A DNA stretch of 64,000 nucleotides from Bacteroidaceae bacterium (lineage in GTDB: Bacteria > Bacillota > Clostridia > Peptostreptococcales > Anaerovoracaceae). A model generated the notes under the pieces. It made no database searches. It saw nothing but the letters and a program-made list of their open reading frames with translations, and was not told where the DNA came from. The position numbers and the translations under genes are program-made. Positions within the stretch are counted from its first letter, which is position 1. Every line of letters starts with the position of its first letter. Below are positions 1-64,000 of this stretch, in pieces. Location of the stretch: the NCBI GenBank assembly GCA_963614095.1, contig CAVECM010000013.1, forward strand, positions 10,753 to 74,752. Direction: 5' to 3'.

Positions 1-459
1 GTAACCGCGATAGAGACAAAAGGGCATACCGACTGCTCCATGAGCTATTTCTTCGAGCCGTGCAGACTGCTCTTTACAAGTGAAAGCACCGGACTTATGG
101 AAAACACGGTTCATGTGCATACACCGATACTCAAAAGCTACAGCGACGCGATGACTTCCCTGAAAAAATGCAAGTCATGCAATGCCGAATATCTGTCTCT
201 GCCGCATTTCGGGATGCTGCCTGAGGATTTCAGCAGCAGATACTGGCAGATGTTCGAGGAAGAATGCCGCAGCAAGCTGGAATATGTGCGCGGCATGAAG
301 AACGAGGGGCTGACCGAAAAAGAGATGCTTGACAGATATGTCGAAAAATACTGGGAGCCTGTAATGGCCCAGATACAGCCGATTGAAGCCTTTAAAATAA
401 ATTCCGGAGCCGTGATCAAAGCACTGCTGCGTGAACTGCAGACAGAACAGCAGCTCTGA
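1..459 (+). CDS. MBL-fold metallo-hydrolase, 5' end cut by window edge
   Basis: Frame is open from base 1 (VTAIETKGHTDCSMSYF...LLFTSES...SLPHFG); GHT motif and the later H match the C-terminal MBL-fold motifs. Confidence 0.7.
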   Translation, partial: VTAIETKGHTDCSMSYFFEPCRLLFTSESTGLMENTVHVHTPILKSYSDAMTSLKKCKSCNAEYLSLPHFGMLPEDFSSRYWQMFEEECRSKLEYVRGMKNEGLTEKEMLDRYVEKYWEPVMAQIQPIEAFKINSGAVIKALLRELQTEQQL

Positions 460-538
460 AGTCATGCAGGACAGCATTCCTGAAGCAGGGCAGGATAACA
501 CCTCTGAAACAAAATAAAACAACATCTTTGAAATTAAA

Positions 539-572
539 CGGGGAGAGCAGTTCTGAAATTCTGCTCTCCCCG
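539..572. terminator. 12-bp GC-rich hairpin between convergent genes, likely terminator
   Basis: CGGGGAGAGCAG-ttctgaaatt-CTGCTCTCCCCG. Confidence 0.65.
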
Positions 573-619
573 CAGCGCCTGTGTGCGGTTTATATTTCCG
601 TGAGATTATTATTCTGCTG

Positions 620-1297
620 TTATTCCGTACGATTGTTATACTGAACATACGTGTTGACGAAACCGTATTTTTCGGATGATGTTTCCCCTATGGTCTCAAA
701 ACCCAGGCTGTGATAGAATTTTATATCATCCGCAGTATTTGTGAACAGCACAATGGGGCGTCCGACCTTGTCCGCGAATCTGCATACCTGCTCCATGATT
801 CTGTGACCGCGGCCCTGATGCTGATACGCCTTTTCCATGCCGAGAAAATCCGCATAGATGTACTTCTCCGGAAATTCCATGTTTCTTTCCAGATATTCAA
901 GCTCATCAAAAAGTGCCTCGCGCAGCTTCCTGTCCTCCGGAGAAAGCTTGCTGAGCACGCGTCTGTATTCTCTGCCATAGCTTCCGGCAGCGAGATATTT
1001 AAGGAACGAAGGCTCCATTTTTTCTGAGTAAAGCAGCACAATCGCCTCATGAATATTCTCATCCAGGCTGAAGCCCGCACCGTATGTCAGATCGTATGAT
1101 GTGTAAAACCGCAGAGTGGCTTCCAGCGCAAGGAGCCTTTTTCTCTTCTCCGGGAATATCTTAAGCATTTTGGGATATTCATCGAACGCATCGAGAAAAG
1201 TAAGAATAAGCTTTTCTCTGTCCTTCCTTTTCAGTCTGTAAAGCCCCGGTATATCGATTTTTTCGCTGCTTACGGATTTGTCATTTGTTTTTTTCAT
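620..1297 (-). CDS. GNAT family N-acetyltransferase
   Basis: YADFLGMEKAYQHQGRGHRIM acetyl-CoA motif A and FYHSLGF; start set at MKKTND after GGAG. Confidence 0.8.
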   Translation of the reverse strand: MKKTNDKSVSSEKIDIPGLYRLKRKDREKLILTFLDAFDEYPKMLKIFPEKRKRLLALEATLRFYTSYDLTYGAGFSLDENIHEAIVLLYSEKMEPSFLKYLAAGSYGREYRRVLSKLSPEDRKLREALFDELEYLERNMEFPEKYIYADFLGMEKAYQHQGRGHRIMEQVCRFADKVGRPIVLFTNTADDIKFYHSLGFETIGETSSEKYGFVNTYVQYNNRTE

Positions 1298-1380
1298 GTT
1301 GTACTCTCCATAATTATGCATGATTTGTCTGAAATTTCCTAAAACATATTATATCACTGCATCGGCGCGGCTTCAACAGC

Positions 1381-1409
1381 TTGCATGAAAATGAAAATCC
1401 TGTTAGAAT
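1381..1409 (+). promoter_or_regulatory. sigma-A-like promoter upstream of nadE
   Basis: TTGCAT-17bp-TAGAAT. Confidence 0.5.
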
Positions 1410-1535
1410 ATTGATTAAAGTGTTTCAGCCATTAAACATTCTGCACCGGCAGGCTATGTGCTGCGGATAATGCCGCACAGTATACTGAAATAAGGAAGTG
1501 TGCAGAAAATAACAGATAGATAAGAGGTGATACTT

Positions 1536-2276
1536 ATGTTTAATGCGGAAAAATCCAAGAATGATATTGTAAAGTGGATCAGAGACTGGTTCGAGGAAAA
1601 CGGTAAGGGCTGCAAGGCTGTTGTCGGTCTTTCGGGCGGAAAGGACAGCTCGGTTGTCGCAGCTCTGTGTGTCGAGGCCCTCGGAAAAGACAGGGTTCTC
1701 GGTGTAATGATGCCTAACGGCGAACAGTTTGACATAGATGTTTCACATAAGCTCGTTGAACATCTCGGTATAGAAGGTATCGTAGTTAATATAAAAGACG
1801 CATATGAAGGAATGGTGGGAGAGATGCTGAAGCATTTTGACTCATTTGACGGCCAGGCAAAGGTAAACCTTCCTCCGAGACTTCGAATGGCTGCACTTTA
1901 TGCGGTATCACAGAGTGTAAACGGCAGAGTGGCAAATACGTGCAATCTTTCTGAGGACTGGGTAGGATACAATACAAAATACGGTGACGGTGCCGGAGAC
2001 TTCAGTCCGCTGTCGCATTTCACAGTGCAGGAAGTCAAGGCAATCGGAAGAGCTGCCGGACTCCCGGATCTTTTTGTGGAAAAAGTGCCTATCGACGGTC
2101 TGTGCGGACTTACGGATGAAGATAACCTGGGCTTTACATATGCAGTGCTCGATAAATATATAAGAGAGGGCGTATGCGAGGATGCCGAGACAAAAGCCAA
2201 GATTGACGGCATGCATGCAAGGAATCTTTTCAAGCTGCAGCCGATGCCGACATTTGAATACGAACCCGAGAAATAA
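1536..2276 (+). CDS. nadE: NH3-dependent NAD+ synthetase
   Basis: VVGLSGGKDSS, N..PRLRM, GYNTKYGDG, DEDNLGFTY motifs; no glutaminase domain; RBS GAGGTG. Confidence 0.93.
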   Translation: MFNAEKSKNDIVKWIRDWFEENGKGCKAVVGLSGGKDSSVVAALCVEALGKDRVLGVMMPNGEQFDIDVSHKLVEHLGIEGIVVNIKDAYEGMVGEMLKHFDSFDGQAKVNLPPRLRMAALYAVSQSVNGRVANTCNLSEDWVGYNTKYGDGAGDFSPLSHFTVQEVKAIGRAAGLPDLFVEKVPIDGLCGLTDEDNLGFTYAVLDKYIREGVCEDAETKAKIDGMHARNLFKLQPMPTFEYEPEK

Positions 2277-2353
2277 ACGGGATGATATAATTATGCGCGG
2301 CGTATAGACATATACGGTGCAGACAGACAATTTACATACAGATTACAGAAGAC

Positions 2354-2386
2354 AAGAGCTTTCCTGAAAACGGGGGGCTCTTTTTT
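2354..2386 (+). terminator. Intrinsic terminator after nadE
   Basis: AAGAGCTTTCC-tgaaaac-GGGGGGCTC followed by T7. Confidence 0.75.
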
Positions 2387-2568
2387 ATATGCGCCTGGCG
2401 GCGCCCGTTTCATTTTCTGCACTGTGATTCCTGCGCTGCAGTTCTTCTTCTGCCGGCTGAAATTCTGCGGATTTCACCGTTGTCCGGGCTCTCAGTATTG
2501 CCTGAAGCTACCGGTATTGAATCCGCCGCGGTTCTTATGTGAACAGTCATTTCCGGAATGTTAAACGT

Positions 2569-2623
2569 TTTACACAGATTTAACCTTTATAAGATTTTGT
2601 ATTTAACATTTGCTCCTTATAAT
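2569..2623 (+). promoter_or_regulatory. Putative Pho box and -10 element of the pst operon
   Basis: TTTACA (2569) and TTAACC (2580, 11-bp spacing), TTAACA (2603), then TATAAT (2618-2623); resembles PhoP TT(A/T)ACA direct repeats. Confidence 0.6.
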
Positions 2624-2701
2624 ACAAAACATACGAAAGAGAAAAAAACAAATCAGATCAGAAAAACAAAAGATCAAAAGAAACAAAGGAGATGTAAAAA
2701 A

Positions 2702-3580
2702 ATGAAAAAGAGCAGATTAGCAAAGGTTCTTACATTAAGTCTGGCGGCAGTGATGATGTTCTCACTGGCAAGCTGCGGAAGCGGAAGCAGCAGCAGCGAC
2801 AGCGACACAAGCGACAAGGACATCACAGTAATTTCCAGAGAGGAAGGCTCCGGTACAAGAGATGCTTTCACCGAGCTGACAGGAATTCTTCAGGATGACG
2901 TTGACAGAACAGTAGATACTGCTGAGATTTCAAACAGCACTTCAGTTGTTACTCAGTCTGTAGCAGGAAATGATGCAGCGATCGGATATATTTCACTGGG
3001 TTCCCTGGACGATACAGTAAAGGCAGTAAAGGTTGACGGCGTTGAAGCAAGCGTTGACAATGTAAAGAGCGGCGACTACAAGCTTCAGAGACCTTTCAAC
3101 ATCGTAACAAAGGGCGAAGTCGGAGAGCTTCCTCAGGATTTCATCAACTTCATCATGAGCTCAGACGGACAGTCAATCATTGAAGAAGAAGGTTACATCG
3201 CAGCCAACGAAAATGCAGAAGAATACAAGGCAAGCGGTCTTGAAGGAACTATCACTCTCGCAGGTTCAACTTCAGTTTCACCGGTAATGGAAGTACTTGC
3301 TGACAAATACAAGGAACTCAACAGCGGCGTAACTATTGAAATCCAGCAGACAGGTTCAGGCGCAGGAATCCAGAGCACAATCGAAGGCGTATGTGACATA
3401 GGTATGGCTTCAAGAGCACTCGAGGATGAAGAAGCTTCAGAAGGACTTACAAGCCAGGAAATCGCACTTGACGGAATAGCAGTTATCGTAAACACTGAAA
3501 ACTCAGTTGAAGATCTGAGCACAGAACAGATAATGAACATATTCATCGGCGAAATCACAAACTGGGCTGACGTAAAATAA
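2702..3580 (+). CDS. pstS: Phosphate ABC transporter substrate-binding lipoprotein
   Basis: Lipobox LASC; SREEGSGTR, AGSTSV, GSGAGI, IALDGIAVIVN motifs; first gene of the pst operon. Confidence 0.93.
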   Translation: MKKSRLAKVLTLSLAAVMMFSLASCGSGSSSSDSDTSDKDITVISREEGSGTRDAFTELTGILQDDVDRTVDTAEISNSTSVVTQSVAGNDAAIGYISLGSLDDTVKAVKVDGVEASVDNVKSGDYKLQRPFNIVTKGEVGELPQDFINFIMSSDGQSIIEEEGYIAANENAEEYKASGLEGTITLAGSTSVSPVMEVLADKYKELNSGVTIEIQQTGSGAGIQSTIEGVCDIGMASRALEDEEASEGLTSQEIALDGIAVIVNTENSVEDLSTEQIMNIFIGEITNWADVK

Positions 3581-3596
3581 TTAAGATTTCTTACAG

Positions 3597-3633
3597 AATC
3601 GACCGATTGAGCTGAAAATGCGAATCGGTCGAT
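3597..3633 (+). other. Intercistronic stem-loop after pstS (mRNA stabiliser or partial terminator)
   Basis: AATCGACCGATT...AATCGGTCGATT perfect 12-bp arms. Confidence 0.55.
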
Positions 3634-3766
3634 TTGATTAAATCAGAGACCTCGGTAAAATCGGGAATCCTGAAACACCGGACCGGCTCCGGTCTCGGCA
3701 GAACCGAAACTGATTCTGATTTAAAAACAGATTACTCAAATCAAGAAAGAATAACAGGTACAGAAA

Positions 3767-4615
3767 ATGCGAAAATACAGCGAAAACATCATGAAGATAG
3801 TCTTTCTGGCAGCGGCATGTGTTTCCATACTTGCGGTAATCCTCATATGTGTATTCTTGTTCGCAAGCGGCGTACCGGCTATAAAGGAAATCGGGGTATC
3901 CGATTTCCTTCTTGGCGATTCATGGAAGCCGAATCAGGACCTTTACGGAGTGTTCCCTATGATAATAGGCAGCATCTACGTAACGGTGGGCGCAATCATC
4001 ATAGGTGTGCCGATCGGTCTTCTCTGCGCCGTATTCATGGCAAGATACTGTCCGCCGAAGCTTTACAGGATACTCAAGCCGGCGGTGGATCTTCTCGCAG
4101 GAATACCATCGATAGTTTACGGCTTCTTCGGACTTATGGTAATAGTGCCGATAGTTCAGAACACACTCGGGGGCAGCGGCAAATCACTGATTACGGCTTC
4201 AGTACTTCTGGGCATAATGATACTTCCGACTATAATAAGTGTATCGGAATCAAATATCAGAGCGGTACCGGAGCAGTATTACGAGGGTTCACTCGCACTG
4301 GGCGCGACAAAAGAAAGAAGCATATTCCGCGCAGTTCTTCCGGCAGCGAAAATGGGCATTATGGCCGGTATCATACTCGGCATAGGAAGAGCTATCGGAG
4401 AAACAATGGCAGTAGTAATGGTATGCGGCAACCAGGCCATCATGCCGGAGGGTCTCACGCAGGGCGTAAGAACCCTTACAGCAAATATAGTGCTCGAGAT
4501 GGGATACGCATCAGGTCTTCACAGAGAAGCACTGATTGCAACGGCGGTAGTGCTGTTTGTATTCATACTGATCATAAACCTCTCGTTTATGGCACTTAAA
4601 AGGAGGGCCGACTGA
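3767..4615 (+). CDS. pstC: Phosphate ABC transporter permease PstC
   Basis: [20 protein letters not shown] motifs; multiple TM helices. Confidence 0.93.
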   Translation: MRKYSENIMKIVFLAAACVSILAVILICVFLFASGVPAIKEIGVSDFLLGDSWKPNQDLYGVFPMIIGSIYVTVGAIIIGVPIGLLCAVFMARYCPPKLYRILKPAVDLLAGIPSIVYGFFGLMVIVPIVQNTLGGSGKSLITASVLLGIMILPTIISVSESNIRAVPEQYYEGSLALGATKERSIFRAVLPAAKMGIMAGIILGIGRAIGETMAVVMVCGNQAIMPEGLTQGVRTLTANIVLEMGYASGLHREALIATAVVLFVFILIINLSFMALKRRAD

Positions 4616-5598
4616 TGGAAAACAGCAGCAGCTATAAAAAGACAAACAGCAGCTTTGCAGAAAACGGCAGTTTTGCACAAAACAGCGGCCGTGCGGCAAA
4701 CGGAGGCAGTCGGAACGGAAACACCGGCGGCACAGAAAAAAAAGGCGGCAGCTATATGGAGCAGTTCTGGCTCACATACAAAAGCAAGCCCGGCTCACTG
4801 ATTGTGAGAATTCTGGTGCTTCTTTCCGCGGTTATTACGACAGCAGTGCTTTTTGCTCTGATAATATACATACTGGCAAAGGGCGTGGTTAATCTTAAAC
4901 CGGAACTGTTCGCATGGGAATACAATACAGACAACATGTCCATGATGCCGGCGATAATAAGCACGATATATATCACAGTGCTGACGCTTCTGATGGCGGT
5001 GCCGACAGGTATCTTTTCGGCAATTTATCTGGTCGAATATGCAAAGCGCGGCAGTAAGCTCGTCAAGGTAATCAGGACTACCACAGAAACACTTCAGGGA
5101 ATCCCGTCAATAGTATACGGTCTGTTCGGATATATACTGTTCGTAATTACCCTCGGCTGGAGCTATTCACTGCTGGCAGGTGCGGTGACACTGGCGATAA
5201 TGATTCTGCCGCTGATAATCAGAACAACAGAAGAAGCGCTGATATCAGTTCCGGATTCCTACAGAGAAGGAAGCTTCGGTCTCGGAGCAGGAAAGCTCAG
5301 AACGGTATTCAGGATAATACTTCCGAGTGCTGTGCCGGGAATCCTTGCCGGCGTTATACTGGCAATAGGAAGAATCGTGGGAGAAAGTGCTGCGCTGATA
5401 TTTACAGCGGGAACCGTGGCACAGGTTCCGGGAAGCCTTTTCGACTCGGCAAGAACACTTTCGGTTCACATGTATGCACTGCTTTCCGAAGGGCTTTACA
5501 CGAATGAGGCATATGCTACGGCAGTAGTTCTGCTGGTATTAGTAATAATCATCAATGCGGTTTCAAGCTTTATAGCAAAGAAGCTGGCGACGAGGTAA
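4615..5598 (+). CDS. pstA: Phosphate ABC transporter permease PstA (low-complexity N-terminal extension; alternative start 4756)
   Basis: [23 protein letters not shown] motifs; TGATG coupling with pstC. Confidence 0.92.
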
Positions 5599-5602
5599 CA
5601 AT

Positions 5603-6352
5603 ATGGATAAATACACAATAGAGAATCTGGAGCTTTTTTACGGTGATTTTAAAGCTCTCAAGAATATAAACCTTCATATACAGGAAAAAGAAATCACGGC
5701 ATTTATCGGACCGTCGGGCTGCGGCAAGTCCACACTTCTCAAGACACTGAACCGCATGAATGACCTGGTGGCAGGATGCAGAATCACAGGATCTGTCAGA
5801 CTTGACAATGAGGATATCTACGGAAAGATGGATGTGAACAAGCTCAGAAAAAGAGTCGGGATGGTTTTCCAGAAGCCGAATCCTTTCCCGATGAGCATTT
5901 TTGACAATATAGCATACGGTCCGAGAACACACGGCATCCATTCAAAGTCAAAGCTGAACGAAATTGTCGAAAAATCACTGAAGGATGTTGCTATATGGGA
6001 TGAGGTGAAAGACAGACTGAACAAAAGCGCGCTCGGACTTTCCGGCGGTCAGCAGCAGCGTCTGTGCATAGCCAGAGCTCTGGCTGTTGAGCCTGAGGTT
6101 ATCCTCATGGACGAGCCGACATCCGCACTCGACCCGATATCCACATCCAAGATAGAGGATCTGGCTGTGGAGCTCAAGGAAAAATACACTATAATCATGG
6201 TTACTCACAATATGCAGCAGGCTGCAAGAATATCCGACAAAACCGCATTCTTCCTGCTGGGCGACATGGTTGAATTCAATGATACAGAAAAACTGTTCTC
6301 AATGCCTGAGGACAAACGTACAGAAGATTACATTACAGGGAGGTTTGGCTGA
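5603..6352 (+). CDS. pstB: Phosphate ABC transporter ATP-binding protein
   Basis: [44 protein letters not shown]. Confidence 0.96.
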
Positions 6353-7062
6353 TGCGTGTTAAATTTGATGAACAGCTGGAAAGGCTCAACGTCATGCTGA
6401 TAGATATGGGAGCACTCTGCGAAGAGGCGATAACATATGCAGTCAAGGCGCTTGAAACCGGCAGCGACGAGATGAGAAAGAAAACCTTCAGCACTGACGA
6501 GGTTATCGATGACAGAGAACGCGAAATTGAAAGTGTTTGTCTGAAGCTTCTCCTGCAGCAGCAGCCTGTGGCAAAGGATCTGAGAACCATATCATCAGCA
6601 TTGAAAATGATTTCAGATATGGAACGTATCGGAGATCAGGCTTATGATATAGCAGAAATAACCAGAACCATGGACCCTGCGGCAGATTCCGAAAAAAACG
6701 GCTTCTGTCACGACCATATAAAGGATATGGCGCAGACTGCGATACAAATGGTTACCGAAAGCATCGATTCATTCGTAAAAAAAGACATCAGCATCGCAAA
6801 AGATGTTATAATCAGAGATGACGAGGTGGACGATTTATTTATTCACGTAAAAAATGACCTGATAAATGCTGTTACTGAAGATCGTTCACACGGTGAATAC
6901 CTGTTCGATATTCTGATGATTGCCAAGTACCTTGAGAGGATAAGCGATCATGCCGTAAATATCGCGGAATGGGTAATATTCTCCATAACCGGTAAACATG
7001 TCGGCGACAATGCCGAGGTGTATTCCGGCGACAGTGAACAGCAGGAAAAGGAAACGATATGA
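6352..7062 (+). CDS. phoU: Phosphate signalling complex protein PhoU
   Basis: QQPVAKDLR, DMERIGD, YLERISDHAVNIAEW. Confidence 0.94.
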   Translation: MRVKFDEQLERLNVMLIDMGALCEEAITYAVKALETGSDEMRKKTFSTDEVIDDREREIESVCLKLLLQQQPVAKDLRTISSALKMISDMERIGDQAYDIAEITRTMDPAADSEKNGFCHDHIKDMAQTAIQMVTESIDSFVKKDISIAKDVIIRDDEVDDLFIHVKNDLINAVTEDRSHGEYLFDILMIAKYLERISDHAVNIAEWVIFSITGKHVGDNAEVYSGDSEQQEKETI

Positions 7063-7736
7063 TATATTTTCTTGAAGATGACAACAATATAAGAAACTTT
7101 GTCATTTACGCACTCAAAAATACGGGGCTGGATGCAGAGGGCTTCGATCACCCGGAGAAATTCTGGGAGGCTATGAAGAAACATCATCCGGATCTTCTGC
7201 TCCTCGACATAATGCTGCCGGGGGAAGACGGAATTTCCATCCTCAAAAAAATTAGAGCGAACAGTGCCACAAAGGATATGCCTGTCATAATGCTGACAGC
7301 AAAGGGCACCGAATACGACAAGGTGCTCGGTCTTGACAGCGGCGCGGATGATTATGTCGCCAAGCCGTTCGGAACGATGGAGCTGGTCTCCAGAGTAAAG
7401 GCGCTTCTCAGGCGTACCGGCAGAAACAACGACCCTGTGGAATATGTAAAGGGGAGCCTTTACCTCTGCCCGTCAAAGCATCTTGTGAAGGTTGACGGCA
7501 GCGAGGTGACTCTTACGTTCAAGGAGTTCGAGCTGCTGTGCCTCATGTTTCAGAATGAGGGCATTGTACTCACCAGAGATGAGATACTTTCGAAGATATG
7601 GGGATATGAATTTGACGGTGAAAACCGCACTGTCGATGTACATATCAGAACGCTCCGTTCCAAACTGGGCAAGGCCGGAAGCCTTATAAAGACTGTCCGC
7701 GGTCTGGGATACAAGATAGGAGGAAGCGATGACTAA
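7059..7736 (+). CDS. phoP: OmpR-family response regulator (PhoP/PhoB)
   Basis: Receiver LLDIMLP, GADDYVAKPF; winged helix RTVDVHIRTLRSKL; located in pst operon. Confidence 0.85.
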   Translation: MIYFLEDDNNIRNFVIYALKNTGLDAEGFDHPEKFWEAMKKHHPDLLLLDIMLPGEDGISILKKIRANSATKDMPVIMLTAKGTEYDKVLGLDSGADDYVAKPFGTMELVSRVKALLRRTGRNNDPVEYVKGSLYLCPSKHLVKVDGSEVTLTFKEFELLCLMFQNEGIVLTRDEILSKIWGYEFDGENRTVDVHIRTLRSKLGKAGSLIKTVRGLGYKIGGSDD

Positions 7737-9381
7737 AAAAATATTCAGAAGCATCCTGGCAGTATCTGCGGCGGTGCTTTTAGTCTGCGTTTTATGCGTG
7801 TCATGCGTGCTGCACGGATATTTCGGCAAAATCATAGAAAGCGAGCTGAAGGAAGAAGGAACCGTCATCGCACAGATTGCGGAGGACGACATTTCCGAGC
7901 TTTACAATATAAGAAATGTCAGCAACAGAATAACACTTGTCGACCCCGACGGAAATGTCCTGTTTGATTCCTACAAGGACGTCTCAAAAATGGACAATCA
8001 CGCCGACAGAGAGGAAATCGCCGAAGCGGCAGAAAAGGGCGAGGCCTTTGCAGTAAGATACTCGGATACACTCTCGACAAAAACAATATATTTTGCAAAA
8101 CAGCTGGATAACGGCAGCATCGTCAGAGTTGCTCAGCAGCAGAGCATGGTAGGCATGCTTCTCAAGGGAACAGTGGCGCCGTTTGTCATCATGCTTATTG
8201 CGGTGATAATACTGGTATATATCATTTCAAAGCGCGCTGCACGATGGATTACCAATCCTATAAATGAACTGAATCCCGAGGATTCGGATGCGGAGGAGCC
8301 TTATCCTGAGCTGGCGCCGCTTGTGACGAAAATCAGGGAACAGAACAGGCGCATCGATATGCAGATGGAGGCGATGAAGAGAAGACAGAAGGAATTCATG
8401 GCGATAACCGAAAACATGAGTGAGGGATTCCTGCTTATCGATACGAAGATGGAAATTCTGTCCTACAATACTGCAGCTGTAAATCTGCTGGGCGGCAGTG
8501 ACACCGGGGAACCTCACTCCGCATTTGAGCTCAACAGAAACCGCGGATTCAGAACAGCCGCCGAGGATGCCCTTGCCGGAAAACACAGCCAGCAGCCGCT
8601 CGAGCTCAAGAACAGATTTTACAACATTCTGGCAAACCCTGTCACAGAAAAGGGCCGTGTTGTCGGAGCCGTGATAATAATAATGGACGTTACCGAAAAG
8701 GAACAGCGCGAGAAGCTGCGCCGCGAGTTCACATCTAATGTTTCGCATGAGCTTAAAACTCCGCTGACAACTATATACGGGGTCTCCGATATGATGGCGG
8801 AGGGAATTGTAAAGCAGGCTGACGTGAAGTCGTTCGGCAAGACCATCAAGGATGAATCGAGCCGCATGATCACGCTGATAGATGATATTATCAAGCTTTC
8901 GAAGCTTGATGAGAATTCACTTCCGGATGAATTTTCCGAAGTGGATCTCATGGAATGTGCCAAGGATGTTGTCGAGAGACTCTCCATCAAGGCAGAAGAG
9001 AAGGGCGTGAATATGTATGTTGACGGCAGTCATGCGAAAATCAGCGGAATACCGTCGCTATGCACCGAGGTTATCTTCAATCTCTGCGACAATGCGATAA
9101 AATACAACAAAGAAAACGGTTCTGTCATTGTAAAAATCGCGGATCTGAGGGAGGGCGCAGAGCTCACCGTGGAGGATACCGGCATCGGCATACCGTTCGA
9201 GTCCAGAGACAGGATTTTCGAGAGATTCTTCAGAGTGGATGAGAGTCACAACCAGCAGGTTGACGGAACCGGTCTGGGACTGTCGATTGTAAAGCATGCC
9301 GTTGCACAGATGGGCGGCACGATTGAAGTGGAAAGCGCCGAGGGCATCGGAACGAAGATGATTGTCAGATTCGGACGCTGA
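7729..9381 (+). CDS. phoR: Sensor histidine kinase (PhoR-like) with PAS domain
   Basis: Two TM segments, H-box VSHELKTPL, NLCDNAIKY, DTGIGI, GTGLGLSIVK. Confidence 0.85.
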   Translation: MTKKIFRSILAVSAAVLLVCVLCVSCVLHGYFGKIIESELKEEGTVIAQIAEDDISELYNIRNVSNRITLVDPDGNVLFDSYKDVSKMDNHADREEIAEAAEKGEAFAVRYSDTLSTKTIYFAKQLDNGSIVRVAQQQSMVGMLLKGTVAPFVIMLIAVIILVYIISKRAARWITNPINELNPEDSDAEEPYPELAPLVTKIREQNRRIDMQMEAMKRRQKEFMAITENMSEGFLLIDTKMEILSYNTAAVNLLGGSDTGEPHSAFELNRNRGFRTAAEDALAGKHSQQPLELKNRFYNILANPVTEKGRVVGAVIIIMDVTEKEQREKLRREFTSNVSHELKTPLTTIYGVSDMMAEGIVKQADVKSFGKTIKDESSRMITLIDDIIKLSKLDENSLPDEFSEVDLMECAKDVVERLSIKAEEKGVNMYVDGSHAKISGIPSLCTEVIFNLCDNAIKYNKENGSVIVKIADLREGAELTVEDTGIGIPFESRDRIFERFFRVDESHNQQVDGTGLGLSIVKHAVAQMGGTIEVESAEGIGTKMIVRFGR

Positions 9382-9586
9382 TTGTTAGATTCCGGCTCAC
9401 GGATTCGGGTGACGGCATTAAAACCGGATTACGCGGTTCAGACAGTGACCTGCCGGACCCGCCGCCGGCTCAATAGTCCGGAAATAAAATACCGGGTTCA
9501 GAACTGAATATCAGGTTTGGGATTAAGATATTATTTGTTTACTTTTGATCTGATTAATATACGTTAAGCGAAAGATACCGCACGAA

Positions 9587-9627
9587 AAAAGATACCGCAT
9601 CAGGTACTTGACTGTGCGGTATCTTTT
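9587..9627. terminator. Bidirectional terminator between phoR and fabF
   Basis: AAAAGATACCGCA...TGCGGTATCTTTT; the left arm is duplicated at 9571-9582. Confidence 0.75.
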
Positions 9628-9681
9628 GTTTATGTCATTTTTATACGATTTACAGCATACGATCTGCAGCCTGTAAGGCTT

Positions 9682-10947
9682 TTATTTCTTCTCGTATCGC
9701 TTGACGATGATACTGGAGTTCTGCCCGCCGAATCCGAGTGCGTTTGACATCGCAGTATCAACATTTGCCTTTCGCGGACCCTCAGGCACGAAATCAAGAT
9801 CACATTTCGGATCAGGAGTGTGATAATTAAGGGTAGGGGGTATTATTCCCGTCTCTATAGCCTTGATGCATGCGATAACTTCAGTTATCCCTCCGGCGCC
9901 CATCAGATGTCCGGTATTTCCCTTTGTGGAGCTCACCGGCGGAATTTTCGCCTTGAGCTCTGCAGGCATCTCGCTGTCCGGGTCATCCCATCCGAAAAGC
10001 GTCTTTATCGCAAGCACCTCAACAGGATCTCCGACCGGAGTGGACGTCCCGTGCGCATTTATATAATCGATATCCTCAGGCTTGAGCCCTGCCTTGCTCA
10101 GAGCGCTCTTCATGCATGCGACAGCACCGCTTCCGTCAGGTCTCGGAGATGTCACATGATATGCATCCGTGTTGTTTCCGTATCCCGCAAGGCTGCAGAT
10201 TATCTTCGCACCTCTCTTCAGAGCGTGCTCTTCTGTTTCCAGAACAATGGCACCGCCGCCTTCACCCATGACAAATCCGCTGCGGTCTGCATCAAACGGT
10301 CTGCAGGCTGTTTCAGGATCAGGATTCTTGGAAAGCGCCTTAGCCTGTGCCAGTGTAGACATTATAATAGGGCAGTGCGAGCTTTCTCCGCTTGCGACCA
10401 GCATCACATCAGCCTCTCCCGAATTGAGAAGCATCGCGGCAATGCATATCGCATCTCCTCCGGATGAGCATGCAGTGCTTACCGTAAAGCTCGGTCCGTG
10501 TATGCCGTACGCAATTGCAATCTGCGCAGCACCCAGGTTTCCCAGAATCTTAGGCAGAAAACGCGGGCTGACTTTTTTCCTGCCGCCTGCATATGCCTCT
10601 TCTGTCTCTGCAATCTCTGATGTACCGTTCAATGCGGTAGCCATCACGATGCCGATTCTGTCATTCTCCGCATCTATATCTATACCGCTTTGCTCTATCG
10701 CTTCCTTTGCTGATGCAAAAGCATACTGTATAAAAGTCCCTGTTTCCTTAGCCAGTTTAGGTGACATGTAGTTCTTAGGATCAAAGCCCTTGACTTCTCC
10801 GGCAATTGTAATCGGTACGTTTTCGTCCTGAAATCTGGTAATCTTATTGATTCCGCATTTCATATCAAGAATACCCTGCCAGTACTCGTCAACACCGATG
10901 CCTATCGGCGTCACTGCTCCGAGGCCTGTAATAACTAAGTTTTTCAT
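9682..10947 (-). CDS. fabF: Beta-ketoacyl-ACP synthase II
   Basis: VITGLGAVTPIG, TACSSG (catalytic Cys), NAHGTST, GHLMGA, SNALGFGGQN; start at MKNLV after GGGAGG. Confidence 0.9.
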   Translation of the reverse strand: MKNLVITGLGAVTPIGIGVDEYWQGILDMKCGINKITRFQDENVPITIAGEVKGFDPKNYMSPKLAKETGTFIQYAFASAKEAIEQSGIDIDAENDRIGIVMATALNGTSEIAETEEAYAGGRKKVSPRFLPKILGNLGAAQIAIAYGIHGPSFTVSTACSSGGDAICIAAMLLNSGEADVMLVASGESSHCPIIMSTLAQAKALSKNPDPETACRPFDADRSGFVMGEGGGAIVLETEEHALKRGAKIICSLAGYGNNTDAYHVTSPRPDGSGAVACMKSALSKAGLKPEDIDYINAHGTSTPVGDPVEVLAIKTLFGWDDPDSEMPAELKAKIPPVSSTKGNTGHLMGAGGITEVIACIKAIETGIIPPTLNYHTPDPKCDLDFVPEGPRKANVDTAMSNALGFGGQNSSIIVKRYEKK

Positions 10948-11032
10948 TTTGTTTAAAACCTCCCAAATCATGCCAATTATTTGTATTTTATCACAGTGAG
11001 GGCTAAAAGTCATCTTTAATTTGGGATTTTTA

Positions 11033-11061
11033 TTGACACGGCAGAGGGCATTGGATATCAT
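11033..11061 (+). promoter_or_regulatory. sigma-A promoter for the DUF896 gene
   Basis: TTGACA-17bp-TATCAT. Confidence 0.6.
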
Positions 11062-11123
11062 TTATTTGGCGGAAAATCAAGCTGCGGCACATCGTGCTGT
11101 CAATAATACGGAGGACATAAAAC

Positions 11124-11363
11124 ATGCTTAAAAAAGAAAAAATAGACAGAATAAATCATCTCGCAAAGAAATCCAAAACTCACGGACTCACCGACGAAGA
11201 AAAAGAAGAGCAGGCTCAGCTCAGAAAAGAATATATAGAGAAATTCAGAGAACACTTCAAAAGCCACCTGAACAGAGTGAAATTCGTCGAGGATCTTACC
11301 GAGGAGGAGCTGGCCGAAATACAGAAGGAGAAGGAACAGCACAGACATAAAAAGCAGAATTAA
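11124..11363 (+). CDS. DUF896/UPF0291 (YnzC-like) small protein
   Basis: IDRINHLAKK...GLTDEEKEEQAQLRKEYIEKFR family signature; RBS GGAGG. Confidence 0.85.
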   Translation: MLKKEKIDRINHLAKKSKTHGLTDEEKEEQAQLRKEYIEKFREHFKSHLNRVKFVEDLTEEELAEIQKEKEQHRHKKQN

Positions 11364-11734
11364 AACTGCATCAGGCGACACAGGCGGCAATTAAAAATCA
11401 ACTTCGGCTCCAGGCGAAATCTTCATGTGAGGGGCGGCCGCACTGCCCCCGGCAGCTGCTTTCGATAAATGCATGGCTGCCGCCGGACACCGAAGCTCTG
11501 AACGTATACTCCGGTTGAACGTTAACTCTAATTTAATTATGTAAATCATGTGAACTCTGTAAACTCTGCATGCTTACTCATATCTTTATCCGTTCTTTCG
11601 AAGACCTTCTTCACTGATTCAATGTGAAGTGCATCGCCATTTTACCATTACTCCTGCCAATTACCGTGGATAATTATTTGAGAAATTTATAATCCTGAAT
11701 GCTCATAGTACTTGAAAATTCAACATTTCTTCCT

Positions 11735-11760
11735 AAAACCTACTAAATTTATCGGAAAAA
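11735..11760 (+). promoter_or_regulatory. Rrf2-family (CymR/IscR-type) operator upstream of iscS
   Basis: AAAACCTACTAAATTTATCGGAAAAA fits the CymR-box pattern AAWNCN2ANTWNAN3ATMGG; extended -10 TGgTATAAT at 11802-11810. Confidence 0.6.
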
Positions 11761-11914
11761 TTATATTTATTGCCCGAAACGTATTGCAATCTTAATTAAA
11801 TTGGTATAATATAATCCCAGAAAATATCATTTCAGAGATATTATGCTGTGCTGATCCGGATTAAACCAGCAATACTTATTACATACAGCAGTACAAAACA
11901 AAAGGAGTTTTATC

Positions 11915-13084
11915 ATGAAACAGGTATATCTTGATTATTCGGCAACAACACCTGTTAAAGAAGAAGTCGTCAGGGAAATGCTGCCGTTCTTCACCGAACG
12001 ATTCGGCAATCCTTCCAGTCTCTATGAGGCGGGTCTTGATGCGAAATCAGGTCTTGATAAGGCCAGGGCACAGGTTGCCTCCCTCATAAACGCAGACCCG
12101 AAGGAAATATTCTTTACGTCCTGCGGCACTGAAGCTGACAACTGGGTTCTTGAAGGTACAGCGAACGCTCTGAAGCACAAGGGCAGACATATCATCACCA
12201 GCAGAATCGAGCATCATGCGATACTTCACACATGCCGGTATCTGGAGAAGCTGGGTTTTGAAATAACATATCTTGACGTTGACGGAGAGGGCTTCGTATC
12301 ACCGGAAGCACTCGAAAAAGCCATCCGCAGGGATACGATTCTCGTCAGCATTATGATGGTAAACAATGAAATCGGCACAATTGAACCGATAAAAGAACTG
12401 GCAGCCGTTGCAGAATCGCACGGTGTCCTTTTTCATACCGATGCAGTTCAGGGACTCGGCAACGTGCCTATCGATGTAAAAGACCTCGGCGTCGACTTCC
12501 TGTCGATGTCGGCACACAAAATATACGGACCGAAGGGAACCGGCGCGCTTTACATGAGAAAAGGCGTAAGAATAACGAACTTCATGCACGGCGGTGCACA
12601 GGAAACAAAGCGAAGAGCGGGAACCGAGAATATGGCCGGCATTGCCGGATTCGGAAAGGCAGCGGAGCTTGCGGCTGCAAACCTTGCTCAGCATATCGAG
12701 CACAGCACAAGGCTGAGAGACTACCTCTGGGAACAGATCGAGGCGAACATTTCCGGCGTCACCCTCAACGGTCCGCGTGAAAAGAGACATCCGGGCAACC
12801 TGAACGTATCATTTGACTATATCGAGGGTGAATCGATACTGCTGATGCTCGATGCATTCGGAATCAGTATCTCCACCGGCTCGGCATGCTCGTCAAAATC
12901 GCTGGTGCCTTCGCATGTGCTCGAGGCTATCGGCATCACAATAACAAAAATGAACGGCACGGTGAGATTCACCGTGGGCGACTTTACAACAAAAGAAGAT
13001 ATTGATTACGTCGTTGAAACACTGATAAAAATCGTTGAACGACTCAGAGAATTATCCCCGGTAACGGGACAGGAGGGATGGTAA
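11915..13084 (+). CDS. iscS: Cysteine desulfurase NifS/IscS (group I)
   Basis: YLDYSATTP, FGNPSS, SAHKIYGPKG (PLP Lys), STGSACSS (catalytic Cys). Confidence 0.94.
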   Translation: MKQVYLDYSATTPVKEEVVREMLPFFTERFGNPSSLYEAGLDAKSGLDKARAQVASLINADPKEIFFTSCGTEADNWVLEGTANALKHKGRHIITSRIEHHAILHTCRYLEKLGFEITYLDVDGEGFVSPEALEKAIRRDTILVSIMMVNNEIGTIEPIKELAAVAESHGVLFHTDAVQGLGNVPIDVKDLGVDFLSMSAHKIYGPKGTGALYMRKGVRITNFMHGGAQETKRRAGTENMAGIAGFGKAAELAAANLAQHIEHSTRLRDYLWEQIEANISGVTLNGPREKRHPGNLNVSFDYIEGESILLMLDAFGISISTGSACSSKSLVPSHVLEAIGITITKMNGTVRFTVGDFTTKEDIDYVVETLIKIVERLRELSPVTGQEGW

Positions 13085-13086
13085 AA

Positions 13087-13539
13087 ATGGCACTGTATAA
13101 CGATAAAGTAATGGATCATTTCCTGAATCCGCACAATGTCGGCGAGATTGAGAACGCTGACGGAATCGGCACCTACGGCAGCCCTGTCTGCGGCGACATG
13201 ATGCAGATGTCGATAAATGTCGATGAGAACGATATCATAACCGATGCGAAATTCAAAACCTTCGGATGCGGCAGCGCTATTGCCTCGTCAAGCATGGCTA
13301 CTGACATGATTATCGGAAAAAGCGTGGAGGATGCGCTGAAGCTTTCGAATCAGAAGATTGTCGATGAGCTCGGGGGGCTTCCTGCTGTAAAGCTGCACTG
13401 TTCCGTGCTGGCTGAGCATGCCATAAAGGCGGCGATTTATGATTATGCGGTGAAAAACGGTAAAACATATGCGGGTCTTGAAGACTTCGACCCGAATGAG
13501 GAAGAGGATCATCACCATGACATCGATGAAGAAGAATAA
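13087..13539 (+). CDS. iscU: Fe-S cluster scaffold IscU/NifU
   Basis: VMDHFLNPHNVG, PVCGD, FKTFGCGSAIAS, KLHCSVL (three Cys); acidic/His C-terminal tail. Confidence 0.92.
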   Translation: MALYNDKVMDHFLNPHNVGEIENADGIGTYGSPVCGDMMQMSINVDENDIITDAKFKTFGCGSAIASSSMATDMIIGKSVEDALKLSNQKIVDELGGLPAVKLHCSVLAEHAIKAAIYDYAVKNGKTYAGLEDFDPNEEEDHHHDIDEEE

Positions 13540-14776
13540 CAAAACTCCCGGTCTGAATCCCGCCCCGGGTTCGGTCTCGGGTTCAGCTCCGGGTTCAGCC
13601 GGCAATCCCGCTCCGGCGGCGAGTTCGAATCAGGACAGCAATTCAGAAACGAGGATAAACAATTATAATATTCCGGCGGTGAACAGAAAAGTGGTTCTGG
13701 GGCTGAGCGGCGGTGTTGACAGTACCGCCGCTGCTTTGATTCTTCAGGAAAGGGGCTATGAAGTCACAGGACTTTATTTTGATGTCTTCGGCGGCAATGA
13801 AAAATCGGCAGCAGGCAGGGAAAAGGCCGAAACCGCGGCGCGGCAGCTGGGAATAAAATTCATTTACAGGGATGTCAGCGATGAATTCCGTGAGAAGATT
13901 ATCGGCAATTTCTGCAGCGAATATTCATGCGGCAGAACGCCGAATCCGTGCATAATATGCAATCCCGGCATTAAATTCAGGGTTCTGCTGGAAGCAGCAG
14001 ACAGCGAGGGTGCGCAGTACATAGCGACGGGACATTATGCGGGGACTTTTTATGATGCAGAAACCGGCAGGTGGTTTATCCGCCGGGCGGCAAGCGAGAA
14101 AAAGGACCAGTCGTATATGCTTTACAGGCTGGGGCAGGAGGTCATATCGCGGCTGCTTCTCCCGCTGGACGATGCGGAGGATAAGGAAAAAATCCGCGAA
14201 ATCGCGAGGAAAAACGATATGAAAAACGCAGAGGCGAAGGACAGCCAGGAAATCTGCTTTATTGATGACGGAGACAACTATAAGGCATTCCTGAAACGCC
14301 GCGGTTATGAAAGCCCCGAGGGGGACTTTGTCGATGCCGCCGGAAATGTGCTCGGGCGCCACAAGGGTATACTGAATTATACGATAGGCCAGCGCAAGGG
14401 GCTTGGCATCGCATTGGGAAAGCCTGCCTTCGTCACGGCGATAGACGGGGTTAAGAATCAGGTTGTGCTGGGAGACAACGCCGATCTTTTCAAGACAGAG
14501 GTCTGTTCGTCGGATAACATAATGTTCGGAATCCGGACGGGTTTTCAGGCGGCCTCGGGATGCTCTGTGATTCCGGATGAACTCCGTTCATGGCTCAGCG
14601 AGGGCATCAGCGCGAAGATTCGTTATGCTGCAAAGCCTGCAGCTGCGTCTCTGTCGCTGCTCGAGGATGGCAGGGTGCTGGCTTCTTTCAAAGATCCGCA
14701 GCGAGCCCCGACGCCGGGGCAGTCAATCGTTTTTTACAAAAACGACTTTGTGATAGGCGGCGGATTTATCGACTGA
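13526..14776 (+). CDS. mnmA: tRNA 2-thiouridine(34) synthase MnmA (start uncertain)
   Basis: GLSGGVDS, TPNPCIICN, IATGHY, KDQSY, DSQEICF, YTIGQRKGLG, PGQS. Confidence 0.92.
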   Translation: MKKNNKTPGLNPAPGSVSGSAPGSAGNPAPAASSNQDSNSETRINNYNIPAVNRKVVLGLSGGVDSTAAALILQERGYEVTGLYFDVFGGNEKSAAGREKAETAARQLGIKFIYRDVSDEFREKIIGNFCSEYSCGRTPNPCIICNPGIKFRVLLEAADSEGAQYIATGHYAGTFYDAETGRWFIRRAASEKKDQSYMLYRLGQEVISRLLLPLDDAEDKEKIREIARKNDMKNAEAKDSQEICFIDDGDNYKAFLKRRGYESPEGDFVDAAGNVLGRHKGILNYTIGQRKGLGIALGKPAFVTAIDGVKNQVVLGDNADLFKTEVCSSDNIMFGIRTGFQAASGCSVIPDELRSWLSEGISAKIRYAAKPAAASLSLLEDGRVLASFKDPQRAPTPGQSIVFYKNDFVIGGGFID

Positions 14777-15099
14777 AAATCTCAAATGATAATGGCTTTT
14801 GCCCGATCTGTTTAATAATGACTTTTCCCGAATCTGATTAATAATGACCATTACCGGATTTATAAGATAAACAGGACGGCGATTATCAGATGCTGTGCCT
14901 CGCCGGCTGCTCCGCATCTGCAGACTTGGGATTTGGGATTTGGAATCCGGCGGCCGGGATAAAACCCGATTCGAGGTTCAGTAAAATTCTGTTTCCCATA
15001 CCCGCCGGCTGTAAATCATGTTATAATGATTTTACGAATCAAATGATAATCCCTTGATTTTCAAGGTGACAAACAAATCCAGCAGGGAGGTTAAGCAAA

Positions 15100-15480
15100 A
15101 TGAGCACAATTAAAAAAATACACACAGAAAAAGCACCTGCAGCTGTAGGTCCTTATTCGCAGGCAATAGAAGTAAACGGCATGATTTACACGTCGGGACA
15201 GGTTCCGCTTGACCCGGCTACAGGCAAAATAGTTGAAGGCGATATCAGAGCTCAGGCTGACAGAGCAATCCGAAATGTCATCGCAGTTCTGGAGGAGGCG
15301 GGTACAAGCGCTGACAAGGTTGTGAAAACCATGTGCTTCCTTGCTGACATGAGTGACTTTGCCGCATTTAATGAAGTGTACGCTGAATATTTTACAGAAA
15401 AGCCTGCCAGATCATGTGTTGCAGTCAAGTCACTTCCGAAGGACGCTTTGTGTGAAATCGACGTTATTGCAGTGCTGTAG
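15100..15480 (+). CDS. ridA: RidA/YjgF family reactive-intermediate imine deaminase
   Basis: [39 protein letters not shown]. Confidence 0.9.
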
Positions 15481-15623
15481 CCGGTATTACAGCGGCAGTA
15501 ACCCCGGATTCGTCAAAATCACAGATTCATCGGTAATCGGAGCAATATAATTCTGTTTTACATTCAGGATAAAACATGATATAATATTTGTGGTTCGGGC
15601 TTTTAAACAACCCGAATCGCTGT

Positions 15624-15697
15624 GCGGATGTAGTTTAGTGGCAAAACCTTAGCTTCCCAAGCTAAAGTTGTGGGTTCGATTCCCATCATCCGCTCCA
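15624..15697 (+). tRNA. tRNA-Gly (anticodon CCC)
   Basis: GCGGATG/CATCCGC acceptor stem, TTAGC-TTCCCAA-GCTAA anticodon arm, GGTTCGATTCC T-loop, encoded CCA. Confidence 0.96.
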
Positions 15698-15712
15698 CGC
15701 ATAAAAGCCTGA

Positions 15713-15755
15713 AACCCTTGCAGTTTTTTTATAGCTGCAGGGGTTTTTCCTTTTA
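15713..15755 (+). terminator. Terminator after tRNA-Gly
   Basis: AAACCCTTGCAG...CTGCAGGGGTTT followed by a T-rich tract. Confidence 0.65.
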
Positions 15756-16023
15756 TTGATGCGGAAGTAAACCATATTATTGATATTATCAGGGTCTCAG
15801 ACCCGCGGAAATCAGAAAAATCTCCCGCTTTGCACCGATGCGTTTTCGTGCCGTATATGTCCGGCTGCACCGATGCAGAGGGGAGATTTTCACTGTGCCG
15901 CAATCACTGTGAGCTGTTGACTGTGACATAATATGATCAATGTTTTGGAGAATTTTATGAGATTTGTTATATGTTGTATGTGTGTGTTATTCAAGTGCCG
16001 GCTGCGAATGTCAGCTGTGTGTG

Positions 16024-17319
16024 TTATTCGATTACCGGTTCGTATCCGTCATATTCGCCGGCAGCAATTGAAGCGATAGTGCTGAGTGTTCTGTCAATGT
16101 CGCCCTCTGTACAGTAAGGCGCAAGACCCATTCTCACTACACCGCCGCTTTCATAAAGCCCGATAGCCTTCATAGCGCCGATAGCATAGAAATCACCGTT
16201 CCAGTTGTTGATGCCCTTGGAGCCGAGCACCTTTGCAACAAAATCATTCGAGTAATTGTCCATAGTGAATACCACGGTCGGTGTTCTCGGCTGACCCTCG
16301 GCAGGACCATAGACATTAACACCCTTGATTTTGCGCAGACCTTTGCGAAGTTTGTCGCCGAGAGGTGCTTCATAGGCATCGATAGCCAGCATTCCGGCAA
16401 CGACATTTCTTCTTCTGCCTTCGAGACCCTCCAGCTCTTCTGTAAAGAATTCAGCATACTTTTCACCGATGGAAGCGATGAAGTTTACAGCCGCTTCACA
16501 TCCGCGCAGATGTTCGTACTGAGGTGTACCCATGTGGAACTGTCTTGCACCCTCTGCGATATCGTCAGCCTTTGCATTGTTGAAGTCGATTCTGTCCACG
16601 TGCTCCTTCTTGAGATAGATAAGACCCATGTGAGGTCCGAACCATTTGTAAGGCGAGCAGAGGAGAGCGTCAGTATCGATAGCCTTTACATCAATCGGCA
16701 GATGAGCTGCATAGTGCACTGCGTCTATTACTGTAAATGCGCCGAATTTGTGAGCTTCATCTATAAACTTCTTTACATCCGTAATTGTGCCGAGACCGTT
16801 TGACGCCCAGTTGACAGCAACTACCTTTGTCTTATCGGAAAGCTTCGATTTGAAGTCTTCAAAGTCAAGCTGCTGCGTTTCAGGGTCTACGCGTATAGTC
16901 TTTATCACACAGCCGAATCTTTCCAGAGACTGCCACGGTGCGACATTGCACTGATGGTCGATTGCGGAAATGATTATTTCATCGCCCGGCTTGAACTCCT
17001 TGGAGATGTTCATTGCCAGATTGTAGCAGTTCTGAGTCGAAGAGCAGTTGTATCCGACTTCTTCTGCATCACAGCCGAGAAAATCTGCAGCTGCCTGTCT
17101 TGCAGCAATCTCGATATCGCGCTGCTTCGTACTTGCTCTGAAGTTGCCGTCCTCGTTGGCATTATCATTGATAAGATATCCTGTGATGGCATCCAGAACA
17201 CACTGTGGTACCTGAGTGCCTCCCGGGCCGTCGAGATAAGCGATCGGAGTTCCGTTTATTTCTAATTTACATGCAGGGAACTGGTCGCGCAGTGCTTGTA
17301 CATCGAATTTAAATTCCAT
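16024..17319 (-). CDS. Class-V PLP enzyme, 'cysteine desulfurase-like' subfamily lacking the catalytic Cys
   Basis: YLDGPGGTQVP N-terminal signature, IDAVHYAAH, CSPYKWFGPH (PLP Lys); GDFYA where SufS has GHHCA. Confidence 0.82.
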   Translation of the reverse strand: MEFKFDVQALRDQFPACKLEINGTPIAYLDGPGGTQVPQCVLDAITGYLINDNANEDGNFRASTKQRDIEIAARQAAADFLGCDAEEVGYNCSSTQNCYNLAMNISKEFKPGDEIIISAIDHQCNVAPWQSLERFGCVIKTIRVDPETQQLDFEDFKSKLSDKTKVVAVNWASNGLGTITDVKKFIDEAHKFGAFTVIDAVHYAAHLPIDVKAIDTDALLCSPYKWFGPHMGLIYLKKEHVDRIDFNNAKADDIAEGARQFHMGTPQYEHLRGCEAAVNFIASIGEKYAEFFTEELEGLEGRRRNVVAGMLAIDAYEAPLGDKLRKGLRKIKGVNVYGPAEGQPRTPTVVFTMDNYSNDFVAKVLGSKGINNWNGDFYAIGAMKAIGLYESGGVVRMGLAPYCTEGDIDRTLSTIASIAAGEYDGYEPVIE

Positions 17320-17554
17320 TTTACTACCTCCGTTTTTCCTTTCATTATTACCTGTGAATTTAACTTACGGTTTGCCGCGTCTGTCTGCGATTGTCTGCGT
17401 TCATCCGCATTTTCCGGTTTTCACCTGCGTTGTTCAGCTTTTATACGCATCTGTCCGCATCTGTCCGCGTTTATCAGTGTTTTGTGATTTGTCTCCATTA
17501 TATAAATTGCAGAATTTCGTACAAGTGTTCAGAATCTGAATAAAAAAGGGCGGT

Positions 17555-17612
17555 TTTGTACAAAATACAAAAGCTGACAAGGCAATTCACATACTTTGTA
17601 CAAAATACAAAA
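17555..17612. promoter_or_regulatory. Paired operator TTTGT-N7-ACAAA in the divergent promoter
   Basis: Exact direct repeat TTTGTACAAAATACAAAA at 17555-17572 and 17595-17612; partial copies near 17516 and 17632. Confidence 0.65.
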
Positions 17613-17768
17613 AATTCAAATCGTTTTATTTTTTGTACAATTGTGCAGGTTTTAGAACAATGATAGACTACAGCCAAGAAAACAGATAGAGTTTCCGGAA
17701 ACATTCAAAAGCATTACCAAAACATTAAAACCTTTAAAACACGTTTGAAGAAACGGAGGAACATTATT

Positions 17769-19127
17769 ATGGAAGACAAGAACATACAGGGGACTGTAAA
17801 AGAAATCGCGCCCCGTAAAAATCTGGGCTTCTGGGCTCTGTGGGCTCTGGGTGTAGGCTCAGTTGTAGGTGACGGTATTTTCCTGCTTCTCGGACAGGGC
17901 GTTCAGGTTGCGGGACCGAGTTCCGTCCTGGTATTCGCAGTTGCGGGCATCATTCAGGCAATAGTAATGATCAGTCTGGCCGAGCTGGCTGTAGGCATGC
18001 CGAGTGCCGGAGCAATGTCAGTATGGATTGACAGATTTCTCGGCGGCTGGTGGGGATATCTGGCAGGATTCGGATTCACAGCCGGCTGGATTATCGCCGG
18101 AGGCAGCACAGGCATCGCACTCGGAACACTGACATGCTGGTATTTCCCGGGACTGAATCAGGAATTATGGACAGTTCTGTTCGGAATCATTTTCTTAACT
18201 ATCTTTGCAGCTCTGAACGTATTCGGTGCAGCGATTGCAGCTCGTACACAGCTCATTATGGTTCTGGCTCTGCTGGCGGTAATGGTCGTATTCGGTATCG
18301 CCACTATGCCGAGTGTTGAAACCAGCGATCTGACACCTTTCGCACCTTACGGAATCGCAGGCTGCATGGCAGCGCTTCCTCTCGGAACATACGCATATCA
18401 GGGAGCCGTGACGCTCACGACAGCCGGTGATGAATGTAAAGATGTCAGAAACCTGCCTAAGGCACTTGTATGGTCAAGCATCACGTTTATAGTGGTTTAC
18501 ACTGTATGCATGATTGGTGTTCTCGGAATCATTCCGTGGGATCAGATTTCAATGGCAGAATCGCCGTTTACATTAGCAGCAGCCAAGGTATTCGGAAAGG
18601 CAGCCGGCTTCATCATGAACAGTGCAGGATGGCTGGCAGCAGCAACATGCATCATCATGGGAACACTTTATTCATCATCAAGAGTATTCTATCACATGGC
18701 AAAGGTAGGACAGATGCCTAAGGTATTCGGAGAAATGAATCCTAAGACAAGAACTCCTGTCAAAGGTGTAATCATCATCTGGGCGCTGTCAGTAGCAATG
18801 GTTCTGCTGGGAACAATCAATGCAGACCTTGTATATGTGACACTTTCCAATCAGATTACGATAACATACGCTGTAATATGGATTCTGGCTCTTGTCGCTG
18901 CAATCAGATACAGAATGAAGTGCCCGGATGAGGTAAAGGCAGGCGGCTTCAAGATGCCTCTCTTCCCGGTACTGCCGGTAATAGGAATTATCGGAGTGGC
19001 ATTCGTGCTTTACACATGCATCTCCAGCTACCTCACATCTGTTATTCTCACTGTAATATGGATGGCACTGCTGTATGTATACTACAGACTGGTAGTAAAG
19101 AAGAAGGAGCATCTCGAAACATATTAA
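17769..19127 (+). CDS. APC family amino acid/polyamine permease
   Basis: GVGSVVGDGIF in TM1, ELAVGMPSAG, about 12 TM helices, SSSRVFYHMAK, TRTP; RBS GGAGG. Confidence 0.88.
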   Translation: MEDKNIQGTVKEIAPRKNLGFWALWALGVGSVVGDGIFLLLGQGVQVAGPSSVLVFAVAGIIQAIVMISLAELAVGMPSAGAMSVWIDRFLGGWWGYLAGFGFTAGWIIAGGSTGIALGTLTCWYFPGLNQELWTVLFGIIFLTIFAALNVFGAAIAARTQLIMVLALLAVMVVFGIATMPSVETSDLTPFAPYGIAGCMAALPLGTYAYQGAVTLTTAGDECKDVRNLPKALVWSSITFIVVYTVCMIGVLGIIPWDQISMAESPFTLAAAKVFGKAAGFIMNSAGWLAAATCIIMGTLYSSSRVFYHMAKVGQMPKVFGEMNPKTRTPVKGVIIIWALSVAMVLLGTINADLVYVTLSNQITITYAVIWILALVAAIRYRMKCPDEVKAGGFKMPLFPVLPVIGIIGVAFVLYTCISSYLTSVILTVIWMALLYVYYRLVVKKKEHLETY

Positions 19128-19285
19128 AAACACTTCAGCGGAATAAACCGGCGGCATCGTGATGTCCGGCCGGGGGTCCGTATTACATATATCGGAATTC
19201 CGATGTCTTAACAAGCAAGGATCTGCACCGCGGATTCCGATAATGAATTAAGATAAATCAAATACATGTCAGGAGGTATGAAGAA

Positions 19286-20182
19286 ATGCTTATTAAAAAA
19301 GATCATGTTATCTACAATTTTGACAAGAACCATGAACCGGTGGCGAAGGTTGATCTGCCGGCATCACTCGAATTCGAGACAAGAGACTGCTTCCACGGCT
19401 TCATCTCAGATGAGACAAAATTCCTGAAGGATGTGGATTACTCATACTGCAATCCGTCAACAGGACCTGTATATTTCAACGGTGTCAAGCCGGGAGATGT
19501 ACTCGAGGTTAAAATCAAGAAAATAAAATGCAAATCCCCGGGATACACAATGAGCGTGGAAAACGACGGACTTCTTGCTGAATACAATCATAAAAACATC
19601 ACTCGCATGATTGATTTTGACGATGAATTCTGGTACTACGACGGAATGAAGTTCCCGCTCACACCTATGATCGGCGTTATCGGTGTGACTCCGGCTGAGG
19701 GCACTCCGGCAACTGCCGCACCCGGAGACCACGGCGGCAACATGGATACAACCCTGATTAAAGAGGGATCCACAGTATTTCTTCCTGTATCCGTAGAGGG
19801 CGGTCTTATGGCAGTCGGAGACTTCCATGCTGCAATGGGAGACGGCGAATCGTTTTACATGGGACTCGAGGCCGAGGGTTATGTCGAGCTTGACGTAAAC
19901 GTAAGACACGACATGAAGATTGACATCCCGTTCGTTATCGCTGACGGAAGATTCGCATCGATTGCTACAGAGGTCGATGCCGACGCGGCACTTAAAAAGG
20001 CTATGAAGAAGCTCGTAGACTTCGTGGCAGACCACAGTGAGCTTGACTTTTACAATGCAGGCATCATCTGCGGACTGACAGCCGATCTGCAGATCAGCCA
20101 GATGGTTGACGTGGAAAAGACTGCACGTATGGCGATAGATCTCAGCGTTCTCAGAGAAGTGGGTATACACCTTTTTGACTGA
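19286..20182 (+). CDS. Acetamidase/formamidase (FmdA/AmdA) family protein
   Basis: ETRDCF, NPSTGPVY, PMIGVIGV, HGGNMD, GDFHAAMGDGE, ISQMVD. Confidence 0.88.
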   Translation: MLIKKDHVIYNFDKNHEPVAKVDLPASLEFETRDCFHGFISDETKFLKDVDYSYCNPSTGPVYFNGVKPGDVLEVKIKKIKCKSPGYTMSVENDGLLAEYNHKNITRMIDFDDEFWYYDGMKFPLTPMIGVIGVTPAEGTPATAAPGDHGGNMDTTLIKEGSTVFLPVSVEGGLMAVGDFHAAMGDGESFYMGLEAEGYVELDVNVRHDMKIDIPFVIADGRFASIATEVDADAALKKAMKKLVDFVADHSELDFYNAGIICGLTADLQISQMVDVEKTARMAIDLSVLREVGIHLFD

Positions 20183-20189
20183 TAACTGA

Positions 20190-20241
20190 AACAGAGCGCT
20201 GCACTTACGGTTTGAGACCGGCGGTGCAGCGCTTTTTCTGT
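20190..20241. terminator. Terminator between the amidase and the convergent regulator
   Basis: AGCGCTGCAC...GTGCAGCGCT followed by TTTT. Confidence 0.65.
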
Positions 20242-20258
20242 ATTATCAATTTCCTGCA

Positions 20259-21467
20259 TTATTTAAAAAACGTGTCCAGGTATTTTCTGGCGCGGTGTAT
20301 TGTCGTGAATATATGGAGTGCACTGTAAAAAGCAATATCGTTTTCGGTACCCAGCAGTGCACTTATTTTATTGATGCGGTACCTTATGGTATTCTTGTGC
20401 TGAAACAGTGAATTCGCAACTCCTTCTATATTGCCACCGTGATCTGTGAATGCCAGCACGGTATCCAGCAGCGTGGAGGATGAATTGCCCTGCGGTGAAA
20501 GCATCGCGAGCGTTTCCGAATAATATTCCTTGTAATCCGGCGTGTAAATCTGCGGCAGGAGCAGTTTATCCGTGCCGGCATTGCCGAATTCAAGGCGATG
20601 CTTATCCCTGAGACAGCAGCTCGTGTTCGCATAGATTGACTCAATCAGCAGCGATGAAATATCCGCAAATCCATGTATCGGCTCAGAATATCCGATGCGA
20701 TGATTCTCAAGAAGCTTACTGTCCAGCAGTACAGAAGTCAGCATACTTGTGAATTTCTCGACGTCTTCATCCTCTGCAGAACTGCAGGTGCTTATAAAAA
20801 ACATACCGCGCCTGTAAATCGTGAAGGCATGCGCATAGTATACACCGTCTGCCTGTGAGGGCAGCGTTTCCTTTATTTTTTCTGATATCAGCATATATTC
20901 ATCTGTCGCTTTATCGGACACGTGACTGATATCGCTGTCATTTGAAATATATGCGGCAAAAACTGTATCCGAGTAAAAAAACTGATTGAGCTTCCTCAGC
21001 ATGAATTCTTTTCGTGAAATGTCCGCACTCTGATCGAAAATAAGAGTCGTTATGGTATTTTCATCCTCTGTATTTCTGATTGAATCCGAAAGCTTATCGT
21101 GTATGAGCACAATCAGGTCATCTATATAAGTCTTTGAAAAAATGAGAATCGGCACATTGTATCTGTCGGCATATGCCTTGATTTCATCCGTCACATCATC
21201 AAAATATACATTTTTTATGGCAATAGCCGCCACGTGATTGTTGATAAGCAGCTTGAGCGCCTTTTCCGAAAGCGAAACGTTGTCCTTCGCCGCAAACAGC
21301 GTCGTTATCACGAATTCTCCGTGAGGAAAGGCCTTCACGATATCGTTGTCCTGCTCGTATTCAAAATATCCGGTGCTGAGGATAGTGTTTCCCAGGCCGC
21401 CTCTGCCGGCTGCCACGCGAAAATTCTGCAGCAGCGGATTTGATAACAGACTTGATACTGTCAGCAT
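20259..21467 (-). CDS. PucR family transcriptional regulator
   Basis: N-terminal PucR domain (LTV..LL...VAAGRGGL...GEFVITT) and C-terminal HTH LFQHKNTIRYRINKI. Confidence 0.88.
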   Translation of the reverse strand: MLTVSSLLSNPLLQNFRVAAGRGGLGNTILSTGYFEYEQDNDIVKAFPHGEFVITTLFAAKDNVSLSEKALKLLINNHVAAIAIKNVYFDDVTDEIKAYADRYNVPILIFSKTYIDDLIVLIHDKLSDSIRNTEDENTITTLIFDQSADISRKEFMLRKLNQFFYSDTVFAAYISNDSDISHVSDKATDEYMLISEKIKETLPSQADGVYYAHAFTIYRRGMFFISTCSSAEDEDVEKFTSMLTSVLLDSKLLENHRIGYSEPIHGFADISSLLIESIYANTSCCLRDKHRLEFGNAGTDKLLLPQIYTPDYKEYYSETLAMLSPQGNSSSTLLDTVLAFTDHGGNIEGVANSLFQHKNTIRYRINKISALLGTENDIAFYSALHIFTTIHRARKYLDTFFK

Positions 21468-21646
21468 TGCTTTACCTCTTTTCTTCTGATTATATCTTCA
21501 TGCAGAGCACACCGCTTCAGACACGGCTGCAGTCTGCATAATTAAGCTCATGTGCAGCAGCGCAGCACACAATGTGCGGCTTTGCATATAAATACACATA
21601 TATCAATTATATGCAATCCGGCAGAAAAAATCACTAAAAAATTCAT

Positions 21647-21663
21647 TTTGTTCTTTTTACAAA
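21647..21663. promoter_or_regulatory. Third TTTGT-N7-ACAAA operator, between the regulator and the aminotransferase
   Basis: TTTGT-TCTTTTT-ACAAA, same geometry as the sites at 17555 and 17595. Confidence 0.55.
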
Positions 21664-21763
21664 TGCCGCCCCGTATGTTTTGACTTCAGCCAATTGAAGC
21701 ATCCGGCGGTTTTGTTAATATGAATATATATTCATCTGAACCATTGAAAAAGGAGGCAGTAAA

Positions 21764-22960
21764 ATGCAGTTATCTGAAAAAGTAAATGCCATGCAGCATT
21801 CACCTATAAGAAAATTCAATCCCTATGCAGAGCAGACAGTCCGTACCGGTAAAAAAGTCTATAAGCTGAACATAGGCCAGCCGGATATAGAAACACCGGA
21901 GTGCTTTCTGGAGGCCGTGAAAAATTTTGACAGGAGAGTTGTCGCATACTCGGAATCAGGCGGTGAGACAATTCTTCAGGATGCCATAATCGGATACTTC
22001 GAAAGATACGGCATGCATTTCAGCAGAAAGAATATGATTATAACCAACGGCGGATCCGAGGCTCTGAACATGATTTTCACGGCAATCCTCAACAGCGGCG
22101 ACGAGGTGCTGATTGCTGAGCCGTTTTACACGAACTACCGCACATTTGTCGCAGCGGCAGGCGGAAAGGTCGTTCCTATAACAACAAGCGCCGAGGACGG
22201 ATATGATTTCTGCAGAAAAGACGAAATCGAAAAGCTGATTACGCCGAAAACGAGGGCCATCTGCTGCATAACACCGGGAAATCCGACCGGCAGAGTCATG
22301 ACTCTCGATGACATGAAGCTTATCGGTGAGATTGCCCGAGAACACGATCTGTGGATTGTTGCAGACGAGGTTTACAGGGAATTTGTCTATGACGGCGGTG
22401 ATATCGCTTCATTCGGTATGCTCGATGAGCTGGCCGACAGAGTTATTATAGTCGACTCGGTTTCAAAGAGATTCTCGGCATGCGGCGCCAGAATCGGATG
22501 TGCCGTATGTAAAAACGCAGACCTGATGGATGCGCTGATGAAAATCGCGCAGGGCAGACTCTGCTGTTCAACGCTGGATCAGATCGGCGCAGCAGCACTG
22601 TACCGTCTCGACAACTCATATTTCGACAAAGTCAGAGAAGAATACAGAAGCCGCAGAGATGCTGCATATGAAGAGGTCATGAAAATACCGGGCGTTGTGT
22701 GTCACAAACCGGCAGGCGCGTTTTACATGACGATAAAGCTGCCCGTGGACAACGCTGAGAAGTTCCTGATGTTTATGCTGACTGAATTCGAGGATGAAAA
22801 CGAAACAGCAATGTTTTCACCTGCAGAAGGATTTTACAGCACTCCGGGACACGGAAAGGACGAAATCAGAATTGCCTACGTGCTTGACAGCAGGAAAATG
22901 AAGCGCGGTATGGAGCTTATCCGAAAGGGCCTCGACGCATACAATCACAAATACCAGTAA
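21764..22960 (+). CDS. PLP-dependent aminotransferase class I/II (copy 1)
   Basis: LNIGQPD, TNGGSEAL, PGNPTG, ADEVYREF, DSVSKRFSACGARIG. Confidence 0.9.
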   Translation: MQLSEKVNAMQHSPIRKFNPYAEQTVRTGKKVYKLNIGQPDIETPECFLEAVKNFDRRVVAYSESGGETILQDAIIGYFERYGMHFSRKNMIITNGGSEALNMIFTAILNSGDEVLIAEPFYTNYRTFVAAAGGKVVPITTSAEDGYDFCRKDEIEKLITPKTRAICCITPGNPTGRVMTLDDMKLIGEIAREHDLWIVADEVYREFVYDGGDIASFGMLDELADRVIIVDSVSKRFSACGARIGCAVCKNADLMDALMKIAQGRLCCSTLDQIGAAALYRLDNSYFDKVREEYRSRRDAAYEEVMKIPGVVCHKPAGAFYMTIKLPVDNAEKFLMFMLTEFEDENETAMFSPAEGFYSTPGHGKDEIRIAYVLDSRKMKRGMELIRKGLDAYNHKYQ

Positions 22961-22980
22961 AAATACTTTCCAATATTGAA

Positions 22981-23018
22981 AACAATGCTGCCGGAAAAAC
23001 CGGGGCATTGTTTTTTAT
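22981..23018 (+). terminator. Intrinsic terminator
   Basis: AACAATGCTGCCGG-aaaaa-CCGGGGCATTGTT followed by a T tract. Confidence 0.7.
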
Positions 23019-23060
23019 TATCCGGAATTTTTAAAAAAATCTGCCGCCGGAGCCCGATTA

Positions 23061-23100
23061 CATGTTATCATGTTATCATGTTATCATGCAGTCATGTAAC
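23061..23100. repeat. 8-bp tandem repeat (CATGTTAT x3 plus 2 degenerate copies)
   Basis: catgttat catgttat catgttat catgcagt catgtaac. Confidence 0.8.
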
Positions 23101-23238
23101 TGCAGAGCCTGCTGCAGACGAGGCACTTCAGGAACTGAATGCAGTAAGCCTTAAATAAAAACTGATAACAGGCAACTTGAAAATATGTTGAATCTTGATT
23201 TTTAAGAAAAACCAATTGCATTTATAAGGAGAAAAACC

Positions 23239-24213
23239 ATGAAAAAGAACCAGTTAGGGAATACCGGACTTTACGTTACTCCGGTCTCATTCGGCGTACT
23301 CACAGTAGGAAACACACAGCTGAACCTGCCGGTCAGCGAGGGCGCAGAGCTCATAAAATACGCAATGTCAAAAGGAATAAATTTTTTCGACACGGCTCAG
23401 TACTATAAGACGTACCCGTATCTCAGAGAAGCACTCAAGGATATCGATATGAGTGCGGACTCACAGGAAAGACCAGTTATATGCACTAAGTCGCTCGATC
23501 TGACATATGAGGAAATGGAGGCTGCGATAAACGAGGCGCTGCAGGAACTGAATACGGATATGATTGAAATATTTCTGCTTCACGAGGTTCGCCAGGATCC
23601 TGACTGGGAGATGCGGGCCGGTGCGTGGCAGTGCCTGCTTGATTACAAGGCAAAGGGCACTCTCAAGGCTATCGGAGTTTCAACGCATCATGTGGATGTC
23701 GTGGAAAGAATGGCAGGTGTTCCGGAATGCGATGTTGTGTTCCCGCTCATTAATTATGCAGGTCTGGGAATAAGGAAAGGCGCCGGTCCGGGAACAAGTG
23801 AAGAAATGGCCGCCGCAATAAAAAAATGTGCCGATGCCGGAAAAGGCCTCTTTGCTATGAAGGCCTTCGGGGGCGGCAATCTCACGGGGCATTACATGAA
23901 GGCACTGAACTATGTATCCGGACTTGAAGGCATATCATCGATTATGGTCGGTCTGGGCCGAAAAGAAGAAGTTGACAACATCGTCGCATACGCCGAGGGA
24001 AAGCTCCCCGCTGATTTTCAGCCTGATGTAAGCCGTAAAAAAATACGTATAGACCAGGGCGACTGCGAGGGCTGCGGCAGATGCATAGACAGATGCCCGA
24101 ACAAAGCGATTTTCCGAAACGAAAACGGACTTGCAGAGGTTAACCACGGAGTCTGCCTCACATGCGGATACTGCGCACCCGTCTGTCCCGTAAGAGCCAT
24201 AATAATGTTCTGA
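23239..24213 (+). CDS. Aldo/keto reductase with C-terminal 2x[4Fe-4S] ferredoxin domain
   Basis: LGNTG, GINFFDTAQYY, ICTKS, LLHE, AIGVSTH, AMKAFGGG; CEGCGRCIDRCP and CLTCGYCAPVCP. Confidence 0.88.
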   Translation: MKKNQLGNTGLYVTPVSFGVLTVGNTQLNLPVSEGAELIKYAMSKGINFFDTAQYYKTYPYLREALKDIDMSADSQERPVICTKSLDLTYEEMEAAINEALQELNTDMIEIFLLHEVRQDPDWEMRAGAWQCLLDYKAKGTLKAIGVSTHHVDVVERMAGVPECDVVFPLINYAGLGIRKGAGPGTSEEMAAAIKKCADAGKGLFAMKAFGGGNLTGHYMKALNYVSGLEGISSIMVGLGRKEEVDNIVAYAEGKLPADFQPDVSRKKIRIDQGDCEGCGRCIDRCPNKAIFRNENGLAEVNHGVCLTCGYCAPVCPVRAIIMF

Positions 24214-24326
24214 AGCCTGATCCCGAAATCTTTGATTTCGCGGAAGGTCTCATGCAAGAGTTCCCCGGCTTCAGCCGGATCGGAACTTACTGCGGAATAC
24301 TCATGCATATTTTTAACAGTTTGGAG

Positions 24327-24390
24327 TTGACAACGGGGCAATAATGGTTTAGAGTGGTAAAGTAACTGTTGATTTTAGCACAATAAAGTG
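24327..24390 (+). promoter_or_regulatory. Promoter with two TTTA-N6-TAAAGTR palindromic operators
   Basis: TTGACA (24327)-17bp-TAGAGT (24350); operator copies at 24345-24364 and 24371-24390. Confidence 0.6.
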
Positions 24391-24468
24391 ATAACACAGC
24401 ACATCAGCTTCACAATGCTGTGCGGAAATCATAAGTAAATACAATCGCACTATTTACGGAGGATGAAA

Positions 24469-25281
24469 ATGAAAAAGAAAATTTTATGCATCGCAATGGT
24501 AATGCTCATGGCATTCGGCGTGTTTGCACTTACAGGCTGCGGAGATTCAGAAGAAACATCATCTGACACAGAGAAAATCGTTGTCGGTCTCGACGATACA
24601 TTCGCGCCTATGGGCTTCAGAGATGAAAACGGAGATCTCGTAGGATTCGACATCGACCTTGCAAACGCTGTAGGCGAGGAACTGGGCATGGAAGTTGAAT
24701 TCAAGCCTATCGACTGGAACGCAAAGGAAACTGAGCTCGAAGCAGGCACTATCGACTGCGTATGGAACGGCATGTCAATAACACCTGAGAGGAAAGAAAA
24801 CATGGCGCTTTCCGATAAGTACCTCAACAACAAAATCGTGCTCATGGCTCTGGCTGATTCCGATACTGATGTAACAGATGCTTCACAGCTTGCTGACATG
24901 AAGATCGGTACACAGGTTGATTCATCAGCTCTCGAAATGCTCAAGTCAAACGAGGCTTATGATTCATTCAAGGACAACATCAGCGAATACGATACTTATG
25001 ACACAGCCATCATGGATCTGAAGGCAGGCAGAGTAGACGTCATCGCAGTAGACCAGGTTCTCGGAGAATACACAAACAACAATCTCGGCGGAGAACTCAA
25101 GGAATGCACTTATACTCTCGGAGATGACTACTATGTTATCGGATTTGCGAAGGACAACACTGACCTGAGAGACAAGGTTAACGATGCTATCGAAACTCTG
25201 GTGGACAACGGCAAGGCTGCTGAAATCAGCAACGAATGGTTCGGCAAGGACATCGTAGTATTTGAGCCGCTCGAAGACTAA
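24469..25281 (+). CDS. Polar amino acid ABC transporter substrate-binding lipoprotein
   Basis: Lipobox LTGC; VGLDDTFAPMGF, GFDIDLA, WNGMSITPER, DLKAGRVD. Confidence 0.9.
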   Translation: MKKKILCIAMVMLMAFGVFALTGCGDSEETSSDTEKIVVGLDDTFAPMGFRDENGDLVGFDIDLANAVGEELGMEVEFKPIDWNAKETELEAGTIDCVWNGMSITPERKENMALSDKYLNNKIVLMALADSDTDVTDASQLADMKIGTQVDSSALEMLKSNEAYDSFKDNISEYDTYDTAIMDLKAGRVDVIAVDQVLGEYTNNNLGGELKECTYTLGDDYYVIGFAKDNTDLRDKVNDAIETLVDNGKAAEISNEWFGKDIVVFEPLED

Positions 25282-25416
25282 GAGCCTTCGGACTTAAATT
25301 AACAGGTATAATTCAGACAGACTTTCCTGCGTTTAAGGCGCGGGCCGGTCTGTCTGTTTATTGATTTTTTGTTTCAAGCATTTTATTTTAAGCATTTTTT
25401 AAAGAAGGAATTTATT

Positions 25417-26076
25417 ATGGACATTATAATGCAGTTTCTGCCATTTATGCTGAAGGGTACCGTAGTCACGGTAGAGCTGTTCGTTCTGACAATCGTTATA
25501 GCACTTCCGCTCGGTCTGCCCATAGCTCTCGGCAGCAACAGCCGCATCAAACCGCTGAGCATTCTCTGTAAAATATACGTATGGATATTCAGAGGAACAC
25601 CGCTCCTGCTGCAGCTGTTCTTCTTTTATTTCTTTTTCCCGCTGGTGCTCAATATACAGATGAACGCCTTTATAACTGTAGTTCTGACATATGTGCTCAA
25701 CTATGCGGCATACTTTGCCGAAATCTACAGAGGCGGAATTAACAGCATTGACAGAGGACAGTACGAGGCTGCACATGCGCTGGGGCTTTCCAAGCGACAG
25801 ACCATGGGAGACATCATTCTGCCGCAGACGATGAAGGCTATCCTGCCGCCTGTTGTGAATGAAACCATTACACTTGTAAAGGACACTGCGCTCGCATCCT
25901 CGCTGCCGGTTATAGAGCTCATGAAGGCAACAAACAGCGCTGTAAACAGAATGACAGACATGACGCCGTTCTTCTTTGCAGCAATCATATATCTGATTAT
26001 GACATTTGTGCTTACCGTTGCTGCAGGCCAGCTGGAAAAGCATTTCTCAAGATATGACGCTAAGGAGGACTGGTGA
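25417..26076 (+). CDS. Polar amino acid ABC transporter permease
   Basis: [34 protein letters not shown]. Confidence 0.9.
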
Positions 26077-26774
26077 TGAGCAGAGAAACTATACTTGAAA
26101 TGAAAAACATCGTGAAGGACTATTCAGGCTTCAAGGCAGTCGACGGTGTCAATTTCTCGATGCACAAGGGCGAGATAGTGGCTATCATCGGACCGTCCGG
26201 CTCCGGAAAAAGCTCACTGCTCAGATGCATCAACGGACTGAACAGCATAACATCCGGTGAACTGAACCTCAAGGGAACAACCGGCATGGTTTTCCAGCAC
26301 TTCAATCTTTTCCCGCATATGACATGCATCGAAAATATCACATATGCGCCTATCAAGGTCAAGAAGGAAAAGCGCGAGGATGCATATGCCAATGCGAGAA
26401 GACTGCTCAAGCTGGTAGGACTCGAAAGCAAGGCAGATGTATATCCGGCGCATCTCTCCGGAGGGCAGAAGCAGCGAATAGCTATCGCACGCGCCCTGGC
26501 CATGAGCCCTGACATCATGCTGTTTGACGAGCCTACGTCTGCACTCGATCCGGAGATTACCGGCGAAGTTCTCAATGTAATGAAGCTTCTTGCAAAGGAG
26601 CACACTACGATGATTGTCGTCACTCATGAAATGGGCTTTGCGAAAGAGGTTGCAGACAGAGTGATATTCATGGACAGAGGCGTTATCGTCGAGGAGGGCA
26701 CACCGCAGGATATATTCGATAATCCTTCAAATGAACGACTCGTATCGTTCCTCGGTTCGATGCTCAGAGCATAA
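26076..26774 (+). CDS. Polar amino acid ABC transporter ATP-binding protein (GlnQ type)
   Basis: [46 protein letters not shown]. Confidence 0.92.
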
Positions 26775-26820
26775 TATTTTTTCAGGATTTTCTGTGATTT
26801 TCTGATTGATAATTTTCCTG

Positions 26821-26849
26821 TTGACACAGATTCTGTGTTATGATATAAA
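26821..26849 (+). promoter_or_regulatory. pyr operon promoter with overlapping palindrome
   Basis: TTGACA-17bp-TATAAA with extended TG; ACACAGA-T-TCTGTGT at 26824-26838. Confidence 0.6.
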
Positions 26850-26888
26850 CATAAGGATGTTAAAACGCAGGTAAACATGGAGAGAACT

Positions 26889-28073
26889 ATGAAGGAAGAT
26901 TACGGAAGATTCGTTAGAGTGGCAGACATTGACAATATTACTGAGGAGCACCTTGGTTCCATTGGCATTGATGTTTCACTTTTTGCAGATTGTTATATTT
27001 TACCCGGTCTTACAGATGTGCACGTACATTTGAGAGAGCCGGGTTTTTTATATAAGGAAACGATGAAAACCGGCACGCTTTCTGCGGCAGCAGGCGGATT
27101 CACGGATATTTTTGCTATGCCGAATCTGAATCCGTGTCCCGACAGTATGCAGAATCTCAAGGTGCAGCTCGACATAATATCACGTGACGCACAGGTGAAC
27201 GTTTTCCCATACGGAGCGATAACAAAAGGTGAGCTCGGAAAAGAGCCTGCGGATATGGAAGCCATGGCAGACCATGTGATAGCCTTTACAGATGACGGCA
27301 AGGGTGTTGCTTCCGAAGAGATGATGCTTAGCGCGATGAAGCGCGCGAAGAAGCTCGGCAGACTCATTGTGGCACACTGCGAGGACGAAAGCTTTCCGAA
27401 GGAGAGTTCCGAAAGCGAATGGAAGCAGCTGGAACGCGACATAGAGCTCGTAAGACAGACAGGCTGCGGATATCATATGTGCCATGTTTCGACAAAAGAA
27501 TCCGTTGAACTCATCAGAAAAGCCAAGTCAGACGGACTGGATGTGACATGTGAAACAGCACCGCATTATCTGACAATATCACGCGATGAAATCGAGGACA
27601 GCGGCCGCTTTAAGATGAATCCTCCCATTAAAGGACCGGAGGACAGGATTGCGCTCATCGAGGCGGTCAAGGACGGAACGATTGATATGATTGCCACCGA
27701 CCACGCACCGCACAGTATGGAGGAAAAGAGCAGGGGCTTTGAAGGGAGTGCTTTCGGCATTGTCGGCATGGAAAGCGCACTGCCGGTGATGTACACTAAG
27801 CTTGTCGCTGAGGGCGTGATAACTATGGAGCATCTCATCGATCTGATGTATGCAAATCCGCGCAGACGTTTCAGCATGGACGTATGCGGCATCTCTGAAG
27901 AGCTTCTCAAGCCGGCGCCGACATTTACCATATGGAATCTTGATGAAAGCTATGAGATAAACCCGGACAAATTCATGACGATGGGCAGGAGCTGTCCGTT
28001 TGAAGGCTGGAATGTCAGAGGCAGATGCATGCTCACAGTGATAAACGGTAAAAAGGTCTGGGAGCATAGATAA
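26889..28073 (+). CDS. pyrC: Dihydroorotase (type I)
   Basis: DVHVHLREPG, AMPN, AHCED, CHVST, ETAPHYL, KMNPP, IATDHAPH. Confidence 0.92.
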   Translation: MKEDYGRFVRVADIDNITEEHLGSIGIDVSLFADCYILPGLTDVHVHLREPGFLYKETMKTGTLSAAAGGFTDIFAMPNLNPCPDSMQNLKVQLDIISRDAQVNVFPYGAITKGELGKEPADMEAMADHVIAFTDDGKGVASEEMMLSAMKRAKKLGRLIVAHCEDESFPKESSESEWKQLERDIELVRQTGCGYHMCHVSTKESVELIRKAKSDGLDVTCETAPHYLTISRDEIEDSGRFKMNPPIKGPEDRIALIEAVKDGTIDMIATDHAPHSMEEKSRGFEGSAFGIVGMESALPVMYTKLVAEGVITMEHLIDLMYANPRRRFSMDVCGISEELLKPAPTFTIWNLDESYEINPDKFMTMGRSCPFEGWNVRGRCMLTVINGKKVWEHR

Positions 28074-28196
28074 AACGGATGTACGGGAGCATAATAAAGC
28101 AAAGCTTCAGAAGCACAGATAACACAAAGCTTCAGAAGCATAAATGTGATGCATAGGCAGACCCGAATCTGAAAAAAACAAAACGGAGAAACAGGA

Positions 28197-28946
28197 ATGA
28201 TAAAAACTGATTTTACAATAATATCAAATAAAAAAATCGCAGACAGGACATATGAAATGATTCTGGAATCTCAGGAGCCGAACGGAATCACCCGCCCGGG
28301 TCAGTTCGTCAACATAAAAATCGACGGATACTTCCTGAGAAGACCGATATCTGTATGCAGCTGGACTGACCGCGAGCTTAAAATAATATACAAGACAGTC
28401 GGCAGCGGTACGGAAACGCTGAGCCGCATGACTGCAGGAACAACACTGGATATACTTTCCGGACTCGGCAACGGCTACGATCTGAGTGAAGGGAAAAACA
28501 TCGGTGCAAAGCCTCTTCTCATAGGAGGCGGCGCCGGAGTGCCGCCGATGTACGGTCTTGCCGAAAAGCTGACGGCACAGGGCATAAAGCCGACAGTCGT
28601 ACTCGGCTTCAACAAAGCAGACGAGAGCTTTTACACGGAAGAATTCAGAAAGCTCGGAGCAGAAACCATTATCGCCACAGCTGACGGCAGTCTGGGCATC
28701 AGAGGATTCGTAACAGATGTTATCGGAAATCTCGAGTACACATATATATTCTCATGCGGACCGCTGCCGATGCTGAAGGCCATCGATGAAACCGCGCCGA
28801 GGGATATCGGCGGACAATTCAGCTTCGAGGAGCGTATGGGCTGCGGATTCGGTGCATGCATGGGATGTTCATGCAAGACAAAATACGGAAACAAAAGGAT
28901 ATGCAAAGAAGGACCGGTACTGGAAAGAGGTGAGATAATATGGTAA
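28197..28946 (+). CDS. pyrK: Dihydroorotate dehydrogenase electron transfer subunit
   Basis: PGQFV, LRRPISV, GGGAGVPP, CGP, ERMGCGFGACMGC...ICKEGPV. Confidence 0.93.
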   Translation: MIKTDFTIISNKKIADRTYEMILESQEPNGITRPGQFVNIKIDGYFLRRPISVCSWTDRELKIIYKTVGSGTETLSRMTAGTTLDILSGLGNGYDLSEGKNIGAKPLLIGGGAGVPPMYGLAEKLTAQGIKPTVVLGFNKADESFYTEEFRKLGAETIIATADGSLGIRGFVTDVIGNLEYTYIFSCGPLPMLKAIDETAPRDIGGQFSFEERMGCGFGACMGCSCKTKYGNKRICKEGPVLERGEIIW

Positions 28947-29851
28947 ATACAAAAGTCGACCTGTGCGGCATCACACTGGATAACCCCGTGATGGCAGCCA
29001 GCGGCACATTCGGCTACGGCTGGGAATTTGCCGAGCTTTTTGACATAAATATACTCGGAAGCTTTTCGTTTAAGGGCACAACCCTGAACCCGCGCTTCGG
29101 AAATCCTACGCCGAGAATTGCAGAATGCAGAGAAGGACTGATCAACTCTATCGGGCTGCAGAATCCCGGAATTAATAAGGTAATAGAAGAAGAACTGCCT
29201 AAACTCAGCAAGTGTTTACATAAAAAAGTTATGGCAAACATCGGCGGATTTTCCGTCGAAGAATATGTGGAGGTCTGCAGAAGACTCGACGCGTGCGATC
29301 AGGTAGGCTGGCTGGAGGTCAATGTTTCCTGCCCCAATGTCCACGGAGGCGGCATCGCATTCGGCACAGACCCGAAGGCCGCGGCACAGGTGGTCCGGGC
29401 GGTGAAGGATGCAGTGAAGAAGCCGGTCATCGTGAAGCTTTCACCTAATGTGACCGACATAGTTTCCATCGCTGAAGCATGCGAGGATGCCGGTGCTGAC
29501 GGTATCTCACTGATAAACACAATGCTCGGCATGAGAATCGACCTCAGAACAAAACGTCCGGTGGTAGCGAATACCATGGGCGGATTTTCCGGTCCTGCGG
29601 TTTTCCCTGTGGCGCTGAGAATGGTGTACCAGGTATATGAAGCTGTAAAGGTTCCGATTATCGGTATCGGCGGTATTTCATCAGCATCTGACGTGATAGA
29701 GATGATGCTGGCAGGAGCGGCTGCCATACAGGTAGGAGCTGCGAATCTTGTCAATCCTTATGTATGCAGAGACATTGTGCAGCAGCTTCCGGAGGTAATG
29801 GAGAAATATGGTATCAGAGATTTAAGTGAAATAACAGGAGGTGCACATTAA
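28940..29851 (+). CDS. pyrD: Dihydroorotate dehydrogenase 1B catalytic subunit
   Basis: AASGTFG, GNPTPR, NSIGLQNPG, NVSCPN, VKLSPN, GGFSGPA. Confidence 0.94.
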   Translation: MVNTKVDLCGITLDNPVMAASGTFGYGWEFAELFDINILGSFSFKGTTLNPRFGNPTPRIAECREGLINSIGLQNPGINKVIEEELPKLSKCLHKKVMANIGGFSVEEYVEVCRRLDACDQVGWLEVNVSCPNVHGGGIAFGTDPKAAAQVVRAVKDAVKKPVIVKLSPNVTDIVSIAEACEDAGADGISLINTMLGMRIDLRTKRPVVANTMGGFSGPAVFPVALRMVYQVYEAVKVPIIGIGGISSASDVIEMMLAGAAAIQVGAANLVNPYVCRDIVQQLPEVMEKYGIRDLSEITGGAH

Positions 29852-30549
29852 TGGGTAAAGACGTAATCATCGCATGTGATTTCAGCAGCAGTGACGACAC
29901 GCTGCGTTTTCTTGAAAAATTCGGAGAAAAAAGACCGTATGTAAAAATCGGCATGGAGCTTTTTTATGCGGAGGGACCGGAAATGGTACGGAAGCTCAAG
30001 GAAAGAGGGCATAAGGTTTTTCTCGATCTGAAGCTCCACGATATACCTAATACAGTCCGTAAATCCATGAGTGTGCTTGCAGGGCTCGGCGTTGATATGT
30101 GCAATGTACATGCGGCCGGAACAATTGATATGATGAAGGCTGCCATAGAGGGACTCAGCTCCGCAGGCGGCAGACGCCCTCTGCTGATAGCTGTTACACA
30201 GCTCACATCCACAACGGAGGAAAGAATGCAGCGCGATCTCCTCATAGACAGGGACATGGAGCAGGTCGTGGCTCATTATGCATCTAATGCAAAGTCTGCA
30301 GGTCTCGACGGTGTCGTATGTTCGCCGCTGGAATCACCGAAGGTGCATGATATATGCGGCGGCAGCTTCCTGACAGTGACTCCCGGGGTGCGCTTTGCAG
30401 ACGATGACAAGGGCGACCAGGCCAGAGTCACCACACCTGCAAAAGCCAAGGAGCTCGGCTCTGATTATATAGTAGTAGGCAGAAGCATCACCGCATCGGA
30501 AAATCCGCTCGCGGCATATGAAAGATGCATCGCTGAATTCGTCGGCTGA
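29851..30549 (+). CDS. pyrF: Orotidine-5'-phosphate decarboxylase
   Basis: KIGMELF, FLDLKLHDIPNTV, VTQLTS, TPGVR, VVGRSIT. Confidence 0.95.
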   Translation: MGKDVIIACDFSSSDDTLRFLEKFGEKRPYVKIGMELFYAEGPEMVRKLKERGHKVFLDLKLHDIPNTVRKSMSVLAGLGVDMCNVHAAGTIDMMKAAIEGLSSAGGRRPLLIAVTQLTSTTEERMQRDLLIDRDMEQVVAHYASNAKSAGLDGVVCSPLESPKVHDICGGSFLTVTPGVRFADDDKGDQARVTTPAKAKELGSDYIVVGRSITASENPLAAYERCIAEFVG

Positions 30550-30582
30550 AAACCGGACAGATGCACATGCCGGAAGACATTA

Positions 30583-30790
30583 ATGTGCACAGTCTAATCA
30601 GAACATCTGCACTTTAATGCGAATGTACTTTACTTTATCATAGCACGTGCACTTTAATGCAGATGTGCATAACCTTATCGTAAAATGCGTACTTAAATGC
30701 GGATATGCATGTCATTATCATAAAATGTGCGCTTAAATACGGGTGTGCATATCATTATAATAATACGTATATTTTAATATAAATGTGCGC
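30583..30790. repeat. Degenerate 40-bp tandem repeat, 4 full and 2 partial copies, between pyrF and pyrE
   Basis: Units start at 30609, 30649, 30689, 30729, 30769; consensus about GCACTTWAATGCRGATGTGCATAWCWTTATCATAAAAYGT. Confidence 0.85.
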
Positions 30791-30856
30791 AGCTCTGAAA
30801 ATGCGAATTTTTACAAGAATGCGCGCTGCTTTACATAAAAACGGAGGATGTAAACT

Positions 30857-31489
30857 ATGAAAAAAGCAATAGCAAAAGGACTGCTCGATATAGAAGCTGT
30901 ATTCTTAAGCCCGCAGAAGCCTTTCACATGGGCAAGCGGAATAAAAAGCCCGATATACTGTGACAACAGACTCATATTGACGGCGCCTGAAATCCGGAAT
31001 ATGGTTGAACAGGCAATAGCTGATACAGTCAGAGAGAATTACCCGGATGCCGAGGTACTGATGGGCACAAGCACTGCGGGAATAGCGCATGCAGCGATTG
31101 CCGCGCACATTATGGGAATTCCTATGGGATATGTCCGCTCGGGCGCTAAGGATCACGGAAGAAACAACCGTATCGAGGGACGTCTTGAAAAAGGGCAGAA
31201 GGTTGTCGTTATAGAGGATCTTATTTCCACAGGAGGCAGCGTTATTGATGTCGTTGAGGCACTGCGCGAGGCAGGTGCTGAGGTTCTCGGCATCGTGAGC
31301 ATCTTTACATACGGCATGAAGAAAGGGCTCGAACGACTCGCCGCGGCAGATGTAAAAAACATCAGTCTGACTGATTTTGACACAATCACGCAGGTTGCAG
31401 CCGAAACAGGATATATCAAGGCAGCAGACATCGAAAAACTGAAGGCCTTCCGCAGCAATCCGCAGGATGAAAGCTGGATTGAAAAATAG
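30857..31489 (+). CDS. pyrE: Orotate phosphoribosyltransferase
   Basis: FTWASGIKSPIYCDNR, AKDHG, VVIEDLISTGGS. Confidence 0.95.
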   Translation: MKKAIAKGLLDIEAVFLSPQKPFTWASGIKSPIYCDNRLILTAPEIRNMVEQAIADTVRENYPDAEVLMGTSTAGIAHAAIAAHIMGIPMGYVRSGAKDHGRNNRIEGRLEKGQKVVVIEDLISTGGSVIDVVEALREAGAEVLGIVSIFTYGMKKGLERLAAADVKNISLTDFDTITQVAAETGYIKAADIEKLKAFRSNPQDESWIEK

Positions 31490-31668
31490 CTGAATCGTCA
31501 CTGATTGAATCATCACTGATTTAAGAGACAGAGCTTTAAGAAGCAGCCTGCTGCAGAGTGTCTTTTCGAATCCGCCTGCAGCAAAGCCTGATTTCTTCAT
31601 ATCCGATGCGGCTTCATCCGTTAAATTCAATATCAAATTATTATAACAGTAACCAGAAGGAGGTATAA

Positions 31669-32583
31669 ATGAAACATCTGATTGACATAATGCAGCTGGA
31701 CACCACAGAAATAGATGAAATGATAGCTGTCGCAAAGGACATTATCGCTCATCCGGAAAACTACTCGGAAAAATGCAAGGGTAAGAAGCTGGCAACACTG
31801 TTTTTTGAACCGTCGACAAGAACACGACTCAGCTTTGAGGCTGCAATGTACGAGCTCGGCGGAAACGTACTTGGATTTTCGGAGGCCCAGAGTTCCTCGG
31901 CAGCCAAGGGGGAAAGTGTGGCAGACACAATCAGAACGGTCGGTGCATATGCTGACATAATAGCCATGAGACACCCTAAGGAGGGCGCGCCGATGGTAGC
32001 ATGCCGCAGATCCACCGTACCTGTGATCAATGCCGGAGACGGCGGACACAATCACCCGACTCAGACGCTTACAGACCTCCTGACAATCAGCAGAGAAAAA
32101 GGCAGACTCAGCAATATGACGATAGGCCTCTGCGGAGACCTGAAATTCGGGCGGACAGTCCACTCACTGATCAGCGCCATGTCCAGATACGAAAACGTGC
32201 GTTTTATACTGATATCACCGGAAGAGCTGAAAATTCCGGAATACCTCAAATACGAGGTGCTCATCAAAAACGGCATAGAATTCACCGAAACCACAGACCT
32301 TGAGGCCGCAATGCCGCAGCTGGACATCCTGTACATGACAAGAGTGCAGCGAGAGCGCTTTTTCAATGAACAGGACTATATAAGACTCAAGGACAGCTAT
32401 ATACTCACACCTGACAAGCTGGACAACGCAAAGGAAGACCTCAGCATACTTCATCCGCTTCCTCGTGTGAACGAAATATCTGTTGCTGTCGACGACGACC
32501 CGCGTGCGAGATATTTTGAACAGGTTCTGAACGGCAAATTCATCAGAATGGCTCTTATACTCAAGCTTCTGGAGGTGAAATAA
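31669..32583 (+). CDS. pyrB: Aspartate carbamoyltransferase catalytic subunit
   Basis: [49 protein letters not shown]. Confidence 0.95.
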
Positions 32584-33000
32584 ATGATAATAGGCAAAAT
32601 AGAAAACGGCATAGTTCTCGATCACATAAAAGCAGGAGAGGGCATGAGACTTTACACGATACTCGGTCTTGACTCACTGGACTGCCAGGTGGCACTCATA
32701 AAAAATGCAGAAAGTCAGAAGCTGGGCAGAAAGGATATCATCAAGATAGACAGGCTTATCGATGTCGATCTCGATGCGATAGGCTACGTGGATCCCGGCA
32801 TAACCGTCAACATCATAAAAAACGGCAGGCTTGCGAAAAGAACTCATATAGCTCCGCCTGAGGAAATCACGAATGTTATAAAATGCAGAAATCCGCGCTG
32901 CATCACAACCACCGAGCAGGAGCTGCCTCACGTGTTCAGAATGACAGACAAAGAGAAGCGTATTTACAGATGCATTTACTGCGAGAGCAAAGCGAAATAG
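32584..33000 (+). CDS. pyrI: Aspartate carbamoyltransferase regulatory subunit
   Basis: IENGIVLDHI, KDIIKI; Zn ligands CRNPRC and CIYCE. Confidence 0.92.
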   Translation: MIIGKIENGIVLDHIKAGEGMRLYTILGLDSLDCQVALIKNAESQKLGRKDIIKIDRLIDVDLDAIGYVDPGITVNIIKNGRLAKRTHIAPPEEITNVIKCRNPRCITTTEQELPHVFRMTDKEKRIYRCIYCESKAK

Positions 33001-33013
33001 GTTCCGGGTTTTG

Positions 33014-33042
33014 TTGAAATTCGAATGTGTTTCTGATATAAT
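33014..33042 (+). promoter_or_regulatory. sigma-A promoter upstream of alaS
   Basis: TTGAAA-17bp-TATAAT with extended TG. Confidence 0.6.
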
Positions 33043-33043
33043 T

Positions 33044-33088
33044 AAAAAGTCGGCTACGCCGGTATCGATTGGCGGTCGGCTTTTTTTG
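33044..33088 (+). terminator. Intrinsic terminator at the end of the pyr operon
   Basis: AAAAAGTCGGCTACGCC...GGCGGTCGGC followed by T7. Confidence 0.7.
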
Positions 33089-33317
33089 ATATCAAGGAAA
33101 TGTCTGATGATGAGGCGATGAGGATTCCATGTCCGGCAGAATACCGGCCGGCAATGAAGATGCAGAAACCGATGGATATACAGGATGGATATACAGTCAG
33201 TAAAATCGCCCGAAAAGATATTTCCCGCAAACATCAGATTCAGAATATTAAAGTCGGATGCCGCATGCGCAGAGTATGCTGTCCGCCGGCATCTGAACTT
33301 CAGGAGGATAATTAATT

Positions 33318-35936
33318 ATGGAAAAACTAGGCTTGAATCAAATCAGAGAAATGTTTTTAAGCTTCTACCAGTCAAAAGAGCATTACAGAAGACAGAGCTT
33401 CCCTCTCATCCCCGAAAAGGACAAGAGTCTGCTTCTGATCAACTCCGGAATGGCACCGCTGAAGCCTTATTTTGCAGGGCTTGAGACTCCGCCGAGCAAA
33501 CGAATGACTACATGTCAGAAATGCATAAGAACCGGCGACATCGAAAACGTGGGCTTTACATCAAGGCACGGCACGTTCTTCGAAATGCTCGGAAGCTTTT
33601 CATTCGGAGATTACTTCAAGACAGAATCACTGACATGGGGCTGGGAATTCATCACTCAGGTGCTGAAGATGCCTACGGACAAGCTCTGGGCCACTGTCTA
33701 CGAGGACGATGACGATGCCTATGCAATATGGAGAGACAAGCTCGGAATGCCGGAGGAAAGAATTGTCCGCCTCGGCAAGGACGACAACTTCTGGGAAATC
33801 GGCACAGGTCCGTGCGGTCCATGCTCCGAAATATATTTTGACAGAGGTGAGAAATACGGCTGCGGCAGTCCTGACTGCAAGCCGGGCTGCGACTGCGACA
33901 GATATGTTGAATTCTGGAATCACGTGTTCACACAGTTCAGCCGTGATGAAGAAGGCAATTACTCGGATCTCGCTCATCCGAACATTGATACAGGCATGGG
34001 ACTCGAACGTCTCGCATGCATCATGCAGGGAGTGGATTCGATATTCGATATAGATACTATCAAGCACGTCCTCGACGGTGTTGTTGAGGTTTCAGGCGTG
34101 AAATACGAAAACGGTGAAGCCGATACAGACGTCTCCATCAGAATAATCACCGACCATCTCAGATCCATGACATTCATGATCGGCGACGGCATCACGCCGG
34201 GCAACGAGGGCAGGGAATACGTGCTCCGAAGACTCATAAGAAGAGCCGCACGACACGGCAGAATTCTCGGTATCGAGGGCCCGTTCCTTTCGAAGCTCTG
34301 CGGCAGAGTTATCGACATATCGGCAGAGGCTTATCCTGAGCTGGAAAAGCGCCGCGTGATGATTGCCAAGGTTGTTGCCGCTGAAGAGGACAGATTTGCA
34401 TCCACAATAGATCAGGGCATGAAAATCATCAGCGGATACATCGATGACCTCAAGGCTGCCGGAAAAACAGTACTTGACGGCGAAAGCGCCTTCAAGCTCC
34501 ACGACACTTACGGATTCCCGATTGATCTGACAAGAGAAATCCTTGAAGAATCAGGCTTCTCAGTTGATATCGAGGGATTTGAGGCTGCGATGGCAGAGCA
34601 GAAAACCCGTTCGCATGTTGAACAGGAGATGGAGGGCGCCGGCTGGGATGAGGTCTCAACTGATTTCCTCAAGGGCGAAGAAACCGAATTCACAGGATAT
34701 GATGCTCTTCAGACAGAGGGAACTGTTAAGTTTATTTTCCGCGATCAGGATCTTATCGACAGTGTGAAGGAAAACGAAACCTGCATGGCAGTGCTTGACA
34801 GGACTTCTTTCTATGCGGAAAGCGGCGGCCAGGCAAATGATACAGGATATATGCAGAATGACAGCTGCAGACTCGAGGTGCTCGATGTCAAGAAAAAGGG
34901 AAAGGCATTCGTACATAAGGTGAAGGTACTCAGCGGTGAGCTCAGAACCGGTGATACTGTCACTACCATGCCTGTTGTTTCCGACAGGAACCGTACATGC
35001 GCGAACCACACTGCAACGCATCTTCTGCATAAAGCACTGCAGATTGTTCTCGGTGATCATGTAAAGCAGGCAGGCTCCTCGGTTACAAAGGATGCTCTGC
35101 GTTTTGACTTCAGTCATTTCCAGGCTATGACAGCTGAGGAAGTCGCAGAGGTTGAGGCTATTGTAAACGATAAAATCAGCACTTTTATAGATGTTCATAC
35201 TGATATTATGTCTGCGGCAGATGCTGCCAAGACAGGTGCGACAGCGCTCTTCGGAGAAAAGTACGGAGACGTTGTAAGAGTTGTTTCCATCGGCGATTAC
35301 AGCTGTGAGCTCTGCGGCGGCACGCATGTAAAGAACTCCGGTCAGATTGGTGCATTCAAGATTCTCAGTGAATCCGGCGTTGCCTCGGGTGTGAGAAGAA
35401 TCGAGGCAGTTACAGGTCTGGGAATTCTCGAAAAGTACAATGAAGATGAGGTGCTTATCGCCGAAACATCCGGTGTACTCAAAGCAAAACGCGATTTCAT
35501 TGCTGAAAAGGCAGCTGCACTCACAGATGAAGTGAAATCATTGAAAAAAGAAATCGAGGAGCTCAAAAAAGCCGAAATGAACAAAGGTCTTGATGATCTT
35601 ATCGGTGATGCTGCTGAGGTTAACGGCATAAGACTTATAACAAAGCAGTTTGATGATTATAATATCAGCGATCTCAGAGGACTCTCGGATCAGATAAAGG
35701 CTGATAACAATAATGTTGCAATGGTATTTGCAGCAGTTTCCGGCGGAAAAGTCACATTCCTCGTTTCGCTTTCTGATGATGTTGTGGAAAAGGGATATCA
35801 CGCAGGCAAAATGATTAAAGAAATCGCAGCTGCTGCAGGCGGCGGCGGCGGCGGAAAAGCTGATATGGCTCAGGCCGGAGCGAAGGATCCGTCCAGAGTT
35901 CCTGATGCTTTTGCAAAGGCTGCAGAGCTGTTATAA
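33318..35936 (+). CDS. alaS: Alanine--tRNA ligase
   Basis: INSGMAPLKPYF, RHGTFFEMLG, GPCGPCSEI, DTGMGLER, NHTATHLLH, ELCGGTH, GGGGKADMAQAG. Confidence 0.97.
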   Translation: MEKLGLNQIREMFLSFYQSKEHYRRQSFPLIPEKDKSLLLINSGMAPLKPYFAGLETPPSKRMTTCQKCIRTGDIENVGFTSRHGTFFEMLGSFSFGDYFKTESLTWGWEFITQVLKMPTDKLWATVYEDDDDAYAIWRDKLGMPEERIVRLGKDDNFWEIGTGPCGPCSEIYFDRGEKYGCGSPDCKPGCDCDRYVEFWNHVFTQFSRDEEGNYSDLAHPNIDTGMGLERLACIMQGVDSIFDIDTIKHVLDGVVEVSGVKYENGEADTDVSIRIITDHLRSMTFMIGDGITPGNEGREYVLRRLIRRAARHGRILGIEGPFLSKLCGRVIDISAEAYPELEKRRVMIAKVVAAEEDRFASTIDQGMKIISGYIDDLKAAGKTVLDGESAFKLHDTYGFPIDLTREILEESGFSVDIEGFEAAMAEQKTRSHVEQEMEGAGWDEVSTDFLKGEETEFTGYDALQTEGTVKFIFRDQDLIDSVKENETCMAVLDRTSFYAESGGQANDTGYMQNDSCRLEVLDVKKKGKAFVHKVKVLSGELRTGDTVTTMPVVSDRNRTCANHTATHLLHKALQIVLGDHVKQAGSSVTKDALRFDFSHFQAMTAEEVAEVEAIVNDKISTFIDVHTDIMSAADAAKTGATALFGEKYGDVVRVVSIGDYSCELCGGTHVKNSGQIGAFKILSESGVASGVRRIEAVTGLGILEKYNEDEVLIAETSGVLKAKRDFIAEKAAALTDEVKSLKKEIEELKKAEMNKGLDDLIGDAAEVNGIRLITKQFDDYNISDLRGLSDQIKADNNNVAMVFAAVSGGKVTFLVSLSDDVVEKGYHAGKMIKEIAAAAGGGGGGKADMAQAGAKDPSRVPDAFAKAAELL

Positions 35937-36002
35937 AAAACAGTTTTTCATACACCTGCGGAATTTGTATCAATATCGGCCGGTGATGCATTGCGGCAGT
36001 GT

Positions 36003-36088
36003 CCGATGAAGCATCACAGCAGCTGTCTGTGAAATATTTCAGCAGCGGCCGATGAAGCATCACGGCAGCAGCCGGCAGAGTATTTCAG
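36003..36088. repeat. 46-bp imperfect direct repeat x2 after alaS
   Basis: CCGATGAAGCATCAC...TATTTCAG at 36003 and 36049; a partial third copy near 35980. Confidence 0.7.
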
Positions 36089-36215
36089 AAAAATGGTATT
36101 CGTCAGGATTAATTATATATTTGCTGTGAATATTTTGTGTTGATATGTATTTTTACTTGTATTCAGGTGTGTGAGAATGTTATAATTTCAATATATAGAT
36201 GAACGGAGGGATATG

Positions 36216-36464
36216 ATGGACATGCAGACAAGAATGTATGATAATTTCGATAAAGTAGAGCAGAGAACTATTGAAGAAATTTTGAATATAGTATATGATG
36301 CACTGGAAGAAAGAGGATACAACGCTATAGACCAGATGGTGGGATATATTTTATCCGGCGATCCTTCATACATTACAAGCCACAACAATGCCAGAAATGT
36401 AATGGGCAGAATTGAGCGAGATGATCTGGTAGAAGAGCTTATAAGGGCATATCTCCGCAAATAA
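36216..36464 (+). CDS. ireB: IreB/ReoM (UPF0297) family regulatory phosphoprotein
   Basis: VYDALEERGYNAIDQMVGYILSGDPSYITSHNNAR; conserved alaS-ireB-ruvX order. Confidence 0.9.
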   Translation: MDMQTRMYDNFDKVEQRTIEEILNIVYDALEERGYNAIDQMVGYILSGDPSYITSHNNARNVMGRIERDDLVEELIRAYLRK

Positions 36465-36560
36465 CAGACTGCTGATGATTATCTGTATATCAGTAATTAT
36501 ATGCATCGGCAGTTATCTGTAATCAAGTGATGAATAAACCTGAAAACTTGAATCAGCTTC

Positions 36561-36594
36561 AAAAGGCGAACAGAAATGTCCGCCTTTTATTTTT
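36561..36594 (+). terminator. Intrinsic terminator after ireB
   Basis: AAAAGGCGAACA-gaaa-TGTCCGCCTTTT followed by a T tract. Confidence 0.7.
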
Positions 36595-36917
36595 ACCACT
36601 GTTTATTTTACTGCAGTTTTTTACTGATGCTTATTTTTACTGATGCAGAAGACAGGCAGTTCTGATGGATAATATTAATATCATTATTAATATCAATGTC
36701 AGCGAAAGTTAAAACAGATTGATTCAGGCCGGATGCTTTAACGATCGGGAGCCGGACGCTTTATCAGTACCGGAGATATAAAAAAGCACATAAACAGAAC
36801 TTACATAAATATATATACGTAAAAAAATATAACAGTAAAAAATAATATTATAATTGAATATAACAGCCGATTAATTGATATAACAAGCAAATATATTAAT
36901 CGCAGGAAAGGAACAGC

Positions 36918-37352
36918 ATGAAAAAAATTGCACTTGATGTGGGCGATAAAACCATCGGCGTTGCTGTAAGCGATGCACTCAACCTGACAGCGCAGGGCGT
37001 TACAACAATAGAAAGAATAGGAATCCGAAAAGATTCCGGCAAGGTAATGGATTATATTAAAGAATTCGGATGTGACACAGTTGTAATCGGGCTTCCAAAA
37101 AAACTGGACGGTACCGACAGTCCACAGACGGAGAAAGTATACGAATTCAAAACGATGCTTGAAAATAAAATGCGCAGCAGCGGAATGGCCGATGTGAAAA
37201 TTGAATTTTACGACGAACGTCTCACAACTGTAATGGCAGAAAAAGTTCTCATCGAAGCTGATGTCAGCCGCCGGAAGAGAAAGAAGGTTATAGACAAACA
37301 GGCTGCAGTAATAATTCTGCAGGGATATCTGGATTCAATTGCTGTCCGATGA
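36918..37352 (+). CDS. ruvX: YqgF/RuvX family pre-16S rRNA nuclease / resolvase-like protein
   Basis: ALDVGDKTIGVAVSD, VIGLP, DERLTT, IDKQAAVIILQGYLD. Confidence 0.92.
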   Translation: MKKIALDVGDKTIGVAVSDALNLTAQGVTTIERIGIRKDSGKVMDYIKEFGCDTVVIGLPKKLDGTDSPQTEKVYEFKTMLENKMRSSGMADVKIEFYDERLTTVMAEKVLIEADVSRRKRKKVIDKQAAVIILQGYLDSIAVR

Positions 37353-37385
37353 CACAGAGGAAAAACAATTCTACCCGCGCCCAAC

Positions 37386-37413
37386 TATTCCTATAATCAT
37401 AATTATCGGAATA
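37386..37413. other. Candidate dif (chromosome dimer resolution) site, 11-6-11, inside a 22-bp-arm inverted repeat (37375-37424)
   Basis: TATTCCTATAA-TCATAA-TTATCGGAATA; arms 10/11 symmetric; lies at the +/- gene-orientation switch. Confidence 0.6.
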
Positions 37414-37522
37414 GTTGGGTGCGGTAATCAAGTTTCATCCTCGAATTAAAGCCTCTATTAGGTAAATTCAGGATTTTAACAAAAGAAAGAGCCGGGTGCA
37501 CTATTCCCGGCATTACATTACG

Positions 37523-38044
37523 CTACATTGCACTTTCCAGAATCTGTTCATCCTCATTCTGTATTTCATTTGTGCTTTTAATTCTTTTATGCTTTATAAA
37601 TATTGTTCTGAATATCAGTCTGGCAGCAGGACCTACAACGATCAACTGCAGCGGAAATGCCATGATAAAATTTTTACAGTATGTTATCAGATAATCAGGT
37701 ATGAAGTTGGCTGTGAATCCGTATTCATGATATACACCGAGCACACTTGCAAAAGCCACCTGCCAGACAACAGTAAATGTCTGTATTGCAAAAATAATAA
37801 AAATAGGTCTGTCTCCCGGCTGTACAACTCTGAATGCACACATCTTCGCAAGATGACCGGATACAAAATATGCCAGCAAGCCAATTATTATATATTCTAT
37901 CCACATTCCCTTCAGTGCGATGAGGAAACTGGCATTGGTAAAGCTGCATGTCGAAATAACCATGTTATACAAGGTCATGACGTATACCATCATCCATGCT
38001 GTAATTGCTGTAAAAAAAATCGATTCTCCTCTTGTCTTAGGCAT
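37523..38044 (-). CDS. DUF2798-like membrane protein
   Basis: MPKTRGESIFFTAITAWMMVYVMTLYN and NFIMAFPLQLIVVGPAAR; about 4-5 TM helices; start overlaps the upstream stop. Confidence 0.7.
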   Translation of the reverse strand: MPKTRGESIFFTAITAWMMVYVMTLYNMVISTCSFTNASFLIALKGMWIEYIIIGLLAYFVSGHLAKMCAFRVVQPGDRPIFIIFAIQTFTVVWQVAFASVLGVYHEYGFTANFIPDYLITYCKNFIMAFPLQLIVVGPAARLIFRTIFIKHKRIKSTNEIQNEDEQILESAM

Positions 38045-38657
38045 TATTGTTTTCTCCTTCGTTATATTTTTCGACAGCACTGAGAATCAGCTCAACTGTC
38101 TGTTCTTTAGTAAATATACCTGTATCAATTGAAATATTGTAATTCGCAACTCGTCCCCATTCTCTTCCCGTAAAAAACTGATAGAGCATACCTCTGGAAC
38201 GATCCTTCACTTCAAGCTCTCTTTTAATTCTTTTTTCTTCTCCCGAGATACCCTCGTGGCGCTGTACCCTGTTTACTCGATATTCAATATCCGCATGTAT
38301 AAAAATATGAAGTGCGTCTTTTCTTTTTGAAAGTATATAATCGGCTCTTCTTCCGACGATTACACAGTTTCCTTTTTCAGCGATAGACTGTATAAGTTTT
38401 GTCTGTGTTTCCTGAATTCTGTCCAGAGGCACCTTGCTTTTTCTTGAGAACGGTATGAATCCGCTTGCCATGTCAATATAAGTTTTATCTGACATTGTTT
38501 CCTCGTTTTCTGCTACAGTTTCCTCATCGATATGCATTTCCTTTGCTGCCAGTGAAATCAGTTCTTTATCATAAAAATCATAGCCCAGCTTTTCTGCAAG
38601 CATTTTTCCGATTGTATGACCACCGCTCCCTGTTTCTCTGCTGATTGTGATAATCAT
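38037..38657 (-). CDS. Cytidylate kinase-like family protein
   Basis: IITISRETGSGGHTIG, YDKELI, CVIVGRRADYIL, YNISIDT. Confidence 0.85.
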   Translation of the reverse strand: MIITISRETGSGGHTIGKMLAEKLGYDFYDKELISLAAKEMHIDEETVAENEETMSDKTYIDMASGFIPFSRKSKVPLDRIQETQTKLIQSIAEKGNCVIVGRRADYILSKRKDALHIFIHADIEYRVNRVQRHEGISGEEKRIKRELEVKDRSRGMLYQFFTGREWGRVANYNISIDTGIFTKEQTVELILSAVEKYNEGENNNA

Positions 38658-38677
38658 AGCTCATCCTTTCCGACAAC

Positions 38678-38732
38678 AAAAAAACAATAAATGCGCCCAT
38701 CCGTCTGACAGTGGATAGGTGACATTTATTGT
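38678..38732 (-). terminator. Leader terminator (attenuator candidate) upstream of the CMK-like gene
   Basis: Minus strand ACAATAAATG-TCACCTATCC-loop-GGATGGGCG-CATTTATTGT-TTTTTT, ending about 20 nt before the ATG. Confidence 0.65.
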
Positions 38733-38770
38733 CTGTAGTGTCTTGTATATTAATTTTTCTCAACATTTAT

Positions 38771-38799
38771 ATTTTACAAAATTACGCAGACAGAATCAA
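38771..38799 (-). promoter_or_regulatory. sigma-A promoter for the CMK-like/DUF2798 pair
   Basis: Minus strand TTGATT-17bp-TAAAAT. Confidence 0.55.
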
Positions 38800-39060
38800 G
38801 TGCAAAGTTTAATATAAAACCGAACAAAATTGCCAGAGTTAATTACCGAAATTGTCGGTTCCGAACAGCAGGCAGCTTCACACAAAAGAAAGAAAGCAAG
38901 AAAGAAAAAACAGGCAGTAAATATATGATATGCCTGTTCTCTCATTTTGGAATATATGTTTATTATGATGATTTTTATTTTACAATCTGCTCTCTGTATA
39001 GTAAAAAAATAATATAACGATTGAATGCAGCAGCCGGACCCCGGAATAATGATTCAGACA

Positions 39061-39375
39061 TCAAAAATCTTCAGGTATGGAAAGAATCATTCCGGGAACA
39101 AGATCAGACGCCTGAATATCATTAATTCTGCATATCCTGTATACAGCTTTTCTGGTGTCTGTGCTGTCCGATTTATATGTATTGGCAATATCCCATAAAG
39201 TATCTCCGGAACAGATTTCAATTTCCTTATATTCCACGGCAGTCATTGCCCTTGAGTCATTCAGGCCGGAAACAGCTCCGATTATTCCTATAAGCAGCCC
39301 GACAGTTATAACAATGAAAGTTATGAATCTGAATTTGGATTTAATCCTGTATCTTTTTCTGTAAGCGGTTTCCAT
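39061..39375 (-). CDS. yneA: YneA-like SOS cell-division suppressor (TM helix plus LysM)
   Basis: Basic N-terminus, one TM helix, LysM ICSGDTLWDIA...INDI...LVPGMILSIP; SOS boxes upstream. Confidence 0.8.
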   Translation of the reverse strand: METAYRKRYRIKSKFRFITFIVITVGLLIGIIGAVSGLNDSRAMTAVEYKEIEICSGDTLWDIANTYKSDSTDTRKAVYRICRINDIQASDLVPGMILSIPEDF

Positions 39376-39413
39376 GCGGCACTCTCCTCTCCTGCTCTTC
39401 TCTTTACATCAGC

Positions 39414-39493
39414 AGAACATTTGTTCTCTTTGCTATCTAGAGTATAGCAGAATGTATGTTCGCTGTCAATATAATTTTTGAAACATTTGTTCG
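39414..39493 (-). promoter_or_regulatory. yneA promoter with three LexA (GAAC-N4-GTTC) boxes
   Basis: AGAACATTTGTTCT (39414), AGAATGTATGTTCG (39449), GAAACATTTGTTCG (39480); minus-strand TTGACA (39469-39464)-17bp-TATACT (39446-39441). Confidence 0.85.
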
Positions 39494-39690
39494 CATCTAC
39501 GGAGCTTTGCGGACATTAAAGCTGATGAAGGGAAAACATTTGAAGCACAGACATGAAAGCAGCAAAAAACCGACTGCACATATAATAATGTCCGGTTCTC
39601 CGGTTCATCAATATGCGAGTCGGTTTAAAGTCAGTTTGCTGTGGATTTCGAATCTCCTTATTCAATATACAAGTCGTTTTACTGTGAATA

Positions 39691-40896
39691 TCAGACTCTC
39701 TCATTCACCAGTGTGAACCCTGCTTCTGACAGCTTTCTCTTAATCTCATCTATCTGCGCACGGTCACGTGTCTCGAGCGCTATCTTCAGGAAGCAGCTGG
39801 TAATTGCCATATTTACATCTCCTCTGTCATGGTGAAGTGCCACAACATTCGCACCGCATCCGGCTATAATCTCCGAAACCTCCTGAAGCTGTCCCGGCTT
39901 ATCCGTAAGAGCTATCGTCAGATTCGCATTACGGCCGCTAGTCACAAGACCGCGCGTAATCACGCGATTGAGAATATTTACATCTATATTGCCCCCGGAC
40001 ACTATGCTGACAACTTTCTTGCCTTCAATCGGCAGCTTATCAAACAGCACAGCCGTAACAGCAACAGCACCGGCACCTTCTGCTATAACCTTCTGCTTCT
40101 CAATGAGAGCCAGGATAGACGCCGCGATTTCATCCTCCGACACCGTAACGATATCATCCACATACTCATCAACTATGCTGAATGTAGTATCACCCGGCTG
40201 CTTTACCGCAATTCCGTCCGCAAAAGTATTCGCAGAATCAAGCATAACAGGGTGCCCCGCACGACGGCTTTCATACATGCTGGCTGAGCCTGCAGCCTGT
40301 ACGCCGTATATTTTGATATTCGGGTTAAGCTGCTTGACGGCATAAGCAATTCCCGATATAAGACCTCCTCCGCCTATAGGCACAACAATAGCGTCGGGCT
40401 CCTCGAGCTCATCCAGTATTTCCAGACCAATCGTTCCCTGCCCGGCTATCACTTCATCATCATCAAACGGATGTATAAAGGTTGCACCGGTTTCTTCCTG
40501 CACTCTGAGTGCCTCAGCATATGCATCATCGTATACGCCTTTTACGAGACATACCTCTGCACCGAGATGTCTTGTCGCCTCAATCTTGCTGATCGGCGCT
40601 CCGTCCGGCATGTATATAGTCGCCTTTATGCCATTGTGCGATGCAGCCATTGCAACACCCTGTGCATGATTTCCCGCACTGCATGCAATGATTCCGCGCG
40701 CTTTTTCCTCATCGGTAAGCTGGCTTATCTTGTAATAAGCTCCGCGCAGCTTAAAACTGCCCGTTCTCTGAAGGTTCTCTGTTTTAAGATAAAGCTCGCA
40801 CTTCTGTGTGAGAGCAGTAGCTTTTATAAGATCTGTTTTTCTTGCAACATTTTTAAGTACATATGCTGCATGATATATTTTGTCGAGCGTCAGCAT
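39691..40896 (-). CDS. ilvA: Threonine ammonia-lyase with C-terminal ACT domain
   Basis: LKTENLQRTGSFKLRGA, SAGNHAQG, PIGGGGL, SGGNID, TDKPGQL. Confidence 0.9.
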   Translation of the reverse strand: MLTLDKIYHAAYVLKNVARKTDLIKATALTQKCELYLKTENLQRTGSFKLRGAYYKISQLTDEEKARGIIACSAGNHAQGVAMAASHNGIKATIYMPDGAPISKIEATRHLGAEVCLVKGVYDDAYAEALRVQEETGATFIHPFDDDEVIAGQGTIGLEILDELEEPDAIVVPIGGGGLISGIAYAVKQLNPNIKIYGVQAAGSASMYESRRAGHPVMLDSANTFADGIAVKQPGDTTFSIVDEYVDDIVTVSEDEIAASILALIEKQKVIAEGAGAVAVTAVLFDKLPIEGKKVVSIVSGGNIDVNILNRVITRGLVTSGRNANLTIALTDKPGQLQEVSEIIAGCGANVVALHHDRGDVNMAITSCFLKIALETRDRAQIDEIKRKLSEAGFTLVNERV

Positions 40897-41053
40897 TTTT
40901 CCCTCCTGTAAATACTGCAGACAGCTTTGGATTTCTGTCTGCGGATTCTGCATTCTGCAGACATCAGTGTCCGGAAGCAATACGTCAGTTCTGACTGATC
41001 CCTGCGTTTTCCGTCCTTATCTGCTTCTGTCTTGTATCTGCAGTTTTAATGAC

Positions 41054-41794
41054 TTACATCCTGATAAGTCTCTCATAGAACTTATCGAGAATAACTGTTA
41101 TTTTTTTTCTGAAGATTATCCCGATAACACACAAAACGACTGCAACGGCTGCGATAACTGCTGCACTGACATATCCGCCCGTACATATCTGTCTGCCTAT
41201 GAGCAGACTTCCCATCATTCCGGGGGATCTGCCTATAAGTGAAACGATAAGGAACGGCTTGAGCTTCAGCTCAGAAAGTCCCGCAACATAATTGCAGAGG
41301 TCCTTCGGAACTCCCGGTATAAGGAATATCAGGAATACCAGCACAACCGCTTTCTTGCTGTTCATAGTCTCCAGCATGCTTTTTATCTTTTCTTCTCCGA
41401 AGATAAGATGCATTGCATCGTGCCCGAGTATCCTGGCAAGATAATATGTCAATACCGATCCGAGAAAAGCCCCGATAATCGAATACAGATATCCGAGCCA
41501 GAATCCGTACATATATCCGGCCGCAAACTGCAGCCACTGTCCCGGAATAATGCAAATCACAATCTGAAGTATCTGAGATCCTATATAAAAGAACACACTT
41601 TCGGCCTTGTATTCCCTGAACAGCGCCTTGACATTATCGATATTCGAAAACATCTGTATCCAGTCATGATGGAAGAAATATATGTACAACGGTATCCCTA
41701 CAAGAATGACCAGCAGAAGTGCGAACTTGAATACAGCACTGAACACCTTGAAATACTTTCTGAGTTTTTTCTTTTTTTCAGTCGTGATAGTCAT
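41054..41794 (-). CDS. TVP38/TMEM64 (VTT/DedA superfamily) membrane protein
   Basis: LQIVICIIPGQ...AAGYMYG, FLIPGVPKDLCNYVAGLS. Confidence 0.85.
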   Translation of the reverse strand: MTITTEKKKKLRKYFKVFSAVFKFALLLVILVGIPLYIYFFHHDWIQMFSNIDNVKALFREYKAESVFFYIGSQILQIVICIIPGQWLQFAAGYMYGFWLGYLYSIIGAFLGSVLTYYLARILGHDAMHLIFGEEKIKSMLETMNSKKAVVLVFLIFLIPGVPKDLCNYVAGLSELKLKPFLIVSLIGRSPGMMGSLLIGRQICTGGYVSAAVIAAVAVVLCVIGIIFRKKITVILDKFYERLIRM

Positions 41795-41950
41795 TTTTCC
41801 CTTTCTGTTTAATATTAAAACTTCAATCTTCCTGTCTGATATTGAAACTTGATATATAAACCCCGGGCATTAAAGTAAAAGATAAATCCGACCCGGAATT
41901 AAAGCTGTGCATAAATTCAAAGTCGGATCTCAATTATTTCTGAGTTGTTT

Positions 41951-43246
41951 TTAAACGGCAGTTATGATTTTTTCATCATAAAGCTGCTGCAATGCTTTGA
42001 TTACACCGAACTTCGAATGTTCATATGTCAGACCGCCCTGGAAATACACCACATACGGCGGTCTTATCGGTGCGTCTGCGGAAAGCTCTATTGATGAACC
42101 CTGCACAAATGCTCCTGCAGCCATTATTACCGGATCGTCATATCCCGGCATCGCCCACGGTACCGGCGTTACATGTGAATCGACAGGAGCTGCCGCCTGT
42201 ATGCCCTTGCAGAAGGCTATCACTCCCTCCGGCGTGCCGAGCTTCACAGCCTGAATAATATCACTTCTGATATCATCGGCCTTCGGGCAGACTTCATAAC
42301 CGAGCAGTTCGAAAACTTTGGCACACAGTATCGCGCCCTTTACAGCACCGTTTACAGTCTTCGGAGCAATGAACAGTCCCTGGAGCATTGTCCTTGTCTG
42401 TCCGAAAGTAAGACCGCATTCACCGCCTATTCCCGGAGATGTCATTCTGTAAGAGATTTTTTCAATCAGGTCCTTCCTTCCTGCTATGTATCCGCCTGTA
42501 AGCGCAAGTCCGCCGCCCGGGTTCTTGATAAGCGATCCCGCAACAACATCCGCACCTACATCAGTCGGTTCTTTGGTATGTAAAAACTCGCCGTAGCAGT
42601 TGTCTACCATGCATATTATTTCAGGGTTTATGCTCTTTACAAATGCAGCCCATTCTTCAATTTCCTCGATGGAAATCGCTTTTCTCCATCCGTATCCCGT
42701 TGCTCTCTGAAGCGTTATCATCTTCGTTGCCGGAGTTATCGCTTTCCTGAGTGCCTCAAAATCTATTGTGCCCTCCGGTGTAAGCTCCACCTGGTCGTAA
42801 GAAACACCATATTCCTTAAGTGATCCCTTGCCCTCACCTCTTATTCCGATAACCTCCTCGAGAGTATCGTACGGCGATCCTGTACAGTATATCAGCTGAT
42901 CTCCCGGACGCAGTATACCCATGAGCGTCAGCGTGAGAGCATGTGTGCCGTTTACAATAATAGGTCTGACAAGCGCAGCCTCTGTATGGAAAATATCCGC
43001 ATATACTCTTTCAATCGCATCACGTCCCGGATCATCATATCCGTAGCCAGTATTCCATGCGAAATGCATATCCTTGATTGTATTCTTCTGAAAAGCGTCG
43101 AGCACCTTGTACTGATTGTATGCCATTATGTCGTCCAGCTCGTCAAAAGTATCCTTCACGAGTTCCTCGCTCTTATTGATAAGATTGAGGACGCCCTCCG
43201 AGATATTGAACTCTTCAGTAAGTAATCTGTAAGTGTTTTTCTGCAT
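41951..43246 (-). CDS. ynbB: YnbB-type methionine gamma-lyase family ('aluminium resistance') PLP protein
   Basis: TGYGYDDPGRD, VNGTHAL, VDNCYGEF, AGSLIKNPGGG, GSSIELSADAP. Confidence 0.88.
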   Translation of the reverse strand: MQKNTYRLLTEEFNISEGVLNLINKSEELVKDTFDELDDIMAYNQYKVLDAFQKNTIKDMHFAWNTGYGYDDPGRDAIERVYADIFHTEAALVRPIIVNGTHALTLTLMGILRPGDQLIYCTGSPYDTLEEVIGIRGEGKGSLKEYGVSYDQVELTPEGTIDFEALRKAITPATKMITLQRATGYGWRKAISIEEIEEWAAFVKSINPEIICMVDNCYGEFLHTKEPTDVGADVVAGSLIKNPGGGLALTGGYIAGRKDLIEKISYRMTSPGIGGECGLTFGQTRTMLQGLFIAPKTVNGAVKGAILCAKVFELLGYEVCPKADDIRSDIIQAVKLGTPEGVIAFCKGIQAAAPVDSHVTPVPWAMPGYDDPVIMAAGAFVQGSSIELSADAPIRPPYVVYFQGGLTYEHSKFGVIKALQQLYDEKIITAV

Positions 43247-43346
43247 AGTATCTTTTGCTTCTCCTCTTTATTCCCTTATTATTTATCTTGTATTAACCGT
43301 CAGGACTCTGTCCTTCTTTTTTAATCTGTTCCGTCACCTGTATATA

Positions 43347-45053
43347 TTATTCCGCGTTTCTGACCTTTGCTTTTATATCGTCTTTGCTTCCATTATACTG
43401 AAGCATTGCATCATTCGTATAATTGTCAGGTGTGAAAAAGTTGAGGATAATCTGACCATACTGTGAAGTTCCTGAAGATTTCATATTATATTTGTCGAGC
43501 TTATCCTGAACTTCTTTTGAAATCTCATTCATATAAACACGCTGATCGTCGTCAACTGCAGTCTGCCACTGAAGCACCGGGTAACCGTTGTTCCCATAAA
43601 TGCCCAAATCATCTTTATATGCTTCTGTCAGAGATGATGCCAGCCCTGACATGCTGGTTGATGATATCCCTGCAGCTGCTCTTGAAACTTTCCTGTCGCT
43701 GTCATCTTCAATCAGGCCTATTCCTGCACTCGCATTCTCATTGAGATAGTAGTTGTTTCTCAGATATCTTATATTATCTGTATTTTCGTCTTCATTGATG
43801 TAATATCCGACTACACCGCCGTTCGCATCAGCATTGAGCACTGCTGCCGAATTATAGCAGTTCCTGATGTAAACATCAGTGGCGCCTGCTATTCCGACAA
43901 TGCCGCCTGCATATGCCTTGGCTGCATTTTTCTTATTGCCCTTGTTCTTCACTATTACTTTTGCGGTATTGTAGCAGTCAAGTACCGTCGAGCCTGATGC
44001 ATTGATGTAGCCTACCACGCCGCCCGTTGCCTCAGTATTTGATATTATTTCTCCGGAGTTATAGCAATATGCGACCTCTGCGTCAGCGGATACAGACCTG
44101 CCGGCTATGCCGCCCGTGCCATAAGTGGCAACACCTCTTCGTGATGATTTCACCTTTGCTTTGTTCGCACATTTTTTAACGGTACCGCCCCAGTTTTCTC
44201 CGACAATGCCGCCAACCTTGTACGTTCCGGATACCTGTCCTAGATTGGTGCAGGATTTGATTTTTCCTCCGTTATTGTAGCCGACAATACCACCTGTCTT
44301 ATCCTTTGCACTGACCTTGATCTCCGACGTGCATCCGACAATCTTTCCGTCCTGATCGAGCTGACCTGCGATGCCGCCGCATACACCATCACCGGACTTG
44401 ATTGTGCCCTTTACAGTAAGATTTCTGACCTCACCCTTAAGATATCCGAAAAATCCCGCAGTGCCCGAACTGCTGTCTATGTTTATTCCGCTGATTGTAT
44501 GCCCTCCGCCGTCAAAAATTCCGTCAAAGTGCGAGGCTCCGCCGCTGCCGACAGGCACCCATTCTTCCGTTGTGATCTTTATGTCTTTTGTCAGCACGAA
44601 TGTGACTCCGCTGAAATTCTCCACTCTGTCAGGTTTCCACTTATCCGACTGATTCTCGTTGACAAGGCTTGCAAATCCCAGAAGCTCCGCCTCGTTTGAA
44701 ATCTCATATGTATCTTTCTGGTCGTAATAGTCAAACCAGGATGTGTCCTTTTCCACGCCTGAGTCCTCTGAATCCTCTGAATCGTTATCCTCAGACTCGT
44801 ATTTATCCGTTCCGCTGCCGTCCGAATAACTGTCATCCGAATAAGTTCCATCCGAATAGCTGTCCGAGTCACTGTCATATTCATCGCTGCCGGATGAATG
44901 ATTTTCATTCATTTCACTGTCATTATCATACGTTTGTGTTGTATTGTTTACTGATTTATCACTATTCGTCACTGCAGCAAAGGAAAGCGGTGCTGCCGCA
45001 ATCGAGCTGGCTGCAAAAACCGTAATTACTGATAAAATAGCTAAACGCTTCAT
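43347..45053 (-). CDS. Secreted GLUG-motif protein with acidic Ser/Asp linker
   Basis: Signal peptide MKRLAILS...SFAA; WVPVGS...FDGIFDGGGHTISG; repeated GGIVG/GGIAG...CxN units. Confidence 0.75.
   Translation of the reverse strand: MKRLAILSVITVFAASSIAAAPLSFAAVTNSDKSVNNTTQTYDNDSEMNENHSSGSDEYDSDSDSYSDGTYSDDSYSDGSGTDKYESEDNDSEDSEDSGVEKDTSWFDYYDQKDTYEISNEAELLGFASLVNENQSDKWKPDRVENFSGVTFVLTKDIKITTEEWVPVGSGGASHFDGIFDGGGHTISGINIDSSSGTAGFFGYLKGEVRNLTVKGTIKSGDGVCGGIAGQLDQDGKIVGCTSEIKVSAKDKTGGIVGYNNGGKIKSCTNLGQVSGTYKVGGIVGENWGGTVKKCANKAKVKSSRRGVATYGTGGIAGRSVSADAEVAYCYNSGEIISNTEATGGVVGYINASGSTVLDCYNTAKVIVKNKGNKKNAAKAYAGGIVGIAGATDVYIRNCYNSAAVLNADANGGVVGYYINEDENTDNIRYLRNNYYLNENASAGIGLIEDDSDRKVSRAAAGISSTSMSGLASSLTEAYKDDLGIYGNNGYPVLQWQTAVDDDQRVYMNEISKEVQDKLDKYNMKSSGTSQYGQIILNFFTPDNYTNDAMLQYNGSKDDIKAKVRNAE
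44821..44865 (-). repeat. 15-bp coding repeat x3 (xxYSD) in the acidic linker
   Basis: TCCGAATA at 44821, 44836 and 44851. Confidence 0.65.
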
Positions 45054-45057
45054 TGTG

Positions 45058-46191
45058 TCATTTCCTTTCTTTTCTCTCTGATTCCCATTCCATGTCATTG
45101 ACGAGATCCCTTTTCACATTTATTTTATGATTTGCATAAAGCTGCGTTGTAGTCACCTGCTCGTGATCGAGCAGAGCCTGAACATCAAAAATAGAGTTCC
45201 CTCTCGCTATGAGGCTTGTCGCTGCCGTAGCCCTCAGCTTGTGCGGGCTGTAGCCGGCTTTTCTGGAAGTTTCAAGTCCGATCGAAGTATACTTTTTAAC
45301 AAGCTCGCGTATCTGTCTTTCAGTCATGCGTCTGCCCTGCAGCGAAAGAAAAAGCGCATCCTTATGTTCGTCTGCCAGCTTCTCATCGCCTGCACGCTCG
45401 TTCTCGATATAGTCGCTTACCACTTCTGTTACCGAATTATTGAGCGGCATCACTGCTTCCTTGTCACGCTTCCTGTATATCTTGAACTCACCTCTGGAAA
45501 AATTAAAGGATGAAACATTGAGCTGCTGCAGCTCAAACAGTCTCAGCCCATATGTAATGAAGAGAATAAGGATAGCCTTGTCTCTCTTTTTTGTCTTCTC
45601 CCAGTACTGGCGCTCCTTTGCTGTAAGATGCTCGCCTGTCGATACCGCATCCAGCATCAGCATTACTTCGTTGTCCTGCAGCGCCTTGATTTCACGCTCG
45701 CCTGCCTTCGGCACACGAATCGGATCGAATCCGTCGGTTATATTTCTGTCAAGCAGTTCATCTCTGTAAAGCTGCTTGAACATCACGGAAAGCGACGATT
45801 TCTTTCTGGCAAGCGTTTTATTGCTGTTTTCATAAACTATTGTCTGATTGTTCTTATCCACTGTATATCTTCGGCAGTAGTCTATAAATATATTTATGTC
45901 AACCGCTTTTATGTTGTTGAAATCTTCCAGTCTTATCTCTGCAGGTATCTCTGCCGATGTTAAATCTGTCTCATTTATCAGATACTGACAAAAGGATTTC
46001 ACATCATGCAGGTATGAAAGCCTTGTCATCGGCAGTACATTGCCCTTGAGATATATGAAAAATCCTCTGAGAAACGAAGGCAGTTCCTTCTCAATCTCTT
46101 CGCACTTCGAAATCACCAGGTGTTCTTTCATAACGATGTTGTCGGGCCGGTCGCTTTTATTGTGGATTTTTAAAGATTTTTTCGTACCCAC
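45058..46191 (-). CDS. Xer-family tyrosine recombinase (alternative start 46131)
   Basis: RDKAILILFITYGLRLFEL (R), SPHKLRATAAT (HxxR), LLDH, TTQLY (Y); N-terminal core-binding domain. Confidence 0.88.
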   Translation of the reverse strand: MGTKKSLKIHNKSDRPDNIVMKEHLVISKCEEIEKELPSFLRGFFIYLKGNVLPMTRLSYLHDVKSFCQYLINETDLTSAEIPAEIRLEDFNNIKAVDINIFIDYCRRYTVDKNNQTIVYENSNKTLARKKSSLSVMFKQLYRDELLDRNITDGFDPIRVPKAGEREIKALQDNEVMLMLDAVSTGEHLTAKERQYWEKTKKRDKAILILFITYGLRLFELQQLNVSSFNFSRGEFKIYRKRDKEAVMPLNNSVTEVVSDYIENERAGDEKLADEHKDALFLSLQGRRMTERQIRELVKKYTSIGLETSRKAGYSPHKLRATAATSLIARGNSIFDVQALLDHEQVTTTQLYANHKINVKRDLVNDMEWESERKERK

Positions 46192-47099
46192 TCCGAAATC
46201 ACCTCTGCTGCTGTGTCATCATTGTCATATTCTGAAATATTGTACCAGTTCATTTTATCATATCTCCTGAACCACGTTAACTGTTTTTTAGCGTAATGTC
46301 TCGTGTTTTTTTTGATTGTATCGATTGCCTCCTCGCGCGAATATTTTCCGGAAAAAAACTCAAAAATCTCCTTGTATCCGATACCCTTCATTGAGATGTT
46401 ATCGATTGTAAGTCCCATATTCATGAGCATTTCCACCTCTTCAAAAAGGCCCTGCTCCACAAGGATATCGACACGTCTGTTGATCCTCTCGTAAAGCTCG
46501 GGGCGGTTTCTTGTCAGGGCGATAAGCAGCACACCGTAATCTTCTGTTTCTTTTCTGATACTGCTGAACGGTCTCAGCCTGCCTTCGCCCTCCTTCAGCC
46601 GTTCCAGCGCGCGTATCACCTTGCGGCTGTTGTTCGGATGTATAGCGGCTGCTGCCTGCGGATCCCGCTCCGCAAGCATTTCATGAAGTACATTTCCGCC
46701 CTGCTTCTCTGCAATTTCAAGCAGCTCCTGCCTGTACTGCGGGTTCTGCGGAGGAGCAGAAAAATCCATATCATACAGCAGTGAATTGAGATAAAGTCCC
46801 GTTCCTCCGGAAACAACCGGCAGCTTCCCTCTGCTGAATATATCAGCAATCGCCTGCTTTGCAAGCTTCTGATACATTGCTGCAGAAAAATCCTCTCTCG
46901 GGTCTATCATATCCACCAGATGATGTCTTGCCTGACTCATCTCCTCAGCCGTCGGCTTTGCGCTGCCTATATTCATATATTTGTAAAGCTGCATCGAGTC
47001 GCATGACACGATCTCACCGTCAAACTCGTTTACCAGCTTTATCGCGAATTTTGTTTTTCCCACTGCAGTCGGTCCTGCCAGTGCAATTATTTTATTCAT
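46170..47099 (-). CDS. miaA: tRNA dimethylallyltransferase
   Basis: GPTAVGKT, CDSMQLYKYMNIGSAKP, GGTGLY, GIGYKE, TRHYAKKQLTWF. Confidence 0.95.
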   Translation of the reverse strand: MNKIIALAGPTAVGKTKFAIKLVNEFDGEIVSCDSMQLYKYMNIGSAKPTAEEMSQARHHLVDMIDPREDFSAAMYQKLAKQAIADIFSRGKLPVVSGGTGLYLNSLLYDMDFSAPPQNPQYRQELLEIAEKQGGNVLHEMLAERDPQAAAAIHPNNSRKVIRALERLKEGEGRLRPFSSIRKETEDYGVLLIALTRNRPELYERINRRVDILVEQGLFEEVEMLMNMGLTIDNISMKGIGYKEIFEFFSGKYSREEAIDTIKKNTRHYAKKQLTWFRRYDKMNWYNISEYDNDDTAAEVISEWVRKNL

Positions 47100-47170
47100 T
47101 TCAGTCTGTCCCCTGTATGTTTATGCCGGCCGGTGCATATCAGCTGCTGATGTATTTATCCTGCCGCGCT

Positions 47171-49177
47171 CTATACTCGTTTAAACAGTTTTTCTATCTC
47201 ATATTTTGTCATTCTTATAAATGTCGGTCTGCCGTGCGGACACGAAAACGGATTCACGCATGCCGCCAGATCCTTTATCAGTGCTGCGATTTCCTCCTCT
47301 GTCAGAGCATCGCCGCCCTTTACCGCGCTTTTGCATGACTTCATTATGATTTTGTCCAGCACATTTCTGTCAGTGAGATTCGGTTTTCCGTCCAGCTCCT
47401 TGAAAAAATCGGCCAGAAAATCTTCTGCCTCATGCATTTCCATGAATGCCGGTATCTCCCGGATAATATATGTGTTGTTTCCGAAAAATTCTATGCCGTA
47501 TCCCATGCTTCTGATATCTTCAATCCATGCCTCCTCTGTCGCCGTGACGTTCGCCGAAACGCTCATATTCACAGGTATGAGGAGCTGCTGACTGAATTTA
47601 TCCCGTTCATTGTACTGCCTCAGAAGCTTCTCGTAAAACACGCGCTCGTGTGCTGCATGCTGGTCTATCAGATAAAAGTTTTTCTCATCGCAGGCCATTA
47701 TGTATGTGTTGAAAAGCGCGCCCATATAGTCAAGTCGGCGAAAGTCGAATTTTCTGCTGTCGGGCTCCTTCGGTCTCATTTCGCGGTCGTTCTGCTCGGC
47801 ATTATTTATGTTTTCGCGTAAATTCGACAATAAACTTTTTATGTCAACTTGCTCCTCTGCAGGCTTCAGTTCCTCCTCACTATGCTGTGTCTGCGTTGTT
47901 TCCGTCGACCTGGTCTCCGTCTGCGTTAGCCTCGCCTGCACTGTTTTTCCGGTTTCCGGTCTGTCCTGTGCCGATACCGTGTCTTTTGCTTCATTGTCCG
48001 TCAGAACATCAGTTCGGGTCAGAACTGTCTGTTCGTGACTGCCTCCGGTGCTCTTTGCTTCATATTCTTCTGCCGTCAGCTGCGTTTCACCTATATGAGA
48101 CTTTGTGCCGGATACTGCGTCCTGCAGGCTGCCGGTGTGCTTTTCATCAATGATCTGATGCCTGAGATTCTCACCTCTTATCTGCGGCAGTGACTCCTTT
48201 GCCTGAAGCGCCCTCGCTGCATTTTCACGTACAAAATCCTCCACCTCGAAATCATCGTCAAACCGGATTTCTTTCTTTGTCGGATGTACATTGACATCGA
48301 GCTTGTCCGCCGGAATACTCAGGAAAAGAAACGCCACCGGGAACCGCCCTGTGAACAGCTTTTCCTTATAGGCATCTTCAAGGCCCTTCTCCAGCACCTT
48401 GCTTGACACGACTCTGCCGTTCACGCAGAATATCTGCCTGCTTCTCGACGGTGCCGATGCCGACGGCGGCGATATGAATCCCCGTATGACGAAATCTCCC
48501 AGTCTTCCGTCCACCGGCAGCAGGTCACGACCTATATCACTTCCGTACACTTTGATTATATTATTGTAAATATTCCCGTTTCCGCGTGTTGCGAACACGG
48601 TTTTGCTTCCGTTTATCAGTGTTATCCCTACATCCGCATATGCGACGGCAATCCTCGACACCATGTCGGCGATGCGTCTTGTCTCCGCACTGTCCGACCC
48701 CAGAAATTTGCGTCTTGCGGGAACATTGTAAAACAGATCCCTGACCGTCACGGTCGTACCGTCCGGGCATCCGGCAGCGGTATTTTCAATAATGCAGCTG
48801 CCTTCTGCGACTGTTTTCTGTCCTGTTCTGGAATCTCGTGTCTTGGTAATCAGCTCGACCCGCGACACTGCGCATATGCTCGCAAGCGCCTCACCGCGGA
48901 ACCCCAGCGTATTTATCGCATCAAGATCATGCTCTGTTGAAATCTTGCTTGTCGCATGACGCCTGAATGCGATTTCAGTCTGGCTGTTTTCTATGCCGCA
49001 TCCGTTGTCTGTCACTCTGATATATGATTTGCCGCCGTGCCTGATTTCTACTGTTATGCTGTCCGCTCCCGCATCCAGTGAATTCTCCAGGAGCTCTTTT
49101 ATAATAGAAACGGGTCTGTCTATGACCTCGCCGGCGGCAATTTTATCAGCAACGCTTTTGTCCAAAATCCTAATCAT
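47171..49177 (-). CDS. mutL: DNA mismatch repair endonuclease MutL
   Basis: IAAGEVI, KELLENSLDAG, GFRGEALASI, DVNVHPTK, DQHAAHER, CPHGRP. Confidence 0.96.
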   Translation of the reverse strand: MIRILDKSVADKIAAGEVIDRPVSIIKELLENSLDAGADSITVEIRHGGKSYIRVTDNGCGIENSQTEIAFRRHATSKISTEHDLDAINTLGFRGEALASICAVSRVELITKTRDSRTGQKTVAEGSCIIENTAAGCPDGTTVTVRDLFYNVPARRKFLGSDSAETRRIADMVSRIAVAYADVGITLINGSKTVFATRGNGNIYNNIIKVYGSDIGRDLLPVDGRLGDFVIRGFISPPSASAPSRSRQIFCVNGRVVSSKVLEKGLEDAYKEKLFTGRFPVAFLFLSIPADKLDVNVHPTKKEIRFDDDFEVEDFVRENAARALQAKESLPQIRGENLRHQIIDEKHTGSLQDAVSGTKSHIGETQLTAEEYEAKSTGGSHEQTVLTRTDVLTDNEAKDTVSAQDRPETGKTVQARLTQTETRSTETTQTQHSEEELKPAEEQVDIKSLLSNLRENINNAEQNDREMRPKEPDSRKFDFRRLDYMGALFNTYIMACDEKNFYLIDQHAAHERVFYEKLLRQYNERDKFSQQLLIPVNMSVSANVTATEEAWIEDIRSMGYGIEFFGNNTYIIREIPAFMEMHEAEDFLADFFKELDGKPNLTDRNVLDKIIMKSCKSAVKGGDALTEEEIAALIKDLAACVNPFSCPHGRPTFIRMTKYEIEKLFKRV

Positions 49178-51798
49178 AGATATTCTTTAAGTTCCTCCAG
49201 TATTCTCAGAGCCTGTGACGGCGTGGTTTCCATAAGATCCAGCTCCCTGAGCCGCTGTGTGACCGGGTCGGGAATCGCCGCAAACATCGACATCTGCATT
49301 TCCTCCTCACGGCATTCACATGAATCAGCCGGCAAACTGCTCCCGCACGGCATGCCTGCACTGCCTGTGCTGTTTTCCAGATCGTAAAGGTGGCGCTGTG
49401 CATTCTGCAGCAGCTCCGCCGGCGCGCCTGCAATCTTTGCGACATGTATGCCGTAGCTCCTGCTCGCACTTCCCTCCACGATTTTGTGAAGAAACACGAC
49501 ATCGCCGTTTTCCTCATCAACATCCACATTCAGATTGCGTATTCCTTCCGTTGTTCCTTCAAGCTGCGTCATCTCATGATAATGCGTCGCAAAAAGCGTT
49601 CTTATCTTTCTGGCGGGCTCGGAAAGAAACTCTGCCGCTGCCCACGCTATGGACAGCCCGTCATACGTACTCGTGCCGCGGCCGATTTCATCCAGAATCA
49701 CCAGACTCGACGGGGTCGCCGTGTTAAGTATATATGCCAGCTCGCTCATTTCCACAAAAAATGTACTCTGTCCCTGAGCCAGATTGTCCGATGCGCCTAT
49801 TCTGGTGAAAATCCTGTCGCAGATACCGATTCGGGCACTTTCGCACGGGACAAAGCATCCGGCCTGCGCCATCAGCACTATCAGCGCGGTCTGTCTCATA
49901 TATGTGGATTTTCCGGACATATTCGGACCGGTTATCAGCAGCAGGCTCTGCTTCTTCTTGTCGAGATAAGTATCATTGCTGACAAAAATACCGTCCCTAA
50001 TAGTCCGCTCGACTACCGGGTGCCTGCCCTTCCTTATCTCTATCACGTCACCGTCGTCAACTGCAGGCTTTACATAATTATTCTTTTCGCTGACATCAGC
50101 AAACGAAATAAGCACATCAAGCGCCGCAATGGCCGCAGATGTCTCCTGAATCTCCCTTATATGCTCCTGCAGTGATTTTCTTATATCCGTAAAAAGCTCG
50201 TATTCCATCTGGTTTATCTTCGCCTCGGCATTGAGGACCAGGCGTTCAGTCTCCTTGAGCTCAGGAGTTATAAAGCGCTCGCAGTTGACGAGTGTCTGCT
50301 TTCTTATATAATTATCGGGAATCATATCGTAATACGACTTTGTCACCTCAAGATAATATCCGAATACCTTGTTGAATCCGACCTTGAGATTCTTTATTCC
50401 CGTTCTTTCTCTCTCGCTGCCTTCAAGCCCCGCGATCCAGTCCTGGGCATCCTTTATGGAGCTTTTCAGCTCGTCGAGCTCCTGCGAATAGCCTTCCTTT
50501 ATCAGCCCGCCCTCCTTAACGGAAAACGGCGGTTCCTCGACTATCCCCGTATCAATTGTCTCATATACCTGCCGCAGCGAATGTATCCGGCCCTCCAGCT
50601 CGCTGAGCAGCGGTGAATCAGCCGAAAGGAGCTCTTCCTTAATATCCGGGAGCACATGGCACGAATTGCGCAGTGCGATGAGATCCTTGCCGTTGGCCGT
50701 ACCGCATGCGATACGCCCGGTCAGACGCTCGAAATCATACACACGCTTCAGCGAGTCGCTGATATTGTTTCTTATCAGTATGTTTTCAAGCAGGGAATCG
50801 ACCGCATCGAGCCTCGCCGTTATTCCGGCCACATCGTTAAGCGGTTCCTTGATCCACTGCCTCAGCTTTCTCGAGCCCATTGCTGTATGAGTTCTGTCGA
50901 GGACGCCGAGAAGCGAACCCTTGATCTTTTTCTCAAACAGAGTTTCGGTCAGCTCAAGATTCTTGATTGTGGCTTTGTCGAGGGACATCCTCTGCCCCAT
51001 ATTGTAAATGCTCAGGCTTACTATATGACCGAGTGCGTTTTTCTGCGTATCGTGAAGATAGAGCAAAAGCGCGCCGAGCGCAGTCTCTGCGGGAGAATCC
51101 TCCTCTACACCGATGCCCAGCACAGCCGATACATCAAACTGCCGCTTTATAACATCTCTTGCCGGCTCGGTTCCGTAATACGACTCGTCTATGATATTGA
51201 CATACGCATTCAGCACAGAATTCATGCTTTCAGGCTGCAGTTCTTCTGCTGTCGCTTCATCCAGTATCAGCTCGCTGGCATTTATCTTGACCAGTTCATT
51301 GATCAGATTTTCCTTCATGCCCGCACCGGAAACAGTGGTAAGATATATCTCACCCGTGGAAACATCGCAGTACGAAAGCCCGCATGCGCTGCCGCCTGCA
51401 AATACAGATGCGATATAATTGTTCTCGTTTTCTCTCAGCATCGAGCTGCTGAGAATCGTACCCGGTGTCACTATCCGGATCACTTCTCTTCTGACAAGGC
51501 CCTTTGATGCCGCCGGATCTTCAGTCTGCTCACATATCGCAACCTTATAGCCCTTTTCAACAAGACGCGATATGTAAGTGTCTGCAGAATGAAAAGGAAC
51601 TCCGCACATCGGAGCCCTTTCTTCCATGCCGCAGTTTTTCCCGGTAAGCGTCAGCTCCAGTTCACGGGAAACAAGCACGGCATCATCAAAAAACATTTCA
51701 TAAAAATCGCCGAGACGAAAAAACAGGATACAGTCCTTGTATTCGTTTTTTATGTCCATATACTGCTGCATCATCGGTGATAGCTTCTGTGCCGCCAT
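49174..51798 (-). CDS. mutS: DNA mismatch repair protein MutS
   Basis: PMMQQY, FRLGDFYEMF, TGPNMSGKSTYMRQ, STFFVEM, DEIGRGTST, FATHYHE. Confidence 0.97.
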   Translation of the reverse strand: MAAQKLSPMMQQYMDIKNEYKDCILFFRLGDFYEMFFDDAVLVSRELELTLTGKNCGMEERAPMCGVPFHSADTYISRLVEKGYKVAICEQTEDPAASKGLVRREVIRIVTPGTILSSSMLRENENNYIASVFAGGSACGLSYCDVSTGEIYLTTVSGAGMKENLINELVKINASELILDEATAEELQPESMNSVLNAYVNIIDESYYGTEPARDVIKRQFDVSAVLGIGVEEDSPAETALGALLLYLHDTQKNALGHIVSLSIYNMGQRMSLDKATIKNLELTETLFEKKIKGSLLGVLDRTHTAMGSRKLRQWIKEPLNDVAGITARLDAVDSLLENILIRNNISDSLKRVYDFERLTGRIACGTANGKDLIALRNSCHVLPDIKEELLSADSPLLSELEGRIHSLRQVYETIDTGIVEEPPFSVKEGGLIKEGYSQELDELKSSIKDAQDWIAGLEGSERERTGIKNLKVGFNKVFGYYLEVTKSYYDMIPDNYIRKQTLVNCERFITPELKETERLVLNAEAKINQMEYELFTDIRKSLQEHIREIQETSAAIAALDVLISFADVSEKNNYVKPAVDDGDVIEIRKGRHPVVERTIRDGIFVSNDTYLDKKKQSLLLITGPNMSGKSTYMRQTALIVLMAQAGCFVPCESARIGICDRIFTRIGASDNLAQGQSTFFVEMSELAYILNTATPSSLVILDEIGRGTSTYDGLSIAWAAAEFLSEPARKIRTLFATHYHEMTQLEGTTEGIRNLNVDVDEENGDVVFLHKIVEGSASRSYGIHVAKIAGAPAELLQNAQRHLYDLENSTGSAGMPCGSSLPADSCECREEEMQMSMFAAIPDPVTQRLRELDLMETTPSQALRILEELKEYL

Positions 51799-51871
51799 TT
51801 CGTGTATCCTCCCGTAAATTCTGCTGTTTTTTACTGCAGCACCGGTTGTCTTACTGCATTTTATCTGTTTT

Positions 51872-53062
51872 TTATCGTTCGCTGTATTTTTCGAGGCCGA
51901 GTCTGATAAGTTCCACGCCTCTTCTCATGTCGTCCTTATTCAGCACATATGCGATACGGATTTCGTCTTTTCCCAGTCCCGGTGTGGCATAAAAGCCTTC
52001 AGCCGGCGAGAACATTACCGTCTCTCCGTTGTCGCTGAACTCAGTGAGCAGGAACATCAGAAAATCCTCTATATTGTCAACCGGCAGTTTTGCCATTATG
52101 TAAAACGATCCGCCCGGTTTGCGGCATACGATTCCCGGTATCTTCATCAGTTCCTCATATACGGCATCTCTTCTCTCCTCGTACTGCTCTCTGGCCTCCT
52201 CATAATAAGATCTGTCCATCCTGTAAAGCGCCGCTGCACCCACCTGATCGAGAGTAGGGCAGCACAGTCTTCCCTGAGCCAGCTTCATAACGCTGTCCAT
52301 AAGCTCCTTGTTTCTGCTTACGATGCATCCGACTCTGGCACCGCATGCCGAGAAACGTTTTGAAACAGAATCTATGATAATGACTCTGTCCTGCAGCTCC
52401 GGCAGCATACCGAATGAAGTGATTTCGCCTCCGTCATATATGAATTCGCGGTATACCTCGTCAGCGATTATCCAGAGGTCATGCTTTGCCGCAATTTCAC
52501 CGATCAGCTTTATATCATCCATAGTAAGCACTCTTCCTGTGGGGTTTCCCGGGCTGGTGCATATAATTGCTCTTGTCTTCTCGGTTATTGCCGACTCAAT
52601 CAGCTCTGCATCGGCATATGCATACCCCTCCTCGGCCTTTGTGGTAATCGGAGCAATGACGCCGCTTGCTGATGTGACGAATGTCTGATAGTTCGTGTAA
52701 AACGGCTCAGCTGTTATTACCTCATCGCCCGGATCCAGTATGCAATTGAATACCATCGTCAGCGCCTCCGAACCTCCGTTCGTCACCATGACATCATCTC
52801 TGTCAAAATGCATGCCGTATGCTGTGAAGTAATCACATATGGCATCCTGAAGCTCAGCCACGCCGCCTGACTCCGCATATGCTATGACCTTCTGATCGTA
52901 GCTTCTGATTGCGTCCATGAAGCATGCCGGTGTCTCCACGTCCGGCTGTCCTATATTAAGTCTGTATATTTTAATCCCGCGCTTTTCTGCGTCAAGGGCA
53001 TACGAATTGAATTTTCGTATGGGGGAATGTTCAATCTGTTTTAATCTTTCTGATATATTCAT
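51872..53062 (-). CDS. PLP-dependent aminotransferase class I/II (copy 2, paralogue of 21764-22960)
   Basis: HSPIRKF, LNIGQPD, PGNPTG, ADEVYREF, DSVSKRFSACGARVG. Confidence 0.9.
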   Translation of the reverse strand: MNISERLKQIEHSPIRKFNSYALDAEKRGIKIYRLNIGQPDVETPACFMDAIRSYDQKVIAYAESGGVAELQDAICDYFTAYGMHFDRDDVMVTNGGSEALTMVFNCILDPGDEVITAEPFYTNYQTFVTSASGVIAPITTKAEEGYAYADAELIESAITEKTRAIICTSPGNPTGRVLTMDDIKLIGEIAAKHDLWIIADEVYREFIYDGGEITSFGMLPELQDRVIIIDSVSKRFSACGARVGCIVSRNKELMDSVMKLAQGRLCCPTLDQVGAAALYRMDRSYYEEAREQYEERRDAVYEELMKIPGIVCRKPGGSFYIMAKLPVDNIEDFLMFLLTEFSDNGETVMFSPAEGFYATPGLGKDEIRIAYVLNKDDMRRGVELIRLGLEKYSER

Positions 53063-53110
53063 TTTATTTCTGCTCCTTTACTCTCCAAAAATTATGCAGT
53101 CTGTTTTTCA

Positions 53111-53902
53111 TCAGTCAAGGTTTCTGTGGGAATCTTCCACTGTTCCGTCAATATCCGGCTCTGTATCTGCCGGAGTTTTCTTCATATAAAGAAGGTATTC
53201 TATATTGCCTTTGGTCCCCGTTACGGGAGAATAAGTGAGTCCGTGGCTGTAAAGCCCGTTGTCTTTTCCGTAAGCTATAACATTTTCGATAACCTCTTTA
53301 TGGACTGAAGCGTCCCTGACTATCCCTTTTTTCCCAACCTGTTCTCTGCCGGCCTCAAACTGAGGCTTTACAAGGCAGACCAGACTTCCGTCCTCTGCGA
53401 GCAGCTTTGCCGCCACAGGGAAAATAAGTCTGAGTGAGATAAACGACACATCAATGCTGATAAAATCGACATCGCTGTCCACTGTATCTTTGTCCAGATA
53501 TCTCACATTCGTTTTTTCCATATTGACCACGCGAGGGTCATTTCTGAGCTTCCAGTCAAGCTGACCGTAGCCCACATCTATCGCAAATACCTTTGCCGCA
53601 CCGTTTTTCAGCATGCAGTCGGTAAAACCTCCCGTAGATGCACCTATATCGACAGCCGTTGCGCCTTCAAGCGAAAATCCGTACAGCTCCAGTGCCTTTT
53701 CCAGCTTCAGACCGCCCCTGCTCACATAAGGGCAGAGTGCTTCCTTTACAGTAATTTCAGCGTCCTCGGCGACCGCAGTCCCTGCTTTGTCGACACGCTG
53801 TCCGTCAACATAGACAAGTCCCGCCATAATCGAGGCCTTAGCTTTTTCTCTCGACGGGAAAATATTCTTTTCTGTCAGTATTACATCAAGCCTTTTTTTC
53901 AA
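53111..53902 (-). CDS. tlyA: TlyA family rRNA methyltransferase
   Basis: S4 domain; YVSRGGLKL, DIGASTGGFTD, DVSFISL, LVKPQFEAG, GNIEYL. Confidence 0.93.
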   Translation of the reverse strand: MKKRLDVILTEKNIFPSREKAKASIMAGLVYVDGQRVDKAGTAVAEDAEITVKEALCPYVSRGGLKLEKALELYGFSLEGATAVDIGASTGGFTDCMLKNGAAKVFAIDVGYGQLDWKLRNDPRVVNMEKTNVRYLDKDTVDSDVDFISIDVSFISLRLIFPVAAKLLAEDGSLVCLVKPQFEAGREQVGKKGIVRDASVHKEVIENVIAYGKDNGLYSHGLTYSPVTGTKGNIEYLLYMKKTPADTEPDIDGTVEDSHRNLD

Positions 53903-55748
53903 CTTCCTGAATTATCCTTTCCGCTACAGAATGTCCGTCCATGCCGTATTTACTGTAAAGCTCGCCGCATGTTCCGTGTTCGATGAATGTATCCGGCCAT
54001 CCTATATTCATTATTTCAGTGCTGCCGTTTATCAGCACGCTGTTTATCTCTTCGCCCATTCCTCCGCAGAGCACATTGTCCTCCATGGTCACAATCATCG
54101 GGACCCTTCCGGCCGCTTCTCTGAGTGCTTCCGAGTCTAGAGGCATAAGAAATCTGGCATTGACGACACCCGCGCTGATTCCGTGCTCCTTCAGTATCCG
54201 GGCAGCCTCCAGTGCTTTTTCCACCATGGCTCCGAGTGCCCAGATATCCACATCGCTTCCCGAAAGAAGTCTCTCGGATTTCCCGAGCTCGATTTTCTCT
54301 GTATCCCCCAGCTGAGGCGCCGTACCTCTCGGATATCTTACCGCGCACGGCTTATCATATGATGCCGCAAAATCCAGCATCGCCTCAAGCTCGGCTCCGT
54401 CTTTCGGTGCCATTACCGCCAGGTTCGGCATATGCTTCAGATAACTCAGATCAAATACACCGTGATGAGTTTCTCCGTCATTTCCGACTATGCCGGCCCT
54501 GTCTATGCAAAAGGTTACAGGCAGCTCCTGCAGGCATACATCCTCCATTATATGGTCATATGCTCTCTGCAGAAATGTCGAATATACCGCAACAAACGGC
54601 TTCATGCCGGCCTTTGCCAGCCCCGCGGAAAACGTCACGGCATGTCCCTCCGCTATGCCGACATCAAAAGCTCTGTCGGGGTATTTCTCGTGAAAGCCTG
54701 CAAGTCCCGTTCCCTCCATCATCGCAGCGCTGACTGCGGCTATCCTGCTGTCAGTCTCTGCCATGCTGCTGAGCTTGTTTCCGAAAATCGCCGAATATGA
54801 CGGCGCATCTGATTTTTTCAGCAGCTGTCCGGATTTCTTGTCGAACGGTCCTATGCCGTGGAAAACGTTCGGTTTTTCCTCAGCCTTGCTGTAGCCTTTT
54901 CCTTTTTTTGTCATAACATGTATGAAGACCGGTTCATCGGCTCCGCGCGCCAGCTCCAGGACCTCACACAGCTCAGGTATATTGTGCCCGTCCACCGGAC
55001 CGAAATACTTGAATCCGAGCTCCTCGAATATGATTCCGTCAATCATCGCATATTTTACAGAATCCCTTATATGCTGCAGCGCAGCGACAATTCCGTCGCC
55101 TACCAGCGGAACCCTTGAAACATTCTTCTTTATCCGCGCCTTCATCGCTATATATTTGCGTGAGCTTCTGAGCTTGCGCAGATACTTCGACATACCGCCC
55201 GTATTGTGAGAAATAGACATACCGTTGTCATTCAGTATCACAATCAGCTTAGTGTTCAGATTTCCTATATTGTTCATCGCTTCAAATGCCAGTCCGCCGG
55301 TCATCGCACCATCGCCGATGACTGAAATGACATTGTAGCTGTCACCTGCAAGGTCGCGCGCCGCTGCCATGCCGAGTCCCAGGGACACGGATGAACTGCT
55401 GTGGCCTGTATCGAACACGTCATACGGACTCTCTGCGCTTTTAGGGAAGCCGCTCATGCCGCCGAACTGTCTCAGCGTGGGAAAACGCTCGATTCTTCCT
55501 GTGAGAATCTTATGGACATATGTCTGATGTCCCACGTCCCATATTATCTTGTCCGCAGGCGGGTCGAATACTCTGTGCAATGCTATGGAAAGCTCGACTG
55601 CACCGAGGTTCGATGACAGGTGTCCGCCGGTCTTCGAAACGCTGTCGACGAGAAAATCTCTGATTTCATAGGTCAGCAGCTCAAGCTCGCTGTAATCCAG
55701 AGTTTTCAGATCATCGGGCAGACTGAGGCTTTTCAGGTATCTGCTCAT
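53886..55748 (-). CDS. dxs: 1-deoxy-D-xylulose-5-phosphate synthase
   Basis: GGHLSSNLG, WDVGHQ, GDGAMTGG, LNDN, YSTFLQRAYD, DRAG, DGETH. Confidence 0.96.
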   Translation of the reverse strand: MSRYLKSLSLPDDLKTLDYSELELLTYEIRDFLVDSVSKTGGHLSSNLGAVELSIALHRVFDPPADKIIWDVGHQTYVHKILTGRIERFPTLRQFGGMSGFPKSAESPYDVFDTGHSSSSVSLGLGMAAARDLAGDSYNVISVIGDGAMTGGLAFEAMNNIGNLNTKLIVILNDNGMSISHNTGGMSKYLRKLRSSRKYIAMKARIKKNVSRVPLVGDGIVAALQHIRDSVKYAMIDGIIFEELGFKYFGPVDGHNIPELCEVLELARGADEPVFIHVMTKKGKGYSKAEEKPNVFHGIGPFDKKSGQLLKKSDAPSYSAIFGNKLSSMAETDSRIAAVSAAMMEGTGLAGFHEKYPDRAFDVGIAEGHAVTFSAGLAKAGMKPFVAVYSTFLQRAYDHIMEDVCLQELPVTFCIDRAGIVGNDGETHHGVFDLSYLKHMPNLAVMAPKDGAELEAMLDFAASYDKPCAVRYPRGTAPQLGDTEKIELGKSERLLSGSDVDIWALGAMVEKALEAARILKEHGISAGVVNARFLMPLDSEALREAAGRVPMIVTMEDNVLCGGMGEEINSVLINGSTEIMNIGWPDTFIEHGTCGELYSKYGMDGHSVAERIIQEVEKKA

Positions 55749-55749
55749 G

Positions 55750-56646
55750 CTATTTTCCCCTTACCGCCAGGTCTTTTGCCAGCTTTACAAAAACTTCCGC
55801 ATTGTCGTAGTAGTCGTGGAGTGCGTCCACGGCAGTGTCCGTAAGCTCTCTGAGTCTCTGCTTTGATTCTTCAAGCCCATAAAGGGATGGGTATGTGGCC
55901 TTCTTGTTGATGCTGTCCATTCCCGATTTTTTGCCCATTTCTTCCTCGCTGCCCACTACGTCCAGTATGTCATCACAGATCTGGAATGCAAGTCCGAGGT
56001 TCTCCGCATAAACAGTCAGATCCTCAAGAGTCTTTGCGTCGGCATTCCCGAGCCTTGCACCCGCCTTCACAGCGGCAACTATCAGTGCTGATGTTTTGGT
56101 AAGATGAATGTAATCGAGCATTTCCTTCGAACAGTTTCTGTCCTCTGCCTCCATATCCGCAATCTGACCGGCAACGATTCCTCTGCATCCCGAACCTTTG
56201 TTTATCTCATAAGCGGCGCGCACTTTACGCTTAAGTGCCTCGCTGTCATCAAAATACATGAGCATGTCAGTGTTCATCGCTTCAAATGCCGCTGACTGCA
56301 GTCCGTCTCCCGCCAGTGTCGCCACTGCTTCTCCGTAAACCTTGTGATTTGTCGGCACACCTCTTCTCAGGTCGTCATTGTCCATGCACGGCAGATCGTC
56401 ATGTATAAGTGAATATGTGTGAATATACTCTATCGCACACGCATAGGGCAGAGCCTCGGTTATGCTGCCGCCGCAGAAATCACATGCCGCGAGCAGAAGC
56501 ACAGGTCTGATTCTCTTGCCGCCTGCAGAAAGGCTGTATTTCATGGACTCATAAAGAGTGATACTCTTGTGATCGACGTCCGGTATGAAATCCAGCAGAT
56601 GTTCTTCCAGCAGTTCTTTGTAATCATTAAAAGTATAATCAGTCAT
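55750..56646 (-). CDS. ispA: Polyprenyl (farnesyl) diphosphate synthase
   Basis: GGKRIRP, SLIHDDLPCMDNDDLRRG, FQICDDILD, KATYP. Confidence 0.93.
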   Translation of the reverse strand: MTDYTFNDYKELLEEHLLDFIPDVDHKSITLYESMKYSLSAGGKRIRPVLLLAACDFCGGSITEALPYACAIEYIHTYSLIHDDLPCMDNDDLRRGVPTNHKVYGEAVATLAGDGLQSAAFEAMNTDMLMYFDDSEALKRKVRAAYEINKGSGCRGIVAGQIADMEAEDRNCSKEMLDYIHLTKTSALIVAAVKAGARLGNADAKTLEDLTVYAENLGLAFQICDDILDVVGSEEEMGKKSGMDSINKKATYPSLYGLEESKQRLRELTDTAVDALHDYYDNAEVFVKLAKDLAVRGK

Positions 56647-56854
56647 GATACGCCTCCTGTTTTGTTAGTGTTTCGATTTTTTGATTTGCTTTTTCCAGTA
56701 TCTCACTGCACTGTTTATAATACTTCATGCCTTCTTCGTAGCTTTTTATCGCGTCCTCAAGTGAAACATCCTCGGATTTCAGCTTTTCGGATGCGTTCTC
56801 AAGCTTTTTCAGTATCTCTTCAAAGCTTTCTTTCTTAACGGTTTTATCCCCCAT
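56639..56854 (-). CDS. xseB: Exodeoxyribonuclease VII small subunit
   Basis: SFEE...LE...SLEDAIKSYEEG...C..ILEKA; follows xseA. Confidence 0.92.
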   Translation of the reverse strand: MGDKTVKKESFEEILKKLENASEKLKSEDVSLEDAIKSYEEGMKYYKQCSEILEKANQKIETLTKQEAYHD

Positions 56855-56927
56855 GTCAATATTCCTTTCCGGTTGTGTTCAGATTTCCGGTCCCTCCGCT
56901 GCTTTCGGTTCAGTCGGTCCGCCCGGT

Positions 56928-58130
56928 TTATTCCGTTCTGCTGACGTCGGCATATGCCTTTCCCTCTGCGAGCCTTATTTCTATGCTCTGCCCGGTCTGC
57001 AGACTGTCTGCGCTTTTCACTATATTGCCGCCGCTGTCCGTAACGATGCTGTATCCTCTGTTCAGTATGCTCTGCGGATTAGCGGAAACAACGACTTCAT
57101 GCATCAGCTCAACTCTGTGCTTCAGACTGTCCGTCAGTGCCCTGATGCGGCTTTCCATATCGGCTGCAATATTGTCTGCCGTCAGCTGTTCGAGTGCAGC
57201 CCTGCCTCTGAGGTCACGCGCAAATACCCTCGGATTCAGCATTTCAAGATTCTTTCTTCTGTCCTCGCAGACCGTTCGGAGATTTCTTCTCATTTCTTCA
57301 CCAAGTGAATATATGTACTCGGTAAGCTCGCGTGTATCCGGCACAGCCATCTGCGCTGCGGCTGTCGGCGTTTCCGCTCTGAAGTCTGCCGCAAAATCGG
57401 CAATCGTAAAATCCGTTTCGTGTCCCACGGCGGATATCACGGGTATATCCGATGCGTAAATGCTGCGTGCGACACATTCCTCGTTGAATGCCCACAGCTC
57501 CTCCATTGAGCCGCCGCCGCGCCCCGTGATTATTATATCCACATCTCTGTGATTTCTGTTCAGGTCATCTATCGCATGCGCGATGTCTGCCGCCGCATCC
57601 GGCCCCTGTACAAGCACGGGGTATATCAGTACATCGGTACAGTTATTCCGGCTTGTGATTATCTTTACTATGTCTCTGACTGCAGCTCCTGTAGGAGATG
57701 TCACAACCGCAATTTTTTTCGGAAAAGGCGGCAGCTGTTTCTTGTGTGCAGGATCAAAGACTCCCTCCTTTTCAAGCTTTGCCTTCAGCTTCTCAAAGGC
57801 CGCAGCAAGGTCGCCCTTTCCTGCGCTTTCCAGAATCTTTACATTCAGGGAATAGCTGCCCCCGCGCTCATAAAGATATATATACCCGGAAGCGATTACC
57901 TCGTTCCCCTCCTCGAGACTGTCCAGTGCTGCCTGCACATTGCCTGACGGAAGAAAACAGTTTATCCTGCTTTTTTCATCCTTGAGCGAGAAATACACGT
58001 GACCCGAATTGTGAAATTTGAGATTCGAGATTTCTCCGGTCACGGAAACGTTTCCGAGTATGGGATCTGTCTGCAGTATGCGTTTTATGTAGCTGTTGAG
58101 CTGCGAAACTTTTACAGGCTTCAGCCCCAT
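56928..58130 (-). CDS. xseA: Exodeoxyribonuclease VII large subunit
   Basis: GEISN, SGHVYFSLKD, TSPTGAAVRD, RGGGSMEELWAFNEE, SAVGHETD, TPTAAA. Confidence 0.95.
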   Translation of the reverse strand: MGLKPVKVSQLNSYIKRILQTDPILGNVSVTGEISNLKFHNSGHVYFSLKDEKSRINCFLPSGNVQAALDSLEEGNEVIASGYIYLYERGGSYSLNVKILESAGKGDLAAAFEKLKAKLEKEGVFDPAHKKQLPPFPKKIAVVTSPTGAAVRDIVKIITSRNNCTDVLIYPVLVQGPDAAADIAHAIDDLNRNHRDVDIIITGRGGGSMEELWAFNEECVARSIYASDIPVISAVGHETDFTIADFAADFRAETPTAAAQMAVPDTRELTEYIYSLGEEMRRNLRTVCEDRRKNLEMLNPRVFARDLRGRAALEQLTADNIAADMESRIRALTDSLKHRVELMHEVVVSANPQSILNRGYSIVTDSGGNIVKSADSLQTGQSIEIRLAEGKAYADVSRTE

Positions 58131-59248
58131 ATTTCTCTACCTCCTAAAAGTGATATCCCGACCGCGTTGTCCTGAGCCAGCCCTCTGTCATCAAAGAATG
58201 CTCTGATGCCTGCCTTTTCAAGCTTGCCGAGGGCTCTTTTTCTTATAAAAGAGCTCGATGTCACGCCGCCTGCCATTATTATATCGCTGATGCCGTTTTT
58301 TTCGGCTGCCTGTATTATCATGTCTGTCATGGCATCGGATATCTTTTCAAAGATTTCTCTTATAAGCAGAGTCCTGTCAATATTCCGGGTTCCGGCATCC
58401 CCGGACTCTGATTTTTCTATGATTCTCTTCACCTGCGTGTCAATCCCCGAAAGATTGAGCCACGCATCCTTTACTTTTATTTTTGTAAGCAGATCTGCTC
58501 TGCCGCAGGATGTCTTCTTCGGGCTGCCTTCAGATTCTGCCCGGCTGCCGGAAGTAACTGCCTGACCACCGGAAGTGACCGCCTGACTGCCGGAAGCGGC
58601 TGTATGGCTGCCGGGAATATCAATGCCCGACGCTATCCTGTCCATTTCCTCTCCTGCCGGAAAATCCATTCCGAGCATCACTCCCGCGCGGTCTATCACC
58701 TGCCCGAATGCTATATCCTTCGATCCGCCGATTATGCTGATGTCATATCCCGTATGTCCGGCTGCCGCCGCAACCTCGAGCAGCTCTGATGTGCCGCCGG
58801 AGAAATGGCATGCCATCAGTCTGTCTGCGTTTTTTAATTCAGAAAATGCTTTTATCGCCTCTATATGCCCTTCCTGATGTGAAAACGGCAGTGCGGGAAC
58901 TCCCATCATTGCCGCCAGTGATCTGGCAAAGCTTTCCCCTGCAAGAAAAACAGGCATGTATGACCCCTCTGCAGGTCTCGGCTTCGCAGAATACGCCACG
59001 GCATCAAAACATCCCGCAGCATTTCCGAGGTCTGCGCCGCCTCCGACTGCATCGGAAATATTTTCAATCAGCTCCGGCAGATTCTTTATATGCTGAAAAA
59101 GGGCGTCAGACTGCCTCAATCCTCTCTCGCCCTGTTTAACTTTCAAAAATTTTCTCAGATCACAAATGATATTGTGATTCATATCGGTAACTGCAGCCGA
59201 TGTTTTATAGTTGCTGGTATCAATTCCCAGAATTAATCTGTTTTTCAT
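58121..59248 (-). CDS. Kae1/TsaD-like ASKHA-fold protein (divergent paralogue)
   Basis: LGIDTSNY, SHQEGH, HFSGGTSE, DIAFGQVIDR, AGGV, DNAVG. Confidence 0.78.
   Translation of the reverse strand: MKNRLILGIDTSNYKTSAAVTDMNHNIICDLRKFLKVKQGERGLRQSDALFQHIKNLPELIENISDAVGGGADLGNAAGCFDAVAYSAKPRPAEGSYMPVFLAGESFARSLAAMMGVPALPFSHQEGHIEAIKAFSELKNADRLMACHFSGGTSELLEVAAAAGHTGYDISIIGGSKDIAFGQVIDRAGVMLGMDFPAGEEMDRIASGIDIPGSHTAASGSQAVTSGGQAVTSGSRAESEGSPKKTSCGRADLLTKIKVKDAWLNLSGIDTQVKRIIEKSESGDAGTRNIDRTLLIREIFEKISDAMTDMIIQAAEKNGISDIIMAGGVTSSSFIRKRALGKLEKAGIRAFFDDRGLAQDNAVGISLLGGREIWG
58544..58616 (-). repeat. 21-bp in-frame tandem repeat, about 3.5 copies (GSQAVTS-like)
   Basis: Protein GSHTAAS-GSQAVTS-GGQAVTS-GS; CCGGAAG recurs every 21 bp. 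Confidence 0.75.
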
Positions 59249-59257
59249 GCTGCCGGC

Positions 59258-59659
59258 TCACTTTTTTTCTGAATTGACTATTCCCCCAAGCACGCCGTTT
59301 ATGAATCCGGGTGAATGCTCCAGGCTGAATTTCTTCGCAAGATTCACCGCCTCGTTTATGGCAACAATTTCAGGCACGGTATCATCATAGCGTATTTCTC
59401 CCACGGCAAGACGCATTATTGCCAGATCAACCTTCGGCATTCTTCCTGTCTTCCATGTTCTGCTCTTTTCATTTATGCTGCTGTCAATATCCTCTATATT
59501 ACTGCAGATCTGCGTCAGGAGACTGACGGCACGTTTTCCCGCACTGCCCTTAAGGCGTTCTGCTGCAAGCCTTTCGGCATTTTCTGCACTGAGTGTCTTT
59601 GTTGCCTCCATTTCAAAGAGAATCTGCATCATTATTTCTCTGGCTTCACTTCTTTTCAT
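59258..59659 (-). CDS. nusB: Transcription antitermination factor NusB
   Basis: RSEAREIMMQILF, VDLAIMRLA, AINEAVNLAKKF, FINGVLG. Confidence 0.92.
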   Translation of the reverse strand: MKRSEAREIMMQILFEMEATKTLSAENAERLAAERLKGSAGKRAVSLLTQICSNIEDIDSSINEKSRTWKTGRMPKVDLAIMRLAVGEIRYDDTVPEIVAINEAVNLAKKFSLEHSPGFINGVLGGIVNSEKK

Positions 59660-59660
59660 A

Positions 59661-60023
59661 TTATTCTTTATCCTCCGAAGGTATTTCCACACCTTTTACA
59701 TGTATATTCACAGACTTGACTGTAAGCTCTGTCATAGTCTCTATCTCGTTCTTAATATTTTCCTGTATCTGCCATGCAGCCGCAGGTATGTTCGACCTGT
59801 ATTTCACCAGAATATGCACGTCCAGCGAAATGCCGTCATCATCACGGCTTACTCTGACTCCTTTTGTCAGCAGCTCTCTGCCCAGAAGGTTTCGTGAAAG
59901 CTGATTCGTAATTCCGCCCTCCATGCCTGCAACGCCTTCTGTTTTCAATGCAGCATTTATGGCGCACACGGCTATGACATCGTCTGAAATCCCGGCATTT
60001 TCTCTGCTGTTATTCGTACTCAC
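59661..60023 (-). CDS. Asp23/Gls24 family protein (YqhY-like)
   Basis: ISDDVIAV, EGV, KGVRV, IQENIKNEIETMT, VNIHVKG; GTG start; conserved position before nusB. Confidence 0.88.
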   Translation of the reverse strand: MSTNNSRENAGISDDVIAVCAINAALKTEGVAGMEGGITNQLSRNLLGRELLTKGVRVSRDDDGISLDVHILVKYRSNIPAAAWQIQENIKNEIETMTELTVKSVNIHVKGVEIPSEDKE

Positions 60024-60265
60024 AAAACCACCTCAGAATATATTATATCAAATAATAATGCAAAATACAATCAGCACAGTCCCTGCATCCTGTATACCGC
60101 AGAGAATAGTTTTAATTGCAGAAGTAAACACTATCTCCTTTGTGCGGCATGCAGAATCTGCCTAGTCTGATTTCCTTATGCCGCATGCAGAATGCACACT
60201 GTGCTGACTGTAATATTAAATTATGTTCTTTCTGTGCTGATACCGGACAATCACCGCCTGCCGGT

Positions 60266-62455
60266 TTACATAACCTTTGTCTCCTCAAGCATCTCGGCAA
60301 ATTTCGCATTGAGCCTGATGATAGGCTTTCTGAGCAGAAGCCCCACTATAAGTGACAGCACGAGGAATATTGAAAGCTTTGCAAGATCGAACCAGTAGTC
60401 CATTCCGTAAAGCCCGCCGACCGTCTCCCGCATAGCCGCCATACTGTGCGTGAACGGCAGCAGCGGATACAGCACCCTGAAAAACAGAGGTGCGACTTCT
60501 ATCGGGAATGTGCCGCCGGTGCCCGCTACCTGTATTACAAGCAGAATAACACTTATTGCCTTGCCTATGTCTCCGAACGAAACAGTCAGTGTGTATATGA
60601 TAAGCACATAGACTATGCTCGAGAACCAGCACGACAGCATGAAAAGGAACGGATGTCTGCATTGGATTCCCAGGAAAAGCAGATCTCCGAGTCCTATAAG
60701 CGTACTCTGCATCAGACCCAGAATCAGAAAGAGTATATACCGCCCGAAATAAACATGTCTGTTCTTTACACCCGAAAGACCCTCAAGCGTACTCTCCGAA
60801 ACATTCACACTCATCATGGCCACCAGTACCACTCCTCCTATCCATATGGATAGGGTCGAGTAGAACGGAGCCATTGCGGAACCGTAATTTTCTATTTCAT
60901 AGACCTTGTGTGTTTTCAGCGAAACCGGAGCAGCCAGAAACTCCGACAGCTCCTCTTTGTTGTCAGCAAGCAGGTCCTTCAGTTCGGAATAGTCGCCGCT
61001 CGCCTGCATCTCCTTGAGCTTGCTGACCAGATTATCGACCTTTGATACTGCTTTATCAAGCAGCTTTCCCGAACCGTCAAGTGCCGTCTGTATCGCTGCC
61101 AGGTCAGATGCCGCAGAATCCGTGAGCTCACTTATATTGTCGACGCTTTTATCAAGATGCTTCAGAAGCTCCGTAATATCTCCGCTCGTATCTCCGAGTG
61201 AAGCGGAAAGCTTTTTCAATATGCTTTTTATATTGTTTTCGTATTCGCTTTTCAGTTTATCAATTCCATCGATACTGTCATCGATCAGCTTGTCGAGTTC
61301 TTTTTTCGCTGTCGTGATATCCGCCGCAGATGTCCTCAGAGATTCTGCCGTTGACTTCAGCTCCTCACTCAGTTCCGTCTGCGAGGCTATCGAGGCATCA
61401 AGCTTTGCAAGTATAGGCTCTGTCAGCGGCGAAAGCTCCGGATGCTTTTCAGCTATCGAGGCTATGCTGTTTCTCGTATCGGTATATGAGCTTATTACTT
61501 TATCCACTCTCGATGCGACAGTGTCAAGAGTATCTGCCACTGCAGCCGCATCGCCGGACTGTGTCTCAAATGCCGAATCAATCAGCTCGGATATCTGTTC
61601 ATAATATCCCTTGCTCGAATCGAGCAGTTCGTTTATGCTGTCAGTCGTTCCGTTCATTGTTTTGCGGATATCCGTGACTGTCTTCTGCATGCCTCCGAGC
61701 TTATCGGCATCATCGGATGACTGCGTCTTTACATAATCGAGAAAATCCGAGCTGGAAGACATGAGCTGCTGTATCGACGACGTCATACCCGAAAACGATT
61801 TCAGAGTATCTGACGATGTCGAAAGACTGCCGGAAATATTCTCCAGATTCATTATCAGATTTGATACCAGAGAGTTCGCATCTGTGCCGCTGCCGTCGTC
61901 GGTCATATTCATCACAGACTGCATTACCGTCAGCAGCGTGTCCGACACTGTTTCAATAAACACTTCATTTATCTGATTCTGGATTGCCGAGGCTCCCTTG
62001 TCGGTAACCTTCGGTGCTATCGCATTTTCCTTCGCATTTGAGTAGTATATTATCTCCGGTTTTTCTATATCATCAGAAAACAGGCTCATCATATCTGTGC
62101 TGAAATTCTCCGGTATCACAATTGCCGCATAATATTCGCCGGAACGCACTCCCTTGATTGCTGCTTTTTTACCTGTAAAAACCCACTCCATCTGATTGTT
62201 TTCATGAAGTGCTGAAAGCACGCGCTCGCCAATGTTTATCTGTATCGGTATGAGATTCCCCTCATATCCCTCGTCTGTGCTGGCCACCGCCACCTTGAGA
62301 TTTCCCGTATTGCTGTAGGGATCCCAGCTGGCAGCTATGTTGAACCACGCATAAAGACACGGCACGACTGTAAGTCCCATTATGACTATGAGGGCAATGA
62401 CATTGTTCCTGATGCGCCATACATCTCTTCTGAAAATCTGCCATATATTTTTCAT
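60266..62455 (-). CDS. YhgE/Pip domain membrane protein (downstream copy)
   Basis: PCLYAWFNIAASWDPY, VRSGEYYAAIVIP, coiled-coil middle, NYGSAMAPFY, GGTFPIE, LPFT. Confidence 0.9.
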   Translation of the reverse strand: MKNIWQIFRRDVWRIRNNVIALIVIMGLTVVPCLYAWFNIAASWDPYSNTGNLKVAVASTDEGYEGNLIPIQINIGERVLSALHENNQMEWVFTGKKAAIKGVRSGEYYAAIVIPENFSTDMMSLFSDDIEKPEIIYYSNAKENAIAPKVTDKGASAIQNQINEVFIETVSDTLLTVMQSVMNMTDDGSGTDANSLVSNLIMNLENISGSLSTSSDTLKSFSGMTSSIQQLMSSSSDFLDYVKTQSSDDADKLGGMQKTVTDIRKTMNGTTDSINELLDSSKGYYEQISELIDSAFETQSGDAAAVADTLDTVASRVDKVISSYTDTRNSIASIAEKHPELSPLTEPILAKLDASIASQTELSEELKSTAESLRTSAADITTAKKELDKLIDDSIDGIDKLKSEYENNIKSILKKLSASLGDTSGDITELLKHLDKSVDNISELTDSAASDLAAIQTALDGSGKLLDKAVSKVDNLVSKLKEMQASGDYSELKDLLADNKEELSEFLAAPVSLKTHKVYEIENYGSAMAPFYSTLSIWIGGVVLVAMMSVNVSESTLEGLSGVKNRHVYFGRYILFLILGLMQSTLIGLGDLLFLGIQCRHPFLFMLSCWFSSIVYVLIIYTLTVSFGDIGKAISVILLVIQVAGTGGTFPIEVAPLFFRVLYPLLPFTHSMAAMRETVGGLYGMDYWFDLAKLSIFLVLSLIVGLLLRKPIIRLNAKFAEMLEETKVM

Positions 62456-64000
62456 CAGTTATTGTCCTCCTCAATCATGTGAATAATATCTTCTGAAGAT
62501 TTGCTGCTTATTTCAAACTGTTCCCCTAATCTGTCATGAATATACTCCACGCATATAAGATAGATTGACAGGAAAATAAGTGAAATGATCCACAGTATCA
62601 GGAAAACCATTCTCGCCTTCACAACCAGCATCAGCACAAGGAAAACCAGCGGTATTACAACCATATATATGAAGCCCCGTTTTATCATACCGGGATATCT
62701 TTTCTCAAATCTCACATATCTTGACATCAGCCTCTGTTTGCTGTATTCATCTCTCATGAGTGCTTTCATCAGTGTTTTTACTTTTGGTTTGTCGCTTCTC
62801 GCAGTCTCGGTATCGCAGATCATTATTTCTGTTTCGCTGAGCCTGCTGTCGGTCAAGTGATTGAGATTAACGATAACAGGCTTCAGTGCCAGTCCGAGCA
62901 GCAGCGCCAGCCCTGCAAACAACAGAAGAACAAGCACATTCTTTATATAGTCAAATTCGTAAAAGCCTGCAATGCACTCACGCATCGCATTTATACCGTA
63001 TGAAAACGGAAGCAGCGGGTACAGCTTCTGGAAAAACGCCGGCATCATTTCTATAGGATATGTTCCCGAAGAGCCCGGTATCTGCAGTATAATCAGTATG
63101 ACCGCAACAGCCTTTCCTATATGCTTGAAAGTAATCGCAAGCGCATAAATGATATTGACATATACAAACGAGCACACAAGTCCCGTCAGTATGAATATAA
63201 ACGGATGCAGACACTGCACGCCGAGGATTACGATATCCCCGAGGCATACAACAAATGCCTGTACCAGTGCAGCGGCAACATACAGAAGCCATCTGCCGAA
63301 GTATGCCTCACCTACTGTGAATCCATGCTCGAATCCTTCTTTGTCAACTTCCATTTTGAGAATCGATACAAGTATCAGCCCGCCGACCCATATAGCCAGA
63401 TTGGTGTAGAACGGAGTCATTCCCGAGCCGTAATTCTCCACATCGTAAAGTACATCAGACTTCAGGCTGACAGGCGATGCCATAAAATCGGATATCGCAT
63501 CTGCATCCATTCCCTCAATTGAAAGCAGCTGTTTGTATACCTCTGAGCTCTGCAGCGTTCTGATGTCATCTATTATACCATCCAGATCCTGATCCACATC
63601 CTTCAGGATAGTTCCTGTCTGCGTCAGTGCCGTATCTGCCGAGTCCAGGCTGTTTCCCAGCTGCTGCAGTATACCTCTGAGCTGACTCGTCATAGGCTTC
63701 ACGCCTGAAAGTGTCGCTGACAGACTTCCGCTGACTTCCGCCAGGTCATCGAGTGACTGATTTATCTGGGGCAGCAGGTTCTGGTCAAAATCGTTTCTGA
63801 AATTCTGAAGAGACTTTCTGTTCTCCTCTGCTATTTTTTCAAGCTCCGTACGCGTTTTCTGAGCAGTGCCGACCGCCTCTTCAATGGCTTTATTCCCGCT
63901 GTCCAGTGAGTCAAGCAGTTCATTCAGTTCTTTGTTCTGAGTCTGCAGTTTTGTTATCTGCTCTGATATCTGTGACGAAATCTGAGAGTCACTGCCGACC
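62455..64000 (-). CDS. YhgE/Pip domain membrane protein (upstream copy, 5' end outside window)
   Basis: Frame appears open to the window edge (coiled coil QITKLQTQNKELNELL...); NYGSGMTPFY, SGTYPIE, LPFSY; two extra C-terminal TM helices. Confidence 0.87.
   Translation of the reverse strand, partial: VGSDSQISSQISEQITKLQTQNKELNELLDSLDSGNKAIEEAVGTAQKTRTELEKIAEENRKSLQNFRNDFDQNLLPQINQSLDDLAEVSGSLSATLSGVKPMTSQLRGILQQLGNSLDSADTALTQTGTILKDVDQDLDGIIDDIRTLQSSEVYKQLLSIEGMDADAISDFMASPVSLKSDVLYDVENYGSGMTPFYTNLAIWVGGLILVSILKMEVDKEGFEHGFTVGEAYFGRWLLYVAAALVQAFVVCLGDIVILGVQCLHPFIFILTGLVCSFVYVNIIYALAITFKHIGKAVAVILIILQIPGSSGTYPIEMMPAFFQKLYPLLPFSYGINAMRECIAGFYEFDYIKNVLVLLLFAGLALLLGLALKPVIVNLNHLTDSRLSETEIMICDTETARSDKPKVKTLMKALMRDEYSKQRLMSRYVRFEKRYPGMIKRGFIYMVVIPLVFLVLMLVVKARMVFLILWIISLIFLSIYLICVEYIHDRLGEQFEISSKSSEDIIHMIEEDNN

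Follow-up and report, generated by a model that had tools for sequence, protein, structure and literature searches.

The window analysed here is a 64-kb stretch of genomic DNA, and the locus within it comprises five intact open reading frames with ribosome-binding sites, encoding a class-V PLP enzyme, an APC permease, an FmdA/AmdA-family amidase, a PucR-family regulator and a class I aminotransferase. A named homologue with 81% identity comes from Gallibacter, a genus of the Anaerovoracaceae, so the DNA probably derives from a Gallibacter-like anaerobe. The initial annotation had described five clustered genes in two divergent arrangements, and all five are present in that place and orientation. 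The features are listed below; G089 denotes the genome that carries the closest relative of the locus.

11915–13084: true NifS, a separate gene in the window
15100–15480: RidA, 0.5 kb from the class-V gene
15624–15697: tRNA-Gly(CCC), between RidA and the class-V gene
16024–17319, minus strand: class-V PLP enzyme, TIGR01976 (431 aa; core gene)
17498–17525, minus strand: putative class-V promoter, with a TATAAT −10 box and, at a distance of 16 nt, a weak −35 box (TTGTAC); the footprint is conserved in G089; absent from the promoter-scan output
17555–17571: operator site 1, TTTGT-N7-ACAAA; identical in G089
17595–17611: operator site 2, exact TTTGT-N7-ACAAA
17625–17641: site 3, degenerate (2 mismatches), abutting the putative −35 box of the permease operon
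17769–19127, plus strand: APC amino-acid permease (452 aa from an ATG with a GGAGG site; first cassette gene)
19286–20182, plus strand: short-type FmdA/AmdA-family amidase of 298 aa, with intact GGNxD and GDxH-GDGE motifs (second cassette gene)
20195–20237, plus strand: terminator-like hairpin at the converging amidase/pucR junction (z −5.9)
20259–21467, minus strand: PucR-family regulator (402 aa; core gene)
21647–21663: operator site 4, exact, between pucR and the aminotransferase gene; G089 has a site at the equivalent place
21764–22960, plus strand: class I aminotransferase of the PRK07568 type, duplicating a housekeeping gene (accessory gene)
22978–23015, plus strand: terminator-like hairpin 3′ of the aminotransferase gene (z −3.9)

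We rejected the idea of a mobile island integrated at tRNA-Gly, as there is no att duplication and the tRNA sequence occurs once in the genome. The G+C content of the locus (0.44–0.48) is like that of its flanks, and a check for integrases found no unassigned long ORF between 15 and 24 kb in the window. A defence system was also rejected, the matches being to the generic DndA/SspA desulfurase alone.

A shared operator and its probable regulator

The initial annotation had placed one operator in both divergent gaps, and this is what we find: TTTGT-N7-ACAAA occurs at 17555, 17595 and 21647. These are the only three exact sites in the window, against 0.08 expected, and a count of three was reached in none of 100 shuffles. 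When the gaps' own AT-rich composition was resampled, two or more sites appeared in 0 of 20,000 trials, and one site in the second gap alone in 19 of 20,000. The whole genome contains 8 exact sites, compared with 0–6 for other spacings, so that the count is unremarkable outside the locus. In the alignment with G089, conservation covers the operator sites and both −10 boxes, whereas the flanking DNA has diverged. The class-V promoter was read by eye from the sequence and this alignment; the promoter scan itself performed at chance level (13 vs 15.2).

The regulator has the N-terminal PF07905 domain (56.7 bits, cut-off 33.5) and the C-terminal helix-turn-helix domain PF13556 (47.7 bits, cut-off 27) of a PucR/CdaR protein, and the inverted-repeat site tracks its presence. 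We surveyed the operator at the first 91 class-V loci, window included; the upstream DNA was long enough in 88. Allowing one mismatch at most, we found a site upstream of the class-V gene in 27 of 37 loci with a PucR gene within 6 kb, but in only 6 of 51 loci without one; the corresponding counts for control regions were 0 of 89 downstream of class-V genes and 32 of 757 for other ORFs. The earlier proposal of a PucR-type regulon is borne out by these observations, and the encoded PucR very probably binds the operator and activates transcription.

The same motif is found between a paralogous PucR gene and an alanine dehydrogenase gene in the window's own genome, and also at PucR-KamA and PucR-agmatinase loci; the recognition helix is common to the PucR paralogues. 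Judged from this distribution, TTTGT-N7-ACAAA is a family-wide PucR motif that extends beyond the locus. Since paralogous PucR proteins have the motif in common, a shared site is no proof of a shared inducer.

Gene neighbourhoods and cassette exchange

We compared the locus with 101 other class-V loci, comprising 37 of 37 from the genus, 51 of 59 from the rest of the family sample, 7 of 7 from the class, 5 order-level matches and 1 metagenome contig; the genomes surveyed are kin rather than independent, and short contigs make the neighbour counts floors. A PucR gene lies within 6 kb of the class-V gene in 43 of the 101. Of 77 genomes of the genus, 37 have a class-V gene, 21 have a PucR relative and 73 have the aminotransferase; a close APC was found in 2. 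The five genes had been proposed to form a conserved unit. This did not survive the co-occurrence check: the exact five-gene set was seen in the window only, and at none of the 101 other class-V loci. The APC-FmdA pair adjoins a class-V gene in 1 of 101, a duplicate of the aminotransferase does so in 1 of 101 plus G089, and an amide hydrolase is absent from the surroundings of most class-V loci. RidA was rejected as a member, given that it is near none of the 101 other class-V genes, has no operator nearby and is separated from the class-V gene by the tRNA gene. By these neighbourhood counts, PucR and the class-V enzyme are the stable core.

The aminotransferase matches NF005744/PRK07568 at 568.2 bits (cut-off 389), and the housekeeping copy scores 573.8. 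In the 18 loci checked, the genus-wide aminotransferase gene belongs to a conserved block that precedes mutS. In the window it corresponds to 51872–53062; the gene at 21764 is thus an extra copy. G089 likewise has an extra copy, accompanied by PucR and a site, and in a further locus, L211, one adjoins the class-V gene. These three class-V-linked copies group weakly in a tree (support 0.37–0.72).

The permease belongs to PF13520 (163.6 bits, cut-off 27), with no substrate-specific equivalog above cut-off among the best 25 matches listed. The amidase belongs to PF03069 (106.2 bits, cut-off 27), and its residues N152, D154, D179, H181, D186 and E188 are invariant in 10 of 10 sequences; the FmdA formamidase equivalog NF045496 is not reached (68.2 vs 500 bits). 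FmdA relatives with 50–57% identity have no class-V gene nearby, and two of them adjoin a homologue of amino-acid-amide/aminocaprolactam racemase. Because of these racemase neighbours, the evidence suggests that the amidase acts on amino-acid amides or lactams, not on formamide.

In G089, whose class-V enzyme and PucR are 94% and 65% identical to those of the window, the order tRNA-Gly, class V, sites, PucR, aminotransferase is retained, as read across two contig ends. The middle slot, however, is occupied by an amidohydrolase-3 and an NhaC-family permease instead of APC and FmdA. Behind these genes lies a scar in which APC codons 114–138 are fused to amidase codons 216–297, with 84–88% identity. 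The scar indicates that the window's APC-FmdA pair is the older occupant of that position and was then displaced, unless the 79%-complete assembly is wrong here. On this comparison, the permease-amidase pair is a swappable cassette behind a fixed operator, and the swap could reflect a changed substrate instead of an equivalent step.

The replacement cassette is itself associated with class-V genes elsewhere. In a search of 401 family genomes, with three candidates scored per genome, the three closest orthologues of the G089 amidohydrolase-3 (66–67% identity) are all beside a class-V gene, in three genera. A fourth (64%) is found with PucR and a site, the class-V gene lying elsewhere, and for a fifth (58%) there was no class-V match. 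The window's genome has more than 15 amidohydrolase-3 paralogues, so the family is a common one. On the metagenome contig, L112, PucR is divergent from APC (75%), FmdA (75%) and a distant class-V gene (48%) in one run. In G086, PucR, APC and FmdA are on a different contig from the class-V gene, which carries two exact sites of its own. It is likely that the cassette feeds the class-V enzyme.

The class-V enzyme and its substrate

The class-V enzyme passes the TIGR01976 profile (378.8 bits, cut-off 352.35) and does not reach the SufS/CsdA profile TIGR01979 (195.8 vs 475.1 bits). The SufS motif GHHCA is replaced by GDFYA, so that the persulfide cysteine becomes Tyr378, and with the catalytic cysteine absent we rejected a cysteine desulfurase identity. 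In 83 of 83 class-V sequences there is no change at H122, D199, Y224, K225, H230, Y378 or R396, a set of residues that includes the PLP lysine, the stacking histidine and the carboxylate arginine. With upwards of 5,500 homologues, TIGR01976 is a hypothetical equivalog that is routinely labelled cysteine desulfurase-like despite the missing catalytic cysteine, and within the open-access literature we found no paper assigning a function to a bacterial TIGR01976 enzyme.

A confident structure model (pLDDT 93.8) has a SufS-like fold. Whole-protein and fold searches place SufS and Rv3778c equal to or higher than UstD and Fgm3, and for the N-terminal segment SufS is the better match. For residues 194–250, the PLP-lysine segment, the only PDB matches at E ≤ 0.001 are UstD (9e-8) and Fgm3 (2e-5), and the UstD/Fgm3-type segment S-x-Y-K-x-x-G-P-H, with its stacking histidine and aspartate, is present. 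Fgm3 has tyrosines at −1 and +2 of the PLP lysine, and the class-V enzyme has tyrosine at −1 and phenylalanine at +2 (which of the two Fgm3 tyrosines would be Tyr225, the proposed retro-aldol base, depends on the numbering offset). Fgm3 splits 4-hydroxyarginine to give alanine (PMC10967133), and UstD and kynureninase proceed through the same alanine-enamine intermediate (PMC13397446, PMC9191678, PMC11976203, bioRxiv 2026.06.22.733665). Given the loss of the cysteine and the match of the PLP-lysine segment to UstD and Fgm3, the enzyme is probably a C-beta/C-gamma lyase that releases alanine.

Clues to the substrate come from the neighbours of class-V genes. In 16 of 101 loci the class-V gene directly adjoins, on the same strand, the gene for an extra homoserine dehydrogenase; in 7 others that place is taken by an Fe-alcohol dehydrogenase (23 of 101 together). 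In 4 of 5 genomes checked, this homoserine dehydrogenase type is present besides the ordinary copy. At a distance of up to 6 kb from class V, 16 of 101 loci have ornithine-racemase-like genes and 5 have KamA. Taken together, the dehydrogenase, racemase and KamA neighbours suggest that the substrate is a small amino acid, oxygenated at the gamma position and perhaps basic, and that an aldehyde occurs as an intermediate. Our tentative first choice of substrate class is the C4 group of homoserine, aspartate-semialdehyde and 2,4-diaminobutyrate; 4-hydroxy-ornithine, -lysine or -arginine, which we rank next, is doubtful. The class-V-linked homoserine dehydrogenase type was not found in the window's genome (best match 33%), so the C4 suggestion rests on other genomes, and the window's amidase product would need either to be cleaved directly or to make use of the ordinary dehydrogenase. 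An ornithine route via 2-amino-4-ketopentanoate was set aside, the window's genome having dehydrogenase matches of 24–25% and no KamA match. A search for the aminomutase family gave no match, but the controls were equally silent.

A possible scavenging route, its alternatives and known systems

We consider it an even call whether the five genes form a scavenging route behind a common operator, running from import through hydrolysis and cleavage to transamination. PucR would activate three promoters. A gamma-oxygenated amino acid would enter through the permease as an amide, a lactam or an N-acyl form, to be released from it by the amidase. The class-V enzyme would then break the bond between C-beta and C-gamma to give alanine and a small aldehyde or acid. 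Finally, the duplicated aminotransferase would convert alanine to pyruvate, removing alanine's nitrogen; that alanine is its substrate is conceivable, at somewhat under even chances. The observed basis for this scheme is the gene content, the operator that tracks PucR, a class-V enzyme that has lost the desulfurase cysteine and carries a motif of the UstD/Fgm3 type, the cassette exchange in G089 and the aminotransferase duplicate. That the genes serve one pathway is supported by the recurrence of an amide hydrolase and permease with class V, in L112 and in G089, and by the closest orthologues of the G089 amidohydrolase-3. The order of uptake, amide hydrolysis and PLP-dependent cleavage put forward in the initial annotation is supported by this evidence, whereas the five genes as a fixed unit are not. 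No characterised pathway or paper with this five-gene make-up was found in the open-access literature, in agreement with the earlier statement that no named pathway is known to have such a composition.

There is some chance that the locus is instead a patchwork, in which PucR and the class-V gene make up a module of their own and neither the permease-amidase pair nor the aminotransferase is related to it; these would be captured scavenging genes that act on different substrates under the family-wide PucR motif. The replaced cassette in G089, the separation of PucR-APC-FmdA from class V in G086 and the occurrence of FmdA relatives apart from class V are all consistent with this, as are the recognition helix common to the paralogues and the presence of the motif at the ald, KamA and agmatinase loci. 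Against it, L112 has the APC-FmdA pair in one run with a distant class-V gene, and in G089 the pair gave way to another combination of amide hydrolase and permease, with its closest orthologues tied to class V in three other genera.

Two other readings concern the class-V enzyme itself. It is unlikely to be a Cys-independent beta-lyase acting on C-S, C-Se or C-N bonds, similar to cystine lyase or EgtE, that yields pyruvate and ammonia via 2-aminoacrylate, with RidA clearing the enamine. Such an enzyme would fit the SufS-type fold and top whole-protein scores, the fold matches to a cystine C-S lyase (Z 38.8) and a C-S lyase (Z 37.0), the RidA gene close by, and cysK near class V in 13 of 91 loci. 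However, the PLP-lysine segment matches UstD and Fgm3 rather than SufS, and the dehydrogenase partners are left unexplained. The absence of RidA from the other class-V loci and of an operator site near the RidA gene also tells against it, and the closest active-site relatives of the enzyme release alanine, not 2-aminoacrylate, which leaves the earlier suggestion that RidA clears enamine by-products weak. An omega-aminotransferase, converting a diamino acid such as 2,4-diaminobutyrate to a semialdehyde that the partner dehydrogenase reduces, is very unlikely. The ornithine-racemase-like neighbours are compatible with it, as are an ectoine-hydrolase-like cluster that adjoins class V in G031 and, as a sequence reading only, the same extra homoserine dehydrogenase following a class III-like aminotransferase in G086. 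True class-V transaminases are nevertheless far lower by fold (Z ~31–32 vs 44–50), and the PLP-lysine motif again points to UstD and Fgm3.

If the lyase reading is correct, chemistry of the UstD/Fgm3 type also has a catabolic use, and anaerobes that ferment amino acids have a new way of exploiting non-standard ones. More speculatively, TIGR01976 enzymes in general might be bacterial catabolic C-beta/C-gamma lyases; homoserine, 2,4-diaminobutyrate or their amides and lactams would be converted to aspartate semialdehyde, or kept as a gamma-hydroxy acid, and then to alanine and a one-carbon unit, with interchangeable entry cassettes behind a PucR operator, in an undescribed fermentation route. 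The G089 scar is a clear case of the exchange of a transport-plus-hydrolase cassette behind a fixed operator. Through the locus and its relatives, TIGR01976 is linked to an operator and a regulator, to partner dehydrogenases and to a short list of candidate substrates, which makes the function of the family directly testable.

The layout of a PucR module is already known, and the value of the locus is mainly as a handle on the uncharacterised TIGR01976 family. Like AdeR-ald and PutR of B. subtilis and GabR-gabTDP of C. glutamicum, the locus has a divergent PucR-family gene, inverted-repeat sites directly upstream of a −35 box and amino-acid catabolic genes. It differs in its target enzymes, in having four sites over two divergent gaps, and in a motif common to several paralogues. 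The layout matches that of established PucR modules, and the PutR site is likewise a 17-bp inverted repeat (PMC7652997). The canavanine utilisation operon of Pseudomonas and Rhizobiales resembles class-V loci in combining a PLP enzyme with an extra homoserine dehydrogenase, a B3/4 protein being nearby (PMC9533460). That paper's own annotation places the canavanine gamma-lyase in a different PLP class (class I/II, methionine gamma-lyase-like), and we rejected this identity; the operon also uses an ABC importer and Gdx, neither of which is seen at the window's locus.

Among enzymes, SufS/CsdA and Rv3778c are the best overall sequence and fold matches; the SufS/CsdA catalytic cysteine is replaced by Tyr378, a tyrosine in all sequences compared, and Lys225 is kept, unlike in Rv3778c, which lacks the PLP lysine (PMC12910592). 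Kynureninase (KynU) is well below SufS and UstD (17% identity, Z 35.5), and its model is absent among the best 25 of 39 NCBIfam matches. The KynU gene is often preceded by that of a formamidase. KynU is a class-V C-beta/C-gamma hydrolase that gives alanine (PMC9191678); unlike it, the class-V loci have neighbours that point to small aliphatic or basic amino acids. The 4-hydroxyarginine retro-aldolase Fgm3 and the aspartate decarboxylative aldolase/Mannich enzymes UstD and KpbH share with the class-V enzyme the fold, the lack of a desulfurase cysteine and the S-x-Y-K-x-x-G-P-H segment, and their chemistry proceeds through an alanine-enamine. UstD is 24% identical to the class-V enzyme by structure alignment. 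These are fungal biosynthetic enzymes, whereas the class-V enzyme is bacterial and apparently in a catabolic setting.

Paralogues, repeats and cassette exchange

A housekeeping copy of the PRK07568 aminotransferase lies immediately 5′ of mutS (window positions 51872-53062) and shares 66% identity with its counterpart in the five-gene locus. Imperfect 10-nt repeats are present in the leader of the class-V gene (17376-17490) and absent from the closest relative, G089; an 8-nt tandem repeat is found 3′ of the aminotransferase terminator (23061-23092). G+C content is low (0.38-0.41) between positions 35000 and 40000, where the sign of the GC skew flips.

In G089, a deletion scar (L145:1937-2215), in which a fragment of the APC permease gene runs into the amidase gene's 3′ end, lies behind the newly placed amidohydrolase-3 and NhaC pair. 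The 2.4 Mb genome that holds the window has >15 amidohydrolase-3 paralogues, suggesting broad scavenging of N-acyl compounds.

Relatives of the amidase and permease

FmdA relatives (56-57%) in two other loci (L033:4462-11089 and L034:3756-11044) are grouped with a homologue of amino-acid-amide/aminolactam racemases and a DokD/LysA-like decarboxylase, and the second locus additionally holds an APC permease, a cyclase and an Orn/Lys/Arg decarboxylase. These clusters look like an undescribed aminolactam-to-polyamine route. By our reading of the sequence, a related APC permease is accompanied by cyclase and Orn/Lys/Arg decarboxylase-like genes in L114:9434-16089, L115, L117 and L118, with pantothenate-like genes adjoining in two genomes. 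A search of a plasmid collection found amidase homologues on 1141 plasmids, 748 of them from Klebsiella, all <60% identical and the best 38%.

Genes beside the class-V enzyme in other genomes

Adjoining the class-V locus of G015 (L013:64-5031), a second PucR gene with an exact operator site is divergent from genes for an APC permease, an agmatinase and the extra type of homoserine dehydrogenase, a combination that would be consistent with canavanine or with a C4 amino acid carrying a guanidino group. In G031 (L027:3671-9120), genes for an ectoine-hydrolase-like M24 protein, an M20 amidohydrolase and a Na/alanine symporter converge on the PucR-class V pair. A stand-alone B3/4 (tRNA-editing-like) gene lies close to class V in a single clade (L024, L025, L166 and L174). 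Directly behind class V in L215:2125-7155 and L220:4355-6754 are KamA and PRK07324-like PLP enzymes, the latter distant GntC/VioD relatives scoring below the cut-off.

Operator sites and PucR modules elsewhere in the genome

On contig C125 of the same genome as the window, a perfect operator site (L267:2544) precedes the gene of a GPH-family symporter by ~200 bp, possibly marking an additional regulon member, or else occurring by chance. On contig C30 (L120:3644-7892), the operator seen in the five-gene locus also accompanies a PucR paralogue that is divergent from two genes, one for alanine dehydrogenase and one for an NhaC-family permease. This AdeR-like module could take up the alanine that the class-V reaction would release.
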